IMG/VR virus record: IMGVR_UViG_3300009566_000045
Location: 1 to 41,592 of that record
Origin: a virus
Lineage: Duplodnaviria; Caudoviricetes
Direction: 5' to 3' (one strand)
Length of the DNA: 41,592 nucleotides
Positions 1 through 41,592 of this stretch are shown piece after piece. A program made the translations under genes and the position numbers. Numbering within the stretch: the first letter of the stretch is position 1; the number at the start of each line of letters is the position of its first letter. The notes under the pieces were generated by a model that saw nothing but the letters and a program-made list of their open reading frames with translations, was not told the DNA's origin and did no database searches.

Positions 1-720
1 CACGATGAGCCCGTCAGACATAGACGCCATTGCATCTTTCAAGGACTGGCTGACGAATTCCGTTTGCTCCAGGGCATTTGCCAGTTGCAGATCGTTCTCG
101 ATGATCTTGGCCATGGCGGCAATTATTGCCAGTGTATGGGGATGCTGGGATGCCATTTCATGGCTAGCGGTCATATTAAGCGCACCGATGACTTCTCCCC
201 GCTCATCATGAATCGGCGCTGCGACACACATGCATGGATGCAGCAATTGCGCATAATGCTCCTCTGCCATCATTTCGAAGGGCTGGTCGTGCCAAATGGC
301 CATACCCGGTGCCGTGGTCCCAACATATTTCTCATGGAGCGATGTCCCGTGCCTAAGGTTGCAAACTTGCACTGCATAGTCCCATATTGGCCCTTCCCCC
401 ATGAATTCAAGTAAATAGCCTTCCTTATTCTGCAAGATAATTAAAACATCTATCTTCTTGATATAATGGTAAAAACTCTTCATGACCCGCTGCGCAGAGG
501 TGATAAGAAAACTGTTCTGGGTTAGAAGAGATTTTGACTGCTCATCATTCAGAACGAGGGGTATGTCATTTAGGCGCGGATCCACACCATACACCCTGGA
601 TCTTTCCCAGGATGCCATGATTTCGGGTCGCACTGTATCCCCCATGACCGCCTCTCCGCAGACGAAATCATTCCAGGCTTTCTGGATGTTCTGCTTAATA
701 TCTGTTTGCTTGTTTTCCAT
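1..720 (-). CDS. N-terminal (GAF) part of an AcoR-like sigma-54-dependent transcriptional regulator; host gene, runs off the left edge
   Basis: Manual minus-strand translation from ATG at 720 gives MENKQTDIKQNIQKAWNDFV...VRPEIMASWERSRVYGVDP...EKYVGTTAPG. SWxRS..GVDP and ExxVGTxAxG are typical of the AcoR-type GAF N-terminus. Not in the ORF track, presumably because no stop falls in the window. Confidence 0.75.
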   Translation of the reverse strand, partial: MENKQTDIKQNIQKAWNDFVCGEAVMGDTVRPEIMASWERSRVYGVDPRLNDIPLVLNDEQSKSLLTQNSFLITSAQRVMKSFYHYIKKIDVLIILQNKEGYLLEFMGEGPIWDYAVQVCNLRHGTSLHEKYVGTTAPGMAIWHDQPFEMMAEEHYAQLLHPCMCVAAPIHDERGEVIGALNMTASHEMASQHPHTLAIIAAMAKIIENDLQLANALEQTEFVSQSLKDAMASMSDGLIV

Positions 721-1012
721 GGTGTCCACAATCAGGGAAACGAGTTGTCATCAATCCCCGACAGAGACTGCGTGGGGAAGATAAGAATAACCGGAACGGA
801 ATTGTAAGTCAATGAGACTTAACCTGTTTGACCTCCATGCGGGGGCTTTGCAAGGAGTCGGTGCGGAGGGACTCAGCAGGAAGGTTAAGCCTCCTTTTTC
901 GGTTCATTTACACCCTCAGACCAAGAAAACCGTGACCCCTTTTCGGGGTGCAAAATCCAATATTCGTCAGCCAGACAAAAAAGAGGGCAGGCTGTTTGCC
1001 TAACCCACTAAT

Positions 1013-1102
1013 TTAATTGGCGCTCTCCACGGCCGCCTCGGCTTCCTGCCGGGTCATGTCCAACTCGTCCTGAATCAATTTAATGATGTGAATCTTGTTC
1101 AT
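1013..1102 (-). pseudogene. Truncated HU/IHF-family DNA-binding protein (first two helices only, 29 aa)
   Basis: GAGGGG RBS, then MNKIHIIKLIQDELDMTRQEAEAAVESAN*. This matches the HU/IHF N-terminal pattern MNKxxLIxxIxxxxxxxxxEAxxAV and stops abruptly. Confidence 0.6.
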
Positions 1103-1294
1103 AGACCCCTCAAAACAGAATTGAATCGCTATCTAATGACCTGCCCCCCAAAAGCGGATCCAGTTTTCGGGGAGAAGGTCAATGTATCAAGGATGATGAT
1201 CACCCGAAATGTGCATTGGATGTATCAATGATTAATATTGGGGAAATCGGTCTGGAGGGGAACTATGACTCGTTGGGACGGATTTGCTGCTTGG

Positions 1295-1366
1295 TCTCTT
1301 TGGCCTTCTTGCGTCCCGGGGGAGTCTTACCGACTCTGCCCGAGAACGCGAAGAAGGCTTTAGAGA
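1295..1366 (-). other. Long imperfect RNA hairpin just 3' of the peptide ORF cluster
   Basis: Minus strand reads TCTCT..GCCTTCTT-CGCGT-TCTCGGG-CAGAGTC [GGTAA] GACTCC-CCCGGGA-CGC-AAGAAGGC..AGAGA. It pairs better on the minus strand (G-U). No U-tract follows. Confidence 0.6.
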
Positions 1367-1380
1367 GAAAAGAGTTATAT

Positions 1381-1488
1381 TTAGAGCCCCTTGGGGATCT
1401 CAATCGGGGTGGCCATGGGGTCGACCCAACCGGCAATGGCTTTCTTGGTCAAACCCTTCGCACGCTTTGTGGTATCTACCTTCTTCAT
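1381..1488 (-). CDS. 35-aa basic peptide with WVDPMxxP motif
   Basis: AAGGAGG RBS; MKKVDTTKRAKGLTKKAIAGWVDPMATPIEIPKGL*. Confidence 0.6.
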   Translation of the reverse strand: MKKVDTTKRAKGLTKKAIAGWVDPMATPIEIPKGL

Positions 1489-1534
1489 GATCCTTCCTCC
1501 TTCTTTCTTGCGTTATATCTATGCGTTACGTTGT

Positions 1535-1642
1535 TTATCTGTCAAAGTGAGGGAAGCACATGGGATCGATCCAGATCCCGCCGACCTTATGAACCCGATG
1601 CTTGCCCTCCGTCTTTCGCTCCGCTGCCCTTGCTGTCTTCAT
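1535..1642 (-). CDS. 35-aa basic peptide with WIDPMxxP motif
   Basis: AGGAGG RBS; MKTARAAERKTEGKHRVHKVGGIWIDPMCFPHFDR*. Confidence 0.6.
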   Translation of the reverse strand: MKTARAAERKTEGKHRVHKVGGIWIDPMCFPHFDR

Positions 1643-1672
1643 GATAAGCCCTCCTCTCTCTTCGATATGGCT

Positions 1673-1822
1673 TCAGATGATCTTGTAAGGTGCCCTCCTG
1701 ACGACTTCCCTGCCGCCATGAGGCAAGTTGTCGGTGGTGGTTCTTCCCAGTATGTGCTTCTGGGGGCTGAATTCCAGCCGTCCGCTCGTCCTCACGCCGA
1801 TCATTCCGGTTTCTGTCATCAT
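1673..1822 (-). CDS. 49-aa hypothetical peptide
   Basis: GGAGG RBS; MMTETGMIGVRTSGRLEFSPQKHILGRTTTDNLPHGGREVVRRAPYKII*; co-oriented with and closely upstream of the two 35-aa ORFs. Confidence 0.4.
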   Translation of the reverse strand: MMTETGMIGVRTSGRLEFSPQKHILGRTTTDNLPHGGREVVRRAPYKII

Positions 1823-2071
1823 GGTTTGGGTACCTCCATTCATCTTTGTTCCCTTGGTTCGATTGCAGGGTAAGGCAAGCCCCGTTTTTCAACAATCAGC
1901 GTCGGTCTTAATTACAAGCAGAAAATTGACGGGATGTCTCACCGGACTCGGAGGGATCTGTCATCGGAAGGATGGCGGGTACCCTCATAGGTGTTTATCC
2001 GATAGGCGTGGAAGGGTGGATTGCCAGGGACTGAATGCGTCACAGATGATCATCGGGTGAAGGGGGTAAGC

Positions 2072-2280
2072 TATTCGGTGACACCGGGACTATCCGGGAT
2101 TTGGCTGGACTTGTTGCCAGTAGATGGAGATCAACTAGTGACCATTTCGCTAAATGGATTGAGCTATTAGAAAAATGGGCCGCGCCAGGAATGCGCTGCA
2201 GTGGATATATTCGGAGACACCTTGTCGCGGAATCGGTTCATAAAAATACCTGAAGATTAAGAAATAATATCGGTGACAGA
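2072..2280. repeat. Three dispersed direct repeats, candidate transposase-binding sites of the left end
   Basis: TATTCGGTGACACC (2072-2085), TATTCGGAGACACC (2208-2221), ATATCGGTGACAGA (2267-2280). Related inverted words TGTCTCACCGGA at 1935 and TGTCATCGGA at 1959. Confidence 0.5.
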
Positions 2281-2325
2281 ATGATAGGGTACGTTGCACA
2301 TCTACGAATGGTGATTCGTTAACTC

Positions 2326-2568
2326 CTATTTCTCTTTCCTCTGGCATTTCAATCGCATTCCATCACCAACAAGGTGAAAAGGTTTGTCAATAACACACAA
2401 CACATTTTCTCTTAGAGACACTTCCTGAATCTTGTGGGTAGATGTACCATGAACTACAATCACTCTACCGATATCTCTTGCTTGAGCGATGACTTTTTCG
2501 GCGGCAAGAGCGTCTCCATGATCACGAATTACTCTTTTTGCTAACTTTCTTAGCCTTTCTCTTTCCAT
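2326..2568 (-). CDS. Small hypothetical protein (80 aa) overlapping the end of the Dcd-fold gene
   Basis: GAGG RBS before the ATG of MERERLRKLAKRVIRDHG...; no recognisable family. Confidence 0.35.
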   Translation of the reverse strand: MERERLRKLAKRVIRDHGDALAAEKVIAQARDIGRVIVVHGTSTHKIQEVSLRENVLCVIDKPFHLVGDGMRLKCQRKEK

Positions 2569-3454
2569 TTGATTGCCTCTTCCCCTCGCTCTCAATAATT
2601 CCTTCCTTTTGGAGTTGTTCGCATGCTCGAATGACTGTTGAGTAATCAAGTTGAAGAGTATCCGCTATGTCACTATAATAAAGGATGCCATGTTTTCTAA
2701 AAAGAGAAACAATTTCATCCATTGCCTGCTGAAGACTGATTTGTCGAGCTTCTATAGTTATAGGTTTGTCCGCTGGCCTCGCAGATTCAGCAATTTGCTG
2801 AGCAAGTTGAGATAGAGCCTGAGTCTGCATTCGCATTTCATTCATGAAATCTTCAAACTTAGTTGCTAAACCTCCCCACTGCCTCACGTGCTGAGACAAT
2901 TCTCCAAACTGGTTTTGCATTTGTGAAAGATTCAATCCCTCCAATCTAACCATGTCTTCCAGTATCTCAGGGCTTATATCTTGCCTATGTTGATAGGGCC
3001 CCTCATAAACTTTTTCTGGAACTACTTCTAACTGATGGAATTCAATTGAAAGAAAGGTTTCCTTGTATGATACAATATGAGATGCTGGCGTGAGATTCAG
3101 TAAAGACACAAACAATTTACCGTCAAATCCGGGATCTACTTGCGGGCCCGTTGAAGCAAGAAGTCCTCGACGAGCAAATCCTGATTTCAACCCAAATCGC
3201 CCAATCATGTCTGATGGCAAAAGAAGAGATTCATATGTCATCAACACAGATGTCCCGTATGGAGGAATTCTATGCCATCCACCATTCCTTGAGACATCGA
3301 CGGGCTTATCCGGTGTGGGTGATGATGGCGAATAAATAAGAGGACCGATCCTGAGGTCATAGCTGGCAGGCTGAAGGCATGTCTCATCGAAATTCACGAT
3401 GCCAAGGCGGCCATCCTTGACCCGTGCACGTATTTGATGATCTACTAGGACCAT
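2522..3454 (-). CDS. Trimeric dCTP deaminase/dUTPase-fold domain fused to a helical linker and a C-terminal winged HTH
   Basis: LQPASYDLRIG, GLKSGFARRGL and QVDPGFDGKL motifs; C-terminal YYSDIADTLQLDYSTVIRACEQLQKEGIIE fits a wHTH; AAAGGAGG RBS. Confidence 0.8.
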   Translation of the reverse strand: MVLVDHQIRARVKDGRLGIVNFDETCLQPASYDLRIGPLIYSPSSPTPDKPVDVSRNGGWHRIPPYGTSVLMTYESLLLPSDMIGRFGLKSGFARRGLLASTGPQVDPGFDGKLFVSLLNLTPASHIVSYKETFLSIEFHQLEVVPEKVYEGPYQHRQDISPEILEDMVRLEGLNLSQMQNQFGELSQHVRQWGGLATKFEDFMNEMRMQTQALSQLAQQIAESARPADKPITIEARQISLQQAMDEIVSLFRKHGILYYSDIADTLQLDYSTVIRACEQLQKEGIIESEGKRQSNGKRKAKKVSKKSNS

Positions 3455-3528
3455 TTTAGGCCTCCTTTCAGAACAATCAAGCGGCTCAATTGATATTGAT
3501 TCCCCTCTTCATTTTGCAACGTCTCTAA

Positions 3529-4197
3529 TTACGGGATGTAATTACATTTGGACAATTCCTTGCGTTCACAATCATCATCTGTACAATTAGACGGACCGAT
3601 ACCAAGGCTTTGGCCACCATACTTATCAAACCGAACGACTCTGCTCATTCTAGTGATTCTGTGTTTATCAAGTTCAAAACCATCAGTATATTCAGCTTCC
3701 CATACAAGAAACACATCCGTTTCCATTTTTCTAGCTGACTCGATTATTCCCAAAGGGATTGCGCCCGCCTGTAACTGAAGTGCCTGTTTTGGCCCAATAA
3801 CCTTCGGAGCTTCTGTTATTGACCATCTTACTAGCCCAAAGGGGTCTGAAACTGTGTTCAGTTTTCTAGAGATATAAGCGTGCCGTATAAGAACATTCCT
3901 AGCGGGCATATTCCCGGCATTATGCACAGTTAACCCAATACCCAAGTTGATTGGGTTGTGAGAAGGATATAGAAACAAATTGGGATCACCAAAATATATA
4001 AAGGCCCTATCTCGCAGGCGCGAGGTTTGATCTGTCTTCCAAAGAATCCACCCCTGAAAACAACCAACTATTACAAGAAAGAAGGTAAAAGCGGCCAATA
4101 GCACATTTGCGGTGGAGGGATCATGCCACCACACGCAGTCGCAAGGTCGATCATCTTTTTTTCGAGTATCATTCGAGGCATCTTTATTATTCGTCAT
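3529..4197 (-). CDS. Hypothetical single-TM membrane protein (AT-rich cargo)
   Basis: Hydrophobic VLLAAFTFFLVIVGCFQGWILW followed by a beta-rich soluble domain. Confidence 0.65.
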   Translation of the reverse strand: MTNNKDASNDTRKKDDRPCDCVWWHDPSTANVLLAAFTFFLVIVGCFQGWILWKTDQTSRLRDRAFIYFGDPNLFLYPSHNPINLGIGLTVHNAGNMPARNVLIRHAYISRKLNTVSDPFGLVRWSITEAPKVIGPKQALQLQAGAIPLGIIESARKMETDVFLVWEAEYTDGFELDKHRITRMSRVVRFDKYGGQSLGIGPSNCTDDDCERKELSKCNYIP

Positions 4198-4344
4198 AAG
4201 AACCGGAAGGTATTAATCTAATTCTATCTACAACTTCTCGTTCAAATTCTTGGAAATCTGTTCACTGCCCTTCCCATTAATTGATACATAGTAAAAACGT
4301 CGGCTGAGATATTTCTTTAACCACTTAGGTGATTCGACAGACTA

Positions 4345-5340
4345 TCACTTCTTGGGCAAAACAGCCTTTATGATCTCAAATACTTTTATGTCTGATTCAC
4401 CAGATTGTGATGGTGCATCGATGTATCCAGTCGATACATTACTAAAGACTGATTTTGCTGCTTCATGTACAATAGAATCTCTAATGCCAGAATCTTCAGT
4501 TGCTGCAGAAAAAGCATTTAAAGTTTGAATGCTTAATGCTCGATGACGATTTATGGTTGCCTGATGCATTAACGCTTTATAGATCTTGCCACACCAGACA
4601 GTGGTCGTCACTAGAACGACAAGAATGAAAAATTTCGATCCTATAGTATGATAGAATGCCTTATCTTGGAGACCAATTGGAGGAAAGATCAACATCAGCG
4701 AAGCTACAATTATGCTTAACATTACAAAGAAGGTCGTCACTTTAAGCCATCCATATGCCACTTCCTTAAGTGCTTCACTTTCATTCTTGAAATCTTCAGT
4801 AAATACTGCGGCACCTGCCGAAGCAGATGCTTCACGTGCCGCTTTTATTATGTCCTGAATTTCCTTTTCCTTGTTTGAAATCTCCTGTTTGGTCGTTAAA
4901 AGTAATTCATGAGAATCTCTCACTGCTTCCGTTAAACTTTCAATATTTTTCGCCACATCACCTTTTTGATAAGCTAAAAAAGGAATCCATGCCGCTGCTT
5001 GAGTATAAAGAGAATCTGCCCGACTCTTAATTTCATTAATAAAAGTGTCCCGTTGGTTTGCCGGGTTTTCTCTTTCGATTGTGAATTGTACGATGCGGCC
5101 GAATAATCCATTTACATTATTGATTTCGGTCTTGATTGAATTCATGGCAGCCTGCGGTAAGACTTCGAAAGGCAACACTTTTAAGTACTCAATTATACTG
5201 AATATTCTATTGTAGTCGTGACGTGCAGCTTCAAGTGTAATCGAGCCCCATTCACTTTTGTGAATTAATGCTTCCTTATCAAAGATTAACAGGGCGTCAA
5301 TTTTCTCTTTGAGTTCGATGTAAGCGGGGTTTTCGGACAT
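4345..5340 (-). CDS. Coiled-coil protein with two TM helices (AT-rich cargo)
   Basis: Long helical N-terminus; TMs WLKVTTFFVMLSIIVASLMLIF and FFILVVLVTTTVWC; GGAG RBS. Confidence 0.75.
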   Translation of the reverse strand: MSENPAYIELKEKIDALLIFDKEALIHKSEWGSITLEAARHDYNRIFSIIEYLKVLPFEVLPQAAMNSIKTEINNVNGLFGRIVQFTIERENPANQRDTFINEIKSRADSLYTQAAAWIPFLAYQKGDVAKNIESLTEAVRDSHELLLTTKQEISNKEKEIQDIIKAAREASASAGAAVFTEDFKNESEALKEVAYGWLKVTTFFVMLSIIVASLMLIFPPIGLQDKAFYHTIGSKFFILVVLVTTTVWCGKIYKALMHQATINRHRALSIQTLNAFSAATEDSGIRDSIVHEAAKSVFSNVSTGYIDAPSQSGESDIKVFEIIKAVLPKK

Positions 5341-5410
5341 TATTATTCTCCAATATCAGAGTTGTGATATGAATAATAACACTTTCAGATCTCAGACAAT
5401 TCACTGTTAT

Positions 5411-6106
5411 TTATCTCTCCAAGTCCCTCCCATACCAGATCACTTTTCCATTGACGCGGACTTGGTCGATGGGTGCCTCGATCGGCTCGTATTGTTTGTT
5501 GTCGCTGATGATGCGGAGGTGACCCTCAGGGAAAAGGATCTGGACGCGCTTGATCATGATCTCGTGGTTGATGGAGATCGCATAAATGCCACCCTGGGGA
5601 GCGATGGCGGTCTTGTTGTGATCCACCAGGATCAGGTCGCCAGAGAGTAGCGTGGGCTCCATACTGTCGCCCTGAACCTTGATCAGAGACATGTTCTCCG
5701 GCTTTCCCTTTCGTTTTATCCAATCCTTCCGGAAGGCAAGGATGAGATCCACTTCGTCGTCCGGAGATAGGCCGCCGCCAGCGCTGATCTTGCCCCGGAC
5801 TTGGCGGATCAATACGAAGTCATTCGGTGGGAAACCCGGTGCCACGACTTTGTCACTCATCAATGGAAATGGCTGCCCCTCGCCAGTGAGCAGCCATTCA
5901 AGTGTACAGCCGTAGAAACCAACAATCTTCTTTGCGTTCTCAGAATTCGGCTTATTACGACTATATTCAATATTCTGGTACGTGCTGTATTTGATCCCTA
6001 AGGCCTTAGCAGCCTCTTGCTGGTTGAAACCACGCTCTTTCCGAAGCCATATTACCCGCTCCGAGAGCTTCTTAAACACGCCTTCGCTGTTATTTTTCTC
6101 GTCCAT
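5411..6106 (-). CDS. CI-like repressor, XRE HTH + S24 autopeptidase
   Basis: HTH (QQEAAKALGIKYSTYQNIE), A-G cleavage site (ISAGGG), catalytic Ser (GDSMEP) and Lys (IKR). Start placed at the ATG at 6106 after a GGAG RBS rather than at 6163. Confidence 0.92.
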   Translation of the reverse strand: MDEKNNSEGVFKKLSERVIWLRKERGFNQQEAAKALGIKYSTYQNIEYSRNKPNSENAKKIVGFYGCTLEWLLTGEGQPFPLMSDKVVAPGFPPNDFVLIRQVRGKISAGGGLSPDDEVDLILAFRKDWIKRKGKPENMSLIKVQGDSMEPTLLSGDLILVDHNKTAIAPQGGIYAISINHEIMIKRVQILFPEGHLRIISDNKQYEPIEAPIDQVRVNGKVIWYGRDLER

Positions 6107-6135
6107 TCTCTCCCAAACCAATGTCCTAAATGAAT

Positions 6136-6256
6136 GAACAACGTTCCCGGAAACGTTGTTCACGAACGTTGTTCACGTTGTACACCATACTATATATCAA
6201 TACAATCAATATGTTATCGGATTTTTCGTCCCAAAAAGGCTGAATCAACGTTGTTC
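6136..6256. promoter_or_regulatory. Operator-like repeats between repressor and Cro/Ner
   Basis: AACGTTGTTC at 6152, 6165 and 6247; inverted copy GAACAACGTT at 6136; degenerate ACGTTGTAC at 6175. Confidence 0.65.
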
Positions 6257-6343
6257 TCCCAAAAAGGCCTTGACTGTTCATCGAAATGGGAGTAATGGGT
6301 TCAATAAATAAGCTAATCCTCCATTGAAAAAGGGAGGCCCTTC

Positions 6344-6655
6344 ATGGGCAACAGGAAGCCCACCCCGTCAATTACCAGGAAACCAAAATCAATGGACATG
6401 AGTGCTGTCGACATCCGGCTCGCCCTGCTTCGCGCTGGCGTAACCCAGGCTGAAATCGCCCGGAAGATCGGCGTCTCACAAACCGCCGTCCATCGGATCA
6501 TCGAAGGGATGAATGTCTCCCACCGTATCCGGAAGGCCATCTCCGAGGCCATCGATACCCCCTTGGGGTTGATCTGGCCCTCGGCCTATTTATTCGGCGG
6601 CCCGAGGAAACCGGGCCGGCCGAGTTGTAAACCGGTGGAAAGAAGAGCTGCCTGA
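6344..6655 (+). CDS. Cro/Ner-like HTH regulator
   Basis: TQAEIARKIGVSQTAVHRII HTH; 'IWPS.Y' as in the Ner family; divergent from the repressor; GGAGG RBS. Confidence 0.85.
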   Translation: MGNRKPTPSITRKPKSMDMSAVDIRLALLRAGVTQAEIARKIGVSQTAVHRIIEGMNVSHRIRKAISEAIDTPLGLIWPSAYLFGGPRKPGRPSCKPVERRAA

Positions 6656-6694
6656 CTTTTGGGGTATTCTTAACCAATTTTTAGCGGGCCTGCA

Positions 6695-7171
6695 ATGTCA
6701 AAAAGCAAAAAAAGAATAGACATTCACCAGCTTTCCATCTTCGAAATCCTTGAAAGCGCCCAGTCCTCGGCCCCGGTGCATAGCAATCCACCTGGAAGCC
6801 TGGATGTCGACCGACAGTTCCGGGAGGTCGTCAGCGAGGCCCTCCGGAAGTGCCCCCTCTCCCGTTACCAGGTGGCGGCGCGGATGAGCGAGCTGGTCGG
6901 CCAGGACATTACGAAGACAATGCTCGACAGCTGGACGGCGGAGTCCAAGGAAGGACACCGCTTTCCGGCTGTTTTTTTGCCCGCCTTCTGTGAGGCGACG
7001 GGTTCCCAGGAGCCACTTCGGTTCCTGGGACAACTCGTGGGCGTCTTCGTCCTCCCTGGACCGGAAGCCCTTCGGGCGGAGATCCGGAAGATCGAGGAAG
7101 AGATCGAGAAGAAACAGGCGGAAAAACGGAAGCGCATGACATTTCTCAAGGAAATGGAGGCAGACCGATGA
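6695..7171 (+). CDS. Phage early regulatory protein (CII-like DNA-binding)
   Basis: SRYQVAARMSEL..ITKTMLDSWTAESK..HRFP pattern that I recognise from genes between ner and A in Mu-like prophages. Confidence 0.65.
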   Translation: MSKSKKRIDIHQLSIFEILESAQSSAPVHSNPPGSLDVDRQFREVVSEALRKCPLSRYQVAARMSELVGQDITKTMLDSWTAESKEGHRFPAVFLPAFCEATGSQEPLRFLGQLVGVFVLPGPEALRAEIRKIEEEIEKKQAEKRKRMTFLKEMEADR

Positions 7172-7371
7172 CGGCGAGAGAGATCGCGGAGATGATGGCC
7201 AGGACCGAATCCAAGGTCCTTATCAGCGACTGGCAGGACCTTGCTGGGCGGTTCGTGGGTTGGATGGACCGACTCATCGACAGTTCTGCCCTGGGGCGAA
7301 TCATTCGAGGCTTCCTCATCTTTGCCTCCGGCTACTTCCTGGGAATCTTCGTTAACGTCCTGAACAGGTAG
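7168..7371 (+). CDS. Small hypothetical protein with C-terminal TM helix
   Basis: ATGA overlap with the upstream gene; hydrophobic C-terminus. Confidence 0.6.
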   Translation: MTAREIAEMMARTESKVLISDWQDLAGRFVGWMDRLIDSSALGRIIRGFLIFASGYFLGIFVNVLNR

Positions 7372-7374
7372 GAG

Positions 7375-9624
7375 ATGATGGAACAGGCTTACACGGCGAA
7401 ACAGGTCGCAGAGATTGTCGGCGCATCACGGGTTACCATAATGCGCCGGGCCAAGAAGGAGAACTGGTCCTTTGTTATTAAGAGTGGCAAGGGAGGCCCT
7501 CAGAATGAGTACCCCCTACCCAACCTTCCCGCAGACATCCAGGAAGCTATCATTAATAAGGATGGAGCCCGGCCGGATATGCTTCCCGTCCTGGCGCCCA
7601 CGGCGGCGGCCAGGGCCGTTGAAGTACTCCGGCAGGAAGGAAACCCTGCCACGGCGCCGATGGAGCTCCCTACCCTGACCCAGGCCCTGACGGAACGGCC
7701 CCCCTCCTGGACCCCCGAGACGGCCATCAGCGAGCAGGATCTGCAGAACGAGCGGGTCCGGAACATCCTCGCCATCCTCCGGGAGGCGGAAACAGTCCCC
7801 CGGATCTGGACGAAGGGCAAGCGGAAGTGGATCGAGGCCGTTGCATTCAAGCACGGCGTCACCTGGCAGGCCGTCTACCGCTGGATGAAGAAGTACGACC
7901 AGCGGGGCATCGCCGGCATCTGCCACCGAAAATCATCAAAGAATCAGCCCCGGAAGTGGACCCCCGAGGCGGTGGACTTCTGGATCTCCCTCTGCGCGAA
8001 GCGGGAGCACCGGGCCATGAAACGCCGGGATCTGTACGATCTCCTGGTGGTCGAGTCGGCCCGGCGGGGCTGGCGGATCGGCGGGTACGAGTCGGCCAAC
8101 TGGTGGTTCGAGAAGCGATGGAACCCTCTCATGGAGGCTATGCAGAAGGGCGGCCTCCGGGCCCTGGACAACGTTTTGCCCCCGGTCCTCCGGGATTATT
8201 CCGACCTGGCCCCCTTTGAGATTATCGTCGGCGACCAGCACCGGTTCAACCGCTGGGTGGTGGACGAGGAGACCGGCGACGTCTACCGGCCCGAAGGTTA
8301 CGTCTGGCAAGATCTCCGCACCCGAATCATCTATGGCGCCGCGGTCGACCGCCGGTACGATGCCTGGCTGATCGGCCTGGCCCTCCGGATCGGCGTCGCC
8401 TGCTACGGCGCCTTCACCAGCGTCTACACCGACAACGGCAAGCCCGAGTGCTCGAAGTTCCTGACAGGGATCCTGGCGAACCTGCGGTCCCTGGGAATGG
8501 AATGGGAGCGCACCTCCGAGGTCATGATGGACGTCCTAGACCTGGACGGGGAGGACATCGCCCCCAACATCATCCTCCCGGGGACCCACAGGAAGGCCGT
8601 CGTCAAGAACGCCAAGGCCAAGATGATCGAGAAAACCTTCGACAACATTGAAACGATCATGGCCAGCCGCCTGGCCCTGCCCGGCCACACGAAACGCCTC
8701 TCAGACGACATCCACGCTCAGGACATCGATCAGCAGGAAGCCCAAGCCCTGGCCAAGTCCGGCAAACTCCTGACGGCCCGGGAATTCGCCTTGGCACTGT
8801 ACCGGGCCTGCGACTACTACAACCGGACCAAAACCCACCGGGGCGTCCTCCGGGAATGGTCCTGGAAGCCCCGGCCCGCCAAGGCCACCCCTTACGACTG
8901 CCTGAAGGCCTGCTACGAGGAGGGCTGGCGCCCCCGGATGATCTCCGCCGAGGCGGCGGACCTGATCTTCCTGGCCCGGGGCAGCCGGACCATCCATATG
9001 GGCCGGATCTCCTTCGACAACGATCTGTATGAGCACGACGCCCTCCTGGAGCTGCACAAGGAGAAGATCGACATTCGCTACAACCCCATGACGATGGACG
9101 AGCTCCACGTCTTCCGGGGCGGCCGCTACCTCTGCACGGCCAATCCGGTGGAGCGCTCCAGCATGAAGGACATGGACCTGGCGGCACGGAAGATCGCCGA
9201 GAAGCGGGAACGGCGGAAACGCTTCGCCGAGGAGTTCAAACGGATCTCCAGCCTGGCGCCCGACTTCCGGGAATACTCCCAGGTGCCGGAGGCGGAACGG
9301 GCGGCGGCCCTCATCGGGGAAGAACGGAAACGTCGGGCCATCGAGCAGAAGGAGTTCCACCGGCCCCTCACCCAGGAGGAACTGGACCAGGCGGTCGAAC
9401 GGATGGAGCAGGGGATCCCCTTGCCGGCCCGGTCATCGAAACCTCTGCCGAAGCGTCCTTCCTACTTCCTGGACGACTTCAGCCGGTTCGAATGGATCAT
9501 GAACTTCCTCCAGGCGGGGGGAACCCTGGCGGAGGAGGACGAGGCCTTCCGGAACCGCTACATGGCGGGCCTCTCGGAAGGGCAGCGGGACTATTGGTAT
9601 TCTTACGTATCTTATGGAGGCTGA
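7375..9624 (+). CDS. MuA-like DDE transposase
   Basis: N-terminal Mu DNA-binding domain (GKGG...Y...LPADIQ); catalytic D (VGDQH), D (TDNGK) and E (AKAKMIEKTF); Mu transposase C-terminal domain (IRYNP). Confidence 0.95.
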   Translation: MMEQAYTAKQVAEIVGASRVTIMRRAKKENWSFVIKSGKGGPQNEYPLPNLPADIQEAIINKDGARPDMLPVLAPTAAARAVEVLRQEGNPATAPMELPTLTQALTERPPSWTPETAISEQDLQNERVRNILAILREAETVPRIWTKGKRKWIEAVAFKHGVTWQAVYRWMKKYDQRGIAGICHRKSSKNQPRKWTPEAVDFWISLCAKREHRAMKRRDLYDLLVVESARRGWRIGGYESANWWFEKRWNPLMEAMQKGGLRALDNVLPPVLRDYSDLAPFEIIVGDQHRFNRWVVDEETGDVYRPEGYVWQDLRTRIIYGAAVDRRYDAWLIGLALRIGVACYGAFTSVYTDNGKPECSKFLTGILANLRSLGMEWERTSEVMMDVLDLDGEDIAPNIILPGTHRKAVVKNAKAKMIEKTFDNIETIMASRLALPGHTKRLSDDIHAQDIDQQEAQALAKSGKLLTAREFALALYRACDYYNRTKTHRGVLREWSWKPRPAKATPYDCLKACYEEGWRPRMISAEAADLIFLARGSRTIHMGRISFDNDLYEHDALLELHKEKIDIRYNPMTMDELHVFRGGRYLCTANPVERSSMKDMDLAARKIAEKRERRKRFAEEFKRISSLAPDFREYSQVPEAERAAALIGEERKRRAIEQKEFHRPLTQEELDQAVERMEQGIPLPARSSKPLPKRPSYFLDDFSRFEWIMNFLQAGGTLAEEDEAFRNRYMAGLSEGQRDYWYSYVSYGG

Positions 9625-10314
9625 ATGAAGAACGAATTTATCGACACGGCGAATGTCAACAAGTTCCGGTCCCTCTGCCAGGAAATGGAGGACCCCTCCT
9701 CCCTGGCTGGTCCCTCCCTGGCGATGGTTACCGGCCCGGCGGGGCGAGGCAAGACAGAGGCGGCCAAGCACTACGCCGTCCATTCTAGTGCGGTCTACAT
9801 CCCGCCATTGAACACACGGACCCCGTCGATGGTCCTCCGGGAGATTGCCTTCGAGCTTGGAAAAGTCCGGCCGATGCGTTCCGAGTCTTGCCTGGCCGTC
9901 ATCGGCGAGGAGATGGCCAAGGAACGCCGCCTGATCTTCATCGACGAGGCGGATCTCCTGCCCATGTCCATCCTGGAGATGCTCCGGAACCTGAACGAGC
10001 GGTACGCCTGTCCTCTGGTCCTGATTGGCGAGGACGAGCTGAAGGGCAAGATCGAGTCCCGCCGGCGCCTGGCCAGCCGGATCCGCCGACGCATGGAATT
10101 CGTCCCGGTGACCCAGCAGGACGTGGCCTTCTTCTTCAAACGCTGCCTGGAGCTGAAACTGACGCCCGACGTGGTGGCCCTGATCCACAAGCACGGCCGG
10201 GGCGACTGGCGGCCGGTCCTGACGGCAGCCATCGGCGTCGAGCGGGCGCTGAAGGCCTCGGGCCTCGACGAATGCACCCTGGAGTTGGCGAAAGATGTCC
10301 TCCGAAATGCCTAA
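9625..10314 (+). CDS. MuB-like AAA+ ATPase
   Basis: Walker A GPAGRGKT, Walker B IFIDEAD; directly after A. Confidence 0.93.
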   Translation: MKNEFIDTANVNKFRSLCQEMEDPSSLAGPSLAMVTGPAGRGKTEAAKHYAVHSSAVYIPPLNTRTPSMVLREIAFELGKVRPMRSESCLAVIGEEMAKERRLIFIDEADLLPMSILEMLRNLNERYACPLVLIGEDELKGKIESRRRLASRIRRRMEFVPVTQQDVAFFFKRCLELKLTPDVVALIHKHGRGDWRPVLTAAIGVERALKASGLDECTLELAKDVLRNA

Positions 10315-10798
10315 AACTGGCCTGGCCGGCCGCATGCGGGAGTGGATGCGGAATCGTCAAGGGATCTTCACAAAGCGAGATCTCTGCGACAGCTTGGGGA
10401 TTCCCCGGGGAAAGGATCGCGACCAAGTGCAAAAGGCTCTCCGGGACTTCGCCCGCCGCGGGGAGATCGCCCTTGTTCAGGACAAACGAATTCGGCGACA
10501 AACCGTCAGTCGGTACCGGTATGTGACGGGGATTCTTCTGAAGGTGAAGCCGGGAGAGAACCGGGACAAGATTCTCAAGGCCATGCGGATGATCAGCTTC
10601 CAGGAGCCCTTTGCTGTCTCGGACATTGAGCGGATGACGGGTTCTGATCGAAGCCACATCGACAAGATCACGCGCCGCCTCCTCCGAGAAGGGCACCTCA
10701 GGAAGGAAGGTTTCAGGGCCAGGGCAAAGAGCTATGGTCGGGAGGCACTCTACCGGGTCGTGGACACGAACCGCTTCCGTCTGGAGGTTATGGAATGA
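10307..10798 (+). CDS. Hypothetical basic protein, probably two winged-helix domains
   Basis: FTKRDLCDSLG... and FAVSDIERMTG...LLREGHL patterns; overlaps the MuB stop. Confidence 0.65.
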   Translation: MPKTGLAGRMREWMRNRQGIFTKRDLCDSLGIPRGKDRDQVQKALRDFARRGEIALVQDKRIRRQTVSRYRYVTGILLKVKPGENRDKILKAMRMISFQEPFAVSDIERMTGSDRSHIDKITRRLLREGHLRKEGFRARAKSYGREALYRVVDTNRFRLEVME

Positions 10799-11283
10799 AC
10801 ACCGCGACGATCCCCGGGACGACCTTTCCCTTCCCGGTCCACGAGCGGAAGGGGCCGCCACCCATCCGGCCGGGCGTCCAAGCGAAACAGCGCCGGGGGC
10901 TCCTGGCCAAGATCCACATCGCCAGGAAGGAGATGGGGCTCAACGAAGGCGAGTACGAGATGATTCTCGGGTCCTTCAAGGTTTCCACGGCAGCAGATCT
11001 CACGCTCTGGCAGCTGGAGGATCTGGTGAAGCTCCTGAAGCATTACGGCTGGAAGCCCATAAAGCCGCGCCGTCCCGTTGGCAGGGCGGAACATATTGAC
11101 GCACTGCGAAAACGCTGCCTGGAGCTGGCTGGGAAGATCCAGAACGGAGAGAAGCGCCTGTCGGGCCTTGTGGAGCGAATCTGCGGGACCAGCCAGCTTG
11201 CCTGGTGCCGGGATGCCGGAAAGTTGGAGCGGCTTCTGGCCGTCCTGGGGAAGATCAAGGAAACGGAATCGGCGACAACCTGA
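10795..11283 (+). CDS. Mu GemA/gp16 family protein
   Basis: LLAKIHIARKEMGL...Y..IL....STAADLT signature. Confidence 0.85.
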   Translation: MNTATIPGTTFPFPVHERKGPPPIRPGVQAKQRRGLLAKIHIARKEMGLNEGEYEMILGSFKVSTAADLTLWQLEDLVKLLKHYGWKPIKPRRPVGRAEHIDALRKRCLELAGKIQNGEKRLSGLVERICGTSQLAWCRDAGKLERLLAVLGKIKETESATT

Positions 11284-11303
11284 CCGGAAAGGGAGGGCAC
11301 ATT

Positions 11304-11702
11304 ATGACGGAAAACATCATTGACACGCCAGACAACCGGATGCGGCTCTTGGGGAAGTTGACGGAGCACATCGGCGCCCACAATGCCGTGGGGATGGCGG
11401 AGCTCTACGAGGCCGTTTTCGGCCGTCCCTGGAACCACAAGATCAACGACACCCGGGCGCTCCGGAAGCTGGTGACAATCATGCGGGAGGAGGGCGTGCC
11501 CATCTGCTCAGTCTCCACGATCACCGGCGGCGGCTACTACCTGGCCGCTGCGGGAAGCGAGCTGACGGACTACCTCAGGCGTGGGGAGCGGCGGGCCTTG
11601 TCCATCCTGAGCCGGAACGCCCGGATCAAGAAGATCTCTCTCCCCAACTACCTGGGGCAGATCAAGCTGGGCATGGAGGGTTCCCGTGAAGAAGCAGCCT
11701 GA
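11304..11702 (+). CDS. Winged-HTH phage protein
   Basis: GGGAGG RBS; R.LRKLV..MREEGVPICS....GGYYLA pattern. Confidence 0.7.
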   Translation: MTENIIDTPDNRMRLLGKLTEHIGAHNAVGMAELYEAVFGRPWNHKINDTRALRKLVTIMREEGVPICSVSTITGGGYYLAAAGSELTDYLRRGERRALSILSRNARIKKISLPNYLGQIKLGMEGSREEAA

Positions 11703-12153
11703 ACCGATTGGGAAGGTCTGCGCCGATGCCGAGGAACTGCTGCTGGCAATCGCCGTCTCTCAAACAGGCATCGACCTATTGACCGAGCAATTTAACGGCG
11801 AGGTCGAGCTCCTGAAGGCCCGTTTCGAGGGGATGATGGCTCCCATGAAGGCAGCCGTGGAACGGGAAGAGAAGGCCCTCCAGGGCCTCATGAAGGCCCA
11901 CAGGGCGGTCCTCTTCGACGGGACGGACGTCGTCCGCCTGGCCAATGGCACCCTGATCCGGACATCCGGCGACAAGGTGACGATCCCCAAGACCGCCCTG
12001 GCGAAGTGCGAGGAGCTGGGCTTTACCGAAGTGGTCAAGATCGCCAAGAGCCTGGACCGGGCAGTCGTCGAGAAATGGCCCGATGAGCGCCTCTTCCTGA
12101 TCGGAGCGAAACGAAAACCCGACGAGAAATTTGAGTACGAGCTGAGCAAATGA
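11686..12153 (+). CDS. Gam-like host-nuclease inhibitor
   Basis: Coiled-coil N-terminus; C-terminal K..KSLDR...W....L..IGA...E.FEYE; position in the early operon. Confidence 0.7.
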   Translation: MKKQPEPIGKVCADAEELLLAIAVSQTGIDLLTEQFNGEVELLKARFEGMMAPMKAAVEREEKALQGLMKAHRAVLFDGTDVVRLANGTLIRTSGDKVTIPKTALAKCEELGFTEVVKIAKSLDRAVVEKWPDERLFLIGAKRKPDEKFEYELSK

Positions 12154-12731
12154 ATTTCCGCTGCCCCCACTGCGCAAAGGAATGCGACTTCCTGGAACTC
12201 CGGCTGGAGGAGGATCTTCTCGCCATCATCAAGATGCAGACCGTCTTCGGGAAGCAGGCTCACCTGGTGTGGGCCTACACAGAGCTTTTCGGCATCCGGC
12301 CCATGCGGTCCCGGGCGAAGAAAATCCGCGTTCTCCAGGAGGAAATGAAAAACCTCTTCCAGGCTGAAGCTTTCTCCTACAACCGCCGAACCTACCGAAT
12401 CAGCACCTCGGGGATCGCCGAGGCCCTTAACGTTATCGTCCACCGCCATTTCGTCGATCCTTTGGAAAACCACAACTACCTGAAGAAGATCATGATCACG
12501 ATTGCCGAACGGGAAGCCCGGGAGGTTGGACGATCAACGGAACAGGGTTTGAAACGCCAGGAGAATATTCAGAGGGCGGGGGGTGGTCGGAAGGATGACG
12601 CCCCCGTTTCCAAAGAACGGGTAGACCTTCCGTTTATTGGTCGCGATATACCTCCGGCGAATCTGACACTGGAGCAGATCGAGGAAAACAAACGGCGCAT
12701 CAAAGGACTCCTTGCGTCCTTAGGTGGGTAG
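12150..12731 (+). CDS. Hypothetical phage protein
   Basis: ATGA-coupled; CPHC at the N-terminus; PLENHNYLKK motif. Confidence 0.7.
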   Translation: MNFRCPHCAKECDFLELRLEEDLLAIIKMQTVFGKQAHLVWAYTELFGIRPMRSRAKKIRVLQEEMKNLFQAEAFSYNRRTYRISTSGIAEALNVIVHRHFVDPLENHNYLKKIMITIAEREAREVGRSTEQGLKRQENIQRAGGGRKDDAPVSKERVDLPFIGRDIPPANLTLEQIEENKRRIKGLLASLGG

Positions 12732-12733
12732 AT

Positions 12734-12946
12734 ATGGAGGGTCGGTTGAAATTCCGCGCCCAAGGCTTAGATGAATTAATATCACCTACCGGCAAGCCAA
12801 CGAAGAATATAGACCCCCTCCCGGAAATCCGGTGCCCTCGCTGCCGGCGCTTGCTGATGAAAGGAGAGGTGAAGAGAGTGGAGATTAAGTGTCCAAAATG
12901 TGGCCGCTTCCTCCATCTCCTGACAACTCTCTCATACCTTGACTAA
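12734..12946 (+). CDS. Mu Com-like zinc-ribbon regulator
   Basis: EIRCPRCRRLLMKG....VEIKCPKCG matches the Com-family pattern. Confidence 0.8.
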   Translation: MEGRLKFRAQGLDELISPTGKPTKNIDPLPEIRCPRCRRLLMKGEVKRVEIKCPKCGRFLHLLTTLSYLD

Positions 12947-12982
12947 GCAAGATCAATTAGGAAGACTGCCTGGAATAATGTG

Positions 12983-13807
12983 CTAAATTGTACATTTTAC
13001 CAGACGCATCACGATGTTATAAGCAGGCTTATAGATCTCATTGTGTTGGCTGTTTGGAGTGATAGAGCCGTGAAATAGCGCATTGCGGAGGCAGTAGATT
13101 ACGTCGACTAACGCCCCAAATAACTTTACCGGATCATTGATAAATACAGTGTTGCCAATTTTCAGCGTGTTAGGATAGCCCGGTTGTGCCAGTACCGAGA
13201 CTATCTTGCGCGGTGCTACTGCGTCAAACATCGCTAGCAAGGTGGCTCGATGGTCTACTCTGAGTGTCTGGAAGCATGGTGCATCTTGGAGGTTCTGCTT
13301 ATCGTAAGCGGATAAAGTCAAGGCAAACGCAGCGGTCGTTTTGGTAGCACTTATTTCCAGTGTTACTTGTGGTTTTGCTGGGTGATCACGCCTGACCTGA
13401 AAGTTCCGGTTCCATTTGTTTCTCTGCTCTTCTTTATTGAGATTTGCACCTATGTCGACGGTTTCAAAAGATATCCGACCACGTCGGCCCTCTATCACAC
13501 AACTCTCCAGTAACCGGTGTATCTCTTCAATCTGTGAGCGAAACTGCTGAGCATCCGGGCTGCCATCCTGCCATCCAACTTGTGTGCCGGGAGCCTGAGG
13601 CAGGCCCTTGGAAAGCATTGGCAGAATGCGGTTATAGACCACATTGCTTCCTGCCTTGACCTTATCCATAAGTTCGCGGTCGGTCAGGTCTCCGAAAGTA
13701 TCTGTCATCCATGCGTTAAAGGGAATCCAAGCTTTGATGAATTGACTGAACCAGTCAATCTCGGCTACGTCGCGCCAACGTCTCAGGTTGTCTTGCAGTC
13801 CCGGCAT
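12983..13807 (-). CDS. HEPN-like protein (putative RNase effector)
   Basis: N-terminal FIKAWIPFNAW helix and C-terminal RNALFH (Rx4H) motif; starts 2 nt after the hsdS stop. Confidence 0.65.
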   Translation of the reverse strand: MPGLQDNLRRWRDVAEIDWFSQFIKAWIPFNAWMTDTFGDLTDRELMDKVKAGSNVVYNRILPMLSKGLPQAPGTQVGWQDGSPDAQQFRSQIEEIHRLLESCVIEGRRGRISFETVDIGANLNKEEQRNKWNRNFQVRRDHPAKPQVTLEISATKTTAAFALTLSAYDKQNLQDAPCFQTLRVDHRATLLAMFDAVAPRKIVSVLAQPGYPNTLKIGNTVFINDPVKLFGALVDVIYCLRNALFHGSITPNSQHNEIYKPAYNIVMRLVKCTI

Positions 13808-13809
13808 GG

Positions 13810-15258
13810 TTAAATGTCCTCCAGATACTTGAATGCGGCAGCTTCACTGTCTTCTATGGCGATCTCGACAGCTCGCTTGGCGCGGGCAATCAGATTAAAG
13901 GCTTGGCCTCTGGCCTGCTTTGCGACATCTAGTGCTATCTTGATTTGGCACTGCTGTTCCATTGAAATCAAAGGTATATTGAAACTGTTTAGATCGTTCT
14001 GCGATATGCTATAGAAAGCAACACCATGTGCCCATTGTTCAGCTTGATAATTGCCAGCCAGGCTATTGAAGAACATTGCAAGATACTCTGGGAGAAGCTT
14101 TGCTTCCCATTCGGGATTCCGGCGAATAAGCATAATTTCACTGCTGATAATTACATGTTCTTCTCCCGACCTAACAGGGGCTGCATTGCCGAAGCTGCCT
14201 TTCCGTGTGAAGAGTACATCCCCTTCTCTAAGCTTGATGTCTTTTTTTATATCATCAGGCCGGAGTAGAACGCGTGCCGCTGAATCGAGATTGATCCGAC
14301 ATTTTTTAATGTCACCTACGCGGATATAGGGTGTTCCCTCATCATAGAAATCCCGCACATCAAACCCGTTTTTGACTGGTAGAATAATTTCTGATAGCTT
14401 TACTAAATTAAGGCCAAAGTCTTTCATGGCTTGCAACAACGCGTCATATTTAGGATTAAAATGTTCTGCATCTAGACGTCCTGCTGCGATTACTTCTTTG
14501 ATGCCGCGTTGATAGGTCAAATGTTCAGGTTGTACCCAGTTAGTGAGGCCCACTTTGCTTAGGAGGATAAGTTCTGCGTTAGAGAAACTTCGTCGACTCT
14601 CGACAAGAGCCAAATGGGCATTACGGACAGCTGACTCGACGCGCGATTGAAAATGCAAACCAAAATCAGGCACTTTTAATTGTCTCAAATCTGACAGGTT
14701 CAGTCCAAGTTGAACTGTTCCCCGAGCATTACGCAAAAGAAGTCTCTGCCCAATTGATGAGTTCAAGTAAGCAACGAGAAACCATGGATTTTGCTTGGGA
14801 TGGCGGATTACAGTGCTCTTACAGCTAAAAATTGACGGCACATTCTCTTCTAAAATAATACATGAATTTCCAAGAGTGCCGACAACCGATACCAGCACAT
14901 CATTTGCTTTCAAAGCATGTGCTAACAACCGATCATAATCACGTTTAGGAATATATACATTGTCTGAATCTTCCAAAAACACGTTCTTTACGTCTTTGCC
15001 TCTTATGTATCGATAGCCAGATTCCTCTTCATAGTTCTCTACAATAAACTCTGAACCAAAGGGGCCAGCGACAAATTGGCAGGATTCTCCAAGGGCTGAG
15101 TGTGGCATCGAGCCAAGCTTTGCTTCCAAGGCAATGAGGTGAGGGTGGAAGAACTCCGCATCGCATCGCTCAGCAGCCAACACTTTTGATAGGGCAACTT
15201 CTGATACATTCAGCCCCTCCAACAGACGCTTATAACGCGCGTCATTGAAGGGGCTCAT
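13810..15258 (-). CDS. Restriction-modification specificity subunit (HsdS-like, two TRDs)
   Basis: Two repeats starting R.DAE.F.P, each with GD(V/I)L...GS/T.G and (P)..L..(Y/F)LNS..G..Q motifs. Confidence 0.9.
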   Translation of the reverse strand: MSPFNDARYKRLLEGLNVSEVALSKVLAAERCDAEFFHPHLIALEAKLGSMPHSALGESCQFVAGPFGSEFIVENYEEESGYRYIRGKDVKNVFLEDSDNVYIPKRDYDRLLAHALKANDVLVSVVGTLGNSCIILEENVPSIFSCKSTVIRHPKQNPWFLVAYLNSSIGQRLLLRNARGTVQLGLNLSDLRQLKVPDFGLHFQSRVESAVRNAHLALVESRRSFSNAELILLSKVGLTNWVQPEHLTYQRGIKEVIAAGRLDAEHFNPKYDALLQAMKDFGLNLVKLSEIILPVKNGFDVRDFYDEGTPYIRVGDIKKCRINLDSAARVLLRPDDIKKDIKLREGDVLFTRKGSFGNAAPVRSGEEHVIISSEIMLIRRNPEWEAKLLPEYLAMFFNSLAGNYQAEQWAHGVAFYSISQNDLNSFNIPLISMEQQCQIKIALDVAKQARGQAFNLIARAKRAVEIAIEDSEAAAFKYLEDI

Positions 15259-17495
15259 AGAAAAAAACTTAATCCCTCCTTCTTTGCGAATTCACTGAAA
15301 GCCTCGGCGATACCATCCTGGGTAAGGCCCTCGTGGTTGAATAGGTCGTGCTGAACCACCCAGTGACCGTGGCTATCACGAAGATGCTTGCGGTAGCGCT
15401 CTGCATGGAACAACCATTCAACTTGGTGACTATTCTTCCCGCGTAACTGCTGTGGCTTGAGACCATTGACGACATATTGATCACCTTTAAAAATACCTTG
15501 TTTGCCATTCGGAAATATCACTCTATATACTGACGCATTTTCGGGCTCGCCGTATTGAGCAAAGAATTCATCGTAAGGAAGCTCCTGCCATCCGTGGTCG
15601 TTACTCGATGGGCGCCAATCGACGAATCGTACCATCTCTTTGGTGGCGATCTTTTTTTCTCCGCTACTATCTTTTGCCGGTAGCTTTTGTGTGGCAAAGA
15701 ATATGTTGTAATCTTCAATCCGTGGACACAGCGGCCCGGCTGTTGGGCTATCATTCCATTTCTGTACGAATAACACGCTGGTTTTAGTGCCTGTATGGGG
15801 TTTAAAGGTGTTGCCATCCAATCCGACTACCGCGAGAATGCGACAGTGCCCCATGATGAAATCGCGCACCCGCTTGTCACTCGCATTGTTGAAACGCCCT
15901 TGTGGTAAAACAACGGCCATACGTCCACCAGGTTTTAGAAAATCTATGTTACGTTCTATGAACAACAGGTCACGTCCAACTTTGCTCTCGAACTTCCCAT
16001 TTTCTTTATGTGCTAATTCGTAAGGTGCAAGAAGATCCGTCTGCTTGATTTCGCCAGCAAAAGGCGGATTGGCCATCAGTACATCAAACATGAATTCACG
16101 ATAATCCTTCTTGGTCTTTATCAACTTTTTGAGTTTCTTCCAGCCCTCGAAGTATGTTTCCTGCCATTGATCATCCTTAATTGTTTCATCCCATTTCTTA
16201 TAGTCGAGAGTGTTGATATGAAGGACATTGGATTGTCCATCTCCGGCTATAAGATTCAAGCAGCGTGCTACGCGAACTGATTTTTCGTCGAAATCGATAG
16301 CAAAGATCTTTTCACGCACATAATCGTAACAGCGTGTTGGCTTCTTCTCCATTGTGAAGAGGTGAGAGGCTGGAATGCCCTCATCTTGCAGGATATCGTG
16401 CCATACTTTGAAGAAGGTGTGAACGGTAAAGCCCGCACTGCCAGCCGCGGTGTCGATGACGTATTCATTTTCTTGAGGATTCATCATCTTAACGCACATA
16501 TCGATGACCCAACGAGGTGTGAAATATTGACCTTTCTCACCTTTGGATGTTTTATTTATCAAATATTCAAAAGCATCGTCGATGACATCAAGGTTTGAAT
16601 TGAAGAGTTTAAATTGCTCTAGTGAACCGATACAGACTTGAAGGTGGTCGGGTGTTAGCTTAATTCGGTCATCATCAGGAAATACACCACTCCATTTCTT
16701 GCGAGCGTCGGCGAACATATCGTTAATACGCTCGCGCAACTCGGCGGCCGTGTTCGTGTTTCGAAAGCACAAGTGCTTATAACGACCCTGATAGACGGAA
16801 AGCTCGTCATAGAGTTTGGTAAAGATTAGCTTGAATACCTCCTCGAAGACATCGACGCCCGCGTTGGCAAGCACTTCATCTTCCATGTCTTGGATGAGTT
16901 GCTTCAAGCTACGGGCAGTGATACCTTCAGCTTCGCGGTTCTTCTCAAAGGCAATCAGAGTATCAATTGTCCAAGGTTGATCAACGATTTCCTCGATCGT
17001 TTGACTTGTAGCTGGTAGGTCAGGGATCTCGATGAAGTAATTAGGATTCTTACGATGCCAAACAACCACTTGATCGCCGTTGGACCAAAGCGCGAGTGGA
17101 GCACCGGTAGCATGGGTATAAGACTTCAGTTGATCCTTCCCGTCTTTCTGCTTGGTTTTCTTGACCTCGATTATCACATAAGGGACTGTGGGACGATCCT
17201 TGTCATATATAACAATGTCGGCTCGCTTAGAGGTGTCACGTCCGAAAGTGATGGGGTATTCGACGGCCAGGCGTGCAATTGGATACTTATAGTGATGGAT
17301 CAAGCGGTATATCCAGAATTGACGTATAATTTCCTCTCCTTTTGCCTGCACTTCCGTTTTGCGAACAAGGCATCGAATGTAAGGTTTGCCTTTACGCTCA
17401 AGAAGAAGTGATTCGATGTGATGGATTGCGGCATCGGAGAACAGTTCTGCGCCATGCTCGGTCACGCTGACATTAAAGACGTCAGAAAGTATCAT
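15255..17495 (-). CDS. Fused restriction endonuclease-N6-adenine methyltransferase (HsdR_N-type nuclease + HsdM-like; type IIB/IIG-like)
   Basis: RADIV...IIEVKK..QL.SY nuclease motif; GQYFTPR, DTAAGSAGF (motif I) and ANPPF (motif IV); no helicase subunit nearby. Confidence 0.92.
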   Translation of the reverse strand: MILSDVFNVSVTEHGAELFSDAAIHHIESLLLERKGKPYIRCLVRKTEVQAKGEEIIRQFWIYRLIHHYKYPIARLAVEYPITFGRDTSKRADIVIYDKDRPTVPYVIIEVKKTKQKDGKDQLKSYTHATGAPLALWSNGDQVVVWHRKNPNYFIEIPDLPATSQTIEEIVDQPWTIDTLIAFEKNREAEGITARSLKQLIQDMEDEVLANAGVDVFEEVFKLIFTKLYDELSVYQGRYKHLCFRNTNTAAELRERINDMFADARKKWSGVFPDDDRIKLTPDHLQVCIGSLEQFKLFNSNLDVIDDAFEYLINKTSKGEKGQYFTPRWVIDMCVKMMNPQENEYVIDTAAGSAGFTVHTFFKVWHDILQDEGIPASHLFTMEKKPTRCYDYVREKIFAIDFDEKSVRVARCLNLIAGDGQSNVLHINTLDYKKWDETIKDDQWQETYFEGWKKLKKLIKTKKDYREFMFDVLMANPPFAGEIKQTDLLAPYELAHKENGKFESKVGRDLLFIERNIDFLKPGGRMAVVLPQGRFNNASDKRVRDFIMGHCRILAVVGLDGNTFKPHTGTKTSVLFVQKWNDSPTAGPLCPRIEDYNIFFATQKLPAKDSSGEKKIATKEMVRFVDWRPSSNDHGWQELPYDEFFAQYGEPENASVYRVIFPNGKQGIFKGDQYVVNGLKPQQLRGKNSHQVEWLFHAERYRKHLRDSHGHWVVQHDLFNHEGLTQDGIAEAFSEFAKKEGLSFFL

Positions 17496-17658
17496 AATTT
17501 GTCTCCTATTTTTTAGACGAGCCTGGCTGGCTAAAGTCGCCTTCGATCAGCCCCTTGTGGGTTTCGACTTCGTGAGGCTACTTGCCACTCCAGCAACAGA
17601 AGTGATTGAGTCTCTCGATAGTTACAGAAATCTACACTATAATGGAGGTGAAAACCGC

Positions 17659-17686
17659 TTGACTTATGGCAAAAATGTCGTAGAAT
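17659..17686 (+). promoter_or_regulatory. Sigma70-type promoter for the late operon leader
   Basis: TTGACT-N16-TAGAAT. Confidence 0.55.
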
Positions 17687-17766
17687 TACAATCACATTTT
17701 CGAGCGGTCCGACCGCCCATAACCGCGCAGCCGTCAAGATGATTTGACGGTGGAGAGAGGCTCATG

Positions 17767-17814
17767 AAGCCCGGTTCCGGAGAGGATATCTCCGGGCCGG
17801 GCTTTTTTGTTTTT
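17767..17814 (+). terminator. Intrinsic terminator in the late leader
   Basis: AAGCCCGGTTCCGGAGA-GGATA-TCTCCGGGCCGGGC followed by TTTTTTGTTTTT. Confidence 0.8.
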
Positions 17815-17817
17815 CAC

Positions 17818-18012
17818 ATGGCCAACGACGACACGATCGACATGCTCTATCAGGCCCGACTCTGCGCCCGCATTGCCCGGGACCACCTGACCGGAGTCCA
17901 AGTCTATAGCCGGGAGCAGGTGCTGGCCGAGTTGGAGGACGCGGGAACCATCCTGACGTACCTGATCCTGAACCACAAAAACCGGAGGGGAGATGGCCAG
18001 CCGCAATCCTGA
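17818..18012 (+). CDS. Small hypothetical protein
   Basis: MANDDTIDMLYQARLCARIARDHL...; phage-like codon usage; overlaps the endolysin start. Confidence 0.5.
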   Translation: MANDDTIDMLYQARLCARIARDHLTGVQVYSREQVLAELEDAGTILTYLILNHKNRRGDGQPQS

Positions 18013-18484
18013 AGACCTGACGCCCGCCCTGGAGCAAAAATTCCGACTCTTCGAGGAGCGGATGAAAGCCGCGGGGATTCCCTTCTGCCTCACCTGCACA
18101 GCCAGGACGGTCAAGGAACAGATCGCCCTGTACTCCCAGGGCCGGGAAGCGTTGGACGAGGTCAATCGCCTTCGGAAGCTGGCCGGTATGCTGCCCATCC
18201 GCTGGTTGGACAACCAGAAGAAAGTCACCTGGACCCTGGCGTCGAAGCACATCGTGGATCTGGACGACGGGAACCCTGACAACGACAAGGCCCGGGCCTT
18301 CGATATCGCCATCGAGAAGGACAAGCAACCCTGCTGGGATCTCAAGGTCAACATCAATGCCGATGACGTCCCGGATTACCGGGAAGCGGGACTGATCGGC
18401 GAGGCCATCGGCCTCAAATGGGGCGGGCGATTCAAGAAGCCCGACTATCCGCACTTCGAACTGCCGTCAAGGAGGATGCGATGA
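17993..18484 (+). CDS. Endolysin, peptidase M15 (L-Ala-D-Glu peptidase-like)
   Basis: RT..EQ.ALY.QGR, SKH, AFD, WGG.F..PDYPHFE. Confidence 0.9.
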   Translation: MASRNPEDLTPALEQKFRLFEERMKAAGIPFCLTCTARTVKEQIALYSQGREALDEVNRLRKLAGMLPIRWLDNQKKVTWTLASKHIVDLDDGNPDNDKARAFDIAIEKDKQPCWDLKVNINADDVPDYREAGLIGEAIGLKWGGRFKKPDYPHFELPSRRMR

Positions 18485-18867
18485 AACGAGGGATCCTGAT
18501 GCTGTTGCTGCTGACCCTGGCCTGCCTGATCGGATGCGCCGGAGTGACGATCGCCACGAACGATACCGCCAAAATCGCCGGAAAGGCCGCGGGAATCTAT
18601 GTTGCCACAAAGTACCCGGCCGTTTCGGCAATCGCAGTGCCCTATGCGAAGGGGCTCCTGCAGGACGCGAAGTACGGCAAGCTTTCGTCCGACTCCATGA
18701 CCGCGGCCATCGCTGCCCTGAATTCCCAGATCAAGAGCGACGCCGAATGGAAGGTCCTTCTTACGGCCTTGACGAGCGCCATCACGGTCGAAGTCCAGGT
18801 CGGCGCGGTTAATGCGCAGGCGGTTTCCGCCTTGGAGGGCTTCGTGGAGGGGCTCGAGTTGGCTTAA
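18481..18867 (+). CDS. Lipoprotein in lysis module
   Basis: MKRGILMLLLLTLACLIGC lipobox-type signal; AAGGAGG RBS. Confidence 0.7.
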   Translation: MKRGILMLLLLTLACLIGCAGVTIATNDTAKIAGKAAGIYVATKYPAVSAIAVPYAKGLLQDAKYGKLSSDSMTAAIAALNSQIKSDAEWKVLLTALTSAITVEVQVGAVNAQAVSALEGFVEGLELA

Positions 18868-18885
18868 CGGCAGGAGGGAATACCG

Positions 18886-19419
18886 ATGAAGGATCCAAAC
18901 CGGCTGCTGACCATTGACGATATCTTCGGGATCAAGACGTTCCCGATGATTGTCTTCTCGGATGCCCTCCGTTCCTGGATCGGGACAGCCATCAAGGTGC
19001 ACGAGGCCTGGAGCTACAACCACGTTATGTGGCTCGTCGCGCCCGGGGTCCTGGCCTCCCAGGACGCCGTGTTCCATCGAGTTCCGATTACCGACTACCT
19101 CCAGGGTGCCCACCGTCTAAAGTTCTGGCACCGGCCGCTCTGGAGCTTGGAAGACCGCGAGCGGATCCTGAAAGCCATCGAGGACGACTTAGCCCTCCCC
19201 TGGTACCGGCGCCTGTACGACCCCCTGGCGATCGTCGGCCAAGCCCTGAACCTAGACTGGCTCCAACTCCCGGGGGTCTCGATCTGCTCCGACCGGGCCG
19301 GATACCTGGCCCAGGTCGATCGGTCATACAACCTGAAGCACCCCGATCCGGCCGACGTCAACCGCTGGCTGGATTCCCGGGGCATCTACGAGGTCTACGG
19401 CCGCTTCATCCCGGACTGA
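18886..19419 (+). CDS. Permuted papain-like (YaeF/YiiX-type) amidase
   Basis: His first (YNHV), later YD and Cys (ICS): the permuted NlpC/P60 order. Confidence 0.65.
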   Translation: MKDPNRLLTIDDIFGIKTFPMIVFSDALRSWIGTAIKVHEAWSYNHVMWLVAPGVLASQDAVFHRVPITDYLQGAHRLKFWHRPLWSLEDRERILKAIEDDLALPWYRRLYDPLAIVGQALNLDWLQLPGVSICSDRAGYLAQVDRSYNLKHPDPADVNRWLDSRGIYEVYGRFIPD

Positions 19420-19427
19420 GAGCGAAC

Positions 19428-19688
19428 ATGGACGACATCGACCTGGCCCAACGAAACGATGAGATGTTCCGGCAGCACGCCCTCCAGGCGCACTTCGCCG
19501 GTCGACCGAATACCCTCCTTGAAGAGTGCCAAAGGCCCGGCCCGCACCCGGAAGGGGCGGGACCGGGCCGGAGGCTGTGCCACCGGTGCGGCGAGGAGAT
19601 CGAGCCGGAACGACTGGAGGTGGTTCCCGAGGCGACCCTGTGCGTCGACTGCCAGCGGACCCGCGAAAGGGGGCTCCGGCATGGGTGA
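19428..19688 (+). CDS. TraR/DksA C4 zinc-finger protein
   Basis: MDDIDLAQ (DxxDxA) and CHRCGEEIEPERL...P.ATLCVDCQ. Confidence 0.9.
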   Translation: MDDIDLAQRNDEMFRQHALQAHFAGRPNTLLEECQRPGPHPEGAGPGRRLCHRCGEEIEPERLEVVPEATLCVDCQRTRERGLRHG

Positions 19689-19995
19689 GCATTGGGATTT
19701 CTTCCTGTTCATCGCGACGCTTGTCGCGGCCTGGAGCCTGATCATCCTGGGGTTCGTGAAAGCCTGCCTGAAGCGGAATCAGGATGAGACCGACAAGCGC
19801 TTCGCCAGCATGGGAGAGACTTCCAAAGACTATGCCCGTCTGGAGCGGGCCTTTCTGGAACTGAAAGCGGAGCTTCCGCTCTCTTACGTGCGACGGGAGG
19901 ACTACATCCGGCAGCAGGTGATCATCGATGCCAAGCTGGACCGGTTAGGCGAAAAACTCGACGAAATTCGGAAGATGAGAGGATCCGATGAGTGA
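19681..19995 (+). CDS. Single-TM coiled-coil phage protein (Mu gp25 position)
   Basis: N-terminal TM; LKAELP..YVRREDY motif. Confidence 0.7.
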   Translation: MGEHWDFFLFIATLVAAWSLIILGFVKACLKRNQDETDKRFASMGETSKDYARLERAFLELKAELPLSYVRREDYIRQQVIIDAKLDRLGEKLDEIRKMRGSDE

Positions 19996-20302
19996 GATCG
20001 ACCTGAAGAAGGTGCAGCGCGAGACCACCCGCTGGCTGATCCTGGCAACCCTCAATGTGGCGAGGCCCATCGGCGCCAACGAGCGGCTGATCCTCTCCAC
20101 GGTCCAGGAGGTCGTTCGGGATGCGACCCTCCTCGATATCCGACGGGAGCTGGACTACCTGGAGCACCGGAAACTCCTGGAGATCAAAGGGAAGGACACC
20201 TGCCACGGCTGGACGGCCGAACTGACCCGGGACGGCATCGACGTCGCCGAATACACCGTGGAATGCGATCCCGGTATCGCCCGGCCGAAGAAGTGGTGGT
20301 GA
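19988..20302 (+). CDS. Mu gp26-like protein
   Basis: RWLIL..L...IRRELDYLE...LTRDGIDVAE...PGIARP. Confidence 0.8.
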   Translation: MSEIDLKKVQRETTRWLILATLNVARPIGANERLILSTVQEVVRDATLLDIRRELDYLEHRKLLEIKGKDTCHGWTAELTRDGIDVAEYTVECDPGIARPKKWW

Positions 20303-20304
20303 GC

Positions 20305-20832
20305 ATGCCGGCACGTTCGAAGATCACGAAATTGCCCCCGGAAGTGAAGGCCGAGCTGGACCGGCGCCTGATTGGCTGCGGCTTCGCCGATTATACGGCC
20401 CTGGCCCAGTGGCTGGAGGAGCAGGGGTTCGAGATCTCCCGGTCGGCTATCCATCGCTATGGCCAAGGGTTCGAGTCGCGCCTGGCGGCCATCAAAGTCG
20501 CCACGGAACAGGCCCGGGCCATCACGGACGTGGTGGGAGACGACGAAGGGCGCATGAGCGATGCCCTCATCAGCCTGGTTCAGGAGAAGGCCTTCGACGT
20601 CCTGGTGAACCTGCAGACGGACGATCCGGAAATCTTCAGCAAGGTATTCCCGAAGCTGGGTGTCATGGTGGCCAGGCTCTCCAGGGCCTCCGTGGCCCAG
20701 AAGAAGTGGATGGCCGAGGCGCGGGAGAAGGCCAGAGCCGCCGCGGACGACGTGGTCAAGACGGCCAAACAGGGCGGGCTCTCGGAAGAGAAGGCCGAGG
20801 AGATCCGCCGGCGGATCCTGGGGATCGTATGA
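20305..20832 (+). CDS. Mu gp27-like (DUF3486) putative terminase small subunit
   Basis: RSKI.KLP.EV...L...ISRSAIHRYG; position before TerL. Confidence 0.85.
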   Translation: MPARSKITKLPPEVKAELDRRLIGCGFADYTALAQWLEEQGFEISRSAIHRYGQGFESRLAAIKVATEQARAITDVVGDDEGRMSDALISLVQEKAFDVLVNLQTDDPEIFSKVFPKLGVMVARLSRASVAQKKWMAEAREKARAAADDVVKTAKQGGLSEEKAEEIRRRILGIV

Positions 20833-22376
20833 CGACGGGCACTCTCCAGAACGATTTCGACCAGGCCCGGCAGGGAACGGGGATCCTCCTTCCCTACCAG
20901 CGGTGCTGGGCAGCCGACCGGGCCCCCGTCAAGGTCATGGAGAAGTCCCGCCGGATCGGGATCTCTTGGGGCGAGGCAGCCGATTCCACCCTGTACGCCT
21001 CCGAGAAGGGCAAGGGCGAAAAGCGGAACGTCTGGTACATCGGCTACACCAAGGACATGGCGCTGGAGTTCATCAACGACTGCGCCAACTGGGCCCGGGC
21101 CTACAACCTGGCAGCCTCCGGGATGGAAGAATACGAGGAGGTCGACCGGGAGGAGTACGAGGGCGTGGTTTCGGAGAAGAAGATCCTCGCCTTCCGGATC
21201 ACCTTCCGGTCCGGGTGGCGGATTACGGCGCTCTCCAGCCGGCCCTCCAACCTCCGTGGCAAGCAGGGCCGGGTGATCATTGACGAGGCAGCCTTCCACG
21301 ACGACTTGGCGGGGCTCCTGAAGGCGGCCCTGGCTCTCTTGATCTGGGGCGGCGAGGTCCGCGTCATCTCCACCCACAACGGCGACGACAACCCCTTCAA
21401 CGGCCTGGTCCAGGACATCCGCTCCGGCCGGAAGCCTTACAGCATCCATCGGGTGGACTTCGACGAGGCTCTGGCGGACGGGCTCTACCGCCGGATCTGC
21501 GAGGTCTTGGGGCGGGAGTGGTCCCCCGAGGCAGAGGCAACCTGGCGCCAGGAGGTCATCGACGTCTACGGCGAGGACGCCGAGGAGGAACTCTTCTGCG
21601 TTCCCAGCCAGGGGAGCGGTACCTTCCTGACCCGCGCCCTCATAGAGACCTGCCTGTCTGAGGAGATCCCGGTCGTCCGCTACGAACAGCCGAAATCCTT
21701 TGCCGAGCTGGCGGACCATCTCCGGTTCGCCGAAGTCAAGGACTGGTGCGAGGAGACCCTCCTCCCGCTCCTGGAGCCCCTGAACGCCCGGCGGGCCTCC
21801 TACTTCGGGGAGGACTTCGGCCGGACGGGGGACCTGACCGTTGTCGTCCCCCTCTGCGAGACCCAGGGAGCGACCTTCCGGGCCCCCTTCGTGGTGGAAC
21901 TCCGGAACATCCCCTTCCAGCAGCAGGAGCAGATCCTGTTCTACGTCGTCGACCGCCTGCCCCGGTTCCGCTACGGCGCCCTGGACGCCCGGGGAAACGG
22001 CCAGTACCTGGCCGAGCGGGCGATGCAGCGCTACGGCATGACGCGGATCGCCCAGGTCATGCTGGCCGAGCCCTGGTACCGGGACAACATGCCCCGCTAC
22101 AAGGCCGCCTTCGAAGACCGCTCCATCCTTCTCCCAAAAGACGCCGACCTGATCGAGGACCACCGGGCCTTCAAGGTGGTCCGGGGCGTCGCCCGGCTGC
22201 CGGAGACGAAGACCAAGGGCCAGGACAAAAAGCAGCGCCACGGGGACTCCGGGATCGCCGGCGCCCTGGCCTGGTTCGCCACGACGGAGATGGAGGGGGA
22301 AATCATCGAGTACGAGTCCACCGGCGTCCGGCGGGCAACCGCGGGAACCAGCATGGCAAACTACATGAGGCAGTGA
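20829..22376 (+). CDS. Terminase large subunit (Mu gp28-like)
   Basis: LLPYQ, EKSRRIGIS, IIDEAAFH, ISTHNG, GEDFGRTGD, RHGD. Confidence 0.95.
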   Translation: MTTGTLQNDFDQARQGTGILLPYQRCWAADRAPVKVMEKSRRIGISWGEAADSTLYASEKGKGEKRNVWYIGYTKDMALEFINDCANWARAYNLAASGMEEYEEVDREEYEGVVSEKKILAFRITFRSGWRITALSSRPSNLRGKQGRVIIDEAAFHDDLAGLLKAALALLIWGGEVRVISTHNGDDNPFNGLVQDIRSGRKPYSIHRVDFDEALADGLYRRICEVLGREWSPEAEATWRQEVIDVYGEDAEEELFCVPSQGSGTFLTRALIETCLSEEIPVVRYEQPKSFAELADHLRFAEVKDWCEETLLPLLEPLNARRASYFGEDFGRTGDLTVVVPLCETQGATFRAPFVVELRNIPFQQQEQILFYVVDRLPRFRYGALDARGNGQYLAERAMQRYGMTRIAQVMLAEPWYRDNMPRYKAAFEDRSILLPKDADLIEDHRAFKVVRGVARLPETKTKGQDKKQRHGDSGIAGALAWFATTEMEGEIIEYESTGVRRATAGTSMANYMRQ

Positions 22377-22377
22377 G

Positions 22378-23889
22378 ATGGCCGAAGAGACAAAACGTCC
22401 GCCTGTCCTGATCGACGAAGTCGCCACCATCGAGAAAGACATCGACATCTTCGCCGGGTGGCTGAAGCGCCTGGAGAACCCGGACCCGGTTCTCCGGACC
22501 GAGGCAGCCGGGAAGGGCCTCAAGCTCTATGACGAGGTCGACCGGGACGCCCATGCGGGGAGCGTGCTGCAGCAGCGGATCCTGGCCGTGGTGGGGAAGG
22601 AATGGGAAGTCATTCCGGCGAAGTCCGCCCGGAAGCAGGGCCGCCCGGCTGCTACGTCCCAGGAACAGATTGTCGCCGATTTCGTTTCCGAGGTTCTGGA
22701 GAATTGCAACTTCGACCAGGCCCGCCAGGAGATCCTCAAGGCCGTCCTTTACGGTTTCTACGGTCTCGAAATCCTCTGGGGCGCGAAGGATGCGTCGATC
22801 GACATCCGCAGGTTCCTGGGCAAGCACCCCCGGCGCTTTGTCTTCACGCCCGAGCGGGAGCCGCGCCTCCTCACCCCGCAGAACATGATCGAGGGGGAGC
22901 CTCTCCCGGACCGGAAGTTCGTCTTCCTGACCTGGGGCGATTCGGACAACCCCTATGGCCGGGGCCTGGGACAGAAGCTCTGGTGGCCCGTCTGGTTCAA
23001 GAAAAACGGCGTCAAGTTCTGGCTCGTCTTCCTGGAGAAGTTCGGCATGCCCACGGTGAAGGGCAAGTACCCGGCGGGAACAGGCCCGGAACAGAAGAAA
23101 GCCCTCCTGGAGGCCATCGAGGCCATCCAGAGCGACACCGGGCTCACCATGCCCGACACGATGGACGTGGAGTTCCTGGAGGCCTCCCGGGCCGGCACGG
23201 TCACCCACGAGCAGCTCTGCAACTACATGGACCGCCAGATCTCGAAGGCCGTCCTGGGGCAGACGGCCTCGACGGAGGGGACCCCCGGGAAGCTGGGCAA
23301 CGAGGAATCCCAGGAGAACGTGCGCCAGGAGCTGATCGAAGCCGATGCGGACCTTCTCGACTCCTGCCTGAACGAGACCCTGGTCCGCTGGATCGTGGAC
23401 TTCAACTTCCCCGGGGCGGCGGCCTACCCGAAGCTCAAGACCTATGCCGCGGCCAAGCCGGACCTGAAGCAGCAGTCCGAGATCGACAAGACCCTCGTCG
23501 TGGACATCGGGCTCCCCGTGGGGACCGCCTACTTCTACGAGACCTACGGGATCCCGGCGCCCCAGGAGGGGGAGGAGACCGTTGGGAGCACAAAGAAAGC
23601 AACAGCCAAGAAGGAAGAAAAGGCCGCCTTCGCAGAGAAGGCGGGACGGTTGTTTCCCGACCAGGAAGCCCTCGACCGGGCCGTCGAGGGGCTGCCGCCG
23701 GCGGCCCTCCAGGCCCAGGCGGAAGGGATCCTGAAGCCCCTGGTGGCGATGATCCAGGCGGGGAACACCTACGACGAGATCATGGAGATCCTCGAAGAGG
23801 CCTATCCGGGGCTGAACGATCAAGCCCTGGAGGACATGCTGGCCCGGGCGATGTTTGTGGCCGAGACCTGGGGGTGCCTGAATGCCTGA
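22378..23889 (+). CDS. Portal protein (DUF935, Mu gp29-like)
   Basis: NPYGRGL, FLEKFGMP..GKYP, ISKAVLGQT. Confidence 0.95.
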   Translation: MAEETKRPPVLIDEVATIEKDIDIFAGWLKRLENPDPVLRTEAAGKGLKLYDEVDRDAHAGSVLQQRILAVVGKEWEVIPAKSARKQGRPAATSQEQIVADFVSEVLENCNFDQARQEILKAVLYGFYGLEILWGAKDASIDIRRFLGKHPRRFVFTPEREPRLLTPQNMIEGEPLPDRKFVFLTWGDSDNPYGRGLGQKLWWPVWFKKNGVKFWLVFLEKFGMPTVKGKYPAGTGPEQKKALLEAIEAIQSDTGLTMPDTMDVEFLEASRAGTVTHEQLCNYMDRQISKAVLGQTASTEGTPGKLGNEESQENVRQELIEADADLLDSCLNETLVRWIVDFNFPGAAAYPKLKTYAAAKPDLKQQSEIDKTLVVDIGLPVGTAYFYETYGIPAPQEGEETVGSTKKATAKKEEKAAFAEKAGRLFPDQEALDRAVEGLPPAALQAQAEGILKPLVAMIQAGNTYDEIMEILEEAYPGLNDQALEDMLARAMFVAETWGCLNA

Positions 23890-26149
23890 CGTGGACCTGG
23901 GATACGCCATTGGGCTGAAACCGGAGGCGGCCATCCGCTACTTCCAGGAGAAGGGCTACGCCTTTACCTGGGACTGGCAGGAGATGTGGCAGGACGCCCA
24001 TGCCAAGGCCTTCACGGTGGCCAAGGTGACCCAGCTCGACATCCTGGAGGACATCCGCGGGGCCGTCCAGAAGGCCCTCGACGAGGGGACAACCCTCCGG
24101 GACTTCCAGAAGAACCTGACGCCCATCCTCCAGGCCAAGGGCTGGTGGGGCAAGCAGGAACTCATGGGAGCGACTGGTGCCGTCCAGGAAGTGCAACTCG
24201 GTTCTCCCCGGCGGCTGAAGACCATCTACCGGACGAACCTCCAGACGTCCTTCATGGCGGGCCGCTGGAAGGAGCAGGTGGAGAACGCCGACGACCGGCC
24301 CTACCTCCAGTACGTGGCCGTCATGGACCGCCGCACGCGGCCGTCCCATGCCAGGCTCCACGGCCGGGTCTACCGGTACGACGACCCCTTCTGGAAGGCC
24401 TTCTACCCACCGAACGGTTGGGGCTGCCGGTGCCGCACCCGGGCTCTCAGCGAGGCGAACGTCCAGAGCCGGGGGCTCACGGTCCACAAGACCGATCCGG
24501 CCCAGATCCGATGGGAGGACCGGGTCATCGACCGGGCCGGCGAGACAAGGCCGGTAGCGGTCTATCATGATCCCTTCCTGGGCCGGTTCGAGACAGATCC
24601 CGGCTGGAGCTATAACCCCGGCGAGGCCAAGTGGAACCTGGATGATCTGCTGAAGCAGCGCCTGGCGCGCCGGAAGGCAACAATGCGCAAGCCGCGGGCA
24701 CCCCGCAAACCGGCCCCCGTGGGTTTCGACCCCGACGATCTCCGGGCGATCCCGGACAGCCGGAAGGGCAGCATGCCCGGGGGGCTCTATGAGGACAGCC
24801 GCGGGCAGCGGTACTACGTGAAGTTCTACGAGGACCCGAACCACGCCCGGGCGGAATTTGCGGCCAACGCGATCTACCGGAAGCTGGGCGTCGAGGTCCC
24901 GGACCTTCGGCTGGCCGAGATGGCTGCCCCCGGGGGCGAGCGGAAACTAGCCGTGATCAGCACCTGGCGGGACGACCTGAAACGGATCGGTGCGGCGGAG
25001 ATGACCCAGCGGCCGGAGGAACTGGCGAAGGTCTTCCAGGTCTCCGTCCTGGTCAAGAACTGGGACGTCGTGGGCCTCGAGTACGACAACCTTCTCCTAG
25101 CCAAGGACGGCCGCCTGGTCCTGATCGACAGCGGCGGGAGCTTCCGCTTCCGCGCCCAAGGCGGCGCCAAGGCTTTCGAGGACATCCCGCTGGAGGTGAA
25201 GAGCTTTCGGGATTCCGTCATCAATCCACAGTCGGCGAGGGTCTTTAACGAGGTCTTTGGGCAGGACGCCTGGCTGGAGAGCCGGGGAGCCGAGCCGCTC
25301 CTGGGGCTGGAAAAGGCGGCGGTCCGGAAGATCTTCCGGGAAGCGGGATTCGATGCCGCGGAGGTCGAGAGCCTGACGGAGACCCTCTGGAAGCGGCGCC
25401 AGTGGCTGATCGACCGCTACGACCTGGAGGGCAGGCTCACGCCCCTGGGGTTCGGCAAGCACCTGGAGGAGTTCAAGAAGTGGGGGACGGCAGCCTGGAC
25501 GCCGAACGAAGTCGGCGGGCTGGTCAACGGCGCGATCGACAGCGGTTTCGCCTCCGAGGTCGAGGCCCTGGTCGGGAAGTTCGAAGCCTACGTCATGAAT
25601 ACGATCCACCCGTGGGGACGCGGGGTGCTGCGGGCTTTGTTTTCCGAATGGTCGAGCAGCTCGTCGTCGAGCGGTGGGGCGACCATCAAGCTCTGGACGG
25701 AATCCCGCTTCGGAAAGCTCACGAAGTACCACTCGGGTCGGACGTCCCGGGGAGAGGTCGTCACTGCCCTGGATGACGGGATCCGGCGATCCCTGGAGAA
25801 GGCGAAGATCCCGCAGGAGACGATCTTCTCGCTCTTGGATGCCGAGTACGAGTTCCAGCAGTACCTGATGCGCAGGCTGCACGGGTACGAGGAGATCCCG
25901 GCAATCCGCTTCCTGTCTCGTTCCGAGTTCAGCAGAAATTTCAAGCGGGGAGCCTTCTCGGGAAACTCTGTCCAGTCCGTGACCGTCAAAATGGACGGCT
26001 TCGGGGGACAGCGGTGTGTCCGGATGTCCCTCCGGGTCGAGGACACGGTGAAGACCTACTACCAGGGGAGAAAGTACATGCACTACGGCAGAAGTGAGTC
26101 GGAATACGTCGTCATCGGGAGGGCAGTCCGTGCGATCGTTATTCGATAA
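23882..26149 (+). CDS. MuF (gp30) head morphogenesis protein with C-terminal kinase-like and ADP-ribosyltransferase-like extensions
   Basis: MuF core: AFTVAK, RL.TIYRTN, D.RTRP.H, PPNGWGCRC (about aa 1-250). About 500 extra aa carry GSMPGG/YYVK/AE/NWD..DN/IDSG and AIRF/QSVT/ESEYVV. Confidence 0.9.
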   Translation: MPDVDLGYAIGLKPEAAIRYFQEKGYAFTWDWQEMWQDAHAKAFTVAKVTQLDILEDIRGAVQKALDEGTTLRDFQKNLTPILQAKGWWGKQELMGATGAVQEVQLGSPRRLKTIYRTNLQTSFMAGRWKEQVENADDRPYLQYVAVMDRRTRPSHARLHGRVYRYDDPFWKAFYPPNGWGCRCRTRALSEANVQSRGLTVHKTDPAQIRWEDRVIDRAGETRPVAVYHDPFLGRFETDPGWSYNPGEAKWNLDDLLKQRLARRKATMRKPRAPRKPAPVGFDPDDLRAIPDSRKGSMPGGLYEDSRGQRYYVKFYEDPNHARAEFAANAIYRKLGVEVPDLRLAEMAAPGGERKLAVISTWRDDLKRIGAAEMTQRPEELAKVFQVSVLVKNWDVVGLEYDNLLLAKDGRLVLIDSGGSFRFRAQGGAKAFEDIPLEVKSFRDSVINPQSARVFNEVFGQDAWLESRGAEPLLGLEKAAVRKIFREAGFDAAEVESLTETLWKRRQWLIDRYDLEGRLTPLGFGKHLEEFKKWGTAAWTPNEVGGLVNGAIDSGFASEVEALVGKFEAYVMNTIHPWGRGVLRALFSEWSSSSSSSGGATIKLWTESRFGKLTKYHSGRTSRGEVVTALDDGIRRSLEKAKIPQETIFSLLDAEYEFQQYLMRRLHGYEEIPAIRFLSRSEFSRNFKRGAFSGNSVQSVTVKMDGFGGQRCVRMSLRVEDTVKTYYQGRKYMHYGRSESEYVVIGRAVRAIVIR

Positions 26150-26441
26150 AGCCGCGATCCGCCTTCCACTCTTCGACTTCAGCCTGGACTTCGGGCGTCA
26201 GGGGAAAGGCCTCCATGAGGAGATCGTGAAGGGCGGGACAGAGCCCCCGAATGTCGCCCTCGTAGTCGGCGGCGCTGACCTGGTTCAGGCGCAGCAAGGT
26301 GGAGACTTCGCGGCCTCGTTCAAGAAAGTCTTCCCAGGTTCGAAGCCGGTCGATCCAGGTGTAGTCCCATCCCGAATCGGGAAGGGGCAGGAGGGCGTTA
26401 TACCGCCCTCGGATCTCGTTCCAGTTCCGCGCTTCAGTCAT
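26139..26441 (-). CDS. 100-aa acidic helical protein, candidate immunity protein
   Basis: AAGGAG RBS; converges on and overlaps the muF 3' end by 11 nt. Confidence 0.65.
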   Translation of the reverse strand: MTEARNWNEIRGRYNALLPLPDSGWDYTWIDRLRTWEDFLERGREVSTLLRLNQVSAADYEGDIRGLCPALHDLLMEAFPLTPEVQAEVEEWKADRGFIE

Positions 26442-26453
26442 GGCAAGTCTCCT

Positions 26454-26759
26454 TCACTTCTGGTGGCGGTAAAGTGTGAGCCATACGGCGCTGCAGGCTG
26501 TGTGATAGGTCCCCTCGCGTACCGAATCCTTGAAGTTGTCGTAGTCAATGGCCTCCGCTTCCCGGTGAAGTACCTCGATGACCTGCGAACGCGGCACTTC
26601 TGCCCGGTAGAGGTAGTCGCGATTCGGAGTAACAAGCACACGAGCATCGGCAAAGAGAAATTGGATGTGCCCCGGGAATCGGGAGCGGACGACAAGCGTA
26701 GCGGGGTCGTTCTCCTTCTGGACGACGGACAGAAATCCTCTGCTCGTAAAGATCCACAT
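26454..26759 (-). CDS. 101-aa hypothetical protein (MWIFTSRGFLSVV...DYLYRA...IDYDNFKDSV)
   Basis: GGGAGG RBS; TGATG coupling to the upstream RHH gene. Confidence 0.75.
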   Translation of the reverse strand: MWIFTSRGFLSVVQKENDPATLVVRSRFPGHIQFLFADARVLVTPNRDYLYRAEVPRSQVIEVLHREAEAIDYDNFKDSVREGTYHTACSAVWLTLYRHQK

Positions 26760-26929
26760 CACACACCTCCCTTCGATTTGCGCGGTCTTGGCCGGACGTC
26801 CCGGTTGTCCTGGCGGATGAGCATCCGCACATACGCAGAAATGCTGAGACCAAGGCTCTCGGCCTTCTCCTCCGCCATGCGCTTCGTCTCCGGATCCATC
26901 CGGACGGCCAGAAGCAGCGTCTTCTTCAT
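26759..26929 (-). CDS. 56-aa ribbon-helix-helix DNA-binding protein
   Basis: Manual translation MKKTLLLAVRMDPETKRMAEEKAESLGLSISAYVRMLIRQ...: a beta-strand plus two helices with G.S.S.YVR; too short for the ORF track. Confidence 0.75.
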   Translation of the reverse strand: MKKTLLLAVRMDPETKRMAEEKAESLGLSISAYVRMLIRQDNRDVRPRPRKSKGGV

Positions 26930-26936
26930 GGCTCAA

Positions 26937-26970
26937 ATGGTAAGCGTTTGTATGTTGTTTGTCAATACAA
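26937..26970 (-). promoter_or_regulatory. Sigma70 promoter with overlapping inverted-repeat operator; likely leaderless transcript
   Basis: TTGACA (26965-26960)-N17-TACCAT (26942-26937), ATG 7 nt further on; inverted repeat TTGTAT-N11-ATACAA (26948-26970). Confidence 0.7.
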
Positions 26971-26986
26971 AAAGGGAGGCCGCCGG

Positions 26987-27430
26987 ATGATCCGGATCAC
27001 CCTCCAGGACCTGGGCGCCCAGGACATGGTGGCCCGTCTGGCCAAGCGGGCGGGGGACTTGTCGCCCGTCATGCGGCGGATCGCCGGGATCCTCCACGAC
27101 GCCGTGGAGGAGAATTTCGAGCGCCAGGGGCGGCCCGCCTGGGTTCCCCTGAAGCCCCGGACGATCCGGCAGCGGGCCAAGTTCGGCTACTGGCCCGGGA
27201 AGATCCTGCAACGACGCGGCGAGCTGGCCGCCTCCATCAGCCGGAAGTACGACGCCCGGAGCGCCGCGGTGGGAACCAACCGGATCTATGCGGCCATTCA
27301 CCAGTTCGGAGGCCAGGCCGGCCGGGGGCGGAAGGTGACGATCCCCGCGCGGCCCTTCCTCGCCGTCACGGACCAGGACCTGGGCGAGATCGCGACGGCC
27401 ATCCAGAACTATCTGACGAAAGGGGTGTGA
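26987..27430 (+). CDS. Mu gpG-like virion morphogenesis protein
   Basis: W.PLKP.T, L...G.L..SI, VGTN..YAAIHQFGG, IPARPFL. Confidence 0.92.
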   Translation: MIRITLQDLGAQDMVARLAKRAGDLSPVMRRIAGILHDAVEENFERQGRPAWVPLKPRTIRQRAKFGYWPGKILQRRGELAASISRKYDARSAAVGTNRIYAAIHQFGGQAGRGRKVTIPARPFLAVTDQDLGEIATAIQNYLTKGV

Positions 27431-27432
27431 CC

Positions 27433-28539
27433 ATGCCCGAATTCAAGGGTTTCAGCGACTGGATTCCCATCTTCCGGGGCGGCCGGCAGGTGGACGCAAG
27501 CGGCCGGGAGCACGACGGGGATGCCCTGATCGAGAACGCTGTATCGACCTTCGATGCATCGAAACACGAGCCGCCGATCGTCATTGGCCATCCGGCGGAC
27601 AACACCCCCGCCTTCGGCTGGGTCTCCGAGCTCAAGAAACAGGGCGACTTGCTCCTGGCCAAGTTCAAGCAGGTGCAGCCGGAGTTCGAGGATATGGTCC
27701 GGCGGGGGCTCTTCAAAAAGCGGTCGGCGGCCTTCTACAACGACGGGACGCTCCGCCACGTGGGGTTCCTCGGGGCCATGCCGCCGGCAGTCAAGGGCCT
27801 GGCCGATGTGGCCTTCTCTGAAGGGGAAGCCGCATCCTTCGAGTTCGGCGAGGATATCCGTGCAGCGCCGGCCGAGGCGGACCTGAAGTCGACGATAGCA
27901 ACCCAATCCGACCCAAGGAAGGAGGAGAAAAGCATGCAGTTCAAGGAATTCATTCAGAAGCTCAAGGACCTGCTCACCGGCATCGAGGGCCAGGTCACGG
28001 ACCCGCCCGCGGGGAAGGCCTTCTCCGAGGCGGACCTCGAGACGGCTCGAAAGCAGGCTGCGGAGGAAGCGGCAAAGGCAGAGCGGGACAAGGTGACCGC
28101 GGAATTCGCCGAAAAGGAGCGCACGGCGCGCCAGGCGGCCCGTAAAGCGGAGATCTCCGGCTGGTGTGAGTCGATGATCAAGGCGGGGAAGATGACGCCC
28201 GCAATGGTCAAGTTCGGAGTGCCCGACATGATGCTCGCCTTTGCCGGCATGGAGGGCGAGATCGAGTTCGACGAGGGGGACGGCAAGGTCAAGGCCACCC
28301 TTTTCGACCGGTTCAAGGGCCTCTTCGAGACGGAACTCCCCAAGGTGGTCGAGTTCAAGGAGATCGCCACCCGGGACAAGGACACGGGGGGCAAGGGAGA
28401 TGCGGGGCCGCGGCTCGAAGCCCTCGTCGCCAAAAAGATGGAGGCGGACAAGAACCTGACCTACAGCGCGGCCTTCGCCGAGGTCCAGCGGGAGAACCCC
28501 GATCTGGCCCGGGAATATATCCAGGAGATCGGCGGCTGA
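27433..28539 (+). CDS. Prohead protease/scaffold (Mu gpI/Z-like)
   Basis: PIVIGHP...PAFGWV, FKKRS, LRHVGFLGA.PPAVKGL; coiled-coil C-terminal half with internal AAGGAGG-ATG at 27934. Confidence 0.88.
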   Translation: MPEFKGFSDWIPIFRGGRQVDASGREHDGDALIENAVSTFDASKHEPPIVIGHPADNTPAFGWVSELKKQGDLLLAKFKQVQPEFEDMVRRGLFKKRSAAFYNDGTLRHVGFLGAMPPAVKGLADVAFSEGEAASFEFGEDIRAAPAEADLKSTIATQSDPRKEEKSMQFKEFIQKLKDLLTGIEGQVTDPPAGKAFSEADLETARKQAAEEAAKAERDKVTAEFAEKERTARQAARKAEISGWCESMIKAGKMTPAMVKFGVPDMMLAFAGMEGEIEFDEGDGKVKATLFDRFKGLFETELPKVVEFKEIATRDKDTGGKGDAGPRLEALVAKKMEADKNLTYSAAFAEVQRENPDLAREYIQEIGG

Positions 28540-28564
28540 TCCGCCGGGAAAGGAGCATCGCAAC

Positions 28565-29329
28565 ATGGCATCGGAAAACAAGATTTTGGACCTTTCCTTC
28601 CCGGCGGCGGAGGACCTCTCCAACGACCAGTACCGGTTCGTGGTCCTCAATTCCAGCGAGCAGGTCCGCCGGCCCGACAGCGCCTCGGAGGTAGCCCTGG
28701 GCATCCTCCAGAACGCGCCGGTCGCCGGCGAGGCGGCGGCCGTTCGGCTCATCGGCCAGTCGAAGTTCCAGGCCAATGCGGCCCTCGGGGTCGGGACCTT
28801 CATCGGCCCGGAATACGTCTCCGCGACGGATGCCGGCAAGGCGCAGGACAACGCCGGGAGTCTGGCCTATGCCCGGGCCTTCGTGCTGGAGGCCACGGAC
28901 GGTGAGGACGAGCTTGGTTCCTGCCTGCTCCTGGGCATGGTGCCCGCCATCAACGACGCGGTGAAGCAGATCACGACGGTTGCTACGAAGAGCACTGCCG
29001 GGACCGTCACCTACTCGGCGGCGGAACTGGTGGGCGGCTTGATTCTTCGTGATCCCGCCGGCGCTGACCGGAGCGACGTCAGCCCCACGGCGGCTCAGAT
29101 CGTTGGAGCCGTGGCGGGGGCCATCGCAACGTCGAGCTTCGAGTTTGTCATCCGGAACACGGCTGACGCGGCAGAGACCATTACCCTGACAGCGGGCGCC
29201 GGCGTGACCCTGAACGGCACCATGACGATCGCCCAGAACAACTCGAAGCGGTTCCTGGCCGTCATCACCAATGCCGGTACCGGTACCGAGGCGGTCACGA
29301 TCTACAGCCTGGGGACCGCAGTCCACTAA
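28565..29329 (+). CDS. Head decoration/cement protein with C-terminal extension
   Basis: AAEDLS..QYRFV, LGILQNAP..GE.A.V..G pattern; lies between scaffold and capsid genes. Confidence 0.7.
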   Translation: MASENKILDLSFPAAEDLSNDQYRFVVLNSSEQVRRPDSASEVALGILQNAPVAGEAAAVRLIGQSKFQANAALGVGTFIGPEYVSATDAGKAQDNAGSLAYARAFVLEATDGEDELGSCLLLGMVPAINDAVKQITTVATKSTAGTVTYSAAELVGGLILRDPAGADRSDVSPTAAQIVGAVAGAIATSSFEFVIRNTADAAETITLTAGAGVTLNGTMTIAQNNSKRFLAVITNAGTGTEAVTIYSLGTAVH

Positions 29330-29398
29330 GAAACAGCAGCCCGCCTCCCGGAGCGGACCCCGGGGGGCCGGGCACCTCGATGAAAGGAGTGCAAAGAC

Positions 29399-30385
29399 AT
29401 GCCGCAGCCCAATGTGAAGGAGCAGCTCGTTGCGGGGCCCCTGCAGAACATTTCGATCCAGTTCCGCAACGAAGAGTATATCGCCGACCGCGTCTTCCCC
29501 ATCCTGGACGGCGCGGACCCGAAGGCGAAGATCACCATCTACAGCAAGGCGGATTGGTTCCGGGACGAGGCGGGGATCCGCACAGCGGGAACCCGGGCGA
29601 AGCGGGGCGGATACAAGCTGGACGACGTGTCCTTCTCGACCAAGGAATATGCCTTCGCCAAGGAGGTGACCGACGAGGATCGGCGGTTCGCCAAATCCAA
29701 GAACGCGCCCCCTCTCCAGCCGGACCAGGACGCGATCGAGTTCGCCACCGACAAGGTCGACCTCAAGAAGGAAATCCGCACCGGTGAACTGATCACGACC
29801 GGAACCTGGTGCGACGGCAACGTCGGCGGCGAGGATGCGGAAGGACTCTGGTCGCCCGCCGGGGCCACCAACACCTTCCTGGCCGATATCACGAAGGCCC
29901 GGAAGGCGATCAAGGCCAAGACGGGCAAGAACGCCAACGTACTGGTCCTGGATGAAGCCACCTACCTTGCCCTGAAGGAGTGCGAAGCCATCCTGGAGAA
30001 GATCAAGTACACCCAGCGAGCGGTGTACGGCACCGATCTTCTGGCCGCGCTCCTGGAGCTCGACGAGGTGCTGGTCGGAAAGGCCATCAAGAACACGGCC
30101 AAGGAGACCAAGACCGGGACAGAGTTCACGGGCGTCAACATCTGGGAAGTGAATGCCGGCAAGGGGATGGGATTCCTCTTCCACAAGCCGAAGAAGATCG
30201 GGCTCAAGACGGCAACGGCGGGCCTGCAGGTCCGGCTGGCTTATGAGGACGGCCAGCCGCGCCGGGTCACTACCTGGCGGGAACCGGCGGAGCACCAGGA
30301 CGTCTACGAAGCGGCGGAAGAGACCGACATCGTCGTGGTTCACGCCGATCTCGGCTACCTCTTCAAGGACACCTACGCAACCTGA
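29399..30385 (+). CDS. Major capsid protein
   Basis: L.NISI.F.N..YIADRVFP motif; size, strong RBS and position. Confidence 0.88.
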   Translation: MPQPNVKEQLVAGPLQNISIQFRNEEYIADRVFPILDGADPKAKITIYSKADWFRDEAGIRTAGTRAKRGGYKLDDVSFSTKEYAFAKEVTDEDRRFAKSKNAPPLQPDQDAIEFATDKVDLKKEIRTGELITTGTWCDGNVGGEDAEGLWSPAGATNTFLADITKARKAIKAKTGKNANVLVLDEATYLALKECEAILEKIKYTQRAVYGTDLLAALLELDEVLVGKAIKNTAKETKTGTEFTGVNIWEVNAGKGMGFLFHKPKKIGLKTATAGLQVRLAYEDGQPRRVTTWREPAEHQDVYEAAEETDIVVVHADLGYLFKDTYAT

Positions 30386-30393
30386 TGAAACCC

Positions 30394-30425
30394 GGGCCGG
30401 AGGCGGAATCGCCCGCCTCCGGCTC
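30394..30425 (+). other. GC-rich hairpin after the capsid gene (terminator or stability element)
   Basis: GGGCCGGAGGCGG-AATCGC-CCGCCTCCGGCTC; no U-tract. Confidence 0.45.
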
Positions 30426-30441
30426 TCCGAAAGGGTAAGAC

Positions 30442-30897
30442 ATGGCCTACAGCATCCAGACCGACATCGAGGAACAGGTATCCCCGGCGGAATTGATCGA
30501 GCTCACCGACGACAGCGGCACCGGAGCCGTCGATCCCTCTGCCGTGACCCGGGCAATCGCCGACGCCGACGCGGAGATCGACGGGTACTGCGGGGCTCGC
30601 TACACGGTCCCTTTCTCGCCCGCGCCGGCCATGATCCGCAAGCTCTCCGTGGACATCGCCGTCTACAACCTGTTCTCCCGCCGGTCGAACCTCAAAATGC
30701 CCGAGGAGCGGCAGAAGCGCTACGACAACACCGTCCGGTTCCTCCGGGACGTCTCCCGGGGTCTTATTTCCCTGGGAGCCGACGCCCCGGCGGAGCCGGA
30801 CAGCGGGCTTCCCAGGGCCTCGACGGACCGGGACGACCGGATCTTCACCACGGGCAGGCCTTCCGCCGGCACGGCGGGAAGCCTGGACAACTACTGA
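30442..30897 (+). CDS. Mu gp36-like (DUF1320) head-tail connector
   Basis: LIELTD...AIADA.AEIDGY...RY.VP...DIAVY.L. Confidence 0.9.
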   Translation: MAYSIQTDIEEQVSPAELIELTDDSGTGAVDPSAVTRAIADADAEIDGYCGARYTVPFSPAPAMIRKLSVDIAVYNLFSRRSNLKMPEERQKRYDNTVRFLRDVSRGLISLGADAPAEPDSGLPRASTDRDDRIFTTGRPSAGTAGSLDNY

Positions 30898-30910
30898 AGG
30901 CGGCAGGGGC

Positions 30911-31405
30911 ATGTACACCATCGAACAGATCGAAGACGCCATCACCGCAAGACTGGCCCCGCTGAAGGTCAGCTACGAGGTTACGGAGACGGATCCGCCC
31001 GCTGTCTGGCGGACGGTGCGCACGATCAAGAGCTACCAGGGTGAACTGGACGACGAGGATGCGATCGCCCGGGCGACCAAGCTCTTTCCTGCGATCCTCG
31101 TCGTCTACGGAGGTTCCGAGTACACCTCCCACGGAGCCCGCAAGGTGGAGAAGATGCGGTTCCACCTCTTCGTCTGCGATCGGAGCCTGCGGGCCGAGGA
31201 CGAGGCCCGGCGGGGCGGTGCCGGGAACCCCGGCGTCTATGCCCTGTTGAACGGGACCCGGGATCTCCTGGTGGGGCAAAGACTGTCCCTGGAGATCTTT
31301 CCCTTTGAACTGCTCCGGGAAGAGGCCGTCTGGTTCGGCAAGGGGATCTCGATTTACGGCGCCCTGTACGAAACGGCCCAGCCGCTCCTGTACCCGGGCG
31401 GATAG
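30911..31405 (+). CDS. Mu gp37-like (DUF1834) protein
   Basis: IEQIEDAI..RL, SY.GEL, PA..V.Y.G, G.Y.LL. Confidence 0.8.
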   Translation: MYTIEQIEDAITARLAPLKVSYEVTETDPPAVWRTVRTIKSYQGELDDEDAIARATKLFPAILVVYGGSEYTSHGARKVEKMRFHLFVCDRSLRAEDEARRGGAGNPGVYALLNGTRDLLVGQRLSLEIFPFELLREEAVWFGKGISIYGALYETAQPLLYPGG

Positions 31406-31419
31406 AAAGGAGGCTCGCG

Positions 31420-31578
31420 ATGCCGATGGAGGATCGCTGCAATACCGGAGAGACCCGCTGGTTTGATCGGGCGGGGAAGGAATTGACCGAATCGGAATAC
31501 CTGGAATCGTTGAAAGACCGGGAGAAGGAGGAAAGGGACAATGTTGAAAGCCCTGCTGCAGCTGGCAGCGAAAGTTGA
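31420..31578 (+). CDS. 52-aa hypothetical protein
   Basis: AAAGGAGG RBS; MPMEDRCNTGETRWFDRAGKELTESEYL...; overlaps the tube gene start. Confidence 0.5.
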   Translation: MPMEDRCNTGETRWFDRAGKELTESEYLESLKDREKEERDNVESPAAAGSES

Positions 31579-32464
31579 GGCAACGGAAGGGACGGCCGAG
31601 ACCCTGACGGGGGCGGAGGCCCTCCTGGTCATGAACCCGTCCTTCAAGCCCTCGATCGAGATGGGACCCCGGGACAACTACAGTTCCTCCCTGTCCCGCT
31701 GGGCCTCCGTGCCGGGCAAGCGTTCCGGCGTGATCGAGTTCGACGTGGAGCTCAAGGGTTCCGGGACGGCGGGAACGGCCCCGGCCCTGGGCAAGCTCCT
31801 GAAGGCCTGCGGGTTCGGCGAGACGGTCTCGGCAAGCACGTCCGTCACCTACAAGCCCGCTTCTTCGACCATCAGTTCCATGACCCTGGCCCTCTACTGG
31901 AACGGCGTCATCGAGAAGATCTGGGGAGCCCGCGGGGACGTGAGCCTGAAGCTGGAGGACGGGAAGCCCGGGATGCTCCACTTCACCTTCACGGGAGCCG
32001 ACTTCTCCGTGACCGACGGGGCCATGCTGACCTCGGGGGTCACTTACGAGTCGACCGTGCCGCCTGCCTTCCTGAACGCGGCCTTCCAGGTCGATTCCTA
32101 CGCCGCCCTGGTGGGGGCCCTGGAGTTCCGGATGGGCAACAAAGTTGCCCTCCGCCCTGACGCTAACTCTTCGAGTGGCCACAAAAGCGCCGTCATCACC
32201 GCCCGGGAGCCGGTCCTGTCGATGGATCCCGAGTTTGTGACCGTGGCCACCTATGACTTCTTCGGCAAGCTCCGGAGCGGGAATCTCGGCGCCCTCACGG
32301 CGGCCGTCGGGGCCACGGCGGGGAACATCTGCACCATCACGGCCCCGAAGGTCCAGTACACGAACGCTGCACCGGGCGACAAGGACGGGATCCTCTCCCT
32401 GGGCGTGGATTGCCTCCTCACCCGCAACGCCGGCGACGACGAGCTGTCGATCGTCTTCACCTGA
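31541..32464 (+). CDS. Tail tube / major tail protein
   Basis: AKVE.T.G, FDVELKGSGTAGTAP..G.LL.ACG; ends GDDEL.I.FT. Confidence 0.85.
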   Translation: MLKALLQLAAKVEATEGTAETLTGAEALLVMNPSFKPSIEMGPRDNYSSSLSRWASVPGKRSGVIEFDVELKGSGTAGTAPALGKLLKACGFGETVSASTSVTYKPASSTISSMTLALYWNGVIEKIWGARGDVSLKLEDGKPGMLHFTFTGADFSVTDGAMLTSGVTYESTVPPAFLNAAFQVDSYAALVGALEFRMGNKVALRPDANSSSGHKSAVITAREPVLSMDPEFVTVATYDFFGKLRSGNLGALTAAVGATAGNICTITAPKVQYTNAAPGDKDGILSLGVDCLLTRNAGDDELSIVFT

Positions 32465-32478
32465 TCGGAGTCCCTCGA

Positions 32479-32877
32479 ATGGAAAAGACCTACGAGATTA
32501 ACGGGAAAACCTACGTTCAGCGCCCCCTGGTTCTTGGCCAGGCAGCCCAGCTCCTGGCCCTCCTCAAGGACGTGTCCCTCCCCGGGGAAGCGACGGCCCT
32601 GGGCCTGGTCGCAGCCCTGGGGGAGCGGATCCCCGAGGCCCTGGCCATCATCCTGACCGAGGCGGGGACCAGCCCCCGAGACAAGAACCGGACCGCTCTG
32701 GCGGAGGAACTTTCCTTCTTCCTGCAGCCCGAGACGGCCCTGGAGGCAGTGGACCATTTTTTCGAACTGAACCCCCTCTCTTCCTGGCTCAACCGGCTGG
32801 CGGAGCTGATGAACCGGATCGGGACGGGGATGAAATCGATGGCGACGCCTGGCTCGACGAGCTCTGCGTCCTCCTGA
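32479..32877 (+). CDS. Tail assembly chaperone (G-like)
   Basis: Between tube and tape measure genes; contains the slippery heptamer T-TTT-TTC. Confidence 0.8.
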   Translation: MEKTYEINGKTYVQRPLVLGQAAQLLALLKDVSLPGEATALGLVAALGERIPEALAIILTEAGTSPRDKNRTALAEELSFFLQPETALEAVDHFFELNPLSSWLNRLAELMNRIGTGMKSMATPGSTSSASS

Positions 32878-33113
32878 CCGCCGGGGATATCACCCGCCGC
32901 GATCGCGTGATCTGGGAAGTCACCCTGCGGGACGCGGCGGGCTGGGCCAAGGCCGCCCTGAGACAGCGTTACGAATGGATGGAATGGATCGCCGGCGCCC
33001 TAGGCGGGAAGAAGAAGCGGAAAGGGAAGGAATCCAAAGAAAAACGATGCCGGAACCCCCTGGTCTGCAAGATCTGCCGGAAACCCTGTTCGAGCCGACT
33101 GACGGTTCACTGA
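32757..33113 (+). CDS. -1 frameshift extension (GT-like) of the tail chaperone
   Basis: T TTT TTC at 32757-32763; the -1 frame stays open (RTEPPLFL...WLDELCVLLTAGDITRRDRVIWEVTL...) to 33113. Confidence 0.8.
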   Translation, partial: FFRTEPPLFLAQPAGGADEPDRDGDEIDGDAWLDELCVLLTAGDITRRDRVIWEVTLRDAAGWAKAALRQRYEWMEWIAGALGGKKKRKGKESKEKRCRNPLVCKICRKPCSSRLTVH

Positions 33114-33117
33114 GGCT

Positions 33118-35589
33118 ATGAGCGATACCCGGATCCAGCTGATCATTGAGGCCGTCGACAAAGTCGATGACGCCTTCAATGGCCTGAAGCGGCACCTGAA
33201 GGACTCTCAGGTCGAGACGGAGCGGCTGAATGCCAAGTCGACTGACCTGACGTCCAGCATCGGGCGCCTGGTGGCCTCTTTTGTCAGTCTTGCGTCCGCC
33301 CTGGCGGCTGTCAAGAGCGGCATCTCCTACCTCTCCCGGATCGAAACGGCTACCCTCGGGATCGCCTCCGCCTTCATGACCGGCGGCAAGTACATTGACG
33401 AGACGAGCCGGAAGGCCCTGGCTGCCGAGGATGCCCTCAAGGCCGCCCAGGGAGACGCCCGGCAGATCATCGAGGAGCTGCAGTACGCCAACCTGCAGAC
33501 GATCGCCACCCTCGACGAGCTGGTGAACGCCTACCAGGTGACCCTCCCCGTCGCCCTGGCCAAGGGATTCGACCGGCAGCAGGTGAAGGAATTTACCGTA
33601 GCGATGGTGCAGGCCGCCGGCGCCATCGGGCTCCAGATGAACCAGCTGGGCGAGGAGACGCGGTCTCTCCTGACGGCGGCCATCGATCCCCGGAACAGCC
33701 GGATCGCCACGGTCCTGGGGATCCGGAACGAGGATATCAATCAGTTCAAGGGCGACGCGGAAGGCCTGTTCAATTTTCTGATGGACAAGCTCGCGGCCTA
33801 CCGCGTGGCCGGCGTCGAGGCCCAGAACACCTGGGCGGGTCTCTGGTCCAATTTCAAGGACATCCTGTCACAGTCCCTGGGCAAGGGCATCGAGCCCCTC
33901 TTCGACGCCCTGAAAGCCGAACTGAAGTCCTTGGCCGACTCCATTGTGGTCATCGACGACAAGGCCAAGAAGATCCGCTGGAACCCGGAGTTTCTGGAAG
34001 GGGTCGAACGATTCCGGGAAGGACTTCGGGACTGCATTGCCGAGGTCTACCGCCTGGGGATGCTCCTGGACAAGATGGGCGGATCCTTTGCCGCCCTGAT
34101 GCATAACGTCACCCTCGCGGATCTGACCGGCAGCGATCGTTGGGCCAAGATGAACGACGAGTACCGGACCCGCTACATGGCCACCGAGAAGGCCCTGCAG
34201 GACATGGCCATGCGGTCGATGGGCTGGAAGCCCATGACCGCGGAGATGGACAAGCGGATCCGGGAGGCGGTCCTGGAGGGGAAGAAGATTGCCGAGCAGA
34301 CCCAGATCCTGGTCGGCGGCGAGGAGCCGGGGACGAAACAGCTTCTCCGCTACTACCGGGAGTCCGGCTCCCGCAAGGGGACCGGGTGGGAATCCAATCC
34401 TGCGAAGCCGGATGTGGACAAGGGCGCCGAGAAGGCCAACCGCGCGGCGGAGTTGGAGGCCCTGAAGGAATCGAACCGGGCGCGCATTGAGGAGATGGAG
34501 CGGCAGGCGAAGGCGGAAGAAGCTCTCATGAAGTTCCACGGCTCGACCGCTCTTGCCATCGAGGAAAAGAACTGGTCCTCCCGCATCAACGTCGCCTGGG
34601 AGAAGTACTACAGCGAACTCGTCGAGATCGAGAAGGAAGCGGACAACAAGGCCAAGGAGCACAAAGGGTTCGACCGCGAGAAGTTTGTTTCCGAGAAGAG
34701 CGAGGCCGCGGGGAAGAAGTTTGAGGCGGACTACGGCCCCCTTCTGGAGGAACGGAAGCTCCTGGACCTGAAGGCGGCGGAGCAACGCCGGTTGATGGCG
34801 TCGGCGGAGATCCAGTGGGACCGGAAGGTCGCCCAGGAAACGATCCTGCAGGCTCGAACCAAAGAAGGAGAGATCACGGCCATCAGCGCCGAGGCCTGGC
34901 AGAAGCGCCAGGAATTCCACCGCCTGACCGGCCAGGAGACCCAGGAAACGGATGCGGAGATCATCCAGTCCCTGGTCGACCAGTACAAGACGACCTACGT
35001 GGGAGGCGTAAAGGCGGCCCTCCTGGAGGTCCAGGATGCCGCCGAAGACGTCGGCCGCCAGATGCAGGAGGCCACGAAAAACGCCTTCAGCAGCATGACC
35101 GACACCCTGGCCGAGTTTGTCGTCACCGGGAAGGCGAATTTTACCGACCTGGTCAACTCGATCCTGAAGGACATCGCCCGGATCGTGATCCGCCAGACCA
35201 TCACGGCGCCCCTGGCCAGTTTCCTTCAGAGCGGCCTGAGTGCCCTGTTTCCGGCCCATCATGAGGGCGGACTCGTGGGCGCTACACCCCCGAGTTCCTG
35301 GCGCATTGTCCCCGCGGGAATCATGGCCGGGGCCCCGCGCTTCCACGAGGGTCTTCTCCCCGACGAGTACCCGGCGATCCTCCAGAAGGGCGAGATCGTC
35401 CTCCGCAAGGGGACCCCGGTGGTCTCCGGATCCGGGGATGTTTCGGTCCGGATCATCAACGAATCCGGCCAGAAGATGCAGATCAAGAACAGCGAGGCGT
35501 CGTTCAACGGCCAGGAAATGATCGTCACGGTCTGGCTCGACGCCTTCCAGCGGAACGCCTTCGGGCTCCGCTCGGCCCTGGGAGGATGA
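33118..35589 (+). CDS. Tape measure protein
   Basis: 823 aa, helical; I.LIIEAVD start; lambda-type C-terminus (FV.TGK.NF.DL..SIL.D; HEGG; PAILQKGE.VL). Confidence 0.92.
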   Translation: MSDTRIQLIIEAVDKVDDAFNGLKRHLKDSQVETERLNAKSTDLTSSIGRLVASFVSLASALAAVKSGISYLSRIETATLGIASAFMTGGKYIDETSRKALAAEDALKAAQGDARQIIEELQYANLQTIATLDELVNAYQVTLPVALAKGFDRQQVKEFTVAMVQAAGAIGLQMNQLGEETRSLLTAAIDPRNSRIATVLGIRNEDINQFKGDAEGLFNFLMDKLAAYRVAGVEAQNTWAGLWSNFKDILSQSLGKGIEPLFDALKAELKSLADSIVVIDDKAKKIRWNPEFLEGVERFREGLRDCIAEVYRLGMLLDKMGGSFAALMHNVTLADLTGSDRWAKMNDEYRTRYMATEKALQDMAMRSMGWKPMTAEMDKRIREAVLEGKKIAEQTQILVGGEEPGTKQLLRYYRESGSRKGTGWESNPAKPDVDKGAEKANRAAELEALKESNRARIEEMERQAKAEEALMKFHGSTALAIEEKNWSSRINVAWEKYYSELVEIEKEADNKAKEHKGFDREKFVSEKSEAAGKKFEADYGPLLEERKLLDLKAAEQRRLMASAEIQWDRKVAQETILQARTKEGEITAISAEAWQKRQEFHRLTGQETQETDAEIIQSLVDQYKTTYVGGVKAALLEVQDAAEDVGRQMQEATKNAFSSMTDTLAEFVVTGKANFTDLVNSILKDIARIVIRQTITAPLASFLQSGLSALFPAHHEGGLVGATPPSSWRIVPAGIMAGAPRFHEGLLPDEYPAILQKGEIVLRKGTPVVSGSGDVSVRIINESGQKMQIKNSEASFNGQEMIVTVWLDAFQRNAFGLRSALGG

Positions 35590-35593
35590 TGCC

Positions 35594-35929
35594 GTGGCAA
35601 ACTGGCCCTCCATCGCCAACCCCGACTTCGGGTTCCGGGAAACGGTCTACAAGCCGCAGATCCGCCAGGAGTCCGAGGCGAACTACGTCCAGAGCCGGCC
35701 CCGGTCGACCCGGGCGGTGAAGCGCTGGGAGCTGACCTGGTCGCTCCTGTCCGAAGCGGACTACCAGACGCTGCTCACCTTCTTCACGACCTACCAGGGC
35801 AGCTCCTTCGTCTGGATCCATCCCGTGAGCGCTGTTTCCTATACCTGCCGCTTCTCGGCGGACACCCTGGAATCCGAGATCATGACGGCGGGTTGGCGGA
35901 AGGTCACCTGCCCGATCGAGGAGCTGTAA
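35594..35929 (+). CDS. Distal tail protein (lambda gpM-like)
   Basis: Size; W.LTW..L...FF....F.W.HP; position. Confidence 0.75.
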   Translation: MANWPSIANPDFGFRETVYKPQIRQESEANYVQSRPRSTRAVKRWELTWSLLSEADYQTLLTFFTTYQGSSFVWIHPVSAVSYTCRFSADTLESEIMTAGWRKVTCPIEEL

Positions 35930-36577
35930 ATGCCGGTCCCCCTGTCCTCCATCGCCATCGAGGAGAAGAACAAGCTGGCCACGGACAGCGTATTCCTCAT
36001 CTGCCTCGAGATCGAGATCCCCGGCATCGATGAGACAGTCCGTGTCGTCCGGAACAACGAAGACCTGGTTTGGAAGGGGGAAACCTGGGCGGCGTTCCCG
36101 TTTGAACTGGACGAGATCGGGGACTCGTCGAAAGGCGAGGTTCCCCAGGTGAATGTCCGGGTGTCGAACGTTTCCCGGGCCCTGGAGGCCTATCTGTACG
36201 AGTACGACACGTACTGCAAGGTCAGCGGGTTTGAGCCGATCACGGTCAAAATCTACGTCGTCAACACGAAGGTCATCCAGGCCGACGGGAATGCGGAGCC
36301 CGAGGTGGAGCACGAGTTTGAACTGAAGCAGCCCAGGACGGACTCCAAGTGGGTGACCTTCATCCTGGGGGCGGCGAATCCGTTCAACCGGCGGTTCCCG
36401 AGGAACCGCATCATCAAGAACTTTTGCCGGTACCGATTCATGGACACCCGGTGCGGATATACGGGGCCGGCGACGAGCTGCGACAAGACCTTGACCATGT
36501 GCCGGACCTTGGAGAACTCGACGCGCTTCGGGGGCTTCCCGGGTGCCGGATCCGGAGGGCTGAAGATTGCATCCTGA
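35930..36577 (+). CDS. Minor tail protein (lambda gpL-like)
   Basis: C-terminal C.Y....CGY.G..C.K....C...N..RFGGFP Fe-S motif. Confidence 0.85.
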   Translation: MPVPLSSIAIEEKNKLATDSVFLICLEIEIPGIDETVRVVRNNEDLVWKGETWAAFPFELDEIGDSSKGEVPQVNVRVSNVSRALEAYLYEYDTYCKVSGFEPITVKIYVVNTKVIQADGNAEPEVEHEFELKQPRTDSKWVTFILGAANPFNRRFPRNRIIKNFCRYRFMDTRCGYTGPATSCDKTLTMCRTLENSTRFGGFPGAGSGGLKIAS

Positions 36578-36977
36578 TCCTCCGGACCTGCGGGATCTGA
36601 TCGGGATCCCCTTTGTGACCGGTGGCCGGGACCCCCAAATGGGCCTGGACTGTTGGGGCCTGTGCCGGGAGGTCCTGCATCGGTTCGGGGACGACGTCCC
36701 GGACTTCCCGGTGGCCTGTTACGACGCCCTGCAGATCAACATGATCGTCCTGGCCGAAGAGCCGCGCTGGCGGCGGCTGGAGGTGCTCGAACCCGGTTGC
36801 GTCGTCTGCTTTGCCTTGGACCCGATGGTCCCGTGGCTCATTCAGCACCTGGGGGTTTGTGTCGGCGGTGATGCGATCCTTCACACCCTGGAGAAGAGAG
36901 GATCGAGCCTGATCCGCCTGAAGGATCGGTTCTTCGGCAAGAAGATTCGGGGATTCTATCGATGGAACGGGCGCTGA
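36567..36977 (+). CDS. NlpC/P60 tail protein (gpK-like)
   Basis: GIPF..GGRD...GLDCWGL, HLGV, LH. Confidence 0.88.
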   Translation: MHPDPPDLRDLIGIPFVTGGRDPQMGLDCWGLCREVLHRFGDDVPDFPVACYDALQINMIVLAEEPRWRRLEVLEPGCVVCFALDPMVPWLIQHLGVCVGGDAILHTLEKRGSSLIRLKDRFFGKKIRGFYRWNGR

Positions 36978-38368
36978 TCCCAACCGGCAAGGTCCTGGTG
37001 ACCTGCGTCCGGAACCCCTTCGATCCCCTGGCGCCGGGGAGCCGGGAAACCCGTGCGATGAGTTCCGGCGGAACCCTCATGGAACTGATGGGGGAGTTCC
37101 AGGAGGTCGCCGCCCAGGGTTACGAGGTGGCCGTCAGTATCAACGGGGCTCTCTTGCAGGGAGGACTGGAGCGGTTCGAGCTTCGGCCGTCCGGGGGCAT
37201 GTCCGTCGTCTTTGCAGCTGTCCCCCAGGGTGGAGGCGGAAACAACGGCAAGAACCCCCTGCAGACGGTTCTGGCCCTAGTCGTGGTCATCGTCGCGGCC
37301 GTGGTGACCTACGGGGTGAGCGCCTATGCCGCCGGCGGGGCATGGGCCTGGGGTGCGGGAGCGTATGCCGGGGCAACGGGCTGGGCTGCGGTCGCAGGGT
37401 ATGCGGCGGGAATGGCGGTGGCCATTGCCGGAGGACTGCTCGTCACCTCCCTTTTCCCCGCCTCGGCGGCAATGGATTCCCTCACGTCAGCTTCCAGCGA
37501 TCTGAGCAGTTCTTCGGCAACATACGGATGGGATGTCTCCTCGAACCCTGTAGAAGAAGGAGGCCCTGTTCCGGTTCTGTACGGGACACATCGGGTTACG
37601 CCGACCCTGATCGGCAAGTACGTGGAACTGGACGGCAGCAGCCAATACCTCAATCTCCTTTTCGCCGTGGCGGATCATCAGGTCACGGACATGGGCTCCA
37701 TCCGGATAAATGAAACCCCTATCGAGAGCTATTCGAGCATTTCCAAGTCTCAACGCATGGGGAATGACGACCAGGCCGTCATCCAATTCTTCGGGGATAC
37801 CCATATGGATATGCCCGTCTCGGCCAGGCTGACCAGTGCTGAGGATTGGATCACCCGCCGGACACAGGGCAATTCGGTGCAGGGAATCGGGGTCGGAATC
37901 CTGTTTCCGAACGGCCTTTGCTACGCAAACGACGCAGGAGGGCTTTCGGCCCAGACGGTTGAACTGGAAATCCAGTTCCGGAAGGTCGGGGACGAGGATT
38001 GGACCGCCCTTTCGGAATATCACCAAGTATCCGTTGAGGTTCCGGCTTACCGGTGGTCGGCCGGATACTATGATGAAACGGGAACATGGATCGAAATGGA
38101 GGCGGGGTCCGAGGTTGAGACGGACCACCTGGAATGCGATCCATACACACCGGACCCCCTTATCTGGTCTTACAATCCGTTCACTGAAACATACGTAAAA
38201 TACGGGAGTATCGGAGCAGACCCCGGAACATCGGGGGGTGATGGTGTCGGAAGTGGAAGTGATGCTGGGGGTAGTTCAGGAGGTGGTCTCGGTAGTGACG
38301 GCGGCTTGGGAAGCGCCGGAGCCGGTGAAGGAAGCGACGGGAGCAGTGGGTCAGGCGGGGTTGGATAG
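36962..38368 (+). CDS. Tail tip protein, gpI-like + N-terminal part of gpJ, ending in a Gly/Ser-rich tail
   Basis: VPQGGG, G/A-rich hydrophobic segment, PVPVLYG, FP.GL motifs; last ~50 aa low complexity. Confidence 0.8.
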   Translation: MERALIPTGKVLVTCVRNPFDPLAPGSRETRAMSSGGTLMELMGEFQEVAAQGYEVAVSINGALLQGGLERFELRPSGGMSVVFAAVPQGGGGNNGKNPLQTVLALVVVIVAAVVTYGVSAYAAGGAWAWGAGAYAGATGWAAVAGYAAGMAVAIAGGLLVTSLFPASAAMDSLTSASSDLSSSSATYGWDVSSNPVEEGGPVPVLYGTHRVTPTLIGKYVELDGSSQYLNLLFAVADHQVTDMGSIRINETPIESYSSISKSQRMGNDDQAVIQFFGDTHMDMPVSARLTSAEDWITRRTQGNSVQGIGVGILFPNGLCYANDAGGLSAQTVELEIQFRKVGDEDWTALSEYHQVSVEVPAYRWSAGYYDETGTWIEMEAGSEVETDHLECDPYTPDPLIWSYNPFTETYVKYGSIGADPGTSGGDGVGSGSDAGGSSGGGLGSDGGLGSAGAGEGSDGSSGSGGVG

Positions 38369-38376
38369 GGGATAAA

Positions 38377-41085
38377 ATGAGCCGGTACATCTACCACTGG
38401 CGATGGATTCAAGACGGGACGGTTACACAGCTTCAGTCCGTTTCGGAGAGCTTCGTCCGGATCGGCGGGGCGACGACGAGCGCCAAACGGAAGGTCTTTA
38501 CCCGGGACAATCTCCCGACGGGTCAGTACGATATCCGAACTCGGTTCAAGACGGTCCCGCCTGCAGGATCGCGGTATATCAACGCCACCTACTTCGAGTA
38601 TTTTGACGAGATCGTCTACGACGATTTTACCTATCCCGGGACCGCTCTTCTGGCCCTTCGTGCCCTGGCGACGGACCAGTTGAGCGGGTCCCTCCCGAAG
38701 ATCGATGTCCTTGCCACCAGGTCCACCGTCCCCGTCTGGACGGGATCGGCATACGAGGACAAAGATGCGAGCAATCCGGCCTGGGCCGCTTACAACACGT
38801 TGCACAACTCGGTCTACGGCGGCGGGATCGCTTACTCCCGGATCGATTATGACGCCTTCGCAGCCTGGGCCGATTGGTGCGATGCCAAAGGGTACAAGGT
38901 CCATTTTTACGCGGACAGCGTCCTGAATCTGCGGAAGGCCCTGGACGTGATCGCCCTCAACGGCCGGGCCGTGGTGGTCCAGATGGGGTCCCGGTTCACC
39001 GTCCTGGTAGACTGGCCGGAATCCCTTCCCGTTCAGCGGTTCCTCTTCACCTCCGGGAACATCGTCAAGGACGCCTACACCGAGGAATTCCTGGCAATGG
39101 ACGACCGGGCGGACGCCGTCGAGGTCACCTATTATGACGCGGAACTCGATTACTCCCGGCAGATCGTCGAGGCCCAGGCGGCCGGCTATGACACCTCGGA
39201 TCGGGAAATGCGGAAATCATCCGTCACCCTGTACGGATGCACGTCCCGCCAGCAGGCTGCGAACTACGGGAAATTCCTGCTCAACTGTAATCGTTACCTG
39301 ACCCTTACGGCCACATGGGATGCGGACGTGGACGCCCTGGCCTGCCTGCCCGGCGATGTAGTGGAGGTTGCCCATGACGTCCCGCAGATCGGTTACTCGG
39401 GCCGGGTGGCGGCAGCGACGGCGAATACGATCCAACTGGACCGCCCCGTCGTCATCGAGGCCGGGAAGACCTATCAGGTCACGGTACGGCACCAGGACGA
39501 CGATTCCCGCGAGACCCTGACGGTCGGCAACAATCCCGGGACGACGGACACCCTGGCGCTTACGTCCTCCTGGACAAAGATCCCGGCGCAGTATGCCGTT
39601 TACTCCTTCGGGGAGCTCAACTGCCTGACCAGGCTGTTCCGGGTCCTCCGGATCACCCGTTCCCAGGAACTGCGTCGGCGGATCACGGCCATCGAGTACG
39701 TCCCAGAGATCTACGACGATTATGCGGTGATTTCAGTACCGGAGAACATTTCGGACCTGACCTTCCGGGACCTGAAGGCGAACGAAGCCTGGGAGATCGG
39801 GACGGACGGGACGGCGCAGTCGGTCTTTCACCTGTCCTGGCGCGGGATGAACATCGGCGGGTGGAATGTCTTCTACAAACAATCGGGGGGCGCATGGCAG
39901 AACGGGGGCTGGACGGCAATCCCCTCCTTTGCCCTCTACGGCCTTACCGTTGGCCAGACCTATACCTTTGCCGTGTCCCGGACAACCCCCGAGAACGGAC
40001 TGACGGTTGTGGTGACTCCCGTCGGGAAGGAGGCCCCGCCTTCCGATGTGACGGGCTTCCTCGTCCAGCAGGCAGGCGATACCCTCCGGTTCCTGTGGGA
40101 TCATGTCCCGGACGCCGACCTGTGGGGATATGAGATCCGAATCGGCGGGACCTCCTGGGCCAATGCCACCACGATCATCGACGGCATCCAGGAGAACGCG
40201 GCGACTTGGGCGCCTCCGGTATCGGGAACCTACACCTTCCGGATCAAGGCGGTCGATCAATCGGGGCTCTACTCGTCGAATGAGACGACGGCCACGGTCA
40301 CGACGTCCCTTTCCGCAGGCAACATCGTCCTCGACACGGACGAGCTCACCAAATCGCCCCAGGCGGACGGCACCTATGAAAACATGGTCCTCTGTCCCAC
40401 GGATAACGTGATCGCTCTCCTGTCGGGCCTCACGGACCAGGAAGAGCCGGCCTGGACGGACTCCACGGCGGCGATCACCGGGTATGCCGGGGAAACCTAC
40501 TACTCCGGCTCCTATGAAACCGTCGTTTACGACCTGGGGGCTGTGACCGACTTCACGCTCCGGGTCGACGTGGCGGCGGATTCTGAAATCAAGGTCGCCA
40601 CCGATACCACGTTCCCGGATCGAACAGACCGGACCTATCCACTGGACAGGGACACGAGCATCACCAGCAATGCCGTTTACGAGGTTCAATACAAGACCTC
40701 CGACGATAACGTTGCGTGGTCGGATTATCAGCGCCTTTCTGGGCTCGTCTCATGTCATGCTCGATTCTTTCGGATCAAGGTGCTGTGCACCATCGACTCC
40801 GCGGCCACGACCTTCGAGTTCTCGAAGATCCGACACGTGGCAGACGTACCGGACGTGGTTCTGAATCTCAAGAACCAGGCCGTCGCCTCCGGCGGGACGA
40901 CCTTCACGCTATCGGCCCTGGGGATCACGATCCTTGTGGAATACCTGGTCGGGGTGACCGTCCTGGGGACGACAGCCCTGACCCCTGTCGTGGACAAACA
41001 AAGCAGCCAGTTCGTTGTCTGCCTTTTCAACAGCGGGGGATCCGCGGCGGCGGGCAATGTGGATATTCAACTGAGGGGATATTGA
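38377..41085 (+). CDS. Central tail fibre / host-specificity protein J, C-terminal part with FN3-like domains
   Basis: YPGTAL....ATDQLSG, SNPAW, PGDVVEV, AIEY.PEIY, PP.DVTGF, YTFRIKAVD.SG.YS. Confidence 0.88.
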   Translation: MSRYIYHWRWIQDGTVTQLQSVSESFVRIGGATTSAKRKVFTRDNLPTGQYDIRTRFKTVPPAGSRYINATYFEYFDEIVYDDFTYPGTALLALRALATDQLSGSLPKIDVLATRSTVPVWTGSAYEDKDASNPAWAAYNTLHNSVYGGGIAYSRIDYDAFAAWADWCDAKGYKVHFYADSVLNLRKALDVIALNGRAVVVQMGSRFTVLVDWPESLPVQRFLFTSGNIVKDAYTEEFLAMDDRADAVEVTYYDAELDYSRQIVEAQAAGYDTSDREMRKSSVTLYGCTSRQQAANYGKFLLNCNRYLTLTATWDADVDALACLPGDVVEVAHDVPQIGYSGRVAAATANTIQLDRPVVIEAGKTYQVTVRHQDDDSRETLTVGNNPGTTDTLALTSSWTKIPAQYAVYSFGELNCLTRLFRVLRITRSQELRRRITAIEYVPEIYDDYAVISVPENISDLTFRDLKANEAWEIGTDGTAQSVFHLSWRGMNIGGWNVFYKQSGGAWQNGGWTAIPSFALYGLTVGQTYTFAVSRTTPENGLTVVVTPVGKEAPPSDVTGFLVQQAGDTLRFLWDHVPDADLWGYEIRIGGTSWANATTIIDGIQENAATWAPPVSGTYTFRIKAVDQSGLYSSNETTATVTTSLSAGNIVLDTDELTKSPQADGTYENMVLCPTDNVIALLSGLTDQEEPAWTDSTAAITGYAGETYYSGSYETVVYDLGAVTDFTLRVDVAADSEIKVATDTTFPDRTDRTYPLDRDTSITSNAVYEVQYKTSDDNVAWSDYQRLSGLVSCHARFFRIKVLCTIDSAATTFEFSKIRHVADVPDVVLNLKNQAVASGGTTFTLSALGITILVEYLVGVTVLGTTALTPVVDKQSSQFVVCLFNSGGSAAAGNVDIQLRGY

Positions 41086-41095
41086 GGAGGAGACT

Positions 41096-41592
41096 ATGAG
41101 CCAGAGTTTCAACGCCCTGGAAACGGGAGTAACGACCTTCGGGCAGTTGTACGGGATCATCAATGCCAACCAGGAAGCGCTCCGGACGTTCTTTTCGGGG
41201 ACATCCTTCCCGGCCAACCCGGTCCAGTGGCAGCCTTGCCTGAGGACGGACACCAGCCGGTTCTACATTTACGACGGCTCCATATGGCAGGACTTTACGG
41301 CTTATCTGCCCGCTTATCTTGCAATCGCCTCCGAGATCCAGACGGCCCGGGGAGCGGCGGCCTCCCTCGATGCCCGGCTTGATGTGGCCCTGAACGAGGA
41401 CGGCACCCTCAAGGCGGGAGCCCCGGCCGGGTCCTGGTGGATGGCTGAAGGAGGGACAGTAGCTCGGGCGGATGCATCAACCTTCACGGTGACCGGCGAC
41501 AGGACGGCGATTTACAGGAAAAACAGGGCTGTATTCCTGGATCAGACGACGGATGCCTATGGCTATGTGGCCGCTGATTCCACTTATGGAAC
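41096..41592 (+). CDS. Tail fibre-like protein, 5' part (runs off the right edge)
   Basis: GAGGAG RBS; MSQSFNALETG...FSGTSFPANP...EIQTARG...SLDARL...STFTVTGDRT; open to the end of the window. Confidence 0.7.
   Translation, partial: MSQSFNALETGVTTFGQLYGIINANQEALRTFFSGTSFPANPVQWQPCLRTDTSRFYIYDGSIWQDFTAYLPAYLAIASEIQTARGAAASLDARLDVALNEDGTLKAGAPAGSWWMAEGGTVARADASTFTVTGDRTAIYRKNRAVFLDQTTDAYGYVAADSTYG

Follow-up and report, generated by a model that had tools for sequence, protein, structure and literature searches.

The window analyzed here, the whole 41,592-nucleotide stretch of virus record IMGVR_UViG_3300009566_000045, carries a forward-strand gene (23882..26149, +) whose 755-amino-acid (aa) product fuses a MuF head domain to an atypical kinase and a DraT-like ADP-ribosyltransferase (ART). 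The reading frame, its length, and its assignment to the MuF proteins are as the first-pass annotation of this DNA had given them, and all of the motifs quoted there occur in the protein. The head domain (Mu gpF/SPP1 gp7-like; aa 1 to ~250; 23882..24631, +) matches Phage_Mu_F (Pfam PF04233) at aa 57-186 (E 9e-27; 94 bits versus a cut-off of 29.6) and TIGR01641 (63 bits, cut-off 39.65), and PHROG 220 covers aa 2-271 of the 755 (E 1e-99). It is followed by a basic, proline-rich linker (aa ~251-281; 24632..24724, +), delimited from the sequence and a homologue alignment, in which homologues differ in both length and sequence. The gene lies in the head/packaging module, after the terminase and portal genes: a Mu-type portal gene (22378..23889, +; Pfam Portal_Mu, E 1e-103) is located directly 5' and overlaps the MuF start with its end, and a tail-completion gene (26948-27430) lies on the other side. 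The phage is temperate: the window encodes a Mu transposase, Gam, and a repressor of the S24/HTH type, and homologues are located in long host contigs.

The first enzymatic domain (aa 282-518; 24725..25435, +) is an atypical kinase of the HipA/CtkA/PI3-PI4K group, with K314, E325, D395, N403, and D416 as its catalytic residues. The kinase fold proposed earlier was borne out by a confident model (pLDDT 97) that matched CtkA, CotH, PI4KII, MavQ, and HipA in Foldseek and VIA comparisons, with a VIA Z of 16.9 to CtkA (rmsd 3.1 A over 203 residues). Likeness to this group (H. pylori CtkA 3akj, CotH, MavQ, HipA, and HipT; Z 16.9 to 11.2) extends over the whole domain and includes the Lys-Glu pair, the catalytic Asp/Asn, and the metal-binding Asp; however, identity is 11-16%, and the phage kinase has signature motifs of its own. 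No Pfam kinase family was reached at cut-off, the best being HipA_C (PF07804; E 4e-4, 8/37 members), which at 17 bits on this domain is below its cut-off of 30.5 and thus leaves it outside the HipA family proper. Searches of PDB sequences with the whole protein and with a kinase profile yielded nothing significant (CtkA at E 0.33). Among 19 aligned homologues, G296, S297, P299, K314, E325, N393-W394-D395, D402-N403, and D416 are invariant, and across all stored proteins that match the domain profile and are ungapped at the position concerned, conservation is complete for K314 (62/62), E325 (62/62), D395 (63/63), N403 (63/63), and D416 (64/64). Six close pairs gave kinase dN/dS values of 0.05-0.15, a sign of purifying selection.

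The second enzymatic domain (aa 521-755; 25442..26149, +; R676, S699, E739, and E741) is an R-S-ExE ART of the DraT family. DraT is the dinitrogenase reductase ADP-ribosyltransferase (PF07357) that switches off nitrogenase; in the DraT/DraG switch, typified by Rhodospirillum rubrum, NifH Arg101 is ADP-ribosylated under PII control. An R-S-E ART had been recognized here before, in the last ~90 aa, and placed in the cholera-toxin clade; the enzyme class holds, but the domain extends over about 235 aa and its family is DraT, as judged from Pfam DRAT (35.5 bits, cut-off 25) and from hhalign against cellular DraT (99.3%, E 3e-20). Homology is colinear over 190 columns and comprises, in addition to the R-S-ExE triad, the W-x3-S, K-x-W-x-E-x-R-F-G, and L-D motifs of the family, with W590-S594, K603-W605, L652-D653, and Q660 in the helical N-terminal half. 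R676, E739, and E741 are invariant in the 19 aligned homologues, of which 90% or more share S699; counts taken as for the kinase and including cellular DraT are 84/85 for R676, 86/88 for S699, 83/85 for E739, and 85/85 for E741, so that catalytic residues are conserved among homologues in both enzymes. The dN/dS values for six close pairs were 0.07-0.19, again a sign of purifying selection. Fold searches, which were confident for the kinase, gave weak results for the ART model (pLDDT 93.5): Foldseek returned nothing at an E of ≤0.001 (best 6drh, E 0.009), the best Z to a solved ART was 5.6 (rmsd 4.2 A, 146 aligned), and no DraT entry appeared in either search. A VIP2/Alt-type ART (PF03496) was considered and rejected, as hhalign with six phage VIP2-type domains gave 0.3% (E 0.18) and Pfam gave no such match at an E of 0.01.

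Among 1.84 billion proteins, the closest nonphage relatives of the ART domain are DraT proteins, and a tblastn search of 50,697 phage records found no match to it at an E of 0.01. In a quick tree, the 20 full-score DraT proteins form a single branch (SH-aLRT 100), with the phage domains outside it and a long branch between the two; as this tree was built without an outgroup and support at its midpoint split is 25, it gives no direction of transfer between phages and cells. Unlike cellular DraT, the phage domain is fused to a virion protein, is without ~50 N-terminal profile positions, adjoins an unrelated 100-aa protein rather than DraG, and occurs mostly in hosts in which nifH was not found. 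Comparison with related MuF proteins indicates that the tip is exchangeable. The MuF part is 55% identical to that of one relative whose tip is a VIP2-type ART (L022), whereas in another (L001) the MuF part is 33% and the ART 77% identical; the kinase-ART tandem is thus kept while the ART family is swapped between DraT-type and VIP2-type tips. On this sequence evidence, the MuF-kinase-DraT protein behaves like a polymorphic toxin, with its C-terminal enzyme exchanged between relatives.

A feature absent from the first-pass annotation is a conserved antisense operon of three genes 3' of the MuF gene. A sigma-70-type promoter, TTGACA-17-TACCAT (26937..26965, -), is predicted from the sequence; the search found 1 site where 0.2 were expected, and the -35 hexamer is invariant in 11/11 aligned loci. 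With the first start codon 7 nt past the -10 box, a leaderless transcript is predicted. This first gene encodes a conserved 56-aa ribbon-helix-helix (RHH) DNA-binding protein (26759..26929, -) that matches a NikA-like Pfam family (33.6 bits, cut-off 27), with weak RelB and RHH_9 matches, and that is likely the autoregulator of the operon. Its stop codon is overlapped by the start of a 101-aa protein beginning MWIFT, here labeled ImmK (26454..26759, -; GGAGG upstream). The third, here labeled ImmA (26139..26441, -; AAGGAG upstream), is an acidic protein of 100 aa (pI 4.5) whose gene is convergent with the MuF gene and overlaps its end by 11 nt. ImmA is a conserved family (dN/dS 0.04-0.27). Neither small protein had a convincing family match in Pfam, PHROG, or NCBIfam, and no Atlas neighbor of ImmK was a named one.

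Each small gene is linked to one enzymatic domain. When 123 loci were clustered at 70%, ImmA lay at most 300 nt downstream in 7/8 DraT-bearing kinase lineages versus 0/39 others (13/14 versus 0/49 in 90% clusters). The Fisher p of 1e-7 overstates independence, because most of the genes behind the ImmA profile adjoin DraT-like domains and the phages are related. In the DraT lineage L027-L029 an unrelated small open reading frame (ORF) stands in place of ImmA, as do other small ORFs beside VIP2-type tips. Its genomic association makes ImmA a candidate for giving immunity to the DraT-like domain. When ImmK was the sole query, 35/65 of the distant loci retrieved had a kinase within 5 kb, or 26/49 by lineage with two training loci left out. 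A further 27 ImmK records without a nearby kinase had one elsewhere in 6, including 3/3 of those that are at least 90% complete, and among the 50,697 phage records all 9 that carry ImmK, from cultured phages, also carry the kinase. ImmK is found directly 3' of stand-alone kinase genes as well (L042, L043, and L060), and the neighbors of kinase-less ImmK loci were mixed, with many replication genes and no consistent other partner in the 76 of 117 listed ORFs scanned.

ImmK is nevertheless not obligatory, since kinase-bearing records without it occur. Among 20 kinase records without a nearby ImmK, it was found elsewhere in 3 (0/3 of those at least 90% complete); a complete provirus (L011/L021) has the same MuF-kinase-DraT protein with intact kinase motifs and lacks ImmK, and 11 records of Gordonia phages contain the kinase but gave no ImmK match. 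The ImmK alignment has 12 invariant columns in 22 rows, more conservation than is usual for immunity proteins, and the predicted fold is also found together with a NUDIX domain, so ImmK may instead be an enzyme or a ligand-binding partner. The protein that bears the kinase in Yersinia phage fHe-Yen8-01 carries the annotation "particle associated," which the ImmK homologue does not. A predicted complex of kinase and ImmK (score 0.01, mark 0.32) is evidence neither for nor against binding. Gene linkage makes ImmK a candidate partner of the kinase, or a candidate for giving immunity to it. The phage kinase, found in head proteins, thus differs from HipA kinases, which pair with HipB or HipS.

Polymorphic toxins with a common N-terminal MuF1 domain have been described from temperate phages (Jamet et al. 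2017, PMC5576092; Apk2-IapK-Aph1 and, as cited there, the EFV toxin, PMC12226406). The present gene resembles these in its N-terminal MuF1 domain, its position directly after the portal gene, its temperate phage, its enzymatic C-terminal extension, its small downstream ORFs, and its exchangeable tip. It differs in carrying two enzymes in tandem rather than one, in the DraT type of its ART, and in its small genes, which form an antisense operon with its own promoter and an RHH gene. The Apk2 immunity genes are co-oriented with the toxin (gene order per PMC12226406); those here are on the opposite strand, which counts against an immunity reading. In the tables of PMC5576092, the ART label found was ADPrib_exo_Tox, and DRAT occurs there only as a typing error; the same tables enter a "Kinase" as a nontoxin domain for four MuF proteins (1524-1529 aa) from deltaproteobacteria.

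Among the three roles suggested in the first-pass annotation (host takeover, anti-defence, or competition), the antisense three-gene operon favors the toxin-immunity option. We hold, with modest confidence, that the virion delivers a MuF-borne kinase and ART that inhibit the newly infected cell and that two small proteins of the antisense operon likely protect lysogens. MuF proteins are present in the head at one to few copies (SPP1 gp7, as cited in PMC5576092 and PMC12226406), and the present protein would likewise be packaged, at the portal, and would enter the cell along with the DNA. The R-S-ExE motif marks arginine specificity (PMC3102197), and the injected enzymes would phosphorylate and arginine-ADP-ribosylate host proteins, with presumed toxicity to the cell. 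Lysogens would be guarded by one candidate immunity gene per domain: ImmA (charge -9) may bind the basic ART domain (charge +9), and ImmK may neutralize or serve the kinase. The sigma-70 promoter could allow repressor-independent expression in the lysogen, presumably damped by the RHH protein, and the ART target would be a common host protein other than nitrogenase.

Alternatively, the two enzymes may, in the manner of T4 Alt, modify a few host proteins (transcription, translation, or defence components) without poisoning the cell and thereby help infection, with the small genes as timers, chaperones, or erasers; we regard this as possible but clearly less probable. The kinase genomes without ImmK and the persistence of the kinase-ART tandem through swaps of ART family are in keeping with it, as is the occurrence of the kinase module both in large proteins of the head and portal that also contain VIP2-type ART or NUDIX domains and in cultured phages of 86-129 kb. 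PMC9503650 (section 27) makes the case that ARTs packaged in the head are first-line tools of host hijacking. T4 Alt, MuF- or portal-fused Alt/VIP2 ARTs, and polyvalent proteins (Iyer et al. 2017, PMC5512222; 2022, PMC9503650) resemble the present protein in combining a head-associated R-S-E ART with several effector domains per chain. However, the VIP2-type tips of related MuF-kinase proteins show no profile similarity to the phage DraT-like domain, and the polyvalent-protein kinase (Iyer et al. 2017, PMC5512222) is without a C-terminal subdomain, whereas the present kinase has a full C-lobe. Against the T4 Alt-like reading, ImmA changes with the ART tip and other small ORFs accompany VIP2-type tips, a pattern of cognate immunity, and conservation of a host-type promoter suggests that the operon is expressed outside the late program.

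It is distinctly improbable that the DraT-like domain still modifies NifH Arg101, as DraT does, and switches nitrogenase off at infection so that ATP and reductant are spared for the phage. Its kinship to DraT, with DraT-specific motifs retained outside the catalytic core, would suit such a role, and nifH is present (439 bits) in the Beggiatoa host genome, where the prophage copy is the sole DRAT match. A DraG-family hydrolase is encoded in 3/3 named host genomes, but also in 7/14 control genomes, and no draG lies beside the MuF-DraT gene, the three downstream genes (100, 101, and 56 aa) lacking an ADP_ribosyl_GH match. Nitrogenase is probably not the target because nifH was found in one of four genomes that host homologues, which are incomplete metagenome-assembled genomes (MAGs), and not in G001, G002, or G052. 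It exceeded the cut-off in only 2 of 41 similarly incomplete genomes around the closest host, and nitrogenase as a general target was accordingly rejected; the missing N-terminal positions and the long branch from cellular DraT also argue against it. In genome samples, the phage ART was present in 3 of 339 from the host class and ImmA in 1 of 401 from the host phylum, both too few for a test of nifH enrichment. A related and doubtful proposal is that a diverse clade of virion-borne DraT-family toxins is the stock from which the nitrogenase switch was domesticated and still recognizes a NifH-type P-loop protein, the kinase-antitoxin pair being new and widespread. If so, a few injected molecules could keep a diazotroph like Beggiatoa from fixing nitrogen or strike a related ATPase elsewhere.

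A prophage toxin-antitoxin, addiction, or abortive-infection unit acting inside the producing cell, with an incidental MuF fusion, is very improbable: the weak RelB-antitoxin likeness of the RHH protein and the stand-alone kinase-ImmK pairs would fit, but the toxin gene sits in a late head operon and should be silent in the lysogen, and among the best 32 ART matches all 24 proteins of at least 350 aa have the kinase upstream, most also with MuF. That the domains are inactive decorations, or their motifs a product of chance, as the missing Pfam kinase family and weak ART Z might suggest, has a negligible likelihood and was rejected on dN/dS values of 0.05-0.19 in close pairs and the residue counts, the catalytic residues being invariant at 22-63% identity within a confident kinase fold.

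MuF toxins are known already, but no description of MuF-DraT fusions or of a virion-borne DraT-family clade was found in the literature searched, mostly nonsubscription papers. A review that reports no structure for DraT portrays it as confined to nitrogen fixers and as a domesticated toxin-antitoxin system (PMC8120803). Now that a branch of the family is seen in phages, in the setting of a toxin and beside a candidate inhibitor, it can be tested where DraT came from and how wide its target range is, and the phage domain may serve as a tractable structural surrogate. A viral "draT" match was counted as a nitrogen-metabolism auxiliary gene in one mention in a passage of PMC8940887; matches read in this way may be virion toxins. 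The kinase represents an unnamed family that many head proteins of phages contain and to which a 101-aa partner is tightly linked, and its presence in cultured phages of Pseudomonas putida and enterobacteria makes it testable in laboratory strains. Collectively, a cargo of two enzymes in a single chain, each with a partner gene of its own, would extend the MuF toxin model.

The 41.6-kb virus record is a Mu-like transposable phage that encodes an S24/HTH repressor, Mu transposase, AAA transposition protein, GemA, Gam, gp27, terminase, Mu portal, the MuF protein, a tail completion protein, and tail proteins. The first-pass annotation had read the MuF gene (23882–26149, +) as a head protein carrying a kinase fold and an ADP-ribosyltransferase (ART) beyond a basic, proline-containing linker. 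The reading frame, the linker, and every motif it named were found in the sequence, and the catalytic residues proved invariant or nearly so in homologues. The protein has its nearest relative (85% over aa 280–755) in HGW-Deltaproteobacteria-19, a Syntrophales bacterium is the named source of another homologue, and the MuF and DRAT Pfam labels occur together in 19 of the 38 proteins retrieved with aa 280–755 (query counted). Prophage copies were located in two deltaproteobacterial MAGs and one Beggiatoa MAG, and a fourth prophage-bearing genome belongs to the same class as the former two. Of separate note, a 934-aa kinase-DraT protein in locus L012 (4642–7446) has no MuF match in its first 450 aa, placing the same cargo behind another carrier domain.

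Comparison of predicted structures bore out the kinase fold. The AlphaFold model of this domain (37 sequences; pLDDT 97, pTM 0.93) sets K314 on a strand, E325 on the next helix, and D416 right after a short strand, a placement matching that of kinases. Among 48,161 solved chains, the best match was CtkA (Z 16.9, rmsd 3.1 Å, 203 aligned), with further matches to CotH (Z 14.5), PI4KII-alpha (14.2), MavQ (12.7), HipA (12.5), and HipT (11.2); Foldseek ranked actin-fragmin kinase and CtkA at the top, and no Pfam family scored above its cut-off. In six close pairs, dN/dS was 0.05–0.15 for the kinase and 0.07–0.19 for the ART, reaching 0.34 in three more distant, partly saturated pairs. The kinase was present in 20 of 50,697 phage records and occurs either on its own or within large phage proteins that also bear MuF, portal, NUDIX, or VIP2-type ART domains, as in locus L055 (portal, same kinase, and VIP2-type ART); in Yersinia phage fHe-Yen8-01, the kinase-bearing protein is annotated as particle-associated. 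By analogy with HipA and CtkA, the substrate may be a protein, the fold itself fitting protein, lipid, or small molecule. Repeated fusion of the kinase to NUDIX domains and ARTs (L036, L052, L059, L061, and Atlas clusters), together with a fold match between ImmK and a NUDIX-bearing Atlas cluster, hints at a role connected with NAD+/ADP-ribose chemistry instead of simple protein phosphorylation.

The ART claim held as well, with sequence profiles assigning the domain to the DRAT family. On the Pfam DRAT profile (cut-off, 25), the C-terminal 235 aa reached 35.5 bits, and a profile of 13 phage domains, searched against 1.84 billion representatives, returned 72 matches. Thirty-two of these had an E-value of 1e-10 or better; the 24 with a length of at least 350 aa all had the kinase upstream (one weakly), and the remaining eight were 60–202 aa long. 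Beyond these 32 came 22 proteins scoring 135–387 bits on DRAT (57 of the 72 matches scanned), labeled cellular DraT by DRAT score and length, independently of genomic context. Profile comparison of the phage ART with 16 cellular DraT sequences gave 99.3% (E 3e-20, 190 columns). A VIP2-type identity was rejected, the comparison with six VIP2-type domains of related phage proteins giving 0.3%. In the ART model (pLDDT 93.5), R676, S699, and E741 fall on strands. ART-fold proteins account for all of its 19 best structural matches, but at Z of only 5.6 to 4.0, and the DraT/ART assignment therefore rests on sequence evidence. Since an ExE motif predicts an arginine acceptor (PMC3102197), arginine is the predicted acceptor residue here. 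A quick, effectively unrooted maximum-likelihood tree of 68 domains, made without seven near-duplicates and without rows of fewer than 130 filled columns, placed the 20 cellular DraT rows on one long branch (SH-aLRT 100) separate from the phage forms. Further DraT-like domains sit in MuF proteins that lack the kinase (P0077, P0098, and P0100); these three, with P0092, P0099, P0103, P0076, P0081, and P0096, are more distant forms outside the cellular branch, found variously in kinase-less MuF proteins, in long unannotated proteins, and stand-alone. In two related contigs, those of loci L007/L008 (shared with L014/L015), an in-frame TAG at the kinase start (~5998–6000) parts MuF (283 aa) from kinase-DraT while ImmA, ImmK, and RHH are retained; this is a disarmed allele or else an instance of read-through.

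Between the MuF and tail-completion genes lie three antisense genes, RHH (26759–26929, −), ImmK (26454–26759, −), and ImmA (26139–26441, −), the latter two each with a ribosome-binding site and under purifying selection. Upstream is a sigma-70-type promoter, with the first ATG 7 nt past the −10 box and the −35 hexamer unchanged in 11 of 11 aligned loci. An inverted repeat spanning the spacer and −10 box in most relatives, degenerate in the window, could be an RHH operator.

ImmA adjoins the MuF gene in 7 of 8 DraT-bearing lineages and in none of the 39 kinase lineages lacking DraT, counts limited by shared ancestry and a partly circular ImmA profile; one DraT lineage has a different small ORF instead. 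A scan for ImmA found it at 12 loci; at 11 of them its neighbour is a DraT-like domain, and the twelfth is truncated at a contig end. With a charge of −9.4, ImmA is acidic, against +9.4 for the basic ART domain. For ImmK, the kinase lay within 5 kb in 35 of 65 distant loci retrieved by ImmK alone, elsewhere in 6 of 27 further records (including 3/3 near-complete ones), and in 9/9 cultured-phage records with ImmK. The reverse linkage was weaker: ImmK was found in none of three near-complete kinase records lacking it nearby, including a complete provirus of the same architecture, nor in 11 kinase-bearing Gordonia phage records. Because of this co-occurrence evidence, weaker in reverse for ImmK, we judge ImmA likely to be an immunity protein and the case for ImmK evenly balanced. 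Unrelated small ORFs hold the ImmA position in proteins with a divergent or VIP2-type ART tip (L027–L029, 4748–5110 in L027; L022, 8085–8285; L035, 7985–8164; L037, 4716–5024) and are candidate alternative immunity proteins. In large phages, a stand-alone kinase gene followed directly by ImmK (L042, 4277–5314; L043, 5902–6998; L060, 5983–6998) appears to form a kinase toxin-antitoxin pair that is so far undescribed, and in L129, L132, and L141 a single ImmK gene is preceded by a tandem of two distinct kinase-bearing genes.

Elsewhere in the window, a low-GC (43–49%) cassette in the Mu semi-essential region (13810–17495, −, with 12983–13807, −) encodes a fused restriction-methylase of 746 aa (HSDR_N + N6_Mtase), a specificity subunit of 482 aa, and a protein of 274 aa without a Pfam match; it probably constitutes a restriction system carried by the prophage, together with an additional defence-like gene. 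Left of the repressor, three low-GC genes (2522–5340, −) encode a 310-aa protein with a dCTP-deaminase-like domain and C-terminal HTH, a 222-aa protein with a single hydrophobic segment, and a protein of 331 aa that looks like a coiled-coil/membrane protein; these are candidate accessory or defence genes expressed in the lysogen.

As known from its genes, the protein has the genomic hallmarks of MuF polymorphic toxins and, by analogy, may work as one. Its ART lies within the DraT sequence family, described as confined to several nitrogen fixers (PMC8120803), and outside the DraT/DraG system. Jamet's Table S5 includes MuF proteins labeled "Kinase," unspecified (PMC5576092), and draT was given as an auxiliary gene in a marine virome without further analysis (PMC8940887). 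Passages of PMC5512222, PMC3482391, PMC7824862, and PMC9503643 contain neither a DraT-like phage domain nor such a kinase, and in the open-access text searched, virion-fused DraT-family domains, the kinase family, and ImmA/ImmK are undescribed.

MuF-ART fusions of the Alt/VIP2 and N4 families are known (PMC9503650), and the main rival to a toxin is a non-toxic, Alt-like role in host takeover, which we regard as unlikely but worth weighing. Nitrogenase shut-off by the DraT-like domain is less plausible still, and nitrogenase is probably not the ART target in general: a true nifH is present in the Beggiatoa genome but was not found in the prophage-bearing G001, G002, or G052; of the 41 genomes around G001, 2 scored above the nifH cut-off (its absence is not proven because these are MAGs of unstated completeness); and the prophage copy is the sole DRAT match in G001, G002, and the Beggiatoa genome.

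The putative toxin gene sits in the late head operon, and MuF proteins are reported to be bound to the portal, each capsid holding between one and a few copies (PMC5576092; PMC12226406). The MuF-kinase-ART protein would leave the capsid with the DNA and subject host proteins to two kinds of modification, which would inhibit a non-immune cell during the first minutes of infection. In a lysogen, the host-type promoter would drive expression of ImmA and ImmK, which may shield the cell from sibling virions and from its own protein at induction. The outcome could be a biased lysis-lysogeny decision or harm to competitors, as proposed by Jamet et al. for MuF toxins generally (PMC5576092).
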